64,000 nucleotides of DNA. Origin: Nitrospirota bacterium. GTDB lineage: Bacteria; Nitrospirota; Thermodesulfovibrionia; Thermodesulfovibrionales; Dissulfurispiraceae. The position numbers and the translations under genes were made by a program. The stretch covers positions 96,001-160,000 of the forward strand of contig CAVPZX010000004.1 of the NCBI GenBank assembly GCA_963710375.1. Reading direction: 5' to 3'. Positions within the stretch are counted from its first letter, which is position 1, and every line of letters starts with the position of its first letter. The notes beneath the pieces are model-generated. The model was not told the DNA's origin, ran no database searches, and worked only from the letters and a program-made list of their open reading frames with translations. Below, in pieces: positions 1 to 64,000 of the stretch.

Positions 1-2
1 TT

Positions 3-1547
3 GTCCGCATACTCGCACTTCTTATTCCCGGCAGCATTCTGGCCTATATGCTTTCAAAGAGTCCTGCTCCGGACCGGTGTCCCGCGATCTTTCTTTTCAT
101 CCTGTCCTTTGCCGCTGCCGCGTTGTTTTGGAGAGAGCCCGAGATGATAGTTGATACATCAAGGTATTTTACTCAGGCCAAGCACCTTGAACTATATGGG
201 ACCTGCTATTTCCTGGGAGAATGGGGAAAGACTATCGATATCTGGTCTGACCTGCCGTTGATGTCCTTCATCTATGGGATTGTCTTCAGATACCTGGGTG
301 AGGCTAGAATTTATGTCCAGTTGGTTACGACACTGCTCTTCTCATTTACAGTCGTGCTTACGTATATGATCGGTAAAGTGCTCTGGGACAAGGAAACCGG
401 CTTTTTCGGAGGCATGTTCCTGCTCGGCTTCCCGTTTATCTTTACCCAGGTGCCGCTTATGCTTGTGGATATACCGACGATGTTTTTCTTCACGTTTGCC
501 GTGTTTGCGTTCATTACAGCGCTTGACCGGGGGGGTATCTGGGTGCCTATTGCTGCCGCAGCCCTGTTTCTGGTTATTTTTTCGAAATATTCAGCGTGGC
601 TGATGCTCTCATTACTGATGATCATTGTTGCTGTGCGCCTGTTTCAGGACGGTCGTTCGCCGGGAGAAGTAACGGTAAGGTGGTACGGCTTACGAATAAT
701 TATTCCCATTCTATCCGCAGCACTTGCAGCCGGAGTTGTAATGCATTTAAAACATGACGTCTTCTTTTCGCAGATAGGTCTTCTGCTCTCTTATCAAAAA
801 CCGGGTCTAAGAAGATGGGGAGAAAGTTTCATCTCCACATTTCTTTTTCAGACGCATCCATTTATCTCTGCGGCTGCAGCTTTCTCAGTTTATAGCGCAT
901 TTAAAAAAAAGGACCCGAAGTATTTGATTGTTAGCTGGTGCATGCTGCTAATTGTTTTGCTCCAGATCAAACGGATACGCTATGCGATGATTGTATTCCC
1001 AACGTTTGCTCTTATGGCTGCCTACGGGATCACTGCTATCAGGGACATTGGTTTGAAAAGGCAGATCGTCTTTTCGGTTGTAGCCTGCTCACTCATTATT
1101 TCAGTGTTCGCCTATCTCCCTTTCCTGGAACAGACAAGCGCGCAGAATTTGCAGCGTGCCGGGGCATTCCTGAATACCCTACCTGGAAAAGACGTCGAAG
1201 TGGTGACGCTGCCCCGGAAAGACGATGACGTCAACATTGCTGTTTCGGTCCCAATCCTCGACCTCTTTACCAATAAGAGAATTCATTACACTTATAAGCT
1301 CCAGTACGCGCCATCCCCTGAAAAAATTGCGGTATCTCCACTTCGCTTTACCTGGATATATAAAAACCCCGAATACTATGAGGGCAATTTCGCTCCGGGT
1401 GAGCCTGTTGCAGTTATCAGCGGAGAGACTCCGGGCACGCTTCCCAAGACAGTCTCTAAAAAGTTGGTAATGCTTGAGCACTCAAAATCTTTCATTCTCG
1501 CCGATGATATATTTACCCACCAGACCTTTGTCACCGTCTATTACTGA
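3..1547 (+). CDS. Multi-pass glycosyltransferase family 39 (ArnT/PMT-like, GT-C fold); 5'-truncated by window edge
   Basis: Frame open from base 3; many TM helices; N-terminal loop D-x-x-R-Y, P-L motif and 'LVDIP' segment typical of PMT_2/ArnT. Confidence 0.7.
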   Translation, partial: VRILALLIPGSILAYMLSKSPAPDRCPAIFLFILSFAAAALFWREPEMIVDTSRYFTQAKHLELYGTCYFLGEWGKTIDIWSDLPLMSFIYGIVFRYLGEARIYVQLVTTLLFSFTVVLTYMIGKVLWDKETGFFGGMFLLGFPFIFTQVPLMLVDIPTMFFFTFAVFAFITALDRGGIWVPIAAAALFLVIFSKYSAWLMLSLLMIIVAVRLFQDGRSPGEVTVRWYGLRIIIPILSAALAAGVVMHLKHDVFFSQIGLLLSYQKPGLRRWGESFISTFLFQTHPFISAAAAFSVYSAFKKKDPKYLIVSWCMLLIVLLQIKRIRYAMIVFPTFALMAAYGITAIRDIGLKRQIVFSVVACSLIISVFAYLPFLEQTSAQNLQRAGAFLNTLPGKDVEVVTLPRKDDDVNIAVSVPILDLFTNKRIHYTYKLQYAPSPEKIAVSPLRFTWIYKNPEYYEGNFAPGEPVAVISGETPGTLPKTVSKKLVMLEHSKSFILADDIFTHQTFVTVYY

Positions 1548-1742
1548 TAACCCGCATTATTGATAAATTTATACAAGGATCAGGCAGGACATGGTGCTGA
1601 GCGGACTTTGACAGCCTAAGGGACACCAAGGATGGTGACACAGGCTGTCATAGCCTCGGAGCAAGGCCGGATGCCTTGCGAGAATGAGTGAAGCACTGTG
1701 GCCTGCCTGATCCTTGTATAAATTTATCAATAATGCGGGTTA
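1548..1742. mobile_element. Palindromic mini-element family A, copy 1 (MITE/REPIN-like)
   Basis: Perfect 41-bp inverted repeat 1548-1588/1702-1742, TA at both ends, non-coding; second copy inverted at 40699-40918. Confidence 0.8.
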
Positions 1743-1748
1743 AGCTCA

Positions 1749-1778
1749 TTGACAAAGAAAACCGCGTGTTTCTATACT
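1749..1778 (+). promoter_or_regulatory. sigma70-type promoter for yeeE-like gene
   Basis: TTGACA-18 bp-TATACT; GGAGG RBS at 1801. Confidence 0.55.
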
Positions 1779-1814
1779 ATCGAGGAAAACACATTCTTGG
1801 GGAGGTAGTTGTCT

Positions 1815-2894
1815 ATGGAAGAAAGTGTAATACAGAGTGCAAGCATCGGTTATGTTATCTCTGCGCTACTATGCGGAGGCCTACTAGGTTTCGTGCTCCA
1901 GCGCGGAAGATTCTGCATGAATTCTGCGTTTAGGGATGTCGTCTTCATTCAGGACCTTACTTTGTTCCGGGGCTACCTTATCGCTCTGGGAGTTATGATC
2001 GTCGGCTCTAATTTTCTTAATGACATGGGGTATATTAAACTGATGCCGCAGACATTCTATCCTTTGGCAAACATCGTTGGCGGCTATCTCTTCGGACTTG
2101 GCATGGTGATGGCGAGCGGCTGCGGCAGCGGAATCTATTTCAAGGCAGGGGAAGGTCAAATTGCAGCGGCTGTCGCCATATTGGGCTTTCTAATAACTGC
2201 CGGCGCAACACTATTCGGAGTCTTAAACCCGCTTTATACAGCTTTGAGAAGCGTTAAGATCGAGATTGCCGGAAAGTCGAATGCAATGCTGTGGGAGATT
2301 TTTGGCGACGGGATGACCACGAAATGGATAGTCATCGCCGTTATTGCCGCAGCGATCTTCATCTTCAGCCTTAAAGACAAGCCGTTTTCTATGGGGAAGC
2401 AAAAAGGCTTTTACTGGTCGGTCACGGGCCTGCTCCTCGGTTTTACCGGCATACTCACGTTTTGGGCCTCTCAGCACTGGGGCGGAGGATTCGCAAGAGG
2501 CATGAATTTCACCTCTCCTTCTGCTGAACTCATGTCAACCGTGGTAACGAACGATGCCCATTCGAAATTTTTCCCAATGTCTAGTATCGGCTATTTCACG
2601 GTGACATGGGCTGAAATAGCTGTGATCGGGGTGCCATTAGGTGCGTTTCTAAGCGCCAAGATGCTCAAGGAATTTTCATGGAAGGTCCCTTCCGCCCAGG
2701 AGCTGGTTACCGTTTTTTTGGGAAGTCTTCTCATGGGGTTTTCAGGTATTGTCGCCGGCGGCTGTAACGTCGGTCAGGGATTAACCGGTTGCACCACCCT
2801 TTCAATCGGAAGCATAAGTGCTACTATCGGTATAATACTCGGCAACTGGACAATGGTATACTTCAAATTTATCAAGCCGATGCAGGACGACTAA
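1815..2894 (+). CDS. YeeE/YedE family sulfur-compound (thiosulfate) transporter
   Basis: Motifs RGRFC, GMVMASGCGSG, AGGCNVGQG; ~9 TM helices. Confidence 0.9.
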   Translation: MEESVIQSASIGYVISALLCGGLLGFVLQRGRFCMNSAFRDVVFIQDLTLFRGYLIALGVMIVGSNFLNDMGYIKLMPQTFYPLANIVGGYLFGLGMVMASGCGSGIYFKAGEGQIAAAVAILGFLITAGATLFGVLNPLYTALRSVKIEIAGKSNAMLWEIFGDGMTTKWIVIAVIAAAIFIFSLKDKPFSMGKQKGFYWSVTGLLLGFTGILTFWASQHWGGGFARGMNFTSPSAELMSTVVTNDAHSKFFPMSSIGYFTVTWAEIAVIGVPLGAFLSAKMLKEFSWKVPSAQELVTVFLGSLLMGFSGIVAGGCNVGQGLTGCTTLSIGSISATIGIILGNWTMVYFKFIKPMQDD

Positions 2895-2922
2895 TACCCT
2901 GCATTTAGGATTAAATGTCATT

Positions 2923-2960
2923 AGGCCCGGAGGAATGGCGCATTACGACCCCCCGGGCCT
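2923..2960 (+). terminator. Hairpin after yeeE-like gene
   Basis: AGGCCCGG...CCGGGCCT followed by TATTATT. Confidence 0.4.
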
Positions 2961-3014
2961 TATTATTGAACTGGAAAATTGCTTGTTGCTAGCTGTAAAC
3001 TAATATAAAAGACT

Positions 3015-4409
3015 ATGAGATCTATCTCAACCATTATTCTTGGAGGCGGACTTGCAGGCCTTGCTGCGGGATACGGCTTAACAAAAGCAGGGGCCGGCAC
3101 AGAGGTTTTCGAGAATGATCCTGCTGTTGGTGGCCTTTCTAAGACAATCAGGAGCAACGGATTCTATTTTGACCTGGGAGGCCATCGCTTTTTTACAAAA
3201 AAGCCTGAAATCGATGCTCTCATTAGAAAACTGATGGGCGGTGAACTGATTTCCGTACCTCGACACAGCAAGATTTTTCTGCGCAATAACTATTTCGATT
3301 ACCCGTTAAAACCGCTAAATGCGCTCTTCGGAATGGGGATCCCGACCACAGTAAAGATAGTCGAAGACTATATCGCCGAAAAAGTGAAAGGTCTGAGGCA
3401 GTCACCCCCGCCGCTTTCGCTCGAGGATTGGGTGGTCGTCAATTTCGGACGCACCATGTTCGACATTTACTTCAGGGAATACAGCGAAAAAGTGTGGGGT
3501 ATAGACTGCAAGCGTATTAGTGCAGATTGGGTGGCGAAGAGAATCAGCGGGCTTTCGCTGGGCAGCGCAATCAAGAATGCTTTTTTCAAGGTCAGCGGGA
3601 GAAATATACCGTCGCTGGTGGACAGATTTATATACCCGCAGCTCGGCATAGGCCGCATTGCCGAAAGGCTCAGGGAGGAAATAGAAAAAGATAATGCTGT
3701 ATATGCCGGCTTCCCCGTAGTAAAGGTCAAGCACTCCCGGTCCGCAATCGATAGTATCGAAACAGTCGGCGGTCCGGGTGCCCGATATGCATCGGGAGAT
3801 GTATTCATATCGACTATTCCGATTACTACGCTGGTGCGGCTGCTGGATCCTCCTGCTCCCTCCTCTGTACTGATCGCCGCTTCCAAGCTCAGGTTCAGGA
3901 ATCTCGTTGTTGTAGCCGTTATGGCCGATAAAAAGAGGGCCACCGACCAGACCTGGATTTATATTCCGGAAAAGAAGATACCGTTCGGCAGGATTCACGA
4001 GCCGACGAATTGGAGCGGGAAGATGGCCCCTGAAGGAAAGACTCTCTTAGTAGCTGAATACTTCAGCTTTAAGGGAGACCGAATCTGGAATGCCTCCGAT
4101 GAGCAGCTTGCCGACGTTACATCCCGGGGGCTTGAGCAGATCGGGTTTATCAGGAGAAGTGAGGTTTTAGACAGTAATGTTGTGCGGGTAAAGCACGCGT
4201 ACCCGCTATTTGAAATCGGCTATGCAGAACAGTGTGAGGTTATTTACGGTTATCTGAACTCCTTCAGGAACCTTCACCTTGCAGGGAGGAGCGGCATGTT
4301 CAGATACTACAATATGGACCACGCTATAGAGTCAGGCCTGCGTGCTGCGGACTGGGTAATACAAGAGGCAATGGGCAAGAGGCAATGGGCGATAGGTATG
4401 GTTGCATAG
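3015..4409 (+). CDS. FAD-dependent oxidoreductase (protoporphyrinogen oxidase/UDP-galactopyranose mutase-like)
   Basis: GGGLAG Rossmann motif, GGL...FDLGGHRF, C-terminal GRSGMFRYYNMDHA. Confidence 0.8.
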   Translation: MRSISTIILGGGLAGLAAGYGLTKAGAGTEVFENDPAVGGLSKTIRSNGFYFDLGGHRFFTKKPEIDALIRKLMGGELISVPRHSKIFLRNNYFDYPLKPLNALFGMGIPTTVKIVEDYIAEKVKGLRQSPPPLSLEDWVVVNFGRTMFDIYFREYSEKVWGIDCKRISADWVAKRISGLSLGSAIKNAFFKVSGRNIPSLVDRFIYPQLGIGRIAERLREEIEKDNAVYAGFPVVKVKHSRSAIDSIETVGGPGARYASGDVFISTIPITTLVRLLDPPAPSSVLIAASKLRFRNLVVVAVMADKKRATDQTWIYIPEKKIPFGRIHEPTNWSGKMAPEGKTLLVAEYFSFKGDRIWNASDEQLADVTSRGLEQIGFIRRSEVLDSNVVRVKHAYPLFEIGYAEQCEVIYGYLNSFRNLHLAGRSGMFRYYNMDHAIESGLRAADWVIQEAMGKRQWAIGMVA

Positions 4410-4500
4410 GCATACAAGAGGAAATGGGCAATGGGCGATTAGCTGAAGAGTCTTTGTCCCGGATTTTTTACCTATTGCCTATAGCCCATTGCCTATAGCT
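4365..4500. repeat. Inverted degenerate heptamer arrays
   Basis: GGCAATG/GGCGATA units followed by CCTATTG/CCCATTG units; overlaps 3' end of upstream CDS. Confidence 0.7.
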
Positions 4501-4508
4501 TGTATTTT

Positions 4509-5933
4509 ATGAAATGCGCACTGGTGATACCTGCGTGGGTGCCTGAGGATATCTTTTCTTCCAAAACTGCAAGCTCGCAAATCAATTACTGGCAGCCGCT
4601 GGGCACACTTTACGTTGCCGCTGTTTTGCGGGATGCAGGGCATGAAGTCCGTTTCCTGAACGGCGCATTTCTTACTCACGACGCCATTTGCGCTCAGTTA
4701 AAGGCATTCAACCCCGGCTATATTGGTCTCTATTCCACAACTTTCGGCTGGGGAAAGGCCAAAAAGGCGGCAGAGGATTTCAAGGTATTGCTCGGCAGGC
4801 AGGTTTTTATATGTGCCGGAGGCCCCTATCCTATTGCAATGCAGGAGAAGTGTCTGGCAGATGCCGGGACATCGCTGGATGCCATAATCACGGGGGAGGG
4901 TGAATACTCTTCCCTCGAACTCATAGAGCGGCTCGAAACCGGCAGTGGACTTGAAGGTGTTAAAGGAGTTGTTTACCGTGAAGGCGGCAGGATAATAAAG
5001 AATCCGCCAAGGCCGTTAATCTCCGACCTGGATGCCATTCCATTCCCGGCAAGAGAACTGCTGGGCGATGCCGGGCAGTATATCCCGCCGCCTGCCACCT
5101 ACCGCAGAAAGCCTGTTGCCGTGATCATTACTTCCAGGGGATGCAACAGAAACTGCATCTATTGTTTTCAAATTGATAAAACCAGAGAGACCGGCATACG
5201 CTACCGCAGCGTTGAAAACGTATTGAAAGAAATAGAGCACTGTCTTAACGAGGGGTATCGGGAGATTAAATTTATCGATGATACTCTTGCCGCCGATTAC
5301 AGCCGGGCCATGCGGCTTGCCGGCGAGATAAAGGCCAGAAGGTTTGACTTCACCTGGTTTGCTTCAGCGTGTGTGAACCAGGTCGATAAACCGCTGCTCC
5401 AGGCTTTTAAAGATGCAGGCTGCTGGGCGATACTGTTCGGTGCGGAGAGCGGCGTTCAGAAGAACCTCAACACGATCAGGAAAGGGACAACCCTCGCGCA
5501 GATACGCACAGCGGTTAAGACGGCACAGGAGGTGGGACTAAAGGTAAGCACGCCCTTTATGTTCGGTATCCCGGGAGAAACATACGAGGAGGGTCTGGAG
5601 ACGATAGATTTTGCAGTGGACCTTAACCCCGACATCGCAAACTTTCACGCCATCACGCCTTTCCCCGGCACATACCTTTATGATAACCTGGAAAAATTCG
5701 GGCATCTGTCCGATGAACTCTCAGACTTCACGTATCAGGGAGCGGCATTCGTGCCTTATACCATGACAAGAGAGGAGATTATAAAGCTGCGCAGGACAGC
5801 GTTCAGGAAATTCTACGGCAGGCCGTCCTTTATTCTCAGAAAACTGCTCGAATTGAGAACTCCCCACGATTTCTCGGTCGCGTTTAAAAGTATGAGGAGC
5901 CTATTCTGGCTGCTTGTAAATAACGACAAGTAA
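4509..5933 (+). CDS. Cobalamin-binding radical SAM protein (class B methyltransferase-like)
   Basis: PLGTLY and GGPYP B12-binding domain; SRGCNRNCIYC motif; GAESG; TPFPGT. Confidence 0.9.
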   Translation: MKCALVIPAWVPEDIFSSKTASSQINYWQPLGTLYVAAVLRDAGHEVRFLNGAFLTHDAICAQLKAFNPGYIGLYSTTFGWGKAKKAAEDFKVLLGRQVFICAGGPYPIAMQEKCLADAGTSLDAIITGEGEYSSLELIERLETGSGLEGVKGVVYREGGRIIKNPPRPLISDLDAIPFPARELLGDAGQYIPPPATYRRKPVAVIITSRGCNRNCIYCFQIDKTRETGIRYRSVENVLKEIEHCLNEGYREIKFIDDTLAADYSRAMRLAGEIKARRFDFTWFASACVNQVDKPLLQAFKDAGCWAILFGAESGVQKNLNTIRKGTTLAQIRTAVKTAQEVGLKVSTPFMFGIPGETYEEGLETIDFAVDLNPDIANFHAITPFPGTYLYDNLEKFGHLSDELSDFTYQGAAFVPYTMTREEIIKLRRTAFRKFYGRPSFILRKLLELRTPHDFSVAFKSMRSLFWLLVNNDK

Positions 5934-6022
5934 AGGCAGGGGTAGTTGTTTTACTGACGGGCTTGACTAGTTCGCCCAGGCATGCTAAGTTTTAATCACA
6001 CTATATCGTACAGGAGGCTATT

Positions 6023-6220
6023 ATGGACAGAGAAGACAGGTACTTGGGCATGATTACTATTTTTTCGTTTTTGGTAGGCGGGGCTGTAGGTGCGGGATTA
6101 GCGCTTCTTTTGGCTCCCCAGTCCGGCAAGAAGACAAGGAGACAGATAAGAGAGATTGCCGAGGACCTTTCAGAGCAGGCCACCGGTTATGCAGACAGGG
6201 TGAAAAAGAAGGTATTTTAA
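6023..6220 (+). CDS. YtxH domain small protein
   Basis: FLVGGAVGAGLALLLAPQSGKKTR signature; AGGAGG RBS. Confidence 0.85.
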   Translation: MDREDRYLGMITIFSFLVGGAVGAGLALLLAPQSGKKTRRQIREIAEDLSEQATGYADRVKKKVF

Positions 6221-6246
6221 GCGCCCTTCAGGGCTTTTACTTTTAA

Positions 6247-7047
6247 ATGCAAAACGGGACTATGAAGCGTTATTCGATCATTCATCCCCTATACATGTCT
6301 TTTTTTTCGAAATCTTTGTACAGGGATGTCGCCGCTAACTGGAGGGGGCTGTGCCTGAACTATCTCCTTATAGTCCTCACCTTAAATCTGATTCCGGATA
6401 TGGTCAGGCTGCATGAACGCGTTGCTGACTTCCTCGTTGACGAAGTCCCCAAAGTTGTTCATCAGGTCCCGACTATCACTATTTCCGAAGGCACAGCGTC
6501 TGTAAATGTGCCTGTCCCGTACGTCATAAATGCGCCATGGAGCAAGCTGCCATTTGCAGTTATCGATACCTCTGCCGGGGCCGCTCCACCTGCGGACTTA
6601 AAAGCGACTCTTATGCTGACAAGGACAAAACTTACGGTAAAAGGCGACGACTCCGAGATACACTCGTTTGACTTTGCACGGATACATCATGCCGTGATTG
6701 ACAGGGACCTGATCAATCGCTGGTTGGAGGCATTTAAAGATAATTTTATTTTTGCGGTTTATCCTTTTGCCCTTTTTTTCGCCTTCCTGTATTATTTTAT
6801 TCAGGCCTTGCTCTGCGCTTCTATAGGAATGTTTTTTGCTAAAATGGTTAATCTGGACCTGAAAGCCCGTGCATTGATCCGTCTCTCAGTCGTAGCTTTC
6901 ACTCCTCCGCTTGTGCTTCAGACGGTGCATTCCTTGCTGGATATAGAATTCCCCTATAGCGGCGTTATATCCTTTGTGCTGGCAACCTGCTATATGTACT
7001 TTGCAGTAAGTTCCTGTTCCGAGAAAACAGTATCGAAGGTAGTGTAA
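6247..7047 (+). CDS. Membrane protein, DUF1189-like
   Basis: N-terminal TM, VPTITISEG periplasmic segment, three C-terminal TMs. Confidence 0.6.
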   Translation: MQNGTMKRYSIIHPLYMSFFSKSLYRDVAANWRGLCLNYLLIVLTLNLIPDMVRLHERVADFLVDEVPKVVHQVPTITISEGTASVNVPVPYVINAPWSKLPFAVIDTSAGAAPPADLKATLMLTRTKLTVKGDDSEIHSFDFARIHHAVIDRDLINRWLEAFKDNFIFAVYPFALFFAFLYYFIQALLCASIGMFFAKMVNLDLKARALIRLSVVAFTPPLVLQTVHSLLDIEFPYSGVISFVLATCYMYFAVSSCSEKTVSKVV

Positions 7048-7062
7048 AATGGAGAAGCTTTA

Positions 7063-7178
7063 GAATTATGAATTAAGAATTACGAATTAAGAATTAAGGA
7101 AAGGCGATTCAGGATTAGGAATTATGGACAAAATCTTATGTTCATTGATTCCTAATTCCTAATTCGTAATTCCTAATT
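7063..7178. repeat. Inverted degenerate heptamer arrays
   Basis: (GAATTAN)x5 then (TAATTCC/G)n. Confidence 0.75.
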
Positions 7179-7198
7179 TTATTTGTTGGGAGGATGAA

Positions 7199-7750
7199 AT
7201 GCCACAAGTCGCGGTGCTGCTTGCAGATGGTTTCGAGGAAGTTGAGGCAATGGCAATTATCGATACTTTACGGAGGGCCGACATAATAGTGGTTATTGCC
7301 GGTTTGCATGCAGGACATATTGAAAGTGCCAGGCACGTCAAGGTCATTCCTGATACTGTCATCGATACAATACAAGCCGATAATTTTGACATGCTTGTGC
7401 TCCCCGGCGGCCAGCCAGGGGCCGACAACCTCAATGCGGATGGACGTGTCAAATTACTGATCAAGGAATTTTTCAATAAAGGAAAGCTCACAGGAGCTAT
7501 ATGCGCAGCGCCATATGTACTGGCAAACGCGGGTATCCTTGAGGGAAGGCAGACTACGGCATACCCCACATTCAAGGACAGGCTCTGTAATGCACTATAC
7601 CGGGATGAAAATGTTGTAACAGATGGACAGGTTCTCACAAGCAAAGGCCCGGGAACAGCGTTGGAATTTGGGATCGCCATTATTGAGAGGCTTGTAGGCC
7701 GCGAGAAGGCTGAAGCCGTTAAGAAAGCCATGCTGGTGACGGGCTCGTAA
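7199..7750 (+). CDS. DJ-1/PfpI family protein (YajL/ThiJ-like)
   Basis: GFEEVE, LPGG, AICAAP catalytic Cys, TSKGPGT. Confidence 0.92.
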   Translation: MPQVAVLLADGFEEVEAMAIIDTLRRADIIVVIAGLHAGHIESARHVKVIPDTVIDTIQADNFDMLVLPGGQPGADNLNADGRVKLLIKEFFNKGKLTGAICAAPYVLANAGILEGRQTTAYPTFKDRLCNALYRDENVVTDGQVLTSKGPGTALEFGIAIIERLVGREKAEAVKKAMLVTGS

Positions 7751-7863
7751 AAAGTCCAGATGCCGCGTTGCGCCGCATCCTTCGTCAACTGCGGCGTACC
7801 GGTAAGTACGCCTCATTCCTCAGGATTTGGGCGCCTTGCCTCTGGCGCTTTTTACGAACCCGT
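7739..7863. mobile_element. Palindromic mini-element family C, copy 1
   Basis: Ends ACGGGCTCGTAAAAAG/CTTTTTACGAACCCGT; internal GGCGTAC..GTACGCC hairpin; homologous to 60931-61056. Confidence 0.8.
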
Positions 7864-7892
7864 ATGTTTTATAGAAAGGGGGTGCGGTTAAG

Positions 7893-9791
7893 GTGGGTAT
7901 AGACGACAGCCTCTCTTATCTGGATGAGTTGAAAAAATCTTATCCTGAAAAATTCCAGCCTGCTGAAAGGATATTCAGCCACATTCATCCCGGGCACAGG
8001 ATATTTATCGGTACAGGATGCGGTGAACCACAGTTTCTTGTGCGGGAACTTATAAACTATGTGCAGTCCAATCCAAAGGCCTTTTTCGATACTGAACTGC
8101 TCCAGGTATGGAATCTGGGCGTCTCGGCATACGCTGATGAAAAATTCAGGGACAATTTCAGATTCAATTCTTTTTTTATAGGGGAAAATATCAGGGATTC
8201 CGTCAATAAAGGATTTGCCGATTATACCCCTGTTTTCCTGTCGGCGGTGCCGGATTTGTTCCGGAAAAAACGCATCCCGATTGATATAGCTCTTATTCAG
8301 ACCTCTATGCCGGATAAACATGGATACATGAGTCTGGGAATCAGTGTCAACATAGTAAAGGCAGCCGCAGAAAACGCATCGCTGGTAATAGCCCAGATCA
8401 ATTCACACATGCCGCGTATCCACGGCGACACATTCCTGCGCATGAGCGATGTTGATTTTGTCATGCATTGTGACGAGCCGTTGCTTGAGTTTGAGACCAG
8501 TGTGCCTGATGAAATCGGCCAAAAGATCGGGACCTATGTCTCCCGTATTATCCAGGACGGAGATACCATCCAGGTAGGATATGGGAGCATACCAAATGCA
8601 ATCCTGTCGCATCTTGGCAATAAAAAACATTTAGGGGTCCATACTGAGCTTCTTACGGACGGCATAGTGGACCTCATGAAAAAGGGCGTAATTGACAATA
8701 CCAAGAAAGAACTCAACCGCGACAAAACGGTGGCGGCCTTTTGTATGGGTAAAAAGGAGACGTATGAATATATCGATGATAATCCGGGGATAGAATTCAG
8801 ACCGGTCAGTTATACGAACAATCCTTTGACTATATCCCGGAACAGGAATGTTGCCGCTATAAACAGCGCCCTGGAAATTGACCTTACCGGACAGGTTACC
8901 GCTGAATCCCTGGGCAAGTTTTTCTTTAGCGGTATCGGGGGGCAGGCTGATTTTATGCGCGGCGCGATCATGTCTCAGGGAGGCAAGACAGTTCTGACCT
9001 TGCAGTCTACGGCCCATGATGGCGCGGTCTCGAGGATAGTACCTTTTCTGAAGGAGGGAGCAGGGGTGACCCTGACCAGGGGCGATGTGCATTATGTTGT
9101 TACAGAATACGGGATAGCGTATCTGCATGGCAAGAACATCAGGGAGCGGGCCATGGATATCATCGCAATAGCTCATCCGAAGTTCCGTCCATGGCTTATA
9201 GAGGAAGCAAAGAGACTAAGCCTGATATATCGGGACCAGGCCTTTATACCGGGAGAAAAGGGCGCTTATCCTGAAAACATAGAGACCTACAGGACTACGA
9301 GAACAGGCCTAAGGCTGCTTTTGAGGCCGGTTAAAATAAGTGATGAACACCTCTTTAAAGATTTTTTCTATTCACTTTCCGACACGTCTATGTATCAAAG
9401 GTTTATTTCAACTAGGAAGGATATGCATCATGAACGTCTGCAACAATTTGTAGTCATCGATTACTCCAAGGAAATGATGATCCTTGCCGTAATGGAAAAG
9501 GACGGCGAAGAAATGATCGTGGGAATGGGCCAGTATCATATAGATGAAACCACGCACACCGCCGAGGCTGCATTTGCAGTACGTGACGACTATCAGGGCC
9601 AGGGTATTGCCACTGAACTGCTTGCATACTTGACTTACCTGGCAAAGAAAAATGGCCTCTACGGCTTTACGGCAGAGGTGCTTATGGAGAATAAGCCTAT
9701 GCTCAAGGTTTTTGAAAAGATGGGCTTTGTTATCGAAAGGATTGCTGAAGCCGGGGTATATGAACTTAATATGTCATTCAAAGAATCATGA
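7893..9791 (+). CDS. Acetyl-CoA hydrolase/CoA-transferase fused to C-terminal GNAT domain
   Basis: QVGYGSIP, LGVHTE, SGIGGQADF, VVTEYG; C-terminal AFAVRDDYQGQGIAT acetyl-CoA binding motif. Confidence 0.88.
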   Translation: MGIDDSLSYLDELKKSYPEKFQPAERIFSHIHPGHRIFIGTGCGEPQFLVRELINYVQSNPKAFFDTELLQVWNLGVSAYADEKFRDNFRFNSFFIGENIRDSVNKGFADYTPVFLSAVPDLFRKKRIPIDIALIQTSMPDKHGYMSLGISVNIVKAAAENASLVIAQINSHMPRIHGDTFLRMSDVDFVMHCDEPLLEFETSVPDEIGQKIGTYVSRIIQDGDTIQVGYGSIPNAILSHLGNKKHLGVHTELLTDGIVDLMKKGVIDNTKKELNRDKTVAAFCMGKKETYEYIDDNPGIEFRPVSYTNNPLTISRNRNVAAINSALEIDLTGQVTAESLGKFFFSGIGGQADFMRGAIMSQGGKTVLTLQSTAHDGAVSRIVPFLKEGAGVTLTRGDVHYVVTEYGIAYLHGKNIRERAMDIIAIAHPKFRPWLIEEAKRLSLIYRDQAFIPGEKGAYPENIETYRTTRTGLRLLLRPVKISDEHLFKDFFYSLSDTSMYQRFISTRKDMHHERLQQFVVIDYSKEMMILAVMEKDGEEMIVGMGQYHIDETTHTAEAAFAVRDDYQGQGIATELLAYLTYLAKKNGLYGFTAEVLMENKPMLKVFEKMGFVIERIAEAGVYELNMSFKES

Positions 9792-9858
9792 ATTGAAGCG
9801 CTAAATTTTACGCTGTCCACCCGCTAATCAACGCCGCGGACATTTCGCCATTGGTGCA

Positions 9859-10676
9859 ATGCGAGGCAGGTTGAAGACATTCGGAATAGAAGCGGTTCTC
9901 GTCGTGGTTGGAGCGTTTCTTTTTATTGGCCCTGCATGGGCTGGACCTCCATTCTTTACGGATGATCCGGAACCTGTAGAGTACCTGCACTGGGAAATTT
10001 ACGTGGCCTCCCAATGGGCGCATGACAGGGATTCTGGGACATCAGGTACTCTGCCGCATCTTGAGATTAATTACGGTGTTGTTCCGGATGTGCAGCTCCA
10101 CTTAATAGCGCCGATGGCCTATTCTGCCCCTCACGATTCTTCAACCCAGTATGGGCTGGGCGACATAGAAACGGGCATCAAATATCGCTTTATCCATGAA
10201 GACGAAAAAGGGTGGCGACCGCAGGTTGGTGTCTTTCCTATCGTTGACTTTCCATCAGGTGATGCCTTGAGAGGGCTGGGCTCAGGACATATCAACATTT
10301 TTTTGCCGATATGGGTTCAAAAGAGTGGGGACCCTGGACAACCTACGGTGGAGGAGGCTATGACTATCATCCCGGCGATGATCACAAGAACTACTGGTTT
10401 GCCGGATGGCTTCTGCAGCGGGACTTTTCCAAACTGCTGACGTTAGGGGCTGAAATCTTCAATTCTTCTCCCAAGGAAAAAGGCGAGAGTGACGAAACAG
10501 GGTTCAACGCCGGAGGGTATTTAAACCTGAGTGAAGAACACCATATTCTTTTTTCGGCAGGGCGTGACATAAAAGGGCCGAACACACTTTTCGCATACTT
10601 TGCTTTTCAGTGGACATTCGGTCCTGCAGGAAAGGAGGACCTTCTTGAGAAGCAGCTGGAGAAACCTATCCATTAA
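9859..10676 (+). pseudogene. Putative outer-membrane beta-barrel 'transporter' protein, split by a 1-bp deletion near 10325 (real or assembly error)
   Basis: Signal peptide + GPPFFTDDPEP; ORFs 9859-10440 and 10311-10676 join as WVQK-S-WGPW into 272 aa with one added base. Confidence 0.65.
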
Positions 10677-10759
10677 GACACACTGTCGAGTACCCGGCAT
10701 ATGAAACGGTTCATGATTGCAAGCCAGTATTTTACGGCGTACCTTTTCGAAGCCAACTT

Positions 10760-11914
10760 ATGAAAATTGAAAAAAATGACAGCAGAGTTGGGGAAGTAGC
10801 AGGTCTTTTCCTGAAGCTTGGCACGATTGCCTTTGGCGGCCCGGCGGCGCATATTGCCATGATGCATGACGAGGTGTGCCGCAGGCGCGGATGGGTAAGC
10901 GAGCAGCGTTTTCTGGACCTCCTTGGGGCGGCCAACCTGATCCCGGGCCCCAGTTCCACGGAAATGGCCATTTACCTGGGATATGAGAGGGCCGGGTGGA
11001 GAGGTCTCATTGCCGGCGGGGTCTGCTTCATTATGCCTGCCATGCTTATTGTGCTGATGCTCTCATGGATTTACGTACAATTGGGCTCGACACTACAGGC
11101 AGTCTGGCTTCTCTATGGAATTAAACCGGTCGTCGTTGCTATCATTGTACAGGCCGTGTGGGGACTTAGCAAAAATGCGATCAAAGGACCCATGCTTGCA
11201 GCAGTCAGCTTGCTGGTCTTGGTCTTATACCTAGGCGGGTTCAGTGCGGTTGCTCTCATTTTCGGAAGCGGGCTCTTCGTAATGTGCGCTAAGAACCTGT
11301 GGCGCATCCGGCGTGGAATGCATATGGGTATTGCGCTTCTCCCGGGGCTTGGATTGCCTGTCAACCAGGTTGTGGGAATTCCGGTGCCATTCAGCTTCAC
11401 GGGCCTGTTTTTAATCTTCCTGAAAATCGGCTCTGTAGTCTTCGGATCGGGATATGTCCTCCTGGCTTTTTTGCGAAATGATTTCGTCCATAGGCTGGGC
11501 TGGCTTACCGATCAACAGGTGCTTGATGCAGTTGCCATAGGCCAATTCACACCGGGTCCTGTTTTCACTACTGCCACTTTCATCGGCTTTATTTTAGGCG
11601 GCTTTCATGGAGCTTTACTGGCAACTGTGGCAATATTCCTTCCCTCTTTTTTATTTGTCGCAGCGGTCTTCCCCCTGGTCGGCATTTTGCGCCGATCGCT
11701 GTGGGCCAGTGCATTCCTGGATGGGGTCAACAGCGGGGCGCTAGGTCTCATGGCTGGAGTGACAATGCAGCTTGGCAAAGCAGCACTAATAGACTGGTTT
11801 ACATTATCATTGGCATTGCTTTCAGCCCTGGCCCTTTTTCGGTTCAAAATAAACTCCGCATGGCTGGTATTAGCCGGCGGAGTTATAGGTCTTGCTTACA
11901 AAATGCTTATTTAA
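10760..11914 (+). CDS. chrA: Chromate efflux transporter (long-chain CHR)
   Basis: FGGPAAHIAMM, IPGP, FGSGYVL, TPGPVF duplicated CHR motifs. Confidence 0.92.
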   Translation: MKIEKNDSRVGEVAGLFLKLGTIAFGGPAAHIAMMHDEVCRRRGWVSEQRFLDLLGAANLIPGPSSTEMAIYLGYERAGWRGLIAGGVCFIMPAMLIVLMLSWIYVQLGSTLQAVWLLYGIKPVVVAIIVQAVWGLSKNAIKGPMLAAVSLLVLVLYLGGFSAVALIFGSGLFVMCAKNLWRIRRGMHMGIALLPGLGLPVNQVVGIPVPFSFTGLFLIFLKIGSVVFGSGYVLLAFLRNDFVHRLGWLTDQQVLDAVAIGQFTPGPVFTTATFIGFILGGFHGALLATVAIFLPSFLFVAAVFPLVGILRRSLWASAFLDGVNSGALGLMAGVTMQLGKAALIDWFTLSLALLSALALFRFKINSAWLVLAGGVIGLAYKMLI

Positions 11915-12066
11915 AGATTGCCGTTACGGGGCCTCTTCAAGCGCGTCAACAATATATGGAGGCAATCCGCTCGTGCGATGCAATTGATTTCGAGCTTGTC
12001 TAACCCATTCCATTTAATCATCGCTGAACAAGTGCGAAGTACGTCCCAGCCCAATTGATGAGAGAG

Positions 12067-12327
12067 TTAATTGTGCTGGAGCATGGTTTTTTTCTTTTCC
12101 TCATACTCCTCCTTGTCTATCTCTCCTCGTGCATATCGTTTGTCGAGAATATCCATTGCCGAGTCCGAAATATCTGTATTATTTCTGTCAGCTCTTTGGG
12201 AGCCGGGCCGGCACATCATCAAACCCTTACGTCCCCTCATCATGAAGAATATAAAGATACACAGAATTATTATGAAGAGGGGAAATATACACCACAGAAA
12301 ATAACCATGAGATTCCGGGTAGAACAT
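12067..12327 (-). CDS. Small membrane protein with SHOCT domain
   Basis: One TM then SAMDILDKRYARGEIDKEEYEEKK; AGGAGG RBS. Confidence 0.85.
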   Translation of the reverse strand: MFYPESHGYFLWCIFPLFIIILCIFIFFMMRGRKGLMMCRPGSQRADRNNTDISDSAMDILDKRYARGEIDKEEYEEKKKTMLQHN

Positions 12328-12484
12328 ATAGACCACCTCCTTTCCTAGTACACACTGTTTTCATGTTCCCGTCTCTTCTTTCATGAAACTTTTCACATTA
12401 TCGGTGTTAATCAACCACCCAACAGGTATTTACAAGAAAATCATAAAGTTGAGAGAGCTATCATTATCTTGGTTGCCGATATTT

Positions 12485-12736
12485 CTACTGACTGCATTCA
12501 CTGCCGCCGGCGCAACACCTCCCTTCCTTGACATCGCCGAACAACTTACTTGCAAACTGTTTAGCCTTGCCATTAGCCCCCGTTTTTACTGCTTCCGCAA
12601 CTTGAATTGCAGCCTGCATTTCCTCTTTGGTCAACCCTGCCTGAATTGCCTTTTGATTATGGTATTCCATGCAAGGTTGACAATTCACTGCGTAGGCAAC
12701 ACCTAATGCTATCATTTCCTCAATCTTCGCATCCAT
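12485..12736 (-). CDS. Carboxymuconolactone decarboxylase/AhpD-like protein with Cys-rich tail
   Basis: EMIALGVAYAVNCQPCMEYH CxxC motif; C-terminal CC...C. Confidence 0.85.
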   Translation of the reverse strand: MDAKIEEMIALGVAYAVNCQPCMEYHNQKAIQAGLTKEEMQAAIQVAEAVKTGANGKAKQFASKLFGDVKEGRCCAGGSECSQ

Positions 12737-12777
12737 GTTTTATCTCCCTCCGTACTCGATATTAAATTCCAACCTTA

Positions 12778-12806
12778 TAGACGAAAGCCGGAGAGAAAAG
12801 GATACA
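12778..12806 (-). promoter_or_regulatory. Candidate ECF-sigma promoter for the CMD gene
   Basis: Minus strand TGTATCC-16 bp-CGTCTA; CGTC is a typical ECF -10 core; lies just downstream of the ECF gene. Confidence 0.45.
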
Positions 12807-12819
12807 GCTATTTAGAATT

Positions 12820-13431
12820 TTATCTAAAGTGCAGGATTGTTTGTTTCGGATCGCAAGCCAATTCGTTTCTTTCATCTCGGTAAAAATCACATTGAGCATC
12901 CAGGGCTTCTTTCAATTTGGCCCTGGCGCGATGGAGCCTGATCTTGACTGCATCAAGGCTGATTCCGAGTATTTCTGCAATTTGATTGTTTTTCATTTCT
13001 TCAAGATCGCTCAGTACAATTACCGTCCGATAATCTTCTGGAAGCCCATCAATGACACGACGAATACATCCGTTCATTTCCTTGCGGATAAGCTGCCGGT
13101 CGACAGGGGGGGTCTTTTCGTCTTTCCATGTGTTTTCGTCATCAATCTCGACTTCATCATTCTCAATCGATTCTTTCCCTGTCATCATATACTTGAAATC
13201 CAGGCTGCGCAACTTGTCTAACGCAGTATTGGTAGCGATCCTATATATCCAGGTGGATAGCCCGGACCTTTTCCGGAAGTCCGGCAGGCCGCGACTGATC
13301 TTTATAAAGACTTCCTGGGCAAGGTCTTCAGCTTCAGGCCCTCCCACCAGACGCGTCAAATAGCGAAGGATTTTCGGTCTGTAATAGTCGTGGATCGTAT
13401 TGAAGTCTAATGAACCGTGACTCATGTCCAT
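12820..13431 (-). CDS. ECF RNA polymerase sigma factor with C-terminal Cys motif
   Basis: AEDLAQEVF, TWIYRIATN region 2; IAEILGISLDAVKIRLHRAR region 4; tail CDFYRDERNELACD; TAATG coupling to upstream gene. Confidence 0.9.
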   Translation of the reverse strand: MDMSHGSLDFNTIHDYYRPKILRYLTRLVGGPEAEDLAQEVFIKISRGLPDFRKRSGLSTWIYRIATNTALDKLRSLDFKYMMTGKESIENDEVEIDDENTWKDEKTPPVDRQLIRKEMNGCIRRVIDGLPEDYRTVIVLSDLEEMKNNQIAEILGISLDAVKIRLHRARAKLKEALDAQCDFYRDERNELACDPKQTILHFR

Positions 13432-14786
13432 TAACGGTCTGCCCGAGTCCACGCCTGGGCAGCCATTTGCACAGGGTCCCAGGGGCTGGAGAGTGGCGGG
13501 GTATAACTTAGATCCAGGTCGTTCAATGCCTCGACGGTCATACCATGATGAACTGCCGCAGCCACCGTGTCGATGCGCTTAGAAACCTCTGTGCCGTAAG
13601 TGCCGATGATCTGCATGCCCAGAAGCTTGAGTGTTTTATTGTCGCCCGTGATCCGAATTCGCAATTTTTCCGCGTGGGGATAATAGACCTTATGGTCCCA
13701 AGTGTCAATATCCACAGACAAGGGAGAAAACCCTTCTTTCAATGCTTCATCATCTTTCAGTCCGGTCCGTGCAGCGACAAGATTGAAAATCTTAACGGAT
13801 TGGGTTCCCAAGGAGCCGGTATATTCGCGGTTTCCGCCTACTGAGTTTTCGCCGGCTATACGACCCTGCTTATGGGAGGTAGTGCCCAAGGGCAGGTAAG
13901 TGTTTTTCCCAAGCAGTCGGTGATAAGTTTCTACACAGTCGCCGGCTGCGTAAATATCAGCAATGGAGGTCTCCATTCGCTGATTGACGCAAATTGCGCC
14001 CTTAACGCCGGTTTTGATACCGGCGGATTGGGCCAGACGGGTTTCCGGCTGGATGCCTACGGCCACAAGAACCATATCGGCAGTAATAGCATCTGTGCCT
14101 GAGCACACAGAAAGCGAACCTCCCGTGGATTCGATCTGTTTCACACTAAATTCGTTGAACACCTGAACGCCATTTTTTTCCAATTCCGTCCGCACGATAC
14201 TACCCAAGGCCGGATCAAAAGTTGTGAGAACGGAAGGCGCAAATTCGACTACGGAAACTGAGAGACCCCGTCGCTTCATGGCATCGGCCATTTCCATACC
14301 GATATAACCTGCACCGATTATAACGATAGACGCAGGACGACGAGCCGTGAGGTATTCCTGAAACGCAAAACTGTCCGCCATCGATCTGAGAAAAAAAACG
14401 CCGGGAAGATCGATGCCGGGAAGATTCGGTATAAGAGATATGCCTCCGGTACCTATCACAAGCTTGTCGTAAGAAAAAGTCTTGATACGGCCGATAGTAT
14501 CGGCAGCAACTATTTGTTTTCGGTCAGAAATGATAGATGTGACACGATGCTGTGTCACCACTTTGATGTCTTCTTTTTCGATTTCATCAGCGGTGCGATG
14601 GGCTAATGCTTTCCAGTCAGGCACCTCACCACTCAGATAAAACGGAAGACCGCAGATACTGAAATTGGGATATTGGTCTGCCAGGATCATTGTGACTTCC
14701 GTATTGGGCGCCAATTCCTTGACTCGAAGTCCTGCGCTGATTCCGGCATCACTGCCGCCGATAATTACTATTTTTTCAGTTTTCAT
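13431..14786 (-). CDS. CoA-disulfide reductase/NADH oxidase-like flavoprotein
   Basis: GGSDAG, SICGLP single redox Cys, GAGYIG, AAGD, YTPPLS. Confidence 0.88.
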   Translation of the reverse strand: MKTEKIVIIGGSDAGISAGLRVKELAPNTEVTMILADQYPNFSICGLPFYLSGEVPDWKALAHRTADEIEKEDIKVVTQHRVTSIISDRKQIVAADTIGRIKTFSYDKLVIGTGGISLIPNLPGIDLPGVFFLRSMADSFAFQEYLTARRPASIVIIGAGYIGMEMADAMKRRGLSVSVVEFAPSVLTTFDPALGSIVRTELEKNGVQVFNEFSVKQIESTGGSLSVCSGTDAITADMVLVAVGIQPETRLAQSAGIKTGVKGAICVNQRMETSIADIYAAGDCVETYHRLLGKNTYLPLGTTSHKQGRIAGENSVGGNREYTGSLGTQSVKIFNLVAARTGLKDDEALKEGFSPLSVDIDTWDHKVYYPHAEKLRIRITGDNKTLKLLGMQIIGTYGTEVSKRIDTVAAAVHHGMTVEALNDLDLSYTPPLSSPWDPVQMAAQAWTRADR

Positions 14787-14862
14787 ATCGTGCCTTGTGA
14801 GATTTTTTTACCTTGAAGAAGCTTATATGCCCGTGAATATCTCCCAGAACTCCGATCTTCAT
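14776..14862 (-). pseudogene. 28-aa ORF that begins like a calcineurin-like metallophosphoesterase
   Basis: GGGAGG RBS then MKIGVLGDIHG; similarity ends immediately afterwards. Confidence 0.55.
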
Positions 14863-14949
14863 TAAGACCTCCCAGTTGTGTTCGTATAAATCGTATCACA
14901 ATTTATCAATCCGTGATAGCGTGATATAATCACCAAAAGTAATCATTAT

Positions 14950-15637
14950 TTATTTGTGTTTCTCTGAAACTTTGTTCTTGATCTCTTCCATCCTCTTGGC
15001 AAATGCCTCTTTCTGCCTCCGCTCTGTCTCATCTTTAGGCTCAGATACAGGGTTGGTGACCCTCCATGTGAGACTGGGCGCTTATCGGTCCTTCGGGATA
15101 TGCGCCAATGTCGTGCAGCATATGATTCTCGAACTCTGAAGGGGTTTCCTGGTAACAGGACCAGACAGCCTTTCTTATGAGATCGGGGGTCCCGCGATTG
15201 AGCACATCGATGACCGTAATGATCTGTTTTCTGAAACGCTCGATAAATTCGATAGGGAGGTTGAAGAGATATGGAGTCGGAGCTGTTGTGTTCCTGATTC
15301 TCTTGCGTTCATCAATGCCGTCTTTCAACAGAGACATTATTGCTTCACCCGTAGAATGGCCGGGAGACTCGGGTCCGGTCAGAACAAGATAGCGGATGTT
15401 TGGATTGCCAATGATATTACATATCATTTTCTCGACGCCGATGTTTTCGGTCTGTATCGTCCCTGACAGCGCAGCGCCCGCCTCGACGCCGGTCCTGACG
15501 AGCAGTTCTATGTCCTTCGGGATTTTGTCGTTGTCATAGATCAGTACAACCGCTACCGCTGCAGGAGAATAATCGTTTCCTCTTAGATAGCGGCCTTCTT
15601 CGGTCGGATAATCGGGTGACGGCTCAACCTTGAGCAT
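14950..15637 (-). CDS. Soluble MtrA-like corrinoid protein (tetrahydromethanopterin methyltransferase subunit A family); probable +1 frameshift at ~15077 (as sequenced ends 15041)
   Basis: GAALSG, TENIGVEK, NPNIRYLVLTG, GHSTG (cobamide His), ERFRKQI; alternative frame continues SLTWRVTNP...KHK* (228 aa). Confidence 0.82.
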
Positions 15638-15656
15638 ACTATTCTCCCTTCATAGG

Positions 15657-16730
15657 TTACGAATGAGGGTTAATCTCGGCCACCTTGCAATATGTGCCCG
15701 AAAAATACTTCCTTTGGAAATAAAAGGCCACGTTCACCAGCCCTATCATGACAGGCACCTCTACGAGAGGCCCTATGACTGCCGCAAATGCCGCCCCTGA
15801 GTTAATGCCGAATACTGCCACGGCAACGGCAATGGCAAGCTCGAAATTATTGCTTGCAGCAGTGAAGGAGAGAGTTGCTGTTTTTGCATAATCAGTGCCG
15901 ATCTTCCTGCCCATGTAGAATGAGACAAGAAACATGACTACGAAATAAATCAGCAGCGGGATTGCTATACGAATTACATCCAGTGGGAGTTTGACAATAT
16001 AATTTCCCTTTAGGGAAAACATGACAACGATCGTAAAGAGGAGGAAGATAAGCGTGACCGGGCTGATTTTAGGTATAAATACCCGCTCATACCATTGACG
16101 GCCCTTTATTTTGAGCAGACTGAACCGGGTGATCATTCCAGCGATAAAAGGGATCCCCAGGTAGATGAACACGCTCTCTGCAATCTGCCTTATTGTGACC
16201 TCGACAACGACTCCCTTGAGCCCAAACCATGCCGGCAGTTTCGTTATGAATATATACGCATAAACCGAATAGAAGAGCACCTGAAAAACAGAATTGAACG
16301 CCACGAGCCCGGCAGCGTACTCGGGATCGCCGCAGGCAAGGTCATTCCACACTATAACCATGGCGATGCAGCGTGCCAGACCGATCATTATAAGTCCGAC
16401 CATATATTCCGGATAGTCATGCAAGAAGATAATCGCCAAAGAGAACATGAGGATAGGACCGATAATCCAATTCTGGACAAGAGACACACCCAGCACCTTT
16501 TTGTTCTTAAAGACTTCGCCCAGTTCCTCATATTTGACCTTTGCAAGGGGAGGGTACATCATGAGGATAAGACCCACGGCAATAGGGATATTGGTTGTTC
16601 CGACCTGAAAACTGTTTATCAGGACCTCCACTCCGGGTATGAAATAGCCGAGACCCACACCCAATGCCATAGCCGCAAATATCCATATGGTGAGATAGCG
16701 GTCAAGAAAAGAGAGTTTCTTATCTTCCAT
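15657..16730 (-). CDS. acr3: Arsenite efflux transporter Acr3
   Basis: [46 protein letters not shown]. Confidence 0.96.
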
Positions 16731-16740
16731 CCGCCCCATG

Positions 16741-17169
16741 CTATTTTTCCTCTTTAAGCCACTGCTCTATGCGAGACTTGATCTGGTCCCTTATCCTTTG
16801 CGCACCCTGCAATCGTTCTTCATGGGTGCCCTCGAGTTTGGCAGGATCTTCAAAGGGCCATTTAAGCTGCTTCATCACACCCGGGAAGGAAGGGCATCGT
16901 TCGGCGTTTGCATCATCACAAACAGCTATCACATAGTTATAACGCTTTCCTTCCTTATAAAAGTCAAAAGCACTCTTTACCTTGTTGTTAGATATGTCAT
17001 ACCCGGATTCTTTCATCACTTCAACGATCAGCGGGTTCAATGCGGCGGGGCTTAACCCGGCGCTTTCGGCTATGAATCTATCACCAGCCATAGCATTCAG
17101 AAATGTCTCGGCCATTTGACTCCGGGCCGTGTTATGAACACACACAAATAAAACCTTTTTCTTTTCCAT
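16741..17169 (-). CDS. arsC: Thioredoxin-coupled arsenate reductase (LMW-PTP fold)
   Basis: [14 protein letters not shown]5R motif, VCD...CP resolving cysteines, FEDP. Confidence 0.92.
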
Positions 17170-17200
17170 ATTTTTCCTCCCACTGGCAACGGTTTAATAT

Positions 17201-17542
17201 CTAAGCGCACGAAAGCCCTTTTTTATTTTGCCTGAATTCACTCAATCGATTCTGATCCTCTCTGACAGATTCAGAGGATATCTTTTCCAGTACAGTGTGG
17301 ATTAAGAATCTTTTGAACAGATCTGAATCATGGATACTGTAGTGAATCCACTTCCCCTGTCTTCTGTCCTTGATCAGACCGGCGTCTTTCAGAATTTTGA
17401 GATGAAAAGAAACCTTCGGTTGGAACATGTCGAGCGCAGCGACAATATCGCACACGCAGAGTTCTCCGTCTTCCAATAGCTTTAAAGTCCGGAGCCTTGT
17501 CTCATCAGAGAGGGCTTGAAAAACAGAAACTAATTCGTTCAT
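17201..17542 (-). CDS. arsR: ArsR/SmtB metalloregulator
   Basis: FQALSDETRL, ELCVCD metal site, VSFHLKIL HTH. Confidence 0.93.
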   Translation of the reverse strand: MNELVSVFQALSDETRLRTLKLLEDGELCVCDIVAALDMFQPKVSFHLKILKDAGLIKDRRQGKWIHYSIHDSDLFKRFLIHTVLEKISSESVREDQNRLSEFRQNKKGLSCA

Positions 17543-17778
17543 TGCTCCTCCTTTAAGAGCAACTTCATTCGCTCAATGCCGGGAAGCGGTTTTCCAGAAT
17601 GCTTCAGTTTACCGTTAATGACAAGACCCGGAGTGGACATGGTATATTTCAGAATTTCCTTCACGTCTGATATTTTGTCGATTTTTGCTTCGATGCCGAG
17701 GTCCTCGATGGCCTGTTTCACGAGTTCCTCCATTTTTATGCAATTTGCACATCCGGGGCCGAGCACTTTGACATCCAT
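17539..17778 (-). CDS. Small redox-active disulfide protein (MTH895-like thioredoxin family)
   Basis: KVLGPGCANC, STPGLVING. Confidence 0.88.
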   Translation of the reverse strand: MDVKVLGPGCANCIKMEELVKQAIEDLGIEAKIDKISDVKEILKYTMSTPGLVINGKLKHSGKPLPGIERMKLLLKEEQ

Positions 17779-17789
17779 GGCAACTCTCC

Positions 17790-18140
17790 TTAAAATACTA
17801 TTTTTTCAGATGCATCTCTTATCGCCGCACTGGTCACTTCTGTCTTTCCCTTCTTATACCCGAAATCCTCAAGCATATAAGATTTCGGCGTGAATCCCGC
17901 ATTTTCGAGTATTTTCTTTGCACATAAAGACGCACAGCCGTCAATGGTGACAGTCGCCGCTGCCTTTACCGCGGCTATCTTTTCAGGTATGTTTGCTCCA
18001 ACGGCAGCCATACAATACATCTTACCCTTTCCATCTTTAGATAGTTTTCTTGCAACCTGGTCGGATAACGCCCCTACGTCCGCCGCACCCGAGCAAGAGA
18101 AAATTAGCACATTTTTGTCGCCACATGCGCACTCTGTCAT
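17790..18140 (-). CDS. DGC-domain putative zinc-binding protein
   Basis: CSGAADVG, C-x-A-x-VG, IDGCASLCA. Confidence 0.85.
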   Translation of the reverse strand: MTECACGDKNVLIFSCSGAADVGALSDQVARKLSKDGKGKMYCMAAVGANIPEKIAAVKAAATVTIDGCASLCAKKILENAGFTPKSYMLEDFGYKKGKTEVTSAAIRDASEKIVF

Positions 18141-18179
18141 ATCGTCCTCCTTAAGTTGAAACTTGAAGACCAGCGGTCT

Positions 18180-19127
18180 TCATAAAATCGCATTGAAAAG
18201 ATAACCAACCATAATGATTCCCGTAGCAACAATACCGAAAAAGGTACAGATAAGCCTCATCTTCAGCACTTTCTTTAAAATTACCGCTTCGGGGAAGGAG
18301 ATTGCGGTAACCGACATCATAAAGGCCAGCACCGTCCCTATTGCCATTCCTTTTCCAACAAGGGCCTGGACAACCGGAATCATGCCGGCTGCGTTACTGT
18401 ATAAAGGAATGCCGATCAGCACTGCCACCAGCACACCGAAAGGGTTATCACGTCCGGCATATTTGACAACAAAGTCGGTCGGTACGTATCCGTGGACAAT
18501 CCCTCCCAACGCGATGCCGGCGATAACATAAGGCCATATCCTTTTCAGAAGGTCGGCAGTATAGTCAAGAGCATAATTAATCTTGTAATGGAAACTGGTT
18601 TTCATAATCTCCATGTTCGCCACTTCTGTTTCCCACACATAATCCTGGACATACTTTTCCATCCTGAACCTGCCGATGACGATGCCGGAGGCAATTGCCA
18701 GCACAACCCCGCAACCTGTGTAGATCAGGGAGATCTTCCACCCGAAAAGCCCCCATAACATAATCAAAGCTATTTCATTGACCATAGGGGACGAAATAAG
18801 AAAGGAGAATGTGACCCCCAGTGGTACCCCTGCTTCCACGAAACCGATGAAAAGGGGGACTGCTGAGCAGGAACAAAAAGGGGTGACGATTCCGAGCAGT
18901 GCTGCCATTACATTACCGATGTATTCCTTTTTATGAGACAATATAAGCCTGGTTTTTTCAGGTGGAAAATATGCCCGGATTACTGCCACCGCAAAGATGA
19001 TGGTGCATAGCAGCAGGAATATCTTTATAGTATCGTAGATGAAGAAATTGAGGGCTTCTCCAGCATGGCTCTTTGGCTGCAGCTTCAACAACGAATAAGT
19101 AATGTAATCCGCAAATTCCTGGAGCAT
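18180..19127 (-). CDS. arsP: ArsP/DUF318 permease (organoarsenical efflux family)
   Basis: TPFCSCSAVP, SFLISSPMVNE, ISFPE; ars operon context. Confidence 0.85.
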   Translation of the reverse strand: MLQEFADYITYSLLKLQPKSHAGEALNFFIYDTIKIFLLLCTIIFAVAVIRAYFPPEKTRLILSHKKEYIGNVMAALLGIVTPFCSCSAVPLFIGFVEAGVPLGVTFSFLISSPMVNEIALIMLWGLFGWKISLIYTGCGVVLAIASGIVIGRFRMEKYVQDYVWETEVANMEIMKTSFHYKINYALDYTADLLKRIWPYVIAGIALGGIVHGYVPTDFVVKYAGRDNPFGVLVAVLIGIPLYSNAAGMIPVVQALVGKGMAIGTVLAFMMSVTAISFPEAVILKKVLKMRLICTFFGIVATGIIMVGYLFNAIL

Positions 19128-19143
19128 TTCACCATCTCTACAT

Positions 19144-19193
19144 ATCAACTTAATTTGATGTAATACTTTACCGCATGCTCATTTATTTGTCAA
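19144..19193 (-). promoter_or_regulatory. ars operon promoter and ArsR-type operator
   Basis: Minus strand TTGACA-17 bp-TAAAGT, then palindrome ATCAA-N6-TTGAT (19144-19159) at the presumed start site. Confidence 0.75.
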
Positions 19194-19320
19194 GCTTCTT
19201 AACAAACTGGCCCACTAACAATAAAATAGACTAAAAGTCCTTTACCAACACTCGATTGCAGATCTTGACAAATACAAATAATTGAATATAAACTTCCTCT
19301 TGCAGTTAACGGTTCATGAA

Positions 19321-19617
19321 CTAACAGCAGTTGCTCTTCTTGTCGCTGCCACTGCAGTCACAGGAAGGTTCGCCGCCGGTCATCATACTGTTTATAAGAG
19401 CGAAAGCACAGCCTACTCCTTTGTTTACAGACACTGCATTAAAGGCGCAATTGTTCACGCAGGCCCCGCATTCCATACAACTGTCGCGGTCCTGAATTAT
19501 GGCCTTCTTATTATCCAGGGTAAAGACTTCATGTGGACAAACCTCCACGCACATCCCGCACCCTGTACACTTTTCCGGAAAGATCTCGATGGTTGACGCG
19601 TTTAAGAGGTACTTCAT
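19321..19617 (-). CDS. hgcB: Mercury methylation ferredoxin HgcB
   Basis: Two CxxCxxCxxxC motifs incl. CMECGAC, GVGCA, C-terminal CC; ATGA overlap with hgcA. Confidence 0.95.
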   Translation of the reverse strand: MKYLLNASTIEIFPEKCTGCGMCVEVCPHEVFTLDNKKAIIQDRDSCMECGACVNNCAFNAVSVNKGVGCAFALINSMMTGGEPSCDCSGSDKKSNCC

Positions 19618-20741
19618 ATGACCCCCCACATGGTAAGTTTGTACATTATTAATAGAATCAATGAGACTCCGCAAGAAACAATATAGGTAGGGATAGCAAC
19701 TCGAAGTTCTTGTTTGACTCCCGACATCCCTGTAAACGTAGTTGATCCCGTGAACTGCAGGGCAATGAAAGAACTTGCCGCAGGGAAGAAAAGGTAAGTG
19801 ACCATAAGAAGAAAAGTGTTTTGTTGAATGAGCAATGGAACAAATTTTGACGACAGAAAAACAGAAAGCATCCCGATTATCCACCCCTTGACTGCAAAAG
19901 ACCTGAAGGGGACATAGGGCAGAATCACAGGAGTCAACAGCGCACCAGAAAAGACAGATACAAGGCCTAAAAGCAGAAAGGGCAAGCCCCCGGTGTATGC
20001 GTCTTTAAACATGATGCCTGATGGTGAAAGTCCAAAGACAACCAGGACAAGTGCTGCGTATAACGGGAATTTCTTCATTGCAGGATTGATCTCCATTGGA
20101 GTAAGGACCAATCTGTCGTAAACGGGGAAATTTACCCTCCGCATTTCCCTCGTCGCTTTATACCCCGCCTTGATATAAGCGGGTATATCTTTGGCGCGCA
20201 CCGGTCCGTAAAGGACCTTGAAACCAGAAGACTGTTTTACCTTAAAGGCGCTGACACCTGGCGCTCCAAGCTGGGGGACGATAATCCGCCTGTGGGCCAC
20301 CACCTTGTCCAACTGTGCCGCTGAAATGCGCTTTACCAATTCGGCGGTGCCAAACGTTCCCTTTCCAGCTGCACACCAGACATTAATACCTTTCGTGTCC
20401 AGAACAAGAATCCAGGCATCAAGTCCTTTAAGTGAGCATCTGAGCAAGTCAAAGCTGTATTTATAATTTGCACTGACAAGGACATCCGAGTCCCTGTCAG
20501 GGTCGCCGACAGCGTATAGACCGGCATTGACCGTATAATTGTTCCTGTATGAAGTTGTTCTGCATTTGAAATGTTCCCACTGATCGGTCCTCGAAAGAAC
20601 AGTTGATACCCGGTGAACTGACCCTATCGGCGTCGCAACATTGCCGCTGACCCAATCCGGAGTATTTTTCAGCGACACACTACAGCATGTCTGCCCCGGC
20701 ATCTGATTTTCCAATCTGGATCTGAATTTAAGTTCCTGCAT
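19614..20741 (-). CDS. hgcA: Mercury methylation corrinoid protein HgcA
   Basis: Cap helix GINVWCAAGKG, SANYK, PQLGAPGV, YGPVRA; C-terminal TM domain with FTGSTTFT. Confidence 0.97.
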   Translation of the reverse strand: MQELKFRSRLENQMPGQTCCSVSLKNTPDWVSGNVATPIGSVHRVSTVLSRTDQWEHFKCRTTSYRNNYTVNAGLYAVGDPDRDSDVLVSANYKYSFDLLRCSLKGLDAWILVLDTKGINVWCAAGKGTFGTAELVKRISAAQLDKVVAHRRIIVPQLGAPGVSAFKVKQSSGFKVLYGPVRAKDIPAYIKAGYKATREMRRVNFPVYDRLVLTPMEINPAMKKFPLYAALVLVVFGLSPSGIMFKDAYTGGLPFLLLGLVSVFSGALLTPVILPYVPFRSFAVKGWIIGMLSVFLSSKFVPLLIQQNTFLLMVTYLFFPAASSFIALQFTGSTTFTGMSGVKQELRVAIPTYIVSCGVSLILLIMYKLTMWGVI

Positions 20742-20753
20742 ATTCGAAAACTC

Positions 20754-21026
20754 TTACAGTATTTCCTTGAGTATAGGACCTAGCTGGCCTTTGACCATTT
20801 CGACCATGTCTTCAACCTTAATCAGGGTTATACAGCATACCTCTCCATTCTTCTCCCAACTGGTCACTGCCAGTTTGTCGCCGGCCTTGATCTTGGCCTT
20901 GTCCCGCAATTCCTTGGGCAGCACCATTTGTCCTCTTTCATCCACACTAATGATAGACTCGACCTTGCAGCTTGCATTTGTCCTGTTCGAGGATATGCCG
21001 CAGGTCACACTCTCTTGTTTTTTCAT
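20754..21026 (-). CDS. hgcC: AbrB/MazE/SpoVT-fold HgcAB-associated protein
   Basis: CKVESIISVDERGQMVLPKELR...GDKL...VCC; directly upstream of hgcA. Confidence 0.8.
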   Translation of the reverse strand: MKKQESVTCGISSNRTNASCKVESIISVDERGQMVLPKELRDKAKIKAGDKLAVTSWEKNGEVCCITLIKVEDMVEMVKGQLGPILKEIL

Positions 21027-21048
21027 GTTGCTCTCCACCTCAATTATC

Positions 21049-21299
21049 TTGCAATTCAGACGGTGTAATGAAGGATGTGTCTCTGAAGCGAATCGCGGAG
21101 TCCTGGTAACAGTTCTCGGCGAAGTGAGCGTCTAACAGGCGCAATGTCCGAGCCCGAAGAACCGGGGTCCCCAAAAAGTCGAAGACTTTGTGGGGTGGCG
21201 GAAGAGTTTTGCGACTGTAGCGAACAAGCCGTTAGAACTGTCAGGATGTAGCGCCTGAGCGCAAAAGACACATCCTTCATTACACCGTCTGAATTGCAA
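21049..21299. mobile_element. Palindromic mini-element family B, copy 1 (contains 40-bp hairpin insert 21161-21200)
   Basis: Perfect 34-bp inverted repeat 21049-21082/21266-21299; interior homologous (inverted) to 47035-47227. Confidence 0.8.
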
Positions 21300-21316
21300 T
21301 GATTTATACTCCATCA

Positions 21317-21357
21317 CTGAATATTCTGATTATACTGATATAAGTTATTAATGTCAA
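21317..21357 (-). promoter_or_regulatory. Consensus sigma70 promoter facing hgcCAB, overlapped by three 9-bp-period repeats
   Basis: Minus strand TTGACA-17 bp-TATAAT; plus-strand CTGA at 21317, 21326, 21335. Confidence 0.75.
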
Positions 21358-21428
21358 TACCGACTGCGGCGTGTTTTAGCCCACACATGTTGTTGCTTCT
21401 TTCCCCTGAACAGAATACAATGTGTTAT

Positions 21429-22034
21429 ATGAATATGTTAGATCCGTTTCTGCTGACAATCATTCCGCTCATGGTCGCCATAGACGCGCCAGGGGTGCTG
21501 CCTTTTTACCTGGTGATGACCGAAGGCATAGACCGGCGTGAGAAAAAGAGGATAGCGCGGGAATCTGTCTTCACGGCGCTGCTGATCACGCTGCTGTTTG
21601 TTCTCCTGGGAAGGGCGGTATTCAAAATACTCGGCATTTTGGTTGAGGATTTTATGATCGCCGGCGGGATATTATTGTTGGTTATTTCGATTTCAGACCT
21701 GCTGACTGCCGGAAACGGTAGAACGGCTGTGTCAACGACATCAGGCCCGGCGTCAGGTATAGTTCCGCTCGGGACACCGCTGCTGGCGGGTCCAGCCACC
21801 CTGACAACCTGCCTTTTACTCGTGGGGAATTATGGGTATTTTCCGGTTATTCTTTCGCTCATTATAAATCTCATTCTGGCCTGGTTATTATTTGACAAGG
21901 CCGACGTTATTATAAGAAAAATCGGGGTGAATGGAGCCCGAGGCATTACGCGGCTGGCCTCACTACTGCTTGCTGCTATAGCTGTGAGGATGATACGCCT
22001 GGGTATTTTACGGCTTATAAATAGCGGTCAATAA
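21429..22034 (+). CDS. MarC family membrane protein
   Basis: DAPGVLPFY, FMIAGGILL, IVPLGTPLLAGPA. Confidence 0.9.
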   Translation: MNMLDPFLLTIIPLMVAIDAPGVLPFYLVMTEGIDRREKKRIARESVFTALLITLLFVLLGRAVFKILGILVEDFMIAGGILLLVISISDLLTAGNGRTAVSTTSGPASGIVPLGTPLLAGPATLTTCLLLVGNYGYFPVILSLIINLILAWLLFDKADVIIRKIGVNGARGITRLASLLLAAIAVRMIRLGILRLINSGQ

Positions 22035-23271
22035 TTACGTTCACTCTTGTTCCTTTCCCATACTCGCTTTCGATCCTCATGCTCCAGCCGTGAGCGCCTA
22101 CCAGGTGCTTTACGATGGCGAGTCCGAGACCTGTACCCCCTAATTCTCTGGAACGTGCGCTGTCAACGCGGTAAAACCGCTCCCCAAGCCTGTTCAGGTA
22201 TCGCGAGGGGATACCGATACCCGTATCCTGCACGAAAAGGGCGACTCTCCCCCCGGTTTCATCAATGCCCACAGTTACGCCGCCTTTTTCGGTGAATTTG
22301 ATGCCGTTATCCACGAGATTGATTATAATTTGAATAAGCTTATCTTTGTCTGCGGCAATGGCCTGAGTACTTTGAAGTAGTTCTTTACTCAGAGAAAGCC
22401 CTTTTTTGTCCGCCTTATCTTTGAGCATCATGAAAACGGTATCTATCACCTGATCAAGGCTGACTTCCGTTTTGTTGATTTTGACATCGCCGAGTTCGAT
22501 TCCGGACAGCGCGAGCAAGTCATCAACAAGGCTGTTAAGACGCTCGCTGTGGTTTTTGATCATTATAAGAAACCTGACTGAATTGTCCTTATCATCAAGC
22601 GCGCCATCGAGCAATGTTTCGGCAAACCCCTTTATCGCGGTTATCGGCGTCTTGATTTCATGGGACACATTGGCGACAAAATCCTTTCTCACTTCTTCGA
22701 GTTGTCTCAACCTCGTAATGTCATGGAGTGTGAGGACAATACCCCTTACGGAGTCCTCACTGTAAATGGGCACCGCTGTTGCAATGAGAAACATTTCCCT
22801 GTTGCCACGCGTTACTGTGATTTCATCCGAGACAATCTCCCACGACTCTAAGGCCCTCCGCACAATTTCGATCAGCTGTGCATTGCGCACGACATCCATG
22901 ATCTGTTTGCCCTCGATATTCTCGGTAACCGAAAGAAGCTTTTTGAAGGTGCGGTTGGCCAGAATTACCGTATCGTGCGCGTCGGTTATAAGCACGCCGT
23001 CCGACATGCCCCTGAGTATGGCTTCCATCCTCTGCATCTCAGCTTCGGCAAAACCGAGCCGCATATTTGTTTTCTCAATAATGGCGACAATGTCCCTGGC
23101 CATCGAATCCAGTTTGCCGGATTTGTTTGTGAAAAGCCGCGCGTTCAGGTTGCCTGAGGAAAGCTCTTTGAGCAGGTTGGAAATTGCATTTACAGACAGG
23201 TGCAAGCGGATGACATAGATGACAAAAAACAATACGATGAGCGAGAGGATGACAATGACCCGAGTTTCCAT
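22015..23271 (-). CDS. phoR: PhoR-like sensor histidine kinase (PAS, HisKA, HATPase)
   Basis: RKDFVANVSHEIKTP, ERFYRVDSARSRELGGTGLGLAIVKH. Confidence 0.8.
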   Translation of the reverse strand: METRVIVILSLIVLFFVIYVIRLHLSVNAISNLLKELSSGNLNARLFTNKSGKLDSMARDIVAIIEKTNMRLGFAEAEMQRMEAILRGMSDGVLITDAHDTVILANRTFKKLLSVTENIEGKQIMDVVRNAQLIEIVRRALESWEIVSDEITVTRGNREMFLIATAVPIYSEDSVRGIVLTLHDITRLRQLEEVRKDFVANVSHEIKTPITAIKGFAETLLDGALDDKDNSVRFLIMIKNHSERLNSLVDDLLALSGIELGDVKINKTEVSLDQVIDTVFMMLKDKADKKGLSLSKELLQSTQAIAADKDKLIQIIINLVDNGIKFTEKGGVTVGIDETGGRVALFVQDTGIGIPSRYLNRLGERFYRVDSARSRELGGTGLGLAIVKHLVGAHGWSMRIESEYGKGTRVNVIIDRYL

Positions 23272-23982
23272 TTACCCTTCGAAAAAGTAGCCGATTCCCC
23301 TCATCGTCTTTATGTACCTGGGGTTGTTGGGGTCGTCCTCGATCTTTGTACGCAACCTCCGGATGTGGACATCGACTGTCCTTGGTTCGACAAAGACATC
23401 ATCGCCCCATACAGCATCAAGGAGGTGCTCTCTATTGTAGATCTTGTTGGGCCGCTCGCAGAGGTAAAGGAGCAGTTTGAATTCGGTAGCGCTCAGCTTA
23501 AGCTGTTTATTTCCCACGGTCACGAGGTATTTCTCTTTATCTATAGTTATGTCCCGCATCTTCAGAAGCTGTCCGGTTCTCTGCTCCTCATCGGCAGTCA
23601 CGGGCTTCTGGTGCTCTGCTCTCCTCAAAATTGCCTTGACCCTGGCAACGAGCTCTCTCGGGCTGAAAGGTTTAGTCATATAATCGTCAGCGCCTATTTC
23701 AAGCCCAAGCACCTTGTCCACCTCTTCTCCTTTTGCGGTAAGCATGACGATAGGAGTGGGAGCTATAGTGGGATCATTTCGTATTATCCTGCATAATTCA
23801 AGCCCCTGCACACCCGGCAGCATAAGATCCAGGACGATGAGTTCATAAGGTGCGGACCTGATCTTTTTCAGGGCAGTCTCGCCGTCGAAGGCCGCATCTA
23901 CGGCGAAGCCTTCTTTCTTCAAATTGTAAGAGACCAGTTCTACAATATCTTTTTCGTCATCAATAACAAGAATGGTTTTCAA
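23272..23982 (-). CDS. phoB: PhoB/PhoP-like OmpR-family response regulator
   Basis: DDE, DLMLP, KPFSPREL, RTVDVHIRRLR; paired with PhoR-like kinase. Confidence 0.78.
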   Translation of the reverse strand: MKTILVIDDEKDIVELVSYNLKKEGFAVDAAFDGETALKKIRSAPYELIVLDLMLPGVQGLELCRIIRNDPTIAPTPIVMLTAKGEEVDKVLGLEIGADDYMTKPFSPRELVARVKAILRRAEHQKPVTADEEQRTGQLLKMRDITIDKEKYLVTVGNKQLKLSATEFKLLLYLCERPNKIYNREHLLDAVWGDDVFVEPRTVDVHIRRLRTKIEDDPNNPRYIKTMRGIGYFFEG

Positions 23983-25058
23983 TGTCCCACTATCCTTTTC
24001 AATATTTTCAAATCAACACCCTTATGGATTACAACTTTTCCTATGTCTTTTGGCAGAATAAATTTCATTTCACCTGCCGTTGCCTTTTTGTCCATTGAAA
24101 TGAGCGAAATTAGTTTATCACCATTCATATCTTTTGGCAATTCAGAGGGCAGTCCATATGCGCTGACAACTGATTTTATTCTTTCGGCGCAAGCACTCTC
24201 TAACATACCCAGCTCCTCAGAAAGACGCGCCGCCAGGCACATGCCAATGGCGACAGCCTCTCCGTGCAGATATTTTGAATACCCTGTTTCGGTTTCCACT
24301 GCATGGCCGATGGTATGGCCGTAATTCAGGATAGCCCTGAGTCCTGACTCCCGTTCATCTATTGATACAACTTCAGCCTTTATCTGGCAGGAGCGTTTTA
24401 CAAGATAGCTTATGATGTCCGCGTCGAGATTGAGTATAGCCTGCCGTTTCTCTTCCAGGACACCGAACAGCCCCGCATCCCATATAACGCCATATTTTAT
24501 TATCTCTGCTATGCCGCACAATAATTCACTTCCCGGAAGTGAACGGAGAGTGCTGATATCGGTCCAAACAAGCCTGGGCTGATGGAATGTCCCGATCATG
24601 TTCTTCCCTGCAGCGTGATTCACACCGGTCTTGCCGCCCACAGAGCTATCGACCTGCGCGAGCAGCGTTGTTGGTATATGTATAAGATGTATACCGCGCA
24701 TATAGAGAGAGCCGGCGAAACCGGCCATATCGCCGATCACCCCTCCGCCCAGTGCAACAACGCAGGAATTCCGGTCGAGCCTGTTTTTAAGGAGGTCGGT
24801 CAGTATGTGGTAACTCCAGAAATAATCTTTATATTCCTCCCCGTCGGGAACAAGTGTGCTGAAGCAGTTGAACCCGGCATCGTTCAACGAGCGCATTACC
24901 TCTTCGCCGTAAAGTCCGAAAACGGTCGGGTTGCTGACAATCCCAATGGTGGGGCTGAACCCGAACCGGGCCGCTCTTTCACCTATGCCGGAAAGCGTGC
25001 CGCTGCCGATCTCAATATCATAGCTTCTTTCCCCAAGTCCTACAGTAACTTTTTCCAT
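23979..25058 (-). CDS. aroB: 3-dehydroquinate synthase
   Basis: DGEEYK, GGGVIGD, PTTLLAQVDSSVGGKTG, LNYGHT. Confidence 0.97.
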   Translation of the reverse strand: MEKVTVGLGERSYDIEIGSGTLSGIGERAARFGFSPTIGIVSNPTVFGLYGEEVMRSLNDAGFNCFSTLVPDGEEYKDYFWSYHILTDLLKNRLDRNSCVVALGGGVIGDMAGFAGSLYMRGIHLIHIPTTLLAQVDSSVGGKTGVNHAAGKNMIGTFHQPRLVWTDISTLRSLPGSELLCGIAEIIKYGVIWDAGLFGVLEEKRQAILNLDADIISYLVKRSCQIKAEVVSIDERESGLRAILNYGHTIGHAVETETGYSKYLHGEAVAIGMCLAARLSEELGMLESACAERIKSVVSAYGLPSELPKDMNGDKLISLISMDKKATAGEMKFILPKDIGKVVIHKGVDLKILKRIVGH

Positions 25059-25063
25059 TATCC

Positions 25064-25573
25064 CTACTGCCTACTCCCTGCCGTCTTTATTATCTCCTCC
25101 GCTACCTGAAGCGGGCTTATATTGTCCGTATTTATTATTATATCCGCTTTTTCGTAATAAGGTCTTCTGAATTCATACAGTTCCCTTATCTTCTGCAGAG
25201 GATCGGCGACCTGCAGGAGCGGCCTGTCCTTACTCGTGCTTGTCCTGCTGAGTATTGTCTCCGGGGTCGCCTCCAGGCAGACAATAACCCAGTTGCCCCT
25301 GAGTGCATCCATGTTCTCATCTCTCAATACCGCACCCCCGCCTGTTGACAGGACAGCTTTTTTCAGGACGGACAGCCTTTTTATCATTGCAGATTCCATG
25401 TCCCTGAATGCGGCCTCTCCGAGCCGGTTAAAAATGTCCGCTATCGTTGTATTTTGCTCTCTTTCTATTTCGGCATCCGAATCGATCAGAACAAAACCGA
25501 GCTTTTGTGACAATATTTTCCCCACCTCTGTTTTTCCGGTTCCCATAAAACCGGTCAAAACTATATTCTTCAC
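25064..25573 (-). CDS. aroK: Shikimate kinase
   Basis: GFMGTGKT P-loop, STGGG, RPLL. Confidence 0.95.
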   Translation of the reverse strand: MKNIVLTGFMGTGKTEVGKILSQKLGFVLIDSDAEIEREQNTTIADIFNRLGEAAFRDMESAMIKRLSVLKKAVLSTGGGAVLRDENMDALRGNWVIVCLEATPETILSRTSTSKDRPLLQVADPLQKIRELYEFRRPYYEKADIIINTDNISPLQVAEEIIKTAGSRQ

Positions 25574-25618
25574 ATGTCCTCCGGTCTCATTGAATTCTTT
25601 TATGGTAAAATATAGGCC

Positions 25619-26158
25619 ATGAAATATTTTTATTATACAGGAATTTTATTTATTATTTTTCTTGTTTTACCCGACTCTCCTTCCTCTGCTATAACCCCTG
25701 GCGCTCTCTTTCATGTGACTCGCATCCAGGACGGCAATACCATTTGCATTCGAGTGAAGAGCTTCGCAGGCATTCCCCTCAAGGTCGAGCGCGTCAGGCT
25801 GATAGGCAGTGATGCCCCGGAACTTGAGCAGGAGCCATGGGGAAGGCCGGCAAAAAGACAACTTAGAAAGCTTATCGGCGAAAGCTCCTGGGTTGTTAAT
25901 GTCGAGTTTGATTCACAGCAGCGGGACTCGGATGGAAGACTCCTGGCCTATATCTGGAATAAAAAGGGTGAATTGATCAATGAGAAACTCATTGAAGGAG
26001 GCTTTGCAGTGCTCAATACGTTGCCGCCGAACGTCAAGTATATTGACCGGCTTGCCGCGGCACAGAAAAAGGCACAGTCGGCAAGGGCCGGCATCTGGAA
26101 AAGCGGAGGACTTAAAGAGTCCCCCGAACAATGGAGAATTAATCACACTAAAAAGTAA
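25619..26158 (+). CDS. Thermonuclease (SNase-like) family exported protein
   Basis: DGNT, VRLIGSDAPE, RDSDGRLLAY, GIW. Confidence 0.88.
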   Translation: MKYFYYTGILFIIFLVLPDSPSSAITPGALFHVTRIQDGNTICIRVKSFAGIPLKVERVRLIGSDAPELEQEPWGRPAKRQLRKLIGESSWVVNVEFDSQQRDSDGRLLAYIWNKKGELINEKLIEGGFAVLNTLPPNVKYIDRLAAAQKKAQSARAGIWKSGGLKESPEQWRINHTKK

Positions 26159-26230
26159 AAAGAAGACTTGTAGGCAAAAAAAGTTTTTTCACTTTTCACC
26201 TTTCACTTATTACTTCTCACTTCTTACTTG
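26151..26230. repeat. Degenerate heptamer array between convergent genes
   Basis: TTTTCAC-like units repeated ~6 times with short AAAAGTA counterpart. Confidence 0.5.
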
Positions 26231-26232
26231 TT

Positions 26233-26640
26233 TTATACGATTCCCTTGCTGTTAAAATATGGACCGTATTTTTTGTCGGTGCCGAGTATATGCTTTGATA
26301 GCCAGTCTTTCAGGAATTGCATAAGTTCAATGGTAAGCACAGTCTTGCCTTCTTGGAACTGCTTTTGGAGATCCAAGGCCTGCTTCGTCAGCGCGTCATG
26401 CTCAAACTTGTGTTTAGTATATTCCGGGTAGGCGCTCTCTTTCATGAGCTTTTCTTCTGTAGCAAAATGGCTTGCCACGTATTGAACAAGCCCTGAAAGC
26501 ACATTGCCTGTGACGTCGCTGCCCTTGCCCTGTTTCATAGCGTCGTGCAGATCGTTCAAAATCCCCACCAGCTTCTTGTGCTGCTCATCGATTTGCGACA
26601 CGTTAACACTAAAGTTGTCACTCCATACCATCAACGCCAT
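26233..26640 (-). CDS. Bacteriohemerythrin
   Basis: IDEQH, HFATEE, HKFEH, WLSKHILGTD di-iron ligands. Confidence 0.95.
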   Translation of the reverse strand: MALMVWSDNFSVNVSQIDEQHKKLVGILNDLHDAMKQGKGSDVTGNVLSGLVQYVASHFATEEKLMKESAYPEYTKHKFEHDALTKQALDLQKQFQEGKTVLTIELMQFLKDWLSKHILGTDKKYGPYFNSKGIV

Positions 26641-26693
26641 ATTAACTACCTCCTTCTTTCAGTTCTTTATTTTAAACAGGATTTAAAATTTAG

Positions 26694-26709
26694 AGCAAAA
26701 GTTATGCCA
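26694..26709 (-). promoter_or_regulatory. sigma54 (-24/-12) promoter for hemerythrin
   Basis: TGGCAT-N5-TTGCT, GG-N10-GC spacing exact. Confidence 0.65.
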
Positions 26710-26854
26710 GGTGGGACAAAGCATTATCTTGTTGATTTGCCGGTATTCTTAGCGACAATCGTTCACCGGTGCTATTGTAATAATTCCAATGCTTGTTGAT
26801 TTTCTATGTCTATATTGAATGGTTGAAATCTTTTATTTTTAACACCTTTTTTTA

Positions 26855-28196
26855 TTACAATACCAGGGTCCGTTTTTGCTGCCGGTATTCCATGAACTGT
26901 TTTTTCTTCTCTTCATACCCTTTCTTGCCCATCATTCCGTAGGTGAGATTTTTGCCCTCCTCCACACCCGGCTGGTTAAAGGGATTAATCCCGATCAGAA
27001 TTCCGGTGAGTGCCGTGACCAATTCAAAAAAATGGTACAACTGTCCAAGATGATAGGCATCGATCCTCGGCACTGTTATTGTGACGCTCGGACGTCCATT
27101 TTTGGAAAGGGCGATTTCAGAGGCCTCCTGCTCGGTTTTTATCAATTCCGTGAGAGTGTGCCCGGCCAAATAGTTAAGACCCTCCATATCCTCAAACACA
27201 TCGGCAACTTCAATATCTGTCCCGTAGTCTTCAACCGCCAGAAAAATAACAACTTTGTCCTGAGGTCCCTCCATCCACAATTGCAGCTGGGAATGCTGGT
27301 CCGTGGTCCCGGTGGAAGGATAAGGCGTAAGACCCTTACCGTCTTTGCCGAGGCTCTCAGCCCATAATTGGCAGAACCACTCTGAAAAAGCCTTTAAACG
27401 GTCAGCATAGGGCATCATAACTGTAATGTTTCTTTTCTTTGTCTGCTGCATAAGGTAAAGGCCGGAAGCTGCCAGGTATGCCGGGTTCTGCCATATGTCC
27501 GGATTCATGCACCTGGTGTGGATATCCCTGGCCCCATTCAGCATGGCATCGCAGTCGATACCTATTGTTTCTGCCGGCAGCAACCCTACCGCACTTAAAA
27601 CAGAATACCTCCCTCCTACGCCCGGAGGCACAGGGAGTGACCGGAGCCCATGATCGTTGACAATCTTTCTGAGATTACCCTTTGCTGGATCGGTGGTAAT
27701 GATAACATGCTCCTCTGGTTTCAGCGAACGGTCTTTAATCTGCTGATACAGTATCATAAAGGAGGCCATGGTCTCTGCAGTGCTCCCCGATTTTGTGATA
27801 ACGTTTATGACTGTGCGGCCCAAGTCCACAAGGTCGAGTATGTTCTTAAGAGTCATCGGGTCTACGTTATCGTAAATAAATACCCTCGGTCTGTCCCTGA
27901 AATTGTGGAAGGGTCGCAGTGCCTCAAGAATCGATCTTGGCCCCAGCGCTGACCCCCCTATGCCCAGCAGTATAAAATTATCGAACCGTCCCGCATAGCT
28001 GCCCATTTCCTTGATGGCAGACGCATTTTCAGCATACGCGGTGTCAGGCAGGGTGAGAAAAGCATTTTCAGGATACTGTTCCGTGTTGAGCAGGTCGTTA
28101 AGAGTCTGTGCGCTTCACATTATTGAAATCTTCTTTTGTAAGGCCGTTTTTGCCTATGGAGTCTTGAAGCAGGTTTGAAAGGTCGATTTTTATCAT
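26855..28196 (-). CDS. pgi: Glucose-6-phosphate isomerase; +1 frameshift near 28111 separates the N-terminus
   Basis: GIGGSALG, KSGSTAET, GGRYSV, QLWAESLGK, NQPGVEEGK; GGAGG-ATG at 28196 gives 446 aa after removing one base. Confidence 0.93.
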
Positions 28197-28201
28197 ATAC
28201 C

Positions 28202-28330
28202 TTACCTCCGTTTTTTCAGGGTTATCACTATGACTATAAGCGCAAGCACAACGAGCGTACCGATAAACTTGGCCAGTTTCACGGCAATCAGAAGAACAAG
28301 CACCGCTGCTATGAGCAGATAGTTACTCAA
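28202..28330 (-). CDS. Unlisted 42-aa hydrophobic small membrane protein
   Basis: AGGGGA RBS, TTG start, MSNYLLIAAVLVLLIAVKLAKFIGTLVVLALIVIVITLKKRR; fills the gap between atpI-like gene and pgi exactly. Confidence 0.6.
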   Translation of the reverse strand: MSNYLLIAAVLVLLIAVKLAKFIGTLVVLALIVIVITLKKRR

Positions 28331-28687
28331 TTATTCCCCTTTTTTAGCAGCAAGCAATCCTTCTTTTATAATAAGCACCATGACAACCGTGAAACCTGCA
28401 AGCAACCCCCATGGATTGATAAGTCTCAATATGGCCAGTATAAGCAAAATGGAAAAAATAATGAGCAGTTTGAATGTGCTAAGAAAAACCATCTTGGCCC
28501 GCGGCTTTTCAGTGCCGATAAGAGCTGTCACGCTCCAGGCAATTCCACTCAGGTTGCCTATTCCAACCAGTCCCCCTACAGCGATGCTGAAAACAAAACG
28601 CCATCCTGCAAAAAAAATAGAAATAAGGCAGAGCGGCGCAAGTATGATCAAGGCCTGTTTAGAAACTCCCTTTACTATTCCCGTCAT
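28331..28687 (-). CDS. atpI: ATP synthase protein I-like (4 TM)
   Basis: GGLVGIGN, KLLI, NPWGLLAGF pattern; follows AtpZ-like gene. Confidence 0.7.
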   Translation of the reverse strand: MTGIVKGVSKQALIILAPLCLISIFFAGWRFVFSIAVGGLVGIGNLSGIAWSVTALIGTEKPRAKMVFLSTFKLLIIFSILLILAILRLINPWGLLAGFTVVMVLIIKEGLLAAKKGE

Positions 28688-28913
28688 TGTCTGATTTGTC
28701 CACCTTTCTTGCAACCCTCAGCAGTTCCCTGAACCCGGAGATTATACCAATAACGAGAAAAATACATGTCAACCAGGGCGAAGTGCCGAACAAGCGGTCA
28801 AGCCCGTACCCTATCGCCAGGCCGGCAAAAGTTGCGGCAACAAGCTGGATGCCGACGCTGCTCGCGTCCAAAAGCTGGCCGAAAAGCGATTTTTCAGGTT
28901 TCTTATCTATCAC
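28659..28913 (-). CDS. AtpZ/AtpI family small membrane protein
   Basis: SSVGIQL...GYGLDRLFGTSPW...GIISGF. Confidence 0.85.
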   Translation of the reverse strand: MIDKKPEKSLFGQLLDASSVGIQLVAATFAGLAIGYGLDRLFGTSPWLTCIFLVIGIISGFRELLRVARKVDKSDNDGNSKGSF

Positions 28914-29118
28914 CAAAGCTGCCCCCGTTACAGTCCGCCACACGCGCGCAATTGGATAATATAAATTTCGTTCGTGAATTTGCAACTTGTGAAATTGCAA
29001 ATGCCCCCAAAATGCCCCTAGCTTCTTGACATTGCAAAGTTTATTGAAGTAGACTTTATCAATATAGGAAACGTGTTTCTGACATATCTCTCAAAAAAAT
29101 AATTATGAAGGGGCGACG

Positions 29119-29529
29119 ATGAAGAGGCGCGAGTTCTTCAGGTTATTAATGTATCTTTTAGGCTCAACCGTTTTTATCTCCGGTTTATATCCTCTCTTGA
29201 GATTTCTTGCCCCGCCCGGCAGCGAGGCAAACATAAAAAAACTGGTGCTGTCCAAAGCGGACGTGCCTCCCGGCAAAGCTGAAAGTATTGTTTTTAACAA
29301 TGTGCCGGCCATCGTAATTAATCGGCCGGAAAAAGGGTTCATTGTGCTTTCCAAGGTGTGTACTCATCTTGGATGCATAGTTGAATATGAAGGGGATAAG
29401 GACATAATGCTTTGTCCATGTCATGCGGGGACGTTTGATCTCGATGGACATGTTATATCAGGACCGCCACCGAAGCCGTTGCAGAGGCTGCCTTTCAGAA
29501 TCGAGGGCGAAACGATTGTTATAGGATAA
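29119..29529 (+). CDS. Rieske 2Fe-2S protein with Tat anchor
   Basis: KRREF, CTHLGC, CPCH, GPPPKPL. Confidence 0.93.
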   Translation: MKRREFFRLLMYLLGSTVFISGLYPLLRFLAPPGSEANIKKLVLSKADVPPGKAESIVFNNVPAIVINRPEKGFIVLSKVCTHLGCIVEYEGDKDIMLCPCHAGTFDLDGHVISGPPPKPLQRLPFRIEGETIVIG

Positions 29530-29534
29530 ATGGA

Positions 29535-30626
29535 ATGTGGAAGAAAATTGAAGATTGGCTCGAAGTAAGGATAGGACTTAATGACCTGGCGAGAACGCAC
29601 CTGACGGGATACAGGGTGCCGAAAAATATCAACCTGTTCTATACCATCGGTTTTGTTGCAATTATCGGTTATATAATCCAGGTGATTTCGGGCGTTTTTC
29701 TTCTTATTTATTATATTCCGCATCCTGATTATGCATTCGGCAGCGTCCAGAATATAATGAATAAAGTCCCATACGGCTGGCTGTTCAGGCAGATACATGT
29801 CGTGGGCGGCAATCTTCTGATTGCAGCTGTCTTTATTCATATGGTCACGGTATTTTTAATGGGAAACTATATGAGGCCTAGAGAGCTGACATGGGTTGGG
29901 GGAGGCCTTATGCTCGTTATAGTCTTTATATTCGGTCTCAGCGGATATCTGCTTCCCTGGTCTCAGCGGAGTTACTGGGCTACAACGGTTGTCACCTCGA
30001 TCCCGACAGCTTTTCCTGTTATAGGTGATGCAATAGCAAAAATACTTAAGGGCGGCGAACAGGTCTCCGGTATAACACTCAGCAGGTTTTTTGCGCTTCA
30101 TGTGGCAATATTGCCTCCTCTATTCCTGTCTCTTGCAGTGCTGCACATTTTTTTCATCAGGCGCATGGGCATTTCCGCAACGCCTTTCGGCATGTCAGAT
30201 GAAGAGAAGAGGCCGTTGACCGAATTCAGGAAAAAGATCAATCCGGACGGATATCCTTTTTACCCGGACTTTTTCCTGAAAATGATGTTTACTGTTATGG
30301 TATATTGCGCTTTGATGTTTTTTATAATTACTTTCTTGCCGACCATTTTCCTGCCTGTGGAGGCAAATACTCCCGCTGATCCCTTAAGGACACCTACGCA
30401 TGTTAAACCCGAATGGTATTTCCTTGCTCCATATGAGATGCTGAGGCTCATACCGAACAAATTTCTCGGCATAAGCATACAACTTATATTTATCGGTATA
30501 TTCCTCTTCTGGCCCTTCTTCGATAATCAGAAGGAAAAGAACATACTGAAAAGGCCGGCATTGCGCGGAGCGTTTCTCTTTTTTCTGGCCACGTGGATTG
30601 TTTTAACGTTTTTGGGGAGGTATTAA
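29535..30626 (+). CDS. Cytochrome b of a Rieske/cyt b complex
   Basis: RQIH, FIHM, GYLLPW, FFALH, VLHI heme b His; PEWY. Confidence 0.95.
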   Translation: MWKKIEDWLEVRIGLNDLARTHLTGYRVPKNINLFYTIGFVAIIGYIIQVISGVFLLIYYIPHPDYAFGSVQNIMNKVPYGWLFRQIHVVGGNLLIAAVFIHMVTVFLMGNYMRPRELTWVGGGLMLVIVFIFGLSGYLLPWSQRSYWATTVVTSIPTAFPVIGDAIAKILKGGEQVSGITLSRFFALHVAILPPLFLSLAVLHIFFIRRMGISATPFGMSDEEKRPLTEFRKKINPDGYPFYPDFFLKMMFTVMVYCALMFFIITFLPTIFLPVEANTPADPLRTPTHVKPEWYFLAPYEMLRLIPNKFLGISIQLIFIGIFLFWPFFDNQKEKNILKRPALRGAFLFFLATWIVLTFLGRY

Positions 30627-31477
30627 TGCGATACCTTTTATTATTAGTTACTGCAATCCTGATTTTTCCATCCATTGCTGTTGCAGATTATAAAGAGGTT
30701 TTTGAAAAAGAGTTTCTCTCTAAACCATGGGCTGGCGAACAACTTGAGGAAGATGCCTGTATCAGCTGTCATTCTTCGGATACCATGAAACAGCAATACA
30801 GAATGGTTGTCGAGGATTGGAAGGCGAGCTGGCATGCTCAGAACAGAATATCCTGTCACGATTGCCACGGCGGAGATCCCAAGGATGCAACCATGTCCAT
30901 GTCGCCACAGAGGGGTTTTGTTGGGGTGCCGAAGGCCGGTGAAGTCCCCGAATTCTGTGGAAAATGCCATATAGCCATATTAAAGAACTATCTCGAGAGC
31001 GGCCATGGAAAAGCCCTTAAATCTTCGGGCAAAGGACCTAACTGCGTTACTTGCCACGGCTCTCATAAAATCGGGAAGGCGAGCATAGATATCATCAATG
31101 AGCAGACTTGCACAAAGTGCCATTCCTATGACAGGGCCCGGAGGATGAAACAAGCGCTCTTTGTTGTCGAAAAGAAGATGGGAGAAATGGAGAGAGATAT
31201 CAATACCCTGAAGGAAGAGGGCATTTTTGTCGATGAGAAAGAACGCACACTTTTCAGCACCCAGGCAGAATTCCGCGCCCTTTTCCATACTGTGGATGTA
31301 TCTCTTGTTCAACAAAGGACAGGCGAGTTTACAAAAAGGTTGGGCATTATCGATAAAGAAATGCAGGACATCTTTCGTGAACTACGGTTCAGGAAAAACT
31401 TCTCCGCATTCCTCATGCTGCTTTTCACAGGGATGGGAGTAGTGATACTTGTGTACTCAAAATTGCCTAAGGAATAG
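30626..31477 (+). CDS. Pentaheme cytochrome c with C-terminal membrane anchor
   Basis: Signal peptide, 5 CxxCH, coiled coil, terminal TM. Confidence 0.9.
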   Translation: MRYLLLLVTAILIFPSIAVADYKEVFEKEFLSKPWAGEQLEEDACISCHSSDTMKQQYRMVVEDWKASWHAQNRISCHDCHGGDPKDATMSMSPQRGFVGVPKAGEVPEFCGKCHIAILKNYLESGHGKALKSSGKGPNCVTCHGSHKIGKASIDIINEQTCTKCHSYDRARRMKQALFVVEKKMGEMERDINTLKEEGIFVDEKERTLFSTQAEFRALFHTVDVSLVQQRTGEFTKRLGIIDKEMQDIFRELRFRKNFSAFLMLLFTGMGVVILVYSKLPKE

Positions 31478-31526
31478 AACCAGACCTGAACGTGTCCTAG
31501 CCTGCCGGGTGAGAGCGGGACGATCT

Positions 31527-33191
31527 TTATTTCTCCAGATATTTCCCTAATACTTTCATGATGTCACCCTCTGAAATTATGCCGACCGGATGTCCGCTGC
31601 TGTCAACGATAATCACCCGTCTTGTTTTCTTTTGGGTTATAATCTGGTTCAGGCTCTGCAAAGTGGTCTCTTCAAGGGCTGTGACAGCAGGAGAGTTCAT
31701 GATATCGGCTGCAGTGATGCCTGAGGCTGGGTACTGATCGCCTTTTGTATCCGGCATGACGGGCCCTCCCAACTTTTCTGCAAAATCAGGTTCGTGGCGC
31801 ATCACGTTCAAGATAATATCAGACTCCGAAACTACGCCTATCACTTTGTTATCCCTGTCCACAACTGGAACAGCGCTTATATTTCTGGAAGTGAGCAGTT
31901 TACTGACCTCCTCTATGGTGGTTTCCGGGGCAACTGTTACAAGTTTTTTGGTCATTATATGGCTGGCAGGTACTCCCTCTTTAGTGATTCCAAACCTGAG
32001 CCTGCCGGTATATACAGGGATGGCAAACTTCAGCAGTGCGGTATAGATCAGCGCTCCCGTTGCCCATATTCCCATAGCTACCAGTATCTCATGCCTTGTT
32101 GGCGCGTATTCATAAATTTCCCCTAAGGTATCCGGAACGAATCCCGGGACTACAAGCCCCATGCCCTTTTCTATATATACGCCGATTATTATAAAAATGC
32201 AGCTAACGTTAAGCGTCAGAAAGTTTTCACGTGTCCTGGGAAAAAGGAACATGAAGAATGCAGAGATATTCAGAGCAGTCGCAAACCATATCCACGGGAC
32301 AAGAGCTGCCTTTCCGTGGAGCCCCAAATAGAGATACCGGATGGAATAGGTATCTATACTGCCTGAATAAAACTCCTTGAATACTTCTGCGCCGAGAAAG
32401 AACAGGTTAAGACCCATTGCATAAGCCACCAACTCGGCAATCTTGAAAAGGGCACGGTTTTCTATCTCGACATCAGGGAACTTCCTGATAATCTGAAAAA
32501 GAATAATCATGAGGCAAGGGCCCGAACAGAATGCAGAAGCAAGGAACCGTGGCGCAAGAATTGAAGCATTCCAAAAAGGCCTTGCAGACAGGCCGTTATA
32601 GAGGAATGCCGTTACCGTATGGATGCTCACCGCCCACGGAATAGAGAGCAGAATTAATGGCCCGATAACAGACATTTTGTATTCTTTCCCTATGGAGAGC
32701 CTGTAGAGGACATAAAATGCAATAATAGTGTTGATGGCAAGATAGCCGTTCAATACCACGACATCCCAGGCCAGTAGGGATGCCGGGAAATGCATCTTAC
32801 CGATTATCGGCAATATGTGCCAAGCCCTGAGAGGCTGTCCCATATCCGCCATGATAAAAAGTAAGCACATGGTAATAGCAGTTATCGCGAGCAGTTCTCC
32901 GAACAGTACAATTTCCTTGATCGGTTTGAAGTGGTACAAATAAGCAGGGACAACAAGCAAGACCGCTGCTGCCGCAACCCCTACGAGGTATGTAAAATTC
33001 GAGATGTAAAATCCCCATGAGACCTGGTCTCTCATGGCTGTTGTTATAAGTCCCCTATTGAATTGATCAACGTATGCGCTTGCTCCAAGGAGAACCAGAA
33101 AAAGCAGGAATCCGACCCAGCAGTAATACTTTTTACTTCCTATAAAAACTTCTCTCAGGGCGGTGAAAAAATTTTTTATAAGATAGGTCAT
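31527..33191 (-). CDS. NrfD/DsrP-like quinone-interacting membrane subunit fused to a CBS-domain pair
   Basis: VSWGFYISNF, ADMGQP, IHTVTAF, APRFLASAF; C-terminal IMTK..AVPVVD..GVVSESD / ADIM..GIISEGD. Confidence 0.88.
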   Translation of the reverse strand: MTYLIKNFFTALREVFIGSKKYYCWVGFLLFLVLLGASAYVDQFNRGLITTAMRDQVSWGFYISNFTYLVGVAAAAVLLVVPAYLYHFKPIKEIVLFGELLAITAITMCLLFIMADMGQPLRAWHILPIIGKMHFPASLLAWDVVVLNGYLAINTIIAFYVLYRLSIGKEYKMSVIGPLILLSIPWAVSIHTVTAFLYNGLSARPFWNASILAPRFLASAFCSGPCLMIILFQIIRKFPDVEIENRALFKIAELVAYAMGLNLFFLGAEVFKEFYSGSIDTYSIRYLYLGLHGKAALVPWIWFATALNISAFFMFLFPRTRENFLTLNVSCIFIIIGVYIEKGMGLVVPGFVPDTLGEIYEYAPTRHEILVAMGIWATGALIYTALLKFAIPVYTGRLRFGITKEGVPASHIMTKKLVTVAPETTIEEVSKLLTSRNISAVPVVDRDNKVIGVVSESDIILNVMRHEPDFAEKLGGPVMPDTKGDQYPASGITAADIMNSPAVTALEETTLQSLNQIITQKKTRRVIIVDSSGHPVGIISEGDIMKVLGKYLEK

Positions 33192-33204
33192 AGCGCCATG
33201 TCTC

Positions 33205-34101
33205 CTACACTCCGTATGCAAAAAAGTAGTAAAACTTGGGGTTTGTGTTCAGATCCTCTTTGAGTCTGAACACCCTCTTGTGTTCAATGGCATACCTGAT
33301 TTCGCTGTCCGGATCGAGAAGATTCCCGAACTTCCGCGCACCCACGGGGCATGCCTCTACGCAAGCAGGATATCGGCCATTCCTAGTACGCTGAATACAG
33401 AAGGTGCATTTCTCCACGACTCCTTTATAGCGCGGCCGGTTTCCGAGATAGTGCGTCTTCGGATTTATCGTTTCAGGCTTTCTGTTCGGCTCTGCCCAGT
33501 TGAAATGTCTCGCCCCATAAGGGCAGGCCGCCATGCAATACCTGCAACCTATACACCAGTTATAATCTACCACCACAATGCCATCGGGCTCCTTCCATGT
33601 GGCCTGTGTAGGGCACGACCTAACACAGGGAGGATCCTCGCATTGCTGACACTGCACAGGCATATAAAAATATTCCGGTTCGGGGACCAGCGGAGGATTG
33701 TAGTACTTCTCTGATTCCTCGAGATCTACCCATTTTTCACCTTTTTTAAACCGAAGCACTGTTATCCAGTGTATCTGGGGATCTATAGACTGATTATTTT
33801 CGTCAACACATGCGTATTCACATCTTCTGCATCCAATGCACCGTGACAGATCAAGGCCATACCCGAATAAAACCCCCGGCATAGGGTTTTCAATGCCGAC
33901 TTTGATCTCTTTTTTATATTTCTGCTCATATTCTTTTTCCAGGCGCTGAATCACTTTCTTCTTCTCGGCATCATTCATTTCTATAAAGTGCTTCTGGAAA
34001 AACACCTCCCAGAAAGAGGCATCGGCTTTATTGAGAGGAAGCATAGTGCCGGCGATTCCGGCAGCAGCCCCTTTCAAAAAGGTCCTCCGGTTTATATTCA
34101 T
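33205..34101 (-). CDS. Tat-exported 4Fe-4S dicluster protein (NrfC/DsrO-like)
   Basis: NRRTFLK; CIGCRRCEYAC, CQQC..PCVRSCP, CIGCRYCMAACP, CTFC..ACVEACP. Confidence 0.9.
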   Translation of the reverse strand: MNINRRTFLKGAAAGIAGTMLPLNKADASFWEVFFQKHFIEMNDAEKKKVIQRLEKEYEQKYKKEIKVGIENPMPGVLFGYGLDLSRCIGCRRCEYACVDENNQSIDPQIHWITVLRFKKGEKWVDLEESEKYYNPPLVPEPEYFYMPVQCQQCEDPPCVRSCPTQATWKEPDGIVVVDYNWCIGCRYCMAACPYGARHFNWAEPNRKPETINPKTHYLGNRPRYKGVVEKCTFCIQRTRNGRYPACVEACPVGARKFGNLLDPDSEIRYAIEHKRVFRLKEDLNTNPKFYYFFAYGV

Positions 34102-34150
34102 TTCTCTTTTCTTTCCTCTTATTTTTTTCATAGGCGCCCCATTAATCTCT

Positions 34151-34666
34151 CTATCTTATGTCCGCCGGCCTTACCGGAGGCGGTAAGGGTTTGATAGGTT
34201 TAAACCGCGGTTCATGCGGCCAATGGCAGTGGACGCATAATCTGTACTGTTTCTCTCCATTCCACATCCCTGTTCTCTTTCCGTGCAGTCCTGCCTTCCA
34301 ATCGCGCAGTATTGTACCGTGGCATTGGCCGCAAAGGATGTAAGATTCATCAAAACTTACCAATTTGCCGTTTGCAAGCCTTAACTTATCCCTGTTATCA
34401 GGATTATGACAGTCAAAGCACCATCCACCAGGCATATGTTTCAGCACAATGTCCTGGTGCATTTCGAGTTTCCTCGGCGTCCTGTTGGCAGGCATATCCT
34501 TGTGACATTGTGAGCACGGGAATATCCCCGGCGAAAAAGGCGGAGGAGGCACCAGGAACTTTTTTGGGATATCCTGTTCAGAGGACTGAACAAAAGAAGG
34601 ATGGAAAAGGATTAAAAGGAACAGACCTGCCAGGGAAATTAAAACTCTCTTTTTGTGTTTTTCCAT
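34151..34666 (-). CDS. Tetraheme cytochrome c
   Basis: Signal/anchor plus 4 CxxCH. Confidence 0.88.
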   Translation of the reverse strand: MEKHKKRVLISLAGLFLLILFHPSFVQSSEQDIPKKFLVPPPPFSPGIFPCSQCHKDMPANRTPRKLEMHQDIVLKHMPGGWCFDCHNPDNRDKLRLANGKLVSFDESYILCGQCHGTILRDWKAGLHGKRTGMWNGEKQYRLCVHCHWPHEPRFKPIKPLPPPVRPADIR

Positions 34667-34727
34667 CCTCAGCCTTTAAGCACGACTTTGATTATAATAA
34701 ACTATGCGTCAAAGACATATCAAGCAT

Positions 34728-35981
34728 TCAATGCGATTCCTTGTAACCGAAGATGGGGAATATATGACTCAATAACCAGAAAATCACAAAGGGCGTAATA
34801 GCGACGCTGATAGCTCCGAAAAGGCCTTCCTTAAAGGTCTCCCAACTGTGCGGCATTATCGGCATTTCGTAATGCATGAATCCCATAAAAGTCAAAGAGA
34901 ATGCCTGCCCTCCAATGACAACATTATACCTCATCATGAATACTCCGAAGAGCACCAGCATTACACTGAGCACCGTTCTTCTGAGCGTCAGTCTTGGCAG
35001 CAGTAAGAGAATAAACGGCACAAGGTTCCCGAGCCCGTACTGCAGAATGAATATATTAGTAAAGTCCTTTCCATAAATAACGGTCCTTAGTACATCCCAT
35101 GATTTGACAGCGGTATATCCCCTGAAGATAAGGTCCAGCAGTTCAAGCGTTATGGCCAATATCAGGAAAAGCAGCAGGTATTTCGCGGTCATCTGTATCA
35201 CGTGTATCTCGACGCTCTTTATCTCCTCCCTGGTCTGATACACCGGAAGTGTGGACTTCTTGCGCGACACAAACAGTTTTCTCAGTTCCATTGTCACTAT
35301 ATAGGTGAGCATGCAAAGCGCAATCCCCGACACAATGGCAGACATGATGAATATGACAGGCATGAGCGGCGTCATCCACAGAGCGTTTGCTTTAACAGAG
35401 CCGAAAATGAATCCGGCATACCCATGAAGGAAACAGGCAACGGGAATGCCTGTAGATGCAAGCACCTTAATGGCTTTTTCATCCTTTTTCAGGGACTCTT
35501 CGCTTATATCGTGTACTCCCAGGGTCAGTGTCCGGAATATTAAATACATGAGCCATTCATACTTGCTCTTATTCTGTTTCCCCCTTAGGGCCATGGACGA
35601 CTCTACAAAATGCTTCCTGTATAAAAACCATAGCTCCGATGCAACGATGGACCCGTAAGTCATGAACACAATACCGAAAGCGGCAATTGCTGAAGTAAAA
35701 TGCGGGGTCATCATGACATTAATGCCCCGCAGCGGCTGCTGGAGATGCAAAAGAAGCGGCATCATCGCCACAGGAAGAAGGGCAAAGGAAAAAACGAGCG
35801 CAAACCTGGCGATGTCCTTTAATTGTTTTACCCCGAAGACATGGTAGAGCGACGAAAGGACAAAGGCCCCGGCAACGAGCCCTGTCATAAAGGGATACAT
35901 AACGATCTGAATGCTCCAATAAATATACTCATTCGGAAGGCAAAACAACTCTTTTAATGTCCAGGCTTCTCCGTGTACCAT
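34728..35981 (-). CDS. NrfD/PsrC family membrane anchor (CbcU-like)
   Basis: WSIQIVMYPFMTGLVAG, LHLQQPLR, LHGYAGFIFG, MRYNVVIGGQ. Confidence 0.88.
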   Translation of the reverse strand: MVHGEAWTLKELFCLPNEYIYWSIQIVMYPFMTGLVAGAFVLSSLYHVFGVKQLKDIARFALVFSFALLPVAMMPLLLHLQQPLRGINVMMTPHFTSAIAAFGIVFMTYGSIVASELWFLYRKHFVESSMALRGKQNKSKYEWLMYLIFRTLTLGVHDISEESLKKDEKAIKVLASTGIPVACFLHGYAGFIFGSVKANALWMTPLMPVIFIMSAIVSGIALCMLTYIVTMELRKLFVSRKKSTLPVYQTREEIKSVEIHVIQMTAKYLLLFLILAITLELLDLIFRGYTAVKSWDVLRTVIYGKDFTNIFILQYGLGNLVPFILLLLPRLTLRRTVLSVMLVLFGVFMMRYNVVIGGQAFSLTFMGFMHYEMPIMPHSWETFKEGLFGAISVAITPFVIFWLLSHIFPIFGYKESH

Positions 35982-35983
35982 GG

Positions 35984-36769
35984 TTATCTTACCTCCTCAT
36001 CCAGACCTATGTAATAGACCTGAGGTTTAGTTCCGTATTCGCTCTTCAGTATGCTGACCCTCTCAGTCGAGATTATTCTTGCAACGGGGTCATTGGGGTC
36101 GAGGATGTTTCCGATCATCCTGGCCCCGAAAGGACATGCCTGCACGCATGCGGTTTTCAATCCCTTTGTTATCCTGTGATAGCAGAAATTGCATTTCTCG
36201 GCAGTATGGTATACAGGGTGGAAAAACCTGACCCCATACGGGCATGCCATAATACAGTAGCCGCAGCCTATACACCATGTCCTGTCCACCAGAACGACAC
36301 CGTCAGGTGCCTGATATGTGGCCCCTACCGGGCATACCTGAACGCAGGGCGGGTTTTCACACTGGTTGCAGAGTTTGGGTACAAAGTATGCTTTCTTTAT
36401 GTCCTCATTCTTGATGTCCTTATAGTTGCCTAATCCGAGATCGATCTTATTTGTTTCAAAACCGTCCCGTGCTCCTTTGGGACTATCGGCGAATATCTTG
36501 CCATCCTTTGTAAGAATATATCTTTCAACCCAGGTCCTCGTTACATTGGCATCATATGGGATCTCATTTTCAGTTTTGCACGCCTTCACACATAATCCGC
36601 AGCCGACACATTTGTATGTATCAACGACGAACACCCAGCGTACTTTACCCGGGGCTGATATATCCGCAAGGAGTTTTTTGGGATTTAATATTTCGAAAGC
36701 CGCTAGAGGCAAAGCCAGTCCTGCGGCCCCTTTTATTGCATATTTCAGAAGATCTCTTCTCGTTATCAC
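35984..36769 (-). CDS. Tat-exported 4Fe-4S dicluster protein (NrfC/CbcT-like)
   Basis: TRRDLLK; four Fe-S Cys clusters; YGTKPQVYY. Confidence 0.9.
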   Translation of the reverse strand: MITRRDLLKYAIKGAAGLALPLAAFEILNPKKLLADISAPGKVRWVFVVDTYKCVGCGLCVKACKTENEIPYDANVTRTWVERYILTKDGKIFADSPKGARDGFETNKIDLGLGNYKDIKNEDIKKAYFVPKLCNQCENPPCVQVCPVGATYQAPDGVVLVDRTWCIGCGYCIMACPYGVRFFHPVYHTAEKCNFCYHRITKGLKTACVQACPFGARMIGNILDPNDPVARIISTERVSILKSEYGTKPQVYYIGLDEEVR

Positions 36770-36779
36770 TTCAATCCTC

Positions 36780-37250
36780 CTATTGAATACTGAGATTGGG
36801 TTTATGAGGGTTATGACACGTAGAGCATTCAAAGTCTCTGTTATGGGTGTCAGGGTCTATCCCCTTAATGTTCGCCCTCCCGCTTGTCGGATAAGGCAGG
36901 GGGTAATGACACCTGAGGCATAGAGCCCGGCTCCGGTCAATTACCAATTTTGGAGGATTAGCCGGATGATCGATAGCCGGACCGTGGCAGTTCTCACACT
37001 GGATGATTGCATGCGGCGATTTCATTATGCTTTCAAACTTATCGGCATGACAGTCTTTGCAGTAATCCCGTCCCTGGTATTTGACCTGAACTTTTTTCCA
37101 GTCCTCTATGTTGCCTTCTCTGTACCAGCCGTACATATAACCCCTTTCATGAATGCCAAAATCATGCGGGACATATAAGCTTCTTGTAATCAGGATTAGT
37201 ATGACAATCCCGATGACAACAAAAAGCGGCCTCCAGACATGGTTTCCCAT
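36780..37250 (-). CDS. Membrane-anchored tetraheme cytochrome c (CbcS-like)
   Basis: N-terminal TM, 4 CxxCH. Confidence 0.88.
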   Translation of the reverse strand: MGNHVWRPLFVVIGIVILILITRSLYVPHDFGIHERGYMYGWYREGNIEDWKKVQVKYQGRDYCKDCHADKFESIMKSPHAIIQCENCHGPAIDHPANPPKLVIDRSRALCLRCHYPLPYPTSGRANIKGIDPDTHNRDFECSTCHNPHKPNLSIQ

Positions 37251-37276
37251 ATAATTACCTCCAGAACAAAAAATAC

Positions 37277-37310
37277 AGGAAGTAAAAAAGGATACCCTTT
37301 TTTACTTCCT
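37277..37310 (-). terminator. Intra-cluster hairpin (terminator, attenuator or operator)
   Basis: Perfect 15-bp stem AGGAAGTAAAAAAGG, 4-nt loop, T-run downstream on minus strand. Confidence 0.55.
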
Positions 37311-37340
37311 TTTCTATTATAACATGTTGTCTTGTGCCTA

Positions 37341-38363
37341 TTAAGGTCCTATAAATTTACTCGGGTCCCTGTACTCATGGCATTTTGTGCAGGTCGTTTT
37401 CGCCTGGGCCGGCGTTATATGCCATATATGAGGTTTATGGCAGTCCATGCATTTCATATTCATAGTTTTGATATGCAATGAATGTTTCCCTACGCCCGGC
37501 TCGACTTTATGGCACGCCAGGCAATCGCCCATATCAGGCTTGACCTTTGCGTGAGGCTTATGGCACACATAGCAGTAGAACTGCATCGGCGCATCTGCCG
37601 GGACATTGATCTTGACCGCTCTGTTAATAAGGGCTGGACTAGGCTTGAAATATTTTACGTCAATGCTGCCGGCAGCGATAAGCTCCTTCCTGACCTGTTC
37701 ACCGCCGTGGCAAAAGAGACATTTGTTCCTGCTTGGCTTCAGGTCCACAGTGCGGTCTGTATGACAGTTTATGCAGGCGAGTGCTTCCATGCCTGTCCCA
37801 TGGACCTGTCTGTCCTTATGGCATCTAAGACAGAAGCGTTGTTCGGGAACAAATTGATGGGTGACAAAGCCGTGACATTTCACGCATTCTATCTGTTCAA
37901 GGAAAAAATGTTTTGCGTGAAACCTGGACTTGTTTACAAGCGGCGCATTGGGAAATTTCGGGTTTCTTTCCCAGTGGCATTTCTCACAGACCTTCCATGC
38001 AACGATTATTGCGCCATGCCTCGGCGAAACAGTCCTGTCCCCGAGTACTGCGAATCTGTAAAGCTGGAGGATCTGGTCTTTCTTTGTTGTAAGGTGGCAT
38101 TGGTGGCAGCCCACTCTGTTATGTACGCTCGTAGCCCATGCCTTGTTGGCAGCATCGTGCACATGGCACATCATGCAGGAACTGGGATCATTCTCAAAAT
38201 ACTCATTTATCTCATACCCGGTAAGTCCTATAGCGACAATAAACATGAATGCGATTATCACGAGAATCATCCTGGTTTTGGGTGAAATACCCTCGGTAAA
38301 CCATGTGATAACTTTTTCCATCAAGCTAAACGGATTAAGCATCTTAAAAATCTTAAACATCAA
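37341..38363 (-). CDS. Membrane-anchored 11-heme cytochrome c with NapC/NirT-like N-terminus
   Basis: N-terminal TM, 11 CxxCH counted, W-x-x-S-x-H after first heme. Confidence 0.88.
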   Translation of the reverse strand: MMFKIFKMLNPFSLMEKVITWFTEGISPKTRMILVIIAFMFIVAIGLTGYEINEYFENDPSSCMMCHVHDAANKAWATSVHNRVGCHQCHLTTKKDQILQLYRFAVLGDRTVSPRHGAIIVAWKVCEKCHWERNPKFPNAPLVNKSRFHAKHFFLEQIECVKCHGFVTHQFVPEQRFCLRCHKDRQVHGTGMEALACINCHTDRTVDLKPSRNKCLFCHGGEQVRKELIAAGSIDVKYFKPSPALINRAVKINVPADAPMQFYCYVCHKPHAKVKPDMGDCLACHKVEPGVGKHSLHIKTMNMKCMDCHKPHIWHITPAQAKTTCTKCHEYRDPSKFIGP

Positions 38364-38418
38364 AAAGTCCCCCTTTATTAATCAAAAATAATATTTGGAA
38401 ATCGTCTTAATGTTTTGG

Positions 38419-39708
38419 TCAATTCCTAAGGGTTGAAAGCACCTTGTACGCTGCACTGATAGTCTTTTCTATATCGGCATTTGTGTGTGCGAGGGAAATG
38501 AATCCGGCTTCGAACTGTGAAGGAGCCAGATTTATTCCACGATCCAACATGCCTCTGAAGAACCTTGAAAACTTTTCCGTGTCGGATGTCTTTGCAGTAT
38601 TGTAATCAACGATGTCCGTATCTGTAAAGTATGTACAGAACATGGCGCCGGCCCTGTAAAATTTTGTCCTGGCACCGGCTCTCTTTGCAGCGTTGCGCAA
38701 ACCCTCTCCAAGGAGACGCATTTTCCCATCAAGTTTTTTATATATATCTTTACCCGAGAGTATTTTCAATGTCTCTATGCCTGCTGTCATTGCAATGGGG
38801 TTCCCGGACAGCGTGCCTGCCTGGTAAACAGGACCGTCAGGAGAGATTGTGGACATGATCTCTTTTCTTCCTCCATAAGCGCCAACAGGCAACCCTCCGC
38901 CGATGACCTTCCCAAGGCATGTCATATCGGGCTTAATCCCGTAATATGCCTGGGCGCCGCCGTATGACACCCTGAATCCTGTCATCACCTCATCGAATAT
39001 GAGAACGGTACCGTATTTTTTGGTTTCTTTCCTCAAGGTTTCCAGGAAACCCGACACCGGCAGTACACAGCCTATGTTCCCGACCACAGGCTCTACAATA
39101 ACGCCGGCAATGGATTTCCATTCCCTGCTCATCATATCCTTGAAGGCTTTTATATTATTAAAGGGAAGGGTTATGGTGTTTTTTGCATATGACTTGGGAA
39201 CTCCCGAGCTGTCCGGGATGCCGAATGTCGCAGCGCCAGAGCCTGCCTTAACAAGAAGGCCGTCGGCGTGACCGTGATAGCAGCCTTCGAATTTTACGAT
39301 CTTGTCTCTTCCGGTAAATCCCCTTGCCGCTCTTATTGCGCTCATGGTCGCCTCGGTGCCGGAATTGACCATCCTCACTTTCTCAATGGACGGATATGCC
39401 TTAATCACCATCTGAGCAAGTTCGACTTCAAGCGAGGTGGGAGCACCGAAACTGGTGCCGTTGTCAATGGCAGATTTTAAAGCCTTCACAACGGACGGAT
39501 GGGAATGTCCCAGTATCATCGGCCCCCAGGAAAGGACATAGTCTATATATTCATTGCCGTCAACATCATAAATCCTGGAGCCTTTTGCATTCCTGATAAA
39601 TAGCGGCGAACCGCCAACTGCTTTAAAAGCCCTGACAGGACTATTGACTCCTCCAGGCATAAGACCGAGAGCCTTTTTATATAAATCCCTGGATTTTCTT
39701 CTATCCAA
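38419..39708 (-). CDS. hemL: Glutamate-1-semialdehyde 2,1-aminomutase
   Basis: [41 protein letters not shown]. Confidence 0.98.
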
Positions 39709-39921
39709 ATCGTCCCCTGATAGTCTTGAAATAATTCTAAAAATTTATCATAAAAGCCACCATATTGTCAAAGTTTATAATAGCGGTTATAAATTTTAGT
39801 AATACCCACTACCCAGCAACCATATGGAAGGGATCGGTCTTTTTTCCTGAATAAGTCTTGTTGACAAGAGCGGGTTGGAATGATTAAAGTGATTTTTTAA
39901 AAAAATTCACCAGGGGAACAT

Positions 39922-40701
39922 GTGGAGAAACTGCCATTTCATAACGGCGCCTATATCACTGATCCATCAAAAGCCTCTTTATTTGCGAAGAGAATGCCTT
40001 CATTCGGATTTTACCGGAGGATGGCGGCCATAGTGTTCAGGGCGAGTTCCATGGCAAAACGCGGACTATACGGTGACAAGGAATGGTCAGATAGCAGCCT
40101 GGCTATCATGAAAGCCCTGGAACATGTCGGCGTTGTATTCGAAGTCACCGGGGCCGACCATTTTATAAATCTTGAAGTACCCTGTGTTTTTATCGGCAAC
40201 CATATGAGCACACTTGAAACATTCGTATTGCCCTGTATAATTGAGCCTTTTAAGGATGTCACCTTTGTTGTAAAACAAAGCCTCATCGATTACCCTGTTT
40301 TCAGACACGTAATGCGCTCAAGGGACCCTATTGTTGTCAGCCGTACAAACCCTCGCGATGATTTAAAGGCGGTACTGGAAGGAGGCACTGAGAGACTGAA
40401 TGCGGGAAGGTCAATCATTATTTTCCCCCAGACGACACGGACGCCTGCTTTTGATCCGGCAGACTTCAACACTATAGGGATCAAGCTTGCAAAGAAAGCA
40501 GGGACGCCGGTAATTCCTATTGCTCTGAAAACCTATGCATGGGGCAACGGAAAGCATCTCAAGGATTTCGGAAGAATTGACCCTTCCCCAAAAGTCTGTT
40601 TTGCGTTCGGTGAGCCGCTGGCCATCACGGGGAACGGGGCAGCGGAGCACAAGAAAATTGTAGAATTCATAAGCAACGCGCTGAAAGCCTGGGGTCCGTA
40701 A
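39922..40701 (+). CDS. PlsC-family lysophospholipid acyltransferase
   Basis: NHMSTLE (HX4D/E variant), FVVK, IFPQTTR. Confidence 0.85.
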   Translation: MEKLPFHNGAYITDPSKASLFAKRMPSFGFYRRMAAIVFRASSMAKRGLYGDKEWSDSSLAIMKALEHVGVVFEVTGADHFINLEVPCVFIGNHMSTLETFVLPCIIEPFKDVTFVVKQSLIDYPVFRHVMRSRDPIVVSRTNPRDDLKAVLEGGTERLNAGRSIIIFPQTTRTPAFDPADFNTIGIKLAKKAGTPVIPIALKTYAWGNGKHLKDFGRIDPSPKVCFAFGEPLAITGNGAAEHKKIVEFISNALKAWGP

Positions 40702-40918
40702 ATTTATGCAAGGAGCAGTCAGGCCACAGTGTTTCACTCAACTGCCCCCCCAAAGGTCTTTGACCTTTCGGGGACCCCGTCTTCTCGCAAGGCATCCAGC
40801 CTTGCTCCGAGGCTATGACAGCCTGTGTCACCATCCTTGGTGTCACTTAGGCTGTCAAAGTCCGCTCAGCACCATGTCCCGCCTGCTCCTTGCATAAATT
40901 TATGAATAATGTGGGTTA
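40699..40918. mobile_element. Palindromic mini-element family A, copy 2 (inverted, one arm shortened, 41-bp hairpin insert 40741-40781)
   Basis: Near-identical to reverse complement of 1564-1742 apart from the insert. Confidence 0.82.
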
Positions 40919-40943
40919 GTTGTTTATGTCTTTTTTAATATGA

Positions 40944-40961
40944 ATGTCATCATTTTGTAAC
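40944..40961 (+). promoter_or_regulatory. Candidate Pho box upstream of the phosphoesterase
   Basis: ATGTCAT-CATT-TTGTAAC, 11-bp period, AT-rich -10-like sequence ~10 bp downstream. Confidence 0.55.
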
Positions 40962-41013
40962 AATCTGTGGGTAATAATCTTTTACTACTAAATGCCGTAA
41001 TGGGGGAACAAAG

Positions 41014-43068
41014 ATGAAAAAATTTACAAAATTTTGTTTGGCTGCGTGGGTTACAGCCGCGCTGCTGCTGACACCTGTAATCCCGTCTGCATTTGCCGGG
41101 TCTCAAGCTGAGAACCCGATTGTCTCGGACCAGCCACGGGGCGACGCCGGACAGGACATCCTGAAATACCTCAGGCACCCGGCCACTAAACAAAGACTTT
41201 CACGGAAGCATCTCGTGAAATTGCTCCGGAAGCGGATCAAGTATGTATTCGTTATCTTCAATGAGAACCACTCATTCGACAACGAGTTCGGCACATTCCC
41301 CGGTGTCAACGGCCTTTACTCGGACGGCCGTAAACCGCGATCTGCCGAGAACACCCCGGGCTTCACCCAGACCTACACTGACCTCATAAGCGGCGAGACC
41401 ATCACGGTCCAGCCTTTCAGGATGGGACCTGAGCAGAACTCTACAGTTGTCGATAGCGTCAACCACTCTCACCCAGGGCTCGCAACCAAGCTTAACGTGG
41501 TGAACGGCGCGGCAAAGATGGATAAGTTTGCCTACGATGAGTATAACCGCTTCGCAAAAAACGGCGGGAGAGCCAACAACGCGAAGGGCATGCAATACGC
41601 ACGCCTTGTGATGTCGCACATCGACTGCGACACTATTCCATTTTTCTGGAAGTGGGCCAGCCATTTCACGATTTTCGACAATATCTTTGCGACCGAGGAC
41701 ACGCCCTCTACACCCAACGCGGTGGCTATGATTGCCGGGCAGTCAGGCGAAACGCAGTGGGTCAAGCACGGCCCGAACGGTCAGACCTACACTAACGTGA
41801 ACGGCCGCAATGGCGTCACGCAGGGACCGCCGCTCGTGAACGACCCGCAACCCTTCTATGGCTCCCAGTTCGACACGACCACTGTTGAGAAGCAGCCCGC
41901 AGGCCCAAGAGAGGACTACGCAGACAAAAATATAGCCTCGAACCTGACCTTTGCAAGTCTGCCGCTCACTTTTCAGGGCAACAATATCAAAACGGTTATG
42001 GAAAAGAACCTGAACCCTTCTTTCGACCTGCCGGACATCGGGAAAGACATCCCATTCATCCAGCGTCTAAGTCTCAATCCCGTCAACTGGCGCTGGTACC
42101 AGGAAGGCTATGACCTCGAGTCAACTGATTCCAACGGCATAGTTTCTCACAACTCCTATGTAAGCCATCATCAGGGTCCGCAGTATTTCGGCTACCTTGC
42201 CAACACGCCGCAGATTCGCCCGAACCTCCGAGGCATGACTGACTTCTTCAACGACATGGCAAACAACGCTCTGCCTAAAGGCGGCGTGTTTTACATCCGC
42301 GGCGGCTACACTAACCAGATGGGGCTGAAGCCGCCGATAACTAACCCCGATACTCCTGCGGATGAGGTTATTGCCATTGACAAGGCGAAAGCAGGCGACG
42401 ACGACCATCCCGCCTACACCGACCGGCAGATCAGCGAAGCGATGGCAGCCCGCGTGATCAACGCAATTGCTGCAGACCCGAAACTCTGGAATAAGAGCGC
42501 AGTCATCATAACGTACGATGAGTCAGATGGGTTTTATGACCACGTGCCGCCACGCATCCTTTCCTACGGGCCGGACGGGCTGCCCCTTGCCCGCGGAATC
42601 CGCGTGCCCCTGATTCTGATCTCACCATATGCGAGGACTCATGCCGTGTCGCATGCTGAAGGCGATCATAATGCGATAATCGAGACGATCAATTACATCT
42701 TCGGACTGCCCCCGCTCGCCAGCCTTCCCGATGAGGCGGAGGCGCTGAAAGAAGGCAACTCCCCGGCCTTCAACAAGTTCGGCCCGTCCGGATTCGAGCA
42801 GAAGTATCTCGGGCCTCGCGATATCAACTCACCAATCACCGACAGCCTGCTGTCGGGCTTCGATCCAATGCGCCTGATGGGCGTTTTACCGCCGCTGCCG
42901 GCATCTTTCGCTAGTATCCCGGACAGTGTAGTAAACTCGCTGCCTCACTACGGCGGGCACGGCTGCAAAGCGATGGGGATCGAGCCGGAGGATGTTAGGC
43001 AGGACATTGTGAACAAAATTCCATCCGGTTTTAACCCGTTGCCTAGTACTTACCCGGCTGCCAATTGA
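41014..43068 (+). CDS. Secreted phosphoesterase (phospholipase C/AcpA family)
   Basis: Signal peptide; ENHSFD, PSTPN, DDHP, TYDESDGFYDHV, GIRVP. Confidence 0.9.
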   Translation: MKKFTKFCLAAWVTAALLLTPVIPSAFAGSQAENPIVSDQPRGDAGQDILKYLRHPATKQRLSRKHLVKLLRKRIKYVFVIFNENHSFDNEFGTFPGVNGLYSDGRKPRSAENTPGFTQTYTDLISGETITVQPFRMGPEQNSTVVDSVNHSHPGLATKLNVVNGAAKMDKFAYDEYNRFAKNGGRANNAKGMQYARLVMSHIDCDTIPFFWKWASHFTIFDNIFATEDTPSTPNAVAMIAGQSGETQWVKHGPNGQTYTNVNGRNGVTQGPPLVNDPQPFYGSQFDTTTVEKQPAGPREDYADKNIASNLTFASLPLTFQGNNIKTVMEKNLNPSFDLPDIGKDIPFIQRLSLNPVNWRWYQEGYDLESTDSNGIVSHNSYVSHHQGPQYFGYLANTPQIRPNLRGMTDFFNDMANNALPKGGVFYIRGGYTNQMGLKPPITNPDTPADEVIAIDKAKAGDDDHPAYTDRQISEAMAARVINAIAADPKLWNKSAVIITYDESDGFYDHVPPRILSYGPDGLPLARGIRVPLILISPYARTHAVSHAEGDHNAIIETINYIFGLPPLASLPDEAEALKEGNSPAFNKFGPSGFEQKYLGPRDINSPITDSLLSGFDPMRLMGVLPPLPASFASIPDSVVNSLPHYGGHGCKAMGIEPEDVRQDIVNKIPSGFNPLPSTYPAAN

Positions 43069-43080
43069 AGGGATAGCAAA

Positions 43081-43118
43081 GACGTGGATAGGGGTTGAAA
43101 TCGCGCCCCATCCACGTC
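43081..43118. terminator. Hairpin between convergent genes
   Basis: GACGTGGAT(A)GGGG...CCCCATCCACGTC. Confidence 0.5.
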
Positions 43119-43126
43119 CTGCATGT

Positions 43127-44248
43127 TCATTCTAAAACCACGTAGCTCTTCACCTTTTCGAGTCTTTTTCCCTTTATGCCCAGATCCTCGATCCGTGTTA
43201 TACTTCTTTCTCTGCGTGCCTTCAATATCCTGTTTACGGTGTCCGGTCCCAGTCCGGGCACTCTCAGTAATTCCTCTTTGCGAGATGTATTGACCCTTAC
43301 AGGATAATATTCGGGATGGTTTTCGGCCCAGACTTCTTTCGGGTCCTTATCCAGGCTCAAATTGCCGAGATTATTGAGCAGAATGTCCTGTCTGGAGAAT
43401 CCATACCTGCGCACAAGAAAATCAACCTGATACAAACGGTGTTCCCGGACAAAAGGCTTTCCCGGATTTGTCAGGAATTGCCTTTCACCAGGGATGTCCT
43501 GTTTACCCAGCCCCTTTTGATAGGCGGAGAAATAAACACGCTTGAAGTGCAGGCGATCATACAAACCGAACATATGTTCTATGATTTCCGAATCTGTCTC
43601 GTCAGAAGCGCCGACGATAAACTGGGTGGTACATTTGATTCTTGAGAACCTGCTGCCTGGAGCTGTAAGCTTACCCATCAGCTCCATCGGATGGACAATA
43701 TCTCTCATATAATCTTTTTTGTTGGAAAGCATATCAAAGTGTTTTTTGCCCGGCGTCTCGATGTTGAGAGATAACGCACTAGCCAGGGAAAGAGAATCCT
43801 CAATTGCGGCGTCCGAAGCGCCGGGTATAACTTTCAGGTGTATGTAACCCTTAAAATGATGTTTGTATCTGAGGATGCGCGCCACTGTATTGATCTTTTC
43901 CATAGTATAGTCCGGGTCCCTGACGACTGCAGAACTGAGAAAGAGGCCGAAGCACTTCCCTTTCCTCAGATATTCCAGAAAAATTTGGACGACCTCATCC
44001 GGATCGAGAGTGCATCGCCGGACATTCGTTTCAGACCGCAGTGGGCAGTATTTGCAGTCGTTTGTGCATACATTCGAGAGAAGGGTCTTCAGAAGCACGG
44101 AATATCCGCCCTGCGGCAGAGTAACAGGATAAAGCCACTTGCCGTCCAAGCCTCTTTTGCGCCGGTCTTCCTTATTGGTGCCGCACGCGCATGCCAGGTC
44201 ATATTGCGAATCTTCCGAGAGTATCTTAAGCTTTTCGATACGGTCCAT
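43127..44248 (-). CDS. Putative DNA modification/repair radical SAM protein with helix-hairpin-helix
   Basis: YDLAC, LLKTLLSNVCTNDCKYC, GLFLSS, YIHLK, REHRLYQ, LLRVPGLG. Confidence 0.88.
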   Translation of the reverse strand: MDRIEKLKILSEDSQYDLACACGTNKEDRRKRGLDGKWLYPVTLPQGGYSVLLKTLLSNVCTNDCKYCPLRSETNVRRCTLDPDEVVQIFLEYLRKGKCFGLFLSSAVVRDPDYTMEKINTVARILRYKHHFKGYIHLKVIPGASDAAIEDSLSLASALSLNIETPGKKHFDMLSNKKDYMRDIVHPMELMGKLTAPGSRFSRIKCTTQFIVGASDETDSEIIEHMFGLYDRLHFKRVYFSAYQKGLGKQDIPGERQFLTNPGKPFVREHRLYQVDFLVRRYGFSRQDILLNNLGNLSLDKDPKEVWAENHPEYYPVRVNTSRKEELLRVPGLGPDTVNRILKARRERSITRIEDLGIKGKRLEKVKSYVVLE

Positions 44249-44273
44249 GGGCAAATTACCTTCAATGATTATA

Positions 44274-46082
44274 TTACATGTCCAGCACTTCCCTTACTTT
44301 TCTCAGGAGCGTGTCAGGTGCAATCGGTTTGGGAATTAACTCTGTATCTGCTTGAAGCAGCCCTTTAATGATATTTTCAGTGTAGCCGCTCATGAATATT
44401 ACCTTTGTATAGGGGTTGAGACTCTTTATCTCATCATATACCTCCCTGCCATTTTTTAGCGGCATTATCACATCAAGGAGTATAAGGGACATCTTCTCCA
44501 TATTATCCTTGTACTGTTTTACCGCATCCTCTCCGTTTTCAGCCTCTATCACCATGTAACCGTATTCTTCAAGGCTTATCCTGAGGACTTCCCTTACCTG
44601 TGGTTCATCTTCGGCTATTAGTATAGTTTCGCCCTTACCCAACGCAATGGGCTGATTTGACTCCGCAGTCTCTTCCGCCTCCATGGATGTTAGCGGCAGA
44701 TATATTTTGAAGGTTGTGCCAAGCCCGGGCTCGCTGTAAACATTAATATAACCACCATGTCCTTTGACAATGCCGTAGACTACCGCCATCCCGAGTCCGG
44801 TACCTCGCCCCATATCCTTTGTGGTAAAAAAGGGCTCGAATATCCTCTGCCGGGTCGCTTTATCCATACCCTTGCCTGTGTCTGAAACGGTTATGAAGGC
44901 ATACATCCCCGGCTGACCGTATCCAAGTGCTGTCATCAATTCCCTATCAAGCCTGATTCGTTCGGTTGTCACACTGAAGACACCTCCGTCCGGCATTGCA
45001 TCCCTCGCATTTGTAACAAGGTTCATCATGACCTGCTCAAGCTGGTGTGCATCAGCCAGGACCGGTATCGCTCCGGGATGTAATATTGTTTTATATGAGA
45101 TGTCCTCCCCTATTATCTTTGTCAGGAACGTTTCCATCTTTTTAATGATCTCGTTCAGGTCCACGCGCTTTCTTTCGCTGATCTGTTTTCTGCTGAAAAG
45201 AAGCAGGTCATTTGTAAGGTGGGCTGCCCTTTCGGCGCCCTCAAGCATATGTTCGATATTTATCCGCTTGGGGTCGTCATTTAGCATGTTCTTTAGGGCA
45301 AGACTTCCGTAACCCATAATGGCTGTAAGGATATTGTTGAAATCATGGGCCACGCCGCCGGCAAGCTTTCCTACTGCCTCCATTTTCTGGGATTGGCGTA
45401 GCTGCTCTTCGAGCTTTCTTTTCTCAGAAAGGTCTTCTACAAGAGAGATCAAGTGCAACAGGTTTCCTTTGTCATCACGAACTACAGATACACTTACGGA
45501 GGCCCATACCTCATGGCCAAGCTTGTGAATATATCTCTTTTGGAAGTGCGCAACAGGTAATTTTCCCGATAATGCCTGGTTGATTAGATCCATATAGAAA
45601 TCAAGGTCATCCTGATGAGTAATGTCTTGGAATGTCTTGGTCATGAGTTCTTCTTCCGAATAGCCCAGGATGTTGCACAGGGCCTGATTAACGCGCAAAA
45701 AGCGGCCGTCCGGCGTATAAATTGTGAATCCTATTGCAGCATGTTCAAAGGTGTTTCTAAATCGTTCCTCGCTTTTCCGCAAGGCGTCTTCAGCTCTGTT
45801 CCGCTCAGCGATCATAAGACACATACGTTCCTCGTCCTCTCGCAATTGAGTGATCACTCGAATAAGGAGAGGCAGAATAATGAGAGAAACCAATAAGGCG
45901 GTGACAGTCCCGGTGATTATATAATCGCAAGTAACTTTCCCGTGAAAAAAAATACTCAACGGTGCAACAACAAACTCCGTTAGTATTATCGCAGATATAA
46001 CCGATAACAAAAGGAGTCGATGAGTTCTTATCGTTTTTAGTTTGTTAATTAAAATATTTATGTTGTTCGGGGAGAAATGCAT
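44274..46082 (-). CDS. Membrane hybrid sensor kinase (PAS-HisKA-HATPase-REC)
   Basis: QKMEAVGKLAGGVAHDFNN, NARDAM, PFFTTK..GTGLG, LDVIMP. Confidence 0.92.
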   Translation of the reverse strand: MHFSPNNINILINKLKTIRTHRLLLLSVISAIILTEFVVAPLSIFFHGKVTCDYIITGTVTALLVSLIILPLLIRVITQLREDEERMCLMIAERNRAEDALRKSEERFRNTFEHAAIGFTIYTPDGRFLRVNQALCNILGYSEEELMTKTFQDITHQDDLDFYMDLINQALSGKLPVAHFQKRYIHKLGHEVWASVSVSVVRDDKGNLLHLISLVEDLSEKRKLEEQLRQSQKMEAVGKLAGGVAHDFNNILTAIMGYGSLALKNMLNDDPKRINIEHMLEGAERAAHLTNDLLLFSRKQISERKRVDLNEIIKKMETFLTKIIGEDISYKTILHPGAIPVLADAHQLEQVMMNLVTNARDAMPDGGVFSVTTERIRLDRELMTALGYGQPGMYAFITVSDTGKGMDKATRQRIFEPFFTTKDMGRGTGLGMAVVYGIVKGHGGYINVYSEPGLGTTFKIYLPLTSMEAEETAESNQPIALGKGETILIAEDEPQVREVLRISLEEYGYMVIEAENGEDAVKQYKDNMEKMSLILLDVIMPLKNGREVYDEIKSLNPYTKVIFMSGYTENIIKGLLQADTELIPKPIAPDTLLRKVREVLDM

Positions 46083-46244
46083 ACTTCCAGGTCCCTTTTT
46101 TTAATAATATTTTACAGTTTAACACAACGCGGACTTCACGTGTGCCGGACAGGGCTATCGCAGATGCCAATAGACTGGAATGCTTGTTGTTCATAAGTCC
46201 AGCTGCGCTTGCGCTATTATTCTTTGATGGCCTACAATATATTC

Positions 46245-47030
46245 ATGCCGATCGGGCTTATAGGTGGAAGCGGACTCTACGATATAGAGGGACTCGCAAT
46301 AAGAGAGGAAATATCACTCTCCACCCCTTACGGGGCCCCGTCATCCACATATAAACTAGGCGATTTCGACGGGACAGAATTGGTATTCCTGGCCCGCCAC
46401 GGCGTCCTGCACCTTATTCCTCCTCACAAGGTAAACTACCGCGCCAACATGTGGGGTTTCAAATCCCTGGGAGTGGAAAAAATAATATCTATCGGAGCGG
46501 TCGGTGGTATAAACAGCGGTATGCAGCCCGGCGCCATTGTGATCCTTGACCAGATCATTGATATGACAATGGGTGCGCGGGCAGCTACATTCTATGATGA
46601 GGAGAAGGTTGTGCATGTCGATTTTACGTATCCCTATTGCGCCGAGGTGAGGGAAATCTTTATACAGGCTGCGGGCCGTATCAGCCTTCCGGTCAAAAAA
46701 AGCGGAACGTATATCTGCGTCAATGGCCCGCGGCTCGAGACGGAAAAGGAAATACAGTTTTTTTCGTCCATAGGCGCTGACGTTGTGGGCATGACTGCGA
46801 TGCCCGAAGCTGCCCTGGCTCGGGAGCTTGAGATATGCTGTGCCGGGATTGCCGTTGTTACTAATTATGCCGCAGGCCTTGCAGGCGCCAGGCTGACGAC
46901 CACCGAGGTAGTGGAGGCGATGAGGAATTCTTTTGATGCGATAAGGGCGCTGCTGAAGGCAGCTGTCCCGCAGATGGCGGCGCACCGGTCTTGTGCGTGC
47001 AAAGATGCATTGAAGGATGCCGAGATATAG
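46245..47030 (+). CDS. mtnP: 5'-methylthioadenosine/purine nucleoside phosphorylase
   Basis: IGGSGLY, TPYG, ARHG..PHKVNYRAN, GPRLET, VGMT..PEA. Confidence 0.88.
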   Translation: MPIGLIGGSGLYDIEGLAIREEISLSTPYGAPSSTYKLGDFDGTELVFLARHGVLHLIPPHKVNYRANMWGFKSLGVEKIISIGAVGGINSGMQPGAIVILDQIIDMTMGARAATFYDEEKVVHVDFTYPYCAEVREIFIQAAGRISLPVKKSGTYICVNGPRLETEKEIQFFSSIGADVVGMTAMPEAALARELEICCAGIAVVTNYAAGLAGARLTTTEVVEAMRNSFDAIRALLKAAVPQMAAHRSCACKDALKDAEI

Positions 47031-47034
47031 ATTC

Positions 47035-47227
47035 TGCAATTCAGACACTGAATAAGTCTCTTACGCTCAGACGCTACGTCTTGACAGTTCTAACGGCTCG
47101 TCACGCTACAGGCGCAAAATTCAGCCCTTCGGACTTCAGTTTCACGCCTGCTATACGCTTACTCGCCGAGAACTGTTACCAAGACTCCGCGATTCGCTCC
47201 GGAGACTTATCCAGTGTCTGAATTGTA
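47035..47227. mobile_element. Palindromic mini-element family B, copy 2 (no insert)
   Basis: Arms TGCAATTCAGACACTGAATAAGTCTC/GAGACTTATCCAGTGTCTGAATTGTA; core shared with 21049-21299. Confidence 0.8.
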
Positions 47228-47336
47228 GACGACTCCTTGACAGTGCTTATATAATCTTATTATCATTAAGTACGTGCGTTATAGCTCAGAAATATCAATC
47301 CTGTAACGCTGCACTCTCAACGCTCATGGAGGATTC

Positions 47337-48089
47337 ATGTCAGGGCATTCCAAGTGGTCACAGATAAAACATAAAAAAGCTAATACCGATGCGAAGAGAG
47401 GCAAATCATTTACCAAGATCGTTAAAGAGATCTCGGTAGCTGCCAGGTCAGGAGGCGGCGACCCTGACGGGAATCCCCGTTTAAGGACCGCCATTGAAAA
47501 GGCCAAAGAAGTTAATATGCCTTCGGATAATATAAAAAAGGCCATAATGAAAGGCACTGGGGAATTGCCGGGCACGACTTATGAGGAAAACGTTTATGAA
47601 GGGTATGGACCTGGCGGTGCGGCACTTCTTATAGAAACCCTCTCGGACAACAAGAATAGGACGGTCTCTGAAATAAGGCATATCCTTTCAAAAAACGGGG
47701 GGAGTCTTGGCGAGGCTGGATGCGTTGCATGGATGTTTGAGAAAAAGGGATATATACTTGTCGAAAAATCCAAAGCGGATGAAGATACATTGATGTCGCT
47801 CGTTCTAGATGCCGGAGCCGAGGACATGGAAAACGACCCCAAGGAAGACAATTATGAGATCACGGTGTCAACTGAGAATCTCAATGCCTTAAAAGAGGCC
47901 CTTGTCAAGGGAGGCGTGCCGGTCCAAGTTGCGGAAATAACCATGCTCCCCAAGAGTTATGTCCCTCTTGAAGGCAGCACATCCGAGCAGATGGTCCGCT
48001 TGCTTGATGCCCTGGAAGATAATGATGATGTGCAAAATGTCTACAGCAATTTTGACATATCTGATGAAGCAGTCGGCAGCATAAAGTAA
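47337..48089 (+). CDS. yebC: YebC/PmpR family protein
   Basis: [24 protein letters not shown]. Confidence 0.95.
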
Positions 48090-48104
48090 TGCATACTTAA
48101 AATT

Positions 48105-48767
48105 ATGGTCGAACCCATTCGAGTTACATTTAAAAGGAAGTTCCTGGCAGGTCTTATTGTCACCGTTCCTGTAGTTTTTACCGTCCTTGTCCTTGCCGGT
48201 CTTTTTAAGTTCGTCAACGGCATCCTGAGCCCACTTTTCGATTTTCTTCTGGGCATGCATATTGCCGGACTCGGCTTTATCACCGCTATAGGAATAGTGT
48301 TTCTCATCGGCATTATTTCCACAAATGTTTTCGGCAAGAAGCTCCTGGATCTCATGGAAAAGATTTTTTTGAACATTCCCGTTTTTAAAAGTATCTACAC
48401 AGCAATCAAGCAGCTGGTCGATGCATTTTCACCCGAAAATAACAGCGCATTCAAGCGATTCGTGATTGTCGAGTATCCGAGACCGGGTGTTTACGCCTTC
48501 GGCTTTATGACCAAGGAATGTGCGATACAGTCCGACGGCCGGAATCTTTGCTTGAAAGCCGTATACATTCCTACGAATAACCTTTACCTTGGTGACATCG
48601 TTCTTCTTGATGACCAGAGCATCATTTATACTGATATCCCGATAGAAGAGGGGATCAGGATTATTCTCTCAGGAGGCATTGCAGCGCCGTCATTAATAAC
48701 CGAATCACTGGATGCTTTGAAAAAGACCCCGGCTGATGACCTGGCTCATTCAGAGGGGGTACATTAA
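48105..48767 (+). CDS. DUF502 membrane protein
   Basis: FLAGL, IPVFKSIY..KQ, VEYPRPG, YIPT, ILSGG. Confidence 0.85.
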   Translation: MVEPIRVTFKRKFLAGLIVTVPVVFTVLVLAGLFKFVNGILSPLFDFLLGMHIAGLGFITAIGIVFLIGIISTNVFGKKLLDLMEKIFLNIPVFKSIYTAIKQLVDAFSPENNSAFKRFVIVEYPRPGVYAFGFMTKECAIQSDGRNLCLKAVYIPTNNLYLGDIVLLDDQSIIYTDIPIEEGIRIILSGGIAAPSLITESLDALKKTPADDLAHSEGVH

Positions 48768-48768
48768 G

Positions 48769-50148
48769 GTGGATCTGGCTGCGGTTGTCCTGTCGGCGGG
48801 CCTCGGCACACGCATGAAATCGGCTGTCCCCAAGGTCATCCATCCGCTCCTGGGAAAACCGATGGTGCAGTATGTAGTTGAAGCGCTTTCAGCACTGAAA
48901 CCAGGAAAGACCGTTGTTGTCACCGGCATGCGAGGTGACATGGTTCGTGATGCGTTGCGGAACTATCCTGTTTCCTTTGCTGTCCAGAAGGAACCTAAGG
49001 GCACCGCTGATGCCCTCAAATCGGCGGTCCAAAAACTGCGGGGTTTTAAAGGCACGTTGCTGGTGGTGAGCGGCGATACACCCCTTATTAAACCTGCAAC
49101 ACTAAAGGCATTTTTAAAACTCCACCGGAAAAACAGGGAGAACCTCTCTCTGATCTCTTTTATTGCAGGTGGCGCCCATTCCTATGGCAGGATCGTCAGA
49201 AAGGGCGATAAACTGAGCGCAATTGTAGAGGACAGCGATGCAGATGAGGAACAGAAAAAGATACGGGAAGTGAACAGCGGTATTTACGCAATTGAAGCTC
49301 CGCTGCTGAAGCTGCTGAATAAAATTCCGGTCAACGGGTCCAAAGGCGAATACTACCTTACTGATATTGTGGGCATGGCGGTTGGAACGGGATTCCGTGC
49401 CGGGGCTTTTCTTCTTGGGAATGAAAACGAATTAACCGGAATAAATACACGCGGGGACCTTTACAGGGCTGTGCAATATCTCAGAGATGAAATTGCAGCC
49501 GGATTCATGGAGCAGGGTGTCACGTTTATGGATAAGGCGTCTGTATTTGTACATCCCGAATCCGTTATAGGCAATGACACAGTTATTTATCCAAATGTGC
49601 ATATAGAGGGAAGGACAGCTATCGGCAACGGATGCATAGTGTATCCGAACTCCAGAATCATAAACAGCACAATCGGAAATAATGTAATCATCAAGGACTC
49701 TACGGTTATCGAATCTTCGGTAATTCATGAAGGCGCTTCAGTAGGACCGTTTGCTCATATCAGGCCGGGGTCGGTTATCGGTAAGCATGCCAGAATAGGA
49801 AACTTTGTCGAAGTTAAAAAATCTGTCATAGGCAGCGGCACAAAAGCATCGCATTTGAGTTACCTTGGTGATGCAGAGATCGGTGAGCGGGTGAATATAG
49901 GGGCCGGTACTATAACCTGCAATTATGACGGCAGGATAAAGTATAAGACCCTGATAGAAGACAACGCATTTATCGGAAGCGATACGCAGTTTGTTGCACC
50001 GGTCAGGATTGGGAAAGGCGCCTATGTGGGTGCCGGCTCTACCATTACCAAAGATGTCCCTCCCTTTGCCCTTGCTACCAGCAGAACAGCACAGGAGAAC
50101 ATTGAAAAATGGGCGCTCAAAAGGCAATCGAAACGGAGGAAAAGGTGA
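48769..50148 (+). CDS. glmU: Bifunctional UDP-GlcNAc pyrophosphorylase/acetyltransferase
   Basis: LSAGLGTRMKS, EYYLTD, GPFAHIRP, GNFVEVK, TCNYDG. Confidence 0.97.
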   Translation: MDLAAVVLSAGLGTRMKSAVPKVIHPLLGKPMVQYVVEALSALKPGKTVVVTGMRGDMVRDALRNYPVSFAVQKEPKGTADALKSAVQKLRGFKGTLLVVSGDTPLIKPATLKAFLKLHRKNRENLSLISFIAGGAHSYGRIVRKGDKLSAIVEDSDADEEQKKIREVNSGIYAIEAPLLKLLNKIPVNGSKGEYYLTDIVGMAVGTGFRAGAFLLGNENELTGINTRGDLYRAVQYLRDEIAAGFMEQGVTFMDKASVFVHPESVIGNDTVIYPNVHIEGRTAIGNGCIVYPNSRIINSTIGNNVIIKDSTVIESSVIHEGASVGPFAHIRPGSVIGKHARIGNFVEVKKSVIGSGTKASHLSYLGDAEIGERVNIGAGTITCNYDGRIKYKTLIEDNAFIGSDTQFVAPVRIGKGAYVGAGSTITKDVPPFALATSRTAQENIEKWALKRQSKRRKR

Positions 50149-50154
50149 ACATCA

Positions 50155-50240
50155 GAATCGGTGAATCGGTGAATCGGCGAAACGGTGAAAGGGAGCCAAA
50201 GACTTCTCCCCCATTCTCCGATTCTCCGATTCTCCGTTTC
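50155..50240. repeat. Inverted degenerate octamer arrays
   Basis: (GAATCGGT)n then (ATTCTCCG)n. Confidence 0.7.
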
Positions 50241-50251
50241 GGGGTTTTTAT

Positions 50252-52078
50252 ATGTGCGGGATAATCGGATACATCGGGGGCAGGAATGCTATTTCCATCG
50301 TGATGGATGGATTGAAGCGGCTCGAATACAGGGGATACGATTCCGCGGGAATCGCCTTTCTTGAGGATAATAAAGTATCCGTCAGGAGATGCAAAGGAAA
50401 GCTCAGCGCGCTTGAGGCAATTACATGCACCCTCACGAAACCGAGCAATCTTGCTATAGGACACACGAGATGGGCCACGCACGGCAAACCTTCCGATGAA
50501 AATGCCCACCCCCACAGGTCTGACGGTATAGTTGTTGTTCATAACGGCATAATCGAAAACTATGTGGAACTTAAACATGCGCTTCAGGCGGAAGGTTTTA
50601 CTTTTACCTCTGAAACCGACACCGAGGTGCTCTGCCATCTCATTAATAAACATGCGGCCAGGGCCCCTCTTGAAGAGGCGGTCAGGAGAGCGATCAGGGA
50701 AGTAACCGGCGCCTATGCATTTGCTGTGATCAGTGAAAAGGAACCTGATAAAATTATCGCTGTAAGGAAAGAAAGTCCTCTTGTGATCGGATTGGGTGAC
50801 GGAGAATACTTTCTTGCCTCTGATGTCCCGGCATTCCTGAACCATTCCAAAGAGGTGATCTTCCTTGATAATAATGAAATAGCGATACTCCATAAAGACG
50901 GGGTCATAGTAACCGATTTTGACGGAAGGCCCCTGCACAAAAATGTTTCCTTCATATCATGGAGTCCTTCGATGGCTGAAAAAGGAGGGTACCGCCACTT
51001 CATGCTCAAGGAAATTTACGAGCAGCCCAGGTCGATAGCCGATACCTTACAGGGAAGGATATTCCCGGACAGAGGAGAGGTGGCGCTTGAGGAGTTCGGG
51101 CTTACGCACGGGGTCATCAAAGGGATCGACAGTATATTCATTGTCGCATGCGGGACATCTTACCATTCAGCGCTGGTGGGCAAGTACATGATCGAAGAAC
51201 TTTCCAGGATTCCGGTTGAAGTCAACATCGCCTCCGAATTCCGGTACAGGAATCCCATTGTCACCGGAAATACATTATTTGTAGGAATCACGCAGTCTGG
51301 TGAGACCGCTGACACCCTTGCTGCCTCAAGGGAAGCAAAAAGGCTTGGAGCGAAAGTATTGAGCATCTGCAATGTTATCGGCAGCACGGCCTCCCGCGAA
51401 TCGGATTTTGTGTTCTATACGCATTCAGGGCCGGAGATCGGCGTGGCTTCGACCAAGGCATTCACCGCGCAGATAGTAGCGCTTTATCTGCTGGCGATTG
51501 CCCTGGGCAGGGTCAGGGGCACTCTGGAGAAGAGCGCGGCCTCAAAGCTGCTTGGGGACCTTCTTCACCTGCCTGTGCAAGTCGAGCACACGCTGGAGCT
51601 TGATGCCTCCATAAGCTCTCTCGCCAGGGAGCTTTTCAAAAAAAAGGAGTTCCTGTATCTCGGCAGGGGAATAAACTATCCGATCGCTCTTGAAGGCGCG
51701 TTGAAGCTGAAAGAGATATCATATATCCATGCTGAAGGTTATGCTGCCGGCGAGATGAAGCATGGCCCTATAGCCCTTATTGATGAGGACCTTCCAGTGG
51801 TCGTGCTGGCGCCCTCGGGTAAGCTCTATGAAAAGGTCACATCGAACATGGAAGAGGTAAAAAGCAGGGGGGGCACCATTATCGCAGTTGCCTCGGCTGA
51901 TAATGACACGATAAGAAGACTCGCAAAATACACAATCTTTATTGAAGAAAGCAACTCCTATTTGAACACGATTTTTTTGACGGTCCCTCTGCAGCTGCTC
52001 GCTTATCATATTGCGGTATTAAGAGGATGCGATGTGGACCAGCCAAGGAACCTTGCGAAAAGCGTAACCGTTGAATAA
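50252..52078 (+). CDS. glmS: Glutamine-fructose-6-phosphate transaminase
   Basis: MCGIIG, GHTRWATHG, SGETADT, PRNLAKSVTVE. Confidence 0.98.
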   Translation: MCGIIGYIGGRNAISIVMDGLKRLEYRGYDSAGIAFLEDNKVSVRRCKGKLSALEAITCTLTKPSNLAIGHTRWATHGKPSDENAHPHRSDGIVVVHNGIIENYVELKHALQAEGFTFTSETDTEVLCHLINKHAARAPLEEAVRRAIREVTGAYAFAVISEKEPDKIIAVRKESPLVIGLGDGEYFLASDVPAFLNHSKEVIFLDNNEIAILHKDGVIVTDFDGRPLHKNVSFISWSPSMAEKGGYRHFMLKEIYEQPRSIADTLQGRIFPDRGEVALEEFGLTHGVIKGIDSIFIVACGTSYHSALVGKYMIEELSRIPVEVNIASEFRYRNPIVTGNTLFVGITQSGETADTLAASREAKRLGAKVLSICNVIGSTASRESDFVFYTHSGPEIGVASTKAFTAQIVALYLLAIALGRVRGTLEKSAASKLLGDLLHLPVQVEHTLELDASISSLARELFKKKEFLYLGRGINYPIALEGALKLKEISYIHAEGYAAGEMKHGPIALIDEDLPVVVLAPSGKLYEKVTSNMEEVKSRGGTIIAVASADNDTIRRLAKYTIFIEESNSYLNTIFLTVPLQLLAYHIAVLRGCDVDQPRNLAKSVTVE

Positions 52079-52132
52079 CGGGCAATGGATGATTATGGCC
52101 TGCGAGTATGGTATAATAAAGGAAGTATTCTT

Positions 52133-54256
52133 ATGGCTAAAGACGTCTTATTTTTAGAAGAGCTTAATCCCCAGCAAAAAGAGGCTATCCTGTATTCAAA
52201 TGGCCCGCTCCTTGTACTTGCAGGAGCAGGCAGCGGAAAGACCAGGGTAATCACATATAAATTTACCCATCTGATCAAAAAGAAAAAGCTTTCCCCTGTC
52301 TCAATTTTTACCGTCACTTTTACCAACAAGGCAGCCGACGAGATGAAAGAGAGAATCTTGCGGTGTGTAGAATACGATGTCAAAAACGCATGGATAGGCA
52401 CGTTTCATTCCCAGTGCAATAAAATATTGCGGAAAGAAATAAAGGCACTGGGCTACAAGCCTGATTTTACCATTTACGATGAAGATGACCAGTGCAATCT
52501 TATTCGCCATATCCTTAAAGAGTTCAATATCTACGAGGCACTTTATAAAGGGGTTTCTTCAAGGATAAGCATTCTTAAGTCATCGCTGATATCTCCTGAA
52601 GAGTTTTTATCTCAGGGAGACGGGTTCAGTTTTGACGAAAAGCTCGGGAGGGTTTACCTTAAATACCAGGATGAGTTGAAACGGTGCAACGCCCTCGATT
52701 TCGACGACCTGATCATGCTTACCGCCAAATTGTTTGAGCAGCACCCTAAAATCCTCGAAAAGTATACTGATATGTTTCCTTACATCCTTGTGGACGAATT
52801 TCAGGACACCAACCATGCGCAGTACAGGCTGCTTCAGCTAATGGGGTCGTCACACCGGAACATCTGCGCTGTGGGAGACGATGACCAGAGCATTTACAAG
52901 TTCAGGGGGGCCGATGTGGGCAATATCCTGAACTTCGAAAAAGATTTTCCCGGTACGCAGGTTATAAAGCTCGAACAGAATTACCGGTCAACCCAGAACA
53001 TCCTTGATGTTTCAGGCTCGGTGATCGCAAAAAACAAAAACAGAAAGCTGAAAAGCCTGTGGACGGACAAAGGGGATGGAGAAAAAGTAATCTATTGCAG
53101 GCTAAATACCGAGGATGAAGAGGCGAAATATGTTGCGAGGACTATAAAAGACCTCTACCTGAAAAACAGCTACGACTACGGCAGTTTCGCAGTCCTCTAC
53201 AGGGTGAATCTCCAGGCGAGGGCGATCGAAGACGCTCTCAGGGAGGAATCCATCCCTTATAACGTGCTCAGCGGCATAAGTTTTTATCACAGGCGCGAGA
53301 TAAAAGACCTCATTTCCTATATGAAGCTTGTCCTGAACCACGATGACAATGTAAGCCTGCGACGCATTATCAACAGCCCTCCGAGAAATATAGGGGCTGC
53401 TACTCTGTCAAAAATAGAGCAGGAAGCTAAGAAGAACGGTGTCGGACTGCTGTCTGCGGCGCAGACAATGCTCAAGGCAAATGTGCTGACCGCGTCTGTC
53501 AAAGAAAAAATGTCTGAATTTATTAAAACCATCGGTCATTTGTCAACTGCAAGTTACAAGACTGCTGCTGATATGCTTAAAGATATTGTCGAGTTGACGG
53601 GATATATTGAAGATATTGAGGAAGAGCGCCTTCAGAATATCATGGAACTGATCTCCTCTGCCGAAGCAATATCGGCTAAGGATTTCGTCGAAAAGACCTC
53701 GCTGGCACATACGACATGCGGCAACGGCGTGACGGCAGCAAAGTCTGCTGTTTCGCTAATGACGTTGCACAGCGCAAAGGGTCTGGAATTTCCGGTGGTA
53801 TTCATTGTCGGCATCGAAGAAGGCATTCTCCCTTATTTCAAAGCCATAGGTGACGAAGCCGAAATGCATGAGGAGCGAAGGCTTTTCTATGTAGGCATGA
53901 CAAGGGCCAAAGACATTCTCTTCCTGAACGGGGTCAAGAAAAGAAAGATGTATTCAAAGATACAGGACCAGGAACCTTCTAGGTTCCTTAGCGATATCCC
54001 GAAGGATTGCTGTCACTGGGTGGAAAAAACAGTTGTTCCTCAGAGGGCCTCACTGCAGCCAAAGACGGTCAGACTCTCTCCACAGAGGGCGGCGCTGGCG
54101 TATCTGGTTGGAAGCAAGGTAAAACATCCTGCATGGGGGATCGGCATTGTGCGCGATTGCTGCGGTGATGGCGATGACCTGAAAGTGACGGTAAATTTCT
54201 CGAGTGTCGGATTGAAACGGCTTGCTGTCCGGCATGTACAACTAGAAAAAATGTAG
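52133..54256 (+). CDS. pcrA: UvrD/PcrA ATP-dependent DNA helicase
   Basis: AGAGSGKT, DEFQD, QNYRS, HSAKGLEF, EERRLFYVGMTRA, C-terminal Tudor-like domain. Confidence 0.93.
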   Translation: MAKDVLFLEELNPQQKEAILYSNGPLLVLAGAGSGKTRVITYKFTHLIKKKKLSPVSIFTVTFTNKAADEMKERILRCVEYDVKNAWIGTFHSQCNKILRKEIKALGYKPDFTIYDEDDQCNLIRHILKEFNIYEALYKGVSSRISILKSSLISPEEFLSQGDGFSFDEKLGRVYLKYQDELKRCNALDFDDLIMLTAKLFEQHPKILEKYTDMFPYILVDEFQDTNHAQYRLLQLMGSSHRNICAVGDDDQSIYKFRGADVGNILNFEKDFPGTQVIKLEQNYRSTQNILDVSGSVIAKNKNRKLKSLWTDKGDGEKVIYCRLNTEDEEAKYVARTIKDLYLKNSYDYGSFAVLYRVNLQARAIEDALREESIPYNVLSGISFYHRREIKDLISYMKLVLNHDDNVSLRRIINSPPRNIGAATLSKIEQEAKKNGVGLLSAAQTMLKANVLTASVKEKMSEFIKTIGHLSTASYKTAADMLKDIVELTGYIEDIEEERLQNIMELISSAEAISAKDFVEKTSLAHTTCGNGVTAAKSAVSLMTLHSAKGLEFPVVFIVGIEEGILPYFKAIGDEAEMHEERRLFYVGMTRAKDILFLNGVKKRKMYSKIQDQEPSRFLSDIPKDCCHWVEKTVVPQRASLQPKTVRLSPQRAALAYLVGSKVKHPAWGIGIVRDCCGDGDDLKVTVNFSSVGLKRLAVRHVQLEKM

Positions 54257-54259
54257 ATA

Positions 54260-54547
54260 ATGAATATAACTGAAGATGAAGTAAAGCACATTGTAAAGCT
54301 CGCGAGGCTCTCTCTCTCTGAAGATGAATTGTCGATGTACCGTGGACAACTGAACGCGATTATCGGGTATGTTGAACAATTAAATACGCTCGACACTGCC
54401 GGTATTGAACCTACCTCGCATATACTGCCTATCACTAATGTTATGAGAGAGGATGTGCATATACCGTCGCTGTCAAACGACGAGGCATTAAAGAACGCTC
54501 CTGACCCTTCGGATAAATTTTACAGGGTCCCGAAAATAATAGAATAA
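54260..54547 (+). CDS. gatC: Asp/Glu-tRNA amidotransferase subunit C
   Basis: HIVKLARL, EPTSH, MRED, NAP..YRVPKI. Confidence 0.95.
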   Translation: MNITEDEVKHIVKLARLSLSEDELSMYRGQLNAIIGYVEQLNTLDTAGIEPTSHILPITNVMREDVHIPSLSNDEALKNAPDPSDKFYRVPKIIE

Positions 54548-54685
54548 AGGCAGGCGATAGGTAATAGGCTATGGGCTATAGGTCAAAACTAAAAGAAGAA
54601 AATATTTTTCATTGGTGCGTGTATTACAATAAAGTTTTTTCTGGTTTTAAGACCTATTGCCTATTGCCTATTGCCTATCGCCTAT
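54548..54685. repeat. Inverted degenerate heptamer arrays
   Basis: GGCGATA/GGCTATG units, then (CCTATTG)x3 CCTATCG; same unit type as 4365-4500. Confidence 0.72.
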
Positions 54686-54694
54686 GGTTTGACT

Positions 54695-55042
54695 ATGCTT
54701 AGATGTTTTCTAAAATCAAAAATACATATGGCAACGGTGACTGAATCAAACCTCGCCTATGAAGGGAGCATTACCGTGGACAGGGAGATTATGGACCTTG
54801 CCGGAATTCTTCCTTACGAGCAGGTCATGATAAGCAATCTGAACAACGGTGAGAGGTTTGAAACATATATGATACCCGGCAGGCCCGGCTCCCGTGAATT
54901 CTGCCTTAACGGTCCGACTGCACGCAAGGGAATTGTTGGCGATAAGATTATCATTTTCTCTTACTGTTACCTTGGAGAACAGGAAATAAAAGGGTTCTCA
55001 CCCGTCATTGTCAAGCTTAACGGTAACAACAACCCCATCTGA
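54695..55042 (+). CDS. panD: Aspartate 1-decarboxylase
   Basis: KSKIH, YEGSIT cleavage site, NGERFETY, LNGP. Confidence 0.95.
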   Translation: MLRCFLKSKIHMATVTESNLAYEGSITVDREIMDLAGILPYEQVMISNLNNGERFETYMIPGRPGSREFCLNGPTARKGIVGDKIIIFSYCYLGEQEIKGFSPVIVKLNGNNNPI

Positions 55043-55060
55043 TCAGAGCCGGTACATCAT

Positions 55061-55097
55061 AAAAAAAGGGAGAGAGCAAATCTGCTCTCTCCCTTTT
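55061..55097. terminator. Bidirectional intrinsic terminator
   Basis: A-run, GGGAGAGAGCA-loop-TGCTCTCTCCC, T-run between convergent genes. Confidence 0.85.
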
Positions 55098-55125
55098 GCC
55101 TTTGTAAGGGCAACGTCCCCTTGAC

Positions 55126-57294
55126 TTAAAACTTATATGCTGCTGTTAGAAACACAACGGTTGAACTATAAGAGGGGTTTGCGTAAGCGCCTGACAGGTA
55201 CATGGCGGTAGTGGAGTTGTAGTATTGATAATTAGGGTTCTCCAGACCGTAGTCCATGTACTTATACTGCTGGAACGAGGCTCCTACTGCCATCGAGAAA
55301 GTTTTCGATATAACGTCTGTTATCTTGAACGTAAAGGCGCTCTTATGGTAGGAGTCAACCTCGTCGTCCATGTTAGGATTGCCGATTGGGCCTGTGGCTG
55401 AGTTTGAGTTGGAGTTCACGCCGCCACTAAACCCTCCGCCATGAGCTGTGGTCCCAACCACGCCTGGGTAAAAGAAGGTGAAATCATCGTCGCCGCTGGA
55501 ATTAACATAATCATACTCCAGCCTGACAGTTAACTTTTTCGGCAATACATAGAAATCAACCCCTGCCCCATACTCGTAAGTATTATCCTTTGTCATCAGG
55601 TTCCAGACGTATTGAACATTACTCGTGCTGGCAACGGTAGTCGGGGTCAACGGGTATACGTAATCTAACAGATTTTCCGTGATATTTTGGAGATCAAAAT
55701 AGGCGTTGAATCTTGCAAAAGTTCCGATCATGTAATCGCCATAAGCTTCGAACTCATTAGTCGTGATATTTTGAACGCCGAGAGCGTCATCAGGATAATC
55801 GGACTTCTTGTATTTGTACATAACTCCGAAATTCAGGTTGTCGAAAGGAGCGGTATCCAAAGCAGCCTTGTATGTGTTCCTCGTCTGCTTTGCTCCATCA
55901 AAATTTGTAAAAAACGCGGGGTTAGCTGTTGAAATGCTGCCGGATAAGGCATATGGAGTTCCATAAGAAGCCAACCTCTCCAACCGCTCGTAGCCTATTT
56001 TCGGCGTCATCCAATCAAGCCCTGTCCATCTAAGCTCGGTTGAGTATACGTTGTCTTTTGTAGTAGGGATGTCCGGCCTGTTTTCTCTGTCAGTATCGAG
56101 ATAGCTGTATCCAATGTCCAAATGAAATTGCTCAGGCAGTTTGAATCCGAGGCTGGCGCCGTAATTGTTCTTTTTGTATGAAAATAACGGGACCTGAAAA
56201 GCCGACGACCCGCTCCCCTGGGTTACATTATCCGATTTGTTCTCAGAGTCATAGTACTGGTAAAAAAGTTTGGTGTTAAGGAACGAGATCGGATTGGAGG
56301 TGAGCGAAAAAGAGTAATTCTGGATCTCCTTACGCCCGGTAAAGTTGGTTTCGCTCAAAAAACCCGTAGTCGAGGTGATAAGCGGGCTAAAGTCAAATGA
56401 AGACTTCTGGTGTGAGTTGGCGAGACTCACCATGAACCTGCTGTTCATCGGAAGCATCAGCGAACCCTTGAACCCGAGTTTGTAAACGCTGCTGTCCGGC
56501 GGCTGTGTCATTAGCTGCGCAGCCGATCCTGTAGGGCTCGCGATGCTAAGGATCTGATTCTGATTGGTGAAATCGCTGTAGGTGAAATTGAGTGCGGCAA
56601 ACAGCGGCTTAGCCTGGTAGCCTATCTCACCAGAGTAAATATCGGTCTCGTAGTCGACAGGCGCCGGGATTTCCATGTTGCCGGTGTTACCGTTGCTGTA
56701 AGGTGTAAGGCCGGTTCTGTCCTCCCTGAACATACTGAAATTAACATAAAAGGGTTTCGGCATTTCGAGGTTAAACGAGCCGCCGTACTGGTTTCGCGAT
56801 ATAGAGTAATTGAAGTTGTTCCATGCGGCCGGATTCTTAGACGCCGGGTTCGCAGAGGTCCACGGGGTGCCGGTGCCGTTGAAAAGGGTGTTACTCCCGG
56901 CGCCTGATAAAGGAGTCAATGCACCGAAAGTGATATTATGGATTATCTGGTTGTAGAAAAGCTCGTAGGAGAATCGCCCATACATCCCTCCGTCCAGGGT
57001 ATAGTTTTGCGTTTTGTAGCCTATATCCGTGGCACTGAATTTCAGCCAATAGTTGTCACTGTCATAGCCCAGCTTGATATGGCCGTAAAATCCGCCGCCC
57101 TTTGTCATGTCCTGGTATTCGCTGAATTTGGCCGTGCTGCCGCTCACGTTATCAACTACGGCAGTCGCTCCTACATCGCCTTCAAATGTCCCCTGATTCG
57201 ATGCCGTCTGATTCGATGTCCCCTCATCTGAAAATGCACTGACAAATGATAGGAGGACTAATGCTATAGCTAAAATTATTATTCTTAGTTTCAT
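55126..57294 (-). CDS. MtrB/PioB-family outer-membrane beta-barrel
   Basis: Signal peptide, KFSEY, APVDYET, PPDS motifs, aromatic beta strands, terminal YKF; downstream of decaheme. Confidence 0.85.
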   Translation of the reverse strand: MKLRIIILAIALVLLSFVSAFSDEGTSNQTASNQGTFEGDVGATAVVDNVSGSTAKFSEYQDMTKGGGFYGHIKLGYDSDNYWLKFSATDIGYKTQNYTLDGGMYGRFSYELFYNQIIHNITFGALTPLSGAGSNTLFNGTGTPWTSANPASKNPAAWNNFNYSISRNQYGGSFNLEMPKPFYVNFSMFREDRTGLTPYSNGNTGNMEIPAPVDYETDIYSGEIGYQAKPLFAALNFTYSDFTNQNQILSIASPTGSAAQLMTQPPDSSVYKLGFKGSLMLPMNSRFMVSLANSHQKSSFDFSPLITSTTGFLSETNFTGRKEIQNYSFSLTSNPISFLNTKLFYQYYDSENKSDNVTQGSGSSAFQVPLFSYKKNNYGASLGFKLPEQFHLDIGYSYLDTDRENRPDIPTTKDNVYSTELRWTGLDWMTPKIGYERLERLASYGTPYALSGSISTANPAFFTNFDGAKQTRNTYKAALDTAPFDNLNFGVMYKYKKSDYPDDALGVQNITTNEFEAYGDYMIGTFARFNAYFDLQNITENLLDYVYPLTPTTVASTSNVQYVWNLMTKDNTYEYGAGVDFYVLPKKLTVRLEYDYVNSSGDDDFTFFYPGVVGTTAHGGGFSGGVNSNSNSATGPIGNPNMDDEVDSYHKSAFTFKITDVISKTFSMAVGASFQQYKYMDYGLENPNYQYYNSTTAMYLSGAYANPSYSSTVVFLTAAYKF

Positions 57295-57306
57295 TATTAT
57301 TTCCTC

Positions 57307-58242
57307 CTATTCCCTGAAATAGCAGCCATTTGCCGGTTTTAGCCCATTGCTGCCATGAATGGCTGGATGACAGTTCAGGCAGGCTCGACCAACCATATGG
57401 CTTGAAGGCAGCACAACACCAGGCGCATTTGTCGAGAAGATGGTAAATGGTTGTCCCCCCATACTACCCCCCGTTTCATGGCATTGCTCGCATAACACCG
57501 GCACTCTCTGAATCAGCAATCTGTCGTGATTGCTCCCGTGAGGGTTATGGCAATTGAGGCAATTCTCCTCGACCGGAGGATGCTCGTTAAGATACGGGCC
57601 TCTTTTTTCCGCGTGGCATTTATAACAGAGTTCGTTGACAGAATCGGCTTTCAGCATTTTGTCGGCAAGCTCCCCGTGAGGGTTATGGCAGTCAACGCAT
57701 GCTACTTTGTCTTCCCTGATAGGATGGTGGGACTGCTTGCGAGTCATGGCCTGTATGTCCTTGTGGCACTGAAAGCAGACTTCGGATCTGCCCGCTTTCA
57801 GGAAATTCTTCGTTCCTGTATGAGGAGAATGGCAATTGTCGCAGGAAACACCCTCGATGTTGTGCTTGCTCTGACTCCAGAACGCGGCAGTCTTTGTTTC
57901 ATCATGGCAGGCAAGGCATTTTGCGGCTTTGGCCTTAGGGTCAACGTTCTTGTTAAAAGCAAATATTTCAACGCCTCTACCGCCGCCTTTTTCCACGTGT
58001 TTAGCACCGGGACCATGGCAGGTCTCGCAGGCATCCGCGCTTCCCGGCCCCTTCACATGCTTCTTTGCATGAACAGACTTTGCATACGTTGCATACTGAG
58101 TTTCGTGACAGCCCTGACAGGTCTCAGCGCCGACATACCCTTCTTTTATCCCAACCGTCTGCTCGCTGCCCCAGGACAGGGAAACAGAGGCCAACAAAAA
58201 GAAAAGGGGAATAAAAAGAGAAACTAAATGTTTCTTCTGCAT
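57307..58242 (-). CDS. DmsE/MtrA(Shewanella)-family periplasmic decaheme cytochrome c
   Basis: 10 CxxCH, YVGAETC, CHAEKRGP..EHPPV, IHGSN. Confidence 0.93.
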   Translation of the reverse strand: MQKKHLVSLFIPLFFLLASVSLSWGSEQTVGIKEGYVGAETCQGCHETQYATYAKSVHAKKHVKGPGSADACETCHGPGAKHVEKGGGRGVEIFAFNKNVDPKAKAAKCLACHDETKTAAFWSQSKHNIEGVSCDNCHSPHTGTKNFLKAGRSEVCFQCHKDIQAMTRKQSHHPIREDKVACVDCHNPHGELADKMLKADSVNELCYKCHAEKRGPYLNEHPPVEENCLNCHNPHGSNHDRLLIQRVPVLCEQCHETGGSMGGQPFTIFSTNAPGVVLPSSHMVGRACLNCHPAIHGSNGLKPANGCYFRE

Positions 58243-58294
58243 ACCTTACCTCCATAGCAATTATTTCCTGTTGAAAAACCGCATACCGAAAACC

Positions 58295-59122
58295 TCATTT
58301 GACCCTCACGAGCCTGAAACCGAGTGCATGAGTACTAAATGACGGGTCGAGTGAAACACGATGGGAACACGTCACTCCCAAAGGTCCGTTGCTCCAGCCT
58401 CCGCCTCTCATCACACGATACGCTCCGGAACCCTCGTAGACAGGGTTATCTTTGGGAAGCTTGGAATAGGCCTCGCTGTTATAAACATCCTCGACCCACT
58501 CCCATACATTGCCGAGCATGTCATACAGTCCATAGCCGTTCGGTTTAAAACTGCCGACAGGCGCGGAAACCAGAAATTTGTCGTCACAGCTAAAAATGGT
58601 CCATTTCGGCCAATGTTTTTTTGCACTCAGGTCCGCAACATTTGCATAGGTACACGCATCGTCAGGATTATTGCCCCAGAAAAAGCTCGTCGTTGTTCCA
58701 GCCCGGCAGGCATATTCCCACTCCGCTTCTGTCGGGAGCCTGTAAGTGTGTCCGGTCTTTTTCGAGAGCCACTTGGCATAGTCGTCCGCATCGTACCATG
58801 AAACAAACACCGCGGGCTGTTTGTCGTCGTTCAGCGTCATCCCTTCGAATGCTCCGCTGTTATGGTCCGGCCGGAATTTTCTGTACTGCTCGTTGGTTAC
58901 ATCATACTTTCCAATATAGAAATCATTAAGGCAGACTTCATGAACAGGTCTCTCGTTTCTCTCGCCGCTACCAACAGAATCTCCCATTTGATAACAGCCA
59001 CCCTTAACGAATATAAGATCCACGCCTACTACGTTGTCAGTAATCGGGGTTTCTGCACTAACTATGGCAGGAGAGCCAGCGAGGGAAAACATCAACACAA
59101 CAAACAGAATTCTTAAGACCAT
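58295..59122 (-). CDS. Exported formylglycine-generating-enzyme (SUMF1/NirV)-fold protein
   Basis: Signal peptide, RLPTEAEWEYACRAG, GLYDMLGNVWEW, RGGGW, GFR. Confidence 0.9.
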   Translation of the reverse strand: MVLRILFVVLMFSLAGSPAIVSAETPITDNVVGVDLIFVKGGCYQMGDSVGSGERNERPVHEVCLNDFYIGKYDVTNEQYRKFRPDHNSGAFEGMTLNDDKQPAVFVSWYDADDYAKWLSKKTGHTYRLPTEAEWEYACRAGTTTSFFWGNNPDDACTYANVADLSAKKHWPKWTIFSCDDKFLVSAPVGSFKPNGYGLYDMLGNVWEWVEDVYNSEAYSKLPKDNPVYEGSGAYRVMRGGGWSNGPLGVTCSHRVSLDPSFSTHALGFRLVRVK

Positions 59123-59471
59123 CTTACACCCCCTGATCTAAAATGTACTTTTAGTTTTACCCTCAAACAGCATAAAGTCTGCTGCACGTTTCTTGTGCAC
59201 ATCGCTAATTGTGTGCACTCTCGCCTCTTGCTGTTTCACCTCCTTGTCGCAGCGGACAAAGTATTAACAATAGATTTTTTCATTACGGATTAAATCCAAA
59301 CCAAAATAATCCTTAGCGTATACTTTATCAGATTATGGAATGATTGGCAATAGATTATAGGTGAACATTTTTTGTTGATGTAGTATGTATTTTTTGTGAT
59401 CTTAATTAGTAATTTTATCCCGGGTAATGTGAGAAATCACAATACCTGTGACAACTCATTGAAATTTATTA

Positions 59472-60218
59472 TTAATGTGGGTTAAGAAGGGCGTCTATCA
59501 TGTGATCGCTAACCGCATCTGCAACATAGTCAACCAGGTCCTTATCTATTGGTGAAACAAAAGGCACTACCGCAAGTATTGGCACAGGGCATAGCTTCCT
59601 AAGCACCTCGGGGTTTGTCCGCTCCGCTACTGCATTTGATGCAGTTTCGTTGCTGTTGATAACGACACCCCGCACTTCTATTCCTTCTCCTATAGCATGC
59701 ATAACGGTCAACAGCGTATGATTGATGGTGCCCAATCCAGCCCTGGCAACTATAACTACAGGAATATCTAATGATTTAATCAGATCGGACATCAAGAACG
59801 CCGACGGGATGGGTCCTGTAATCATGCTGCCGCCTGATTCTTTTATCGGAACCATGATGCCGCCGGCGCCCTCCACGACGAGGAAGTCATATTTTGTTAT
59901 AAGCATGGAATACGCACGCATTACGGCGCCGAGATCAACGCTCTTCCCTTCCAGTTCAGCGGCTACCATAGGTGAAAGGGGATATGAAAAACGAACCGGC
60001 GTCACAATTTCTGCTGGTTCACCCATTCCGGCAATTTTCCGCAGGAACATCCCGTCCTGCGCAACTAACGTTCCGCCTTCGTTAATGCAGCCTGTTTCCA
60101 CTGGCTTCATAGCGCCGGCTTTCACACCTTTCCTGCCCAGCGCCCGTATAATTCCGGCAGCGATAACCGTCTTGCCGACACCGGTATCCGTTCCTGTTAT
60201 AAAAATTCCTTTTGTCAT
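59472..60218 (-). CDS. bioD: Dethiobiotin synthase
   Basis: TGTDTGVGKT, KPVETG, EGAGG, LGTINHT. Confidence 0.96.
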   Translation of the reverse strand: MTKGIFITGTDTGVGKTVIAAGIIRALGRKGVKAGAMKPVETGCINEGGTLVAQDGMFLRKIAGMGEPAEIVTPVRFSYPLSPMVAAELEGKSVDLGAVMRAYSMLITKYDFLVVEGAGGIMVPIKESGGSMITGPIPSAFLMSDLIKSLDIPVVIVARAGLGTINHTLLTVMHAIGEGIEVRGVVINSNETASNAVAERTNPEVLRKLCPVPILAVVPFVSPIDKDLVDYVADAVSDHMIDALLNPH

Positions 60219-60370
60219 TATTTATGCATTGGAGCTCTTATTCGTCTTAATCATACTATTCATGTTATAATTTCCCATATAATGCGTCAAGCGTCGCGCA
60301 GGAAAAACCACGCCTCTGTGGTTTTTTTCACACTCGACTCTTGGCGCTCAACGTTTTTCCAGGAGGTGTT

Positions 60371-60928
60371 ATGACACGTTTTGAAGAAGTGCAAATGAAG
60401 ATCGCTGAATCTGCAAAAAATTATCTTGAAATATTCAATATGCAGGTTTTCATAGAGCAGTTCACACTTGACAGGGAAAGCAGGTTCTCGCTTTCTTTGC
60501 CGAATATGGAGACCCCATATTCACTGACGGCAACCGTATCTTTTACATATGACGCATTTCAGACCGGAATGACTCTTTATGAGGATGATACGGAAGAAAG
60601 CTCGATGGATGCTGATAACTCTCTGGAGTTGGAATTCTTGATAAAATTGCCGATTATGGAAGACTACCCGAACATCGAGGCATTGCTTGCAGAGGTTGAG
60701 GAAGAATATCCCGATACTCAACCTGTGCTCTTTGCAAAGGAAATCATTCCAAGCGAGCAGCCCTCCAGGGAATACGAGATCTCATACATCTATGATATTG
60801 AGGCCAATGACCTTGGCGATGATGAATTGTTTGACCAGCTTTTTGAGGAACTCAGGGGTATCCTTGAACTCATCCTAAAGAGGACGAAAGACTACATAGA
60901 CCACTCCTGGTACAGCTCCGAAGAGTGA
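60371..60928 (+). CDS. Hypothetical, strongly acidic protein
   Basis: AGGAGG RBS, long ORF, Asp/Glu-rich; no recognised motif. Confidence 0.7.
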   Translation: MTRFEEVQMKIAESAKNYLEIFNMQVFIEQFTLDRESRFSLSLPNMETPYSLTATVSFTYDAFQTGMTLYEDDTEESSMDADNSLELEFLIKLPIMEDYPNIEALLAEVEEEYPDTQPVLFAKEIIPSEQPSREYEISYIYDIEANDLGDDELFDQLFEELRGILELILKRTKDYIDHSWYSSEE

Positions 60929-60930
60929 CT

Positions 60931-61056
60931 GACGGCTTCGTAAAAAGTCCATATGCTGCGTTACGCTGCACCCTTCGTCACTGCGGCGTACATAAAAGTA
61001 CGCCTCATTCCTCAGGATTTGCGTGCCTTGCCTCTGGACCTTTTTACGAAGCCGTC
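60931..61056. mobile_element. Palindromic mini-element family C, copy 2
   Basis: Perfect 17-bp ends GACGGCTTCGTAAAAAG/CTTTTTACGAAGCCGTC; core shared with 7739-7863. Confidence 0.82.
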
Positions 61057-61073
61057 TTAATTATTTTCCTATT

Positions 61074-61733
61074 ATGACTTCTAAAGAGTTGACTAATAAT
61101 ATCGACTGTATCCTGCTGGATATGGATGGAACGCTTCTGGACAAGTATTTTGATGATTATTTCTGGGAGCACCTTGTTCCGGAAAAGTACGCTGAGAAAC
61201 ATGGTGTCACATTCGGCAACGCAAAGAAGATATTGTTTTCCCTGTACAAGTCCCATGAAGGCACATTGAACTGGACCGATATCGATTTCTGGTCAAAAGA
61301 ACTTCACCTGGATATCCCGGCGCTCAAAGAGCAGATTAAACACCTGATAGAAGTCCATCCCCACGTGGAGGATTTTCTGAAAGCAATGAAGCAGCATAAG
61401 AAAAGAGTCTATATGCTCACGAATGCCCATTATAAGGTCCTGGACATCAAATTAAAAAAAACCGACATAGGAAGATACTTCGACAGTTGTATCACATCAT
61501 TTGAGATTGGCTACCCGAAAGAGATGGTCGAATTCTGGGAGAAGGTCGAAAAAATACTGAAATTCGATAAAGAACGCACCCTCTTTATTGATGATACCGC
61601 CGAGGTCCTGAAAACAGCAAAAGCCTTCGGAATAAAATATCTCTTCCTCAAAACAGGGGCCAACTCCAGGAAAAAAGATACAGCCGTGCACGAATTCCCG
61701 ATTTTAAAAGATTACAGGGAACTGATGAAATAG
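61074..61733 (+). CDS. HAD hydrolase, YrfG-like GMP/IMP nucleotidase
   Basis: LLDMDGTLLD..FD..FW, LTNAH, GYPKE, LFIDD. Confidence 0.88.
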   Translation: MTSKELTNNIDCILLDMDGTLLDKYFDDYFWEHLVPEKYAEKHGVTFGNAKKILFSLYKSHEGTLNWTDIDFWSKELHLDIPALKEQIKHLIEVHPHVEDFLKAMKQHKKRVYMLTNAHYKVLDIKLKKTDIGRYFDSCITSFEIGYPKEMVEFWEKVEKILKFDKERTLFIDDTAEVLKTAKAFGIKYLFLKTGANSRKKDTAVHEFPILKDYRELMK

Positions 61734-61739
61734 CCCACA

Positions 61740-63959
61740 TTACGGGCATAAACTTTCAACTCCTGTGATTCGCGGGAAATCCCATATGTCCATGTAAAAT
61801 GCATCAAACCGCCTGTGCCTAACCTGTTCTTCCTCGCGTCGCCAGAACAAAAGATCGCTTGCAGGATAGAGATAGCCGAAATGATATGCCGTGAAATTTG
61901 TTCGCTGCCGGGCAATGAGGCTGACCGGATACCGGTAAATCTTCTCCTGCAGTTGCACCAGCGCCAGTGCTTTCAGCCGTACGCGGGCGGCTTGCCGCAG
62001 CAGGCTCTCGGCCTCATTAGTCGCCGGAAGCCACCAGTGCCCTTTTCTAAGCGCAAGCAGTGCCTGAATAGTCAAAGACCGGTGTTGCGCCCTGAGTGCT
62101 GTGACTTCGAGAGCCCTGGTCAATTCGCGTGCGATCAATGGCACATCCTGAGATACCCGTTTCTGTCCGGCATAATTCCGCTCTGTTGCACGTTCAAGGT
62201 CTTCCACCACAGCGTTCATCTCTCGCGCATATGCTTTCAGATCTGATACCGTAGATGCCGCGATCTTTTCTGCTTCCGCATCAGACGCCTTATAGAGAAG
62301 CCACGAACTCGAAAAAAAAGGTCTCGGCTGAAAAGGGCTGTTAAAAGGCCATGGAAGCTCAGCCGATGGGTCGAGCGCAGACATGAATCCGATCAGTCCC
62401 CTGCCTTTGAAATAATAGTTCTGAAGCGCCAGCGCTCTCTGAAACAACAGGCGTATACGGGTATCAGGGAAAATGTCATCCAGCACGCTGAGAGGAGACG
62501 TTTTTTGCACAGAGCCATTTTCGATATGGGTCCAGGACCATCGGGCGATGCTCCAGTCCACAAGCCAATAGCCCCATTCCCACCCCGAGCTGAAAGTGAG
62601 GTGATTGCCGACGCCGATTTGTTTCATGGTTTTCATATCAGACCACCGCGCATCAAGATATGGAAGGAGGAGCAACGGTACGGAATTGTCAAAGGAAACC
62701 CAGTACGCTGATTCAGGCCAATACCAGGTCTCACGCCGTTTGTTTTCCTGTATGGCCCTGCAGAGCATGCCCCTAAAATTGATATTGCCATATACTGGAG
62801 CGGATGGTTCGTCGATCGCATAGAACATGACCGTATGTATCAAAATGCCTGTCTTCAGATGCCCGTCATTCGAGGCATTTACCCCGGAGCTGGAAGGTCC
62901 GGTCTGACACCAATGCTGACTGTCGATAACATGAGTCGGTAGCATTACTTTGGTTTTGTATTTCTCGGCAACCTGTTTGATCAGATACGTTTTCAGCCCC
63001 GGCATCAATTCCCCAAGATCCGGCAGGTATTCGCCCATGGTGAAATCTACAGTTACGAAGTCCCATTTCACACGGAATATCCATGAAAGAGTACTATCAA
63101 TCTGGCGTTTATAGGAAGGAAAAAACCTGAACAATTTTATGGTCTGAAAGGCATGTTGCTGCATCATAAAGAGTGAGAATTCCAAACCTGCCTCTATGCC
63201 CCGCTTATGTGCATATGATACAAGTCCATCTGCATGCCTGATCCAGCGCGCATGATCAATGTCCCTCAAAAGGAAAAATTGGACTGTATCTTGCTGATTC
63301 CTTGCAAGCCAGTCTATGTACTCCCTCAGGTCTTCAGCCGCATGAGGATAATCAGGATTATGCAGCTGCTCTGTAAGTTCAATTGGATGAAGGGTATGGA
63401 TATGGAAGCCTTTCCTGGCAAAGCGCGGGAAGGATTTCCATTGAAAGTTCACGGGCAGCGGCCACAGTTTATGAAAAGGTATAATGGTCCTTTTGGGATG
63501 GTAAAATTTGAATCCGAGCTTTTCCTGAAGCAGTCCGTAAAGCCCGAAACTCACTCCCTGAAAAGAGTGTGATTTCAGGGCCAGTACAACACGGCCTTTA
63601 TTGCCTGAGGATACCCATTCATACCCTTGCGAGTATTGCCGGTAAGAGTAAACTCCCTTCTCTGAAGAACGGGCCGGGAGGGAGTTGTTTCCTCCGTTGC
63701 TTTGCGAAACAGCTATATGCACCCGGGCATAAGGGTTGTTCAGCGATACTGACGCAGACGGGAACCCCTTTTTTAACAGGGCGAGGACATCTTTTATGGT
63801 AACGCCGGTAATGGAATTATTAAGAAATGCCTGGGAGGCATCGATGCTGATGGAGCGCAGCGGAAGCGACCTGCTGAAGGCAAACGCATAAGATGAATTA
63901 ACAAATAAAAGGACAAAAAGTACGGCGCATCTTAGTGCCATAGCATTATACGCCTTCAT
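61740..63959 (-). CDS. Large exported hypothetical protein
   Basis: Signal peptide, 739-aa ORF; GVSFGLYGLL...P-x-F..KGFHIH resembles the junction before TIM-barrel domains of GH20/GH67-like proteins. Confidence 0.65.
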   Translation of the reverse strand: MKAYNAMALRCAVLFVLLFVNSSYAFAFSRSLPLRSISIDASQAFLNNSITGVTIKDVLALLKKGFPSASVSLNNPYARVHIAVSQSNGGNNSLPARSSEKGVYSYRQYSQGYEWVSSGNKGRVVLALKSHSFQGVSFGLYGLLQEKLGFKFYHPKRTIIPFHKLWPLPVNFQWKSFPRFARKGFHIHTLHPIELTEQLHNPDYPHAAEDLREYIDWLARNQQDTVQFFLLRDIDHARWIRHADGLVSYAHKRGIEAGLEFSLFMMQQHAFQTIKLFRFFPSYKRQIDSTLSWIFRVKWDFVTVDFTMGEYLPDLGELMPGLKTYLIKQVAEKYKTKVMLPTHVIDSQHWCQTGPSSSGVNASNDGHLKTGILIHTVMFYAIDEPSAPVYGNINFRGMLCRAIQENKRRETWYWPESAYWVSFDNSVPLLLLPYLDARWSDMKTMKQIGVGNHLTFSSGWEWGYWLVDWSIARWSWTHIENGSVQKTSPLSVLDDIFPDTRIRLLFQRALALQNYYFKGRGLIGFMSALDPSAELPWPFNSPFQPRPFFSSSWLLYKASDAEAEKIAASTVSDLKAYAREMNAVVEDLERATERNYAGQKRVSQDVPLIARELTRALEVTALRAQHRSLTIQALLALRKGHWWLPATNEAESLLRQAARVRLKALALVQLQEKIYRYPVSLIARQRTNFTAYHFGYLYPASDLLFWRREEEQVRHRRFDAFYMDIWDFPRITGVESLCP

Positions 63960-64000
63960 ACATTATTTGTTCCTCTCCAGTTTTTATCGATTACTATAGG

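Follow-up and report, generated by a model that had tools for sequence, protein, structure and literature searches.

The question raised by this locus is why a bacterium of the Nitrospirota should carry, at the end of a run of arsenic-resistance (ars) genes, a protein resembling the methanogen corrinoid protein MtrA, and what such a protein would do there. A preliminary description of the window (the whole 64,000-nucleotide stretch of DNA that was analysed) had proposed an uncharacterised cobamide-dependent branch of arsenic chemistry or, alternatively, a methyl or cobamide shuttle serving the mercury-methylation protein HgcA, encoded about 4 kb away. On the minus strand, from 21038 to 12067, the genes follow in the order hgcC, hgcA, hgcB, arsP, DGC, MTH895/ArsE thioredoxin-like, arsR, arsC, acr3 and the MtrA-like gene, past which come genes for a CoA-disulfide-reductase-like flavoprotein, an ECF sigma factor, an AhpD/CMD-like protein and a SHOCT protein. 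The features on which the analysis draws are as follows.

21357-21329, minus strand: predicted promoter of hgcCAB, a perfect consensus
21038-20754, minus strand: hgcC (NF040962, above cut-off)
20741-19614, minus strand: hgcA (NF040863, 403 bits, above cut-off; NVWCAAGK motif)
19617-19321, minus strand: hgcB (NF040864, above cut-off); hgcCAB is predicted to form a separate unit
19193-19165, minus strand: predicted promoter of the ars run, TTGACA-17-TAAAGT, by consensus
19144-19159, minus strand: ATCAA-N6-TTGAT palindrome, a weak candidate for an ArsR operator
18180..19148, minus strand: ArsP-family permease with PFCSCSAVP (PF03773, 263 bits)
17790..18140, minus strand: DGC-domain protein with four conserved Cys (PF08859; alignment)
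17539..17778, minus strand: MTH895/ArsE-family thioredoxin-like protein (PF13192, TIGR00412)
17201..17542, minus strand: ArsR repressor with ELCVCD motif (NF033788)
16741..17169, minus strand: arsC-like arsenate reductase of LMW-PTP fold (PF01451; TIGR02691 108 bits, under cut-off)
15657..16739, minus strand: acr3, arsenite efflux permease (TIGR00832, 468 bits, above cut-off)
14950..15637, minus strand: MtrA-like soluble protein of about 228 aa, predicted to bind a cobamide (profile, alignment, structure model); MtrA domain at about residues 1-175, then a TWRVTxP..EPKDE linker and a charged C-terminal helix
within 14950..15637, minus strand: predicted cobalt ligand His94 and partner Glu64 (alignment)
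15073, no strand: extra base in the assembly, giving an apparent frameshift with the ORF ending early at 15041; missing from short-read assemblies
14786-13431, minus strand: CoA-disulfide-reductase-like flavoprotein, 163 bp downstream of the MtrA-like gene
13452-12820, minus strand: ECF sigma factor
12736-12485, minus strand: AhpD/CMD-like protein

As assembled, the MtrA-like frame stops at 15041 after 198 aa, and the remainder of the gene lies in another frame down to 14950. The base at 15073 is missing in all four short-read assemblies of a first comparison (two studies, with one run possibly derived from the source sample), and a second comparison found the deletion in two of four assemblies, a third breaking at this position with compatible loose ends and the fourth having no coverage. 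The tail in the second frame reads TWRVTNP..EPKDE followed by a charged helix, as in the homologues; its W[RK][VI] motif is present in 115/120 among the homologues listed, most of which are 228-231 aa long. Because the short-read assemblies lack the base, we take the real protein to be about 228 aa long; judged by these alignments, the break arose in assembly, and the originally described span, 14950-15637, is that of the real gene. Genuine truncation and programmed frameshifting were both considered and are ruled out by the short-read assemblies.

Profile searches assign the product to the MtrA family, with 130 bits for Pfam MtrA (PF04208) and 165.7 bits for NCBIfam NF002126, which passes its cut-off of 161, while the 124 bits obtained for the methanogen equivalog TIGR01111 fall short of its cut-off of 249. 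Several features attributed to the gene at the outset are borne out: the family core motifs TENIGVEK, NPNIRY and GHSTG all lie in the minus-strand ORF from 15637, which starts 19 bp past the acr3 stop, and hgcA, ending at 19614, lies 4 kb away. The protein has no membrane anchor and its N-terminus lacks a leader; over the terminal 60 aa, the peak 19-residue hydropathy does not exceed 0.84 among 119 homologues, whereas four archaeal-type references reach 2.3-2.8. Its flanking genes are ars genes instead of an mtr operon, and a search of the genome (98.8% complete) returned this gene as the single PF04208 match and no match to MtrH (PF02007). Homologues of the same short form, 228-231 aa long, have PF04208 as their sole domain, with no DUF4346 or thymidylate-synthase-like C-terminal domain; the closest named ones come from Dissulfurispiraceae/Thermodesulfovibrionales (Nitrospirota), and the sequencing runs that contain at least half of the window's words are soil metagenomes.

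The intergenic gaps from arsP to the MtrA-like gene measure 39, 11, -4, 31, 1 and 19 bp, flanked by 172 bp ahead of arsP, with the promoter and the palindrome inside, and by 163 bp behind the MtrA-like gene. From these gaps we infer that the MtrA-like gene is the last of the ars operon, and the spacing and the consensus promoter together predict an arsenite-inducible transcript running from arsP to the MtrA-like gene, separate from hgcCAB. The true start of arsP is probably the ATG near 19127, its relatives being 315-316 aa long. The ELCVCD motif in the ArsR of the window is what we take to be the As(III) site of the E. coli type of ArsR, and the palindrome at 19144-19159 is possibly an ArsR box, an assignment that we hold as weak: the literature checked for the motif yielded no confirmation, seven exact copies occur in the genome, none lies upstream of the 43 other ars-linked loci, and copies with at most one mismatch occur near 2/21 stand-alone loci. 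No Rfam family, riboswitches included, reached its gathering score at window positions 10000-23000 or in 19 non-ars loci.

Recurrence of this arrangement was analysed on the best 80 of 421 stretches with relatives returned by a scan of GTDB, a sample biased towards near relatives and containing five pairs from one genome each. The ars neighbourhood was scored with HMMs built from recurring neighbours, and a locus was considered ars-linked if acr3, arsP, arsA or arsD occurred within 6 kb. By this definition 33/80 loci are ars-linked, and 22/44 of those flanked on each side by at least 3 kb, the chance expectation being 0.5% of positions in this genome; two further loci have arsM only and one has arsC only. 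The 33 loci contain acr3 (28), arsR (27), Trx3 (19), arsP (16), arsC (16), CcdA (14), DGC (10), ArsM (9) and hgcA (3), and no neighbours recur other than ars genes and their companions. The loci span at least seven phylum-level groups (Nitrospirota, Acidobacteriota, Fraserbacteria, Aerophobetes, Spirochaetota, Chloroflexota and Planctomycetota), and the MtrA-like gene sits inside ars runs in varying order, after acr3, arsR, arsC, arsP, arsM or DGC. About half of the close relatives, mostly from Desulfobacterota, stand alone with no ars gene nearby, among neighbours that are mutually unrelated (81/141 candidate ORFs scanned). Searching with a query of a different clade brought up 12 short-form metagenome loci; 8 of these are ars-linked, and the other 4 lie on short contigs. 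Two apparent cases were discounted, an ArsC-MtrA fusion (P0277) that looks like a frameshift artefact and an 'arsA' beside one locus (L133) that is a weak match to a CooC-like ATPase.

The phylogeny organizes this pattern. In a FastTree tree of 167 domains, from which 41 long-clade rows were omitted for thinning, the short forms constitute one clade (96 rows, support 95). Within it, two subgroups (support 83 and 85), comprising the window's protein and the Planctomycetota/Aerophobetes forms, contain 34 ars-linked loci vs 1 stand-alone among 35 informative ones, and a third (support 95), mostly from Desulfobacterota and Spirochaetota, contains 9 ars-linked vs 21 stand-alone, with 22 loci too short to score. 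The MtrA-DUF4346 and MtrA-ThyA fusions form separate branches. As controls, the DUF4346-fused clade has ars genes in 0/10 regions, most of them from kin and three having a short flank, and the long sister clade, which carries a Cys-rich helical domain, has acr3 or arsP in 0/61 loci, mostly on short contigs, and arsM in 2/8 loci with long flanks. As a separate observation, two DUF4346-fused copies from Terriglobia adjoin arsR-family genes. In the window's own family, 13 of 64 genomes carry the gene, and acr3 is found in 12/13 carriers vs 27/51 non-carriers (p 0.011, with kin non-independent). The enrichment search suggested by the preliminary description is thus positive for ars clusters (33/80 vs 0.5%) and negative for hgcA (3/80), and the arsenic link is real and clade-specific without being universal.

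A database homologue 94% identical to the window's protein (P0002) stood in as the full-length protein for structural work. Its AlphaFold model (pLDDT 84.7) shows the Rossmann-like fold of MtrA and matches 5L8X and 5LAA in Foldseek with E of about 1e-16 (2e-16) and target TM of 0.90-0.92; matches at E < 0.001 are exclusively MtrA, and ESM Atlas returned MtrA clusters only. In the accessible text of Wagner 2016 (PMC4915002), the cobalamin of a cytoplasmic MtrA homologue is contacted by His84 on the cobalt, by Glu54, Asn55, Thr53, Gly57, Asn64, Tyr18 and Val61, and by the backbone. The counterparts obtained through the 5LAA alignment are His94, Glu64, Asn65, Thr63, Gly67, Asn74, Tyr17 and Met71, and the side-chain contacts are all conserved across the alignment: H94, E64, T63, G67 and N74 are invariant in 106/106 aligned homologues, N65 is present in 99/106 (S in 7) and Y17 in 101/106 (F in 5). 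The axial His is retained in 79/80 GTDB loci (best 80 of 421). Particular to the short-form clade are Cys73 (104/106), Cys161 (105/106), the tail and an insert of 10 residues that follows the first core strand. With the contacts conserved and the fold matched, the original view of a soluble MtrA-family protein with an intact predicted cobamide site stands, and the protein is predicted to bind a cobamide via His94. That this genome encodes an intact cobamide-type member of an ars unit appears highly probable, a confidence much higher than that in any one chemistry.

Soluble MtrA homologues are also found in methanogens, presumably including MtxA of Methanosarcina, which we take to be a cytoplasmic homologue. 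Like the window's protein, the cytoplasmic homologue of M. fervidus (PDB 5LAA) is soluble and, as solved, binds cobalamin, but the cytoplasmic homologues are 170-180 aa long and 60-97% identical to MtrA, and the window's genome has no MtrH/MtxH partner; the accessible text of the same study reports homologues of about 40% identity in some bacteria, with His84 mostly conserved, and gives neither their function nor an arsenic context (Wagner 2016, PMC4915002). With MtrA of MtrA-H, the Na+-pumping methyl-H4MPT:CoM methyltransferase (PDB 5L8X, 8Q3V, 9QTR/9QTS), the window's protein has in common the fold (target TM 0.90-0.91), the His-Glu axial pair and the nucleotide-tail contacts. It lacks the C-terminal membrane helix, and neither MtrH nor a second MtrA was found in its genome; further differences are the identity of about 35%, the score under the TIGR01111 cut-off, the conserved TWRVTxP..EPKDE tail, the 10-residue insert behind strand 1 and a Cys (Cys73) where MtrA has Ala.

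The second recurring association, the co-occurrence of the MtrA-like gene with AcsC, the Wood-Ljungdahl corrinoid protein, emerged from the present analysis and is the strongest one seen at the level of whole genomes. AcsC was found in 42/43 carrier genomes tested, comprising 28/28 ars-context genomes (including MAGs of 1.1-1.3 Mb) and 5/5, 5/5 and 4/5 further carriers, with no match in one (G294); it is also present in this genome, whose acs cluster lies on contig C2. RACo is found in 27/28 ars-context carrier genomes, with two copies in this genome, and CobS in 17/28, with no match in the remaining 11/28 or in a search of this genome. The contrast between AcsC-positive and AcsC-negative genomes is available in one lineage only, the Terriglobia (class of carrier genome G272), where 16/401 genomes have AcsC, 6/6 short-form carriers (centre genome included) are AcsC-positive and 0/385 AcsC-negative genomes carry the short form; the six proteins concerned are close kin, 83-97% identical. 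The link therefore looks necessary, with few independent events behind it, and since 9/10 non-carriers in the window's family also have AcsC, it may merely mark strict anaerobes. Among relatives, the MtrA domain is fused to a 2[4Fe-4S] ferredoxin (P0248), to a CFeSP-type PF04060 domain (P0251) or to a Cys-rich helical domain, and these Fe-S and Cys-rich fusions point to a cobalt that passes through the Co(I) state in its cycle.

Local partners were compared between 12 loci of the window's family with the MtrA-like gene, counted by hand, and 20 acr3 loci without it, three of the latter from carrier genomes. DGC adjoins 5/12 vs 1/20 loci, thioredoxin plus CcdA 8/12 vs 2-3/20, disulfide reductase 2/12 vs 1/20 and arsP 7/12 vs 10/20, so that enrichment of ArsP, considered as a sign of organoarsenical specificity, is absent. 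The flanking thioredoxin carries a leader peptide and is thus probably extracytoplasmic. The DGC protein and the CoA-disulfide reductase, proposed as partners, are neighbours in a minority of loci: DGC adjoins 10/33 ars-linked loci and a CoA-disulfide-reductase-like gene lies beside the MtrA-like gene in 3/33. Prediction of a complex between the MtrA-like domain and the DGC protein scored 0.03 (mark 0.32), which counts neither for nor against. No substrate-specific methyltransferase (MT1/MT2, Mta/Mtt type) recurs as a neighbour, the only methyltransferase found being ArsM in a minority of loci, and no cob or btu family occurs among the recurring neighbours. arsM is adjacent or one small gene away in seven loci (L029, L047, L050, L085, L089, L163 and L167). 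ArsM is found in 14/28 ars-context genomes and was not found in a search of this one, a distribution that amounts neither to dependence nor to exclusion.

The MtrA-like protein likely performs a B12-dependent step of arsenic handling, and the reading that we rank first, with a rough probability of 0.4, is that of a cobamide-based methyl carrier that would draw on the Wood-Ljungdahl pathway and methylate thiol-bound As(III) or methyl-As(III). Under this proposal arsenic, via ArsR control, would induce the run from arsP to the MtrA-like gene; the protein would bind a cobamide through His94; the cobamide would be methylated from the Wood-Ljungdahl branch of the host, by AcsE/methyl-H4folate or methyl-CFeSP, with RACo/ferredoxin reactivating the cobalt; the methyl group would be passed on to thiol-bound As(III) or methyl-As(III); and the products would be exported by ArsP and Acr3 or lost as volatile methylarsines. 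Overall, the methylcobalamin side reaction that methanogens show would here have been domesticated, independently of ArsM. The methyl-carrier reading is ranked first because the native reaction of MtrA, in the accessible text of Wagner 2016 (PMC4915002), transfers a methyl group from a His-ligated cobamide to a thiol and because methylcobalamin with glutathione methylates As(III) non-enzymatically; the accessible portions of the reviews reporting the latter (PMC13262295, PMC6950371) also describe methanogens methylating arsenic through MtaA in an unregulated side reaction, and the ratio of methyl-Co to Co(I) as setting methylation vs hydride formation.

The conserved contacts, the fold match, the recurrence in ars clusters and the near-universal AcsC and RACo count for methylation; the Fe-S fusions in relatives fit a redox-cycling cobalt, and the proximity of arsM in seven loci fits cooperation in methylation better than it fits a futile demethylase. 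Counted against it are the lack of a methyltransferase partner gene in the operon, the 21/30 informative loci of the third subgroup with no ars gene within 6 kb and largely no ArsR-type box, the absence of enrichment of ArsP, the exporter of the expected product, the lack of a CobS match here and in 11/28 genomes, and the restriction of the AcsC contrast to one lineage. Methyl-As(III) is more toxic than arsenite when oxygen is absent, so methylation would be useful only if run on to exported or volatile products. Acr3, as the commonest neighbour (28/33), suits demethylation or protection equally.

The best surviving alternative, which we nevertheless consider unlikely, is that under arsenic stress the protein protects other corrinoid enzymes: by storing cobamide, acting as a decoy or making repairs, it would spare methyl-CFeSP and its like from As(III) and methylarsenicals, arsenic transformation not being its purpose. 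The presence of AcsC in 42/43 carrier genomes agrees with such a role, as do the catalytic partner missing from the operon, the frequency of stand-alone copies and, in the accessible parts of two reviews (PMC13262295, PMC6950371), the reaction of exposed Co(I) or methyl-Co with metalloids as a side reaction. The Fe-S fusions in relatives, however, suggest turnover over storage, no cobalamin riboswitch appears in the 19 non-ars loci or the window region, and cob and btu families are missing from the recurring neighbours.

Quite unlikely, in our estimate, is an O2-independent demethylase, an anaerobic counterpart of ArsI in which Co(I) would demethylate methyl- or dimethyl-As(III) and feed the methyl group into the Wood-Ljungdahl pathway, Acr3 exporting the arsenite. 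Acr3 is indeed the most constant neighbour (28/33 loci; 12/13 family carrier genomes), and AcsC would provide the methyl sink. The occurrence of ArsM within 6 kb in 9/33 loci, and in the two arsM-only loci, would nonetheless set up a futile cycle, a methyltransferase-1 activating the C-As bond is absent nearby, and trivalent arsenic is a poor leaving group. In the accessible text of Chen 2023 (PMC10579292), DMAs(III) is demethylated by a methylotrophic methanogen, a reaction for which corrinoid proteins are invoked and whose mechanism is called unclear; ArsI is described there as a dioxygenase.

Two further readings appear improbable, and equally so. In the first, the protein is a low-potential reductase that would use its Co(I), regenerated by ferredoxin or a fused Fe-S cluster, to reduce As(V) or methyl-As(V) prior to export, or to turn As(III) into arsine. 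The independent Fe-S fusions among relatives point this way, as do the hydride generation driven by cob(I)alamin, described in the accessible part of one review (PMC6950371), and the secreted thioredoxin with CcdA (8/12 vs 2-3/20) or disulfide reductase (2/12 vs 1/20), commoner here than beside acr3 alone; yet 16/33 ars-linked loci already have ArsC, the flanking thioredoxin with its leader is probably outside the cytoplasm, and no fused Fe-S domain occurs in the window's clade. In the second, the protein is a passenger with a general cobamide-related or thiol-stress function in Wood-Ljungdahl anaerobes, carried on metal(loid)-resistance islands and with no arsenic-specific role, which would account for the half or so of loci that stand alone among unrelated genes and for the long sister clade, with acr3/arsP in 0/61 loci (mostly short contigs) and arsM in 2/8 with long flanks. 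Against the passenger reading, the gene lies inside, not beside, ars runs of differing order and phylum, and 34/35 informative loci are ars-linked in two tree subgroups.

The weakest alternative, the shuttle coupling arsenic exposure to methylmercury output through HgcA, is largely refuted as a general role and very improbable here. Its appeal comes from hgcAB lying 4 kb off in the window, from a relative (L012) in which hgcAB adjoins the MtrA-like gene, from a split long-clade locus (L153) that abuts hgcA, and from the presence of hgcA in 27 of 50 carrier genomes, a set that samples 28 of the 33 ars-linked loci and 22 of the remaining ones among the 80. By context, however, hgcA occurs in 11/28 ars-context genomes vs 16/22 others, with no match in 17/28, and lies within 6 kb in 3/80 loci (best 80 of 421). 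Within the window's family (64 genomes) it shows no enrichment (7/13 carriers vs 22/51 non-carriers, p 0.54), 22/29 genomes with hgcA have no MtrA-like gene, hgcA also adjoins 6/20 acr3 loci without that gene, and hgcCAB has its own predicted promoter. The placement of hgcAB next to ars genes is already known (Gionfriddo preprint, 10.1101/2022.10.17.512643), and the main text of that preprint, as far as accessible, does not contain 'mtrA'. The two corrinoid genes thus belong to a common island and to separate pathways, and a function of the MtrA-like protein for the nearby mercury-methylation genes is improbable.

Comparison with known systems of metal(loid) chemistry delimits what the methyl-carrier reading would add. 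HgcA/HgcB are likewise a corrinoid system that anaerobes direct at a toxic metal(loid), often encoded beside ars genes, but HgcA has a CFeSP-derived fold, a Cys-type motif and a membrane domain, is unrelated to MtrA and does not co-occur with the MtrA-like gene. ArsM (SAM-dependent) and ArsI (a dioxygenase and C-As lyase) are likewise ars-cluster enzymes that make or break As-C bonds, with no sequence relation to the MtrA-like protein. The side reaction of methylcobalamin and MtaA (Thomas 2011 and Wuerfel 2012, via the accessible parts of reviews PMC13262295 and PMC6950371) has the chemistry proposed here but is incidental and not regulated by arsenic, whereas the window holds a dedicated gene under a predicted ArsR promoter. 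In the literature covered, mostly titles and the opening parts of abstracts, with subscription papers and supplements outside the search, we found no description of a link between bacterial MtrA homologues and arsenic.

We see an even chance that Wood-Ljungdahl anaerobes of many phyla possess a dedicated, arsenic-induced cobamide enzyme, descended from MtrA, that forms or cleaves As-C bonds, drawing the methyl groups from the acetyl-CoA pathway or returning them to it. The arsenic methylators and demethylators of anoxic soils and their genes are only partly known, and the MtrA-like protein is a candidate for organoarsenic chemistry in these soils and a possible marker gene. A role of this kind would give bacterial MtrA homologues a first function; the name under which databases list them, 'tetrahydromethanopterin S-methyltransferase subunit A', can wrongly suggest methanogenesis. 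If true, the system would be the counterpart of HgcA for arsenic, and would add to the organoarsenic cycle in anoxic soils and sediments a third route needing neither SAM nor oxygen.

Downstream of the MtrA-like gene (14950..15637, minus strand) the window carries a run of genes on the same strand:

12067-14786, minus strand: disulfide-reductase-like gene, ECF sigma factor, small AhpD/CMD protein and SHOCT protein

The 163-bp gap separating the MtrA-like gene from the disulfide-reductase-like gene holds an inverted repeat, TATCAC...GTGATA, and the small AhpD/CMD protein shows weak similarity, in every case below the cut-off, to the arsenic-linked (seleno)protein families TIGR04169, NF041047 and NF041537. 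Further along, a single gene at 9859-10676 (plus strand) is broken into two ORFs by a base missing at 10325; since all three short-read assemblies covering the position contain that base, the break is a second assembly error in the window. Neither piece of the split gene has a Pfam match. Between the hgcC promoter and hgcC lies a multi-copy repeated element (21051-21262), with a contig depth of 110-149 versus 16 and many loose ends; in one run 44 bases are skipped. The whole genome (98.8% complete) has 22 matches to the B12-binding domain, two RACo genes, an acs cluster and hgcA, but no match to CobS.

At three loci, belonging to Chloroflexota, Aerophobetes and one metagenome contig, the MtrA-like gene is immediately preceded by a gene of a variant DGC subfamily with the motif CFGGxSNTG...KKxLxEDIG:

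L055, 7428-7865: variant DGC gene
L084, 9529-9981: variant DGC gene
L164, 291-728: variant DGC gene

The protein of locus L015 (P0025) has an Arg at the position of the cobalt-binding His and a Nif11-like extension at its N-terminus; the same genome encodes a second, normal copy 3′ of acr3. In two Spirochaetota (L073, L079) a radical SAM/SPASM protein is encoded after the MtrA-like gene, then another gene and a disulfide reductase, a set that could be an arsenosugar-type, ArsS-like module.

In proteins of the long sister clade (L091-L156, P0122-P0240) the MtrA domain is followed by a Cys-rich helical domain (DICHxGC...CQKxxGxCxxGxGC), and some members also have a TusA-like domain containing a Cys-Cys pair at the N-terminus. 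The helical domain has no Pfam match and is often encoded again in one or two small genes that lie downstream. At L123, the cassette of this clade lies between the two halves of an arsM gene. PF04208 was matched in 41 of the 46 genomes of one family of the window's class (L170-L198, L208-L217), where the copies examined combine Cys-rich, MtrA and DUF4346 domains, most adjoining parA/parB; this gene looks like a fixed housekeeping gene.

Of 50 representatives scanned, 15 have the MtrA domain joined to a thymidylate-synthase-like domain, and one has it joined to dCTP deaminase and DUF4346:

P0272, P0275, P0278, P0284, P0285, P0289, P0295, P0297, P0302, P0335, P0341, P0348, P0350, P0352, P0371, P0384: MtrA fusions of these two kinds

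The fusions suggest a dTMP route linked to cobamides.
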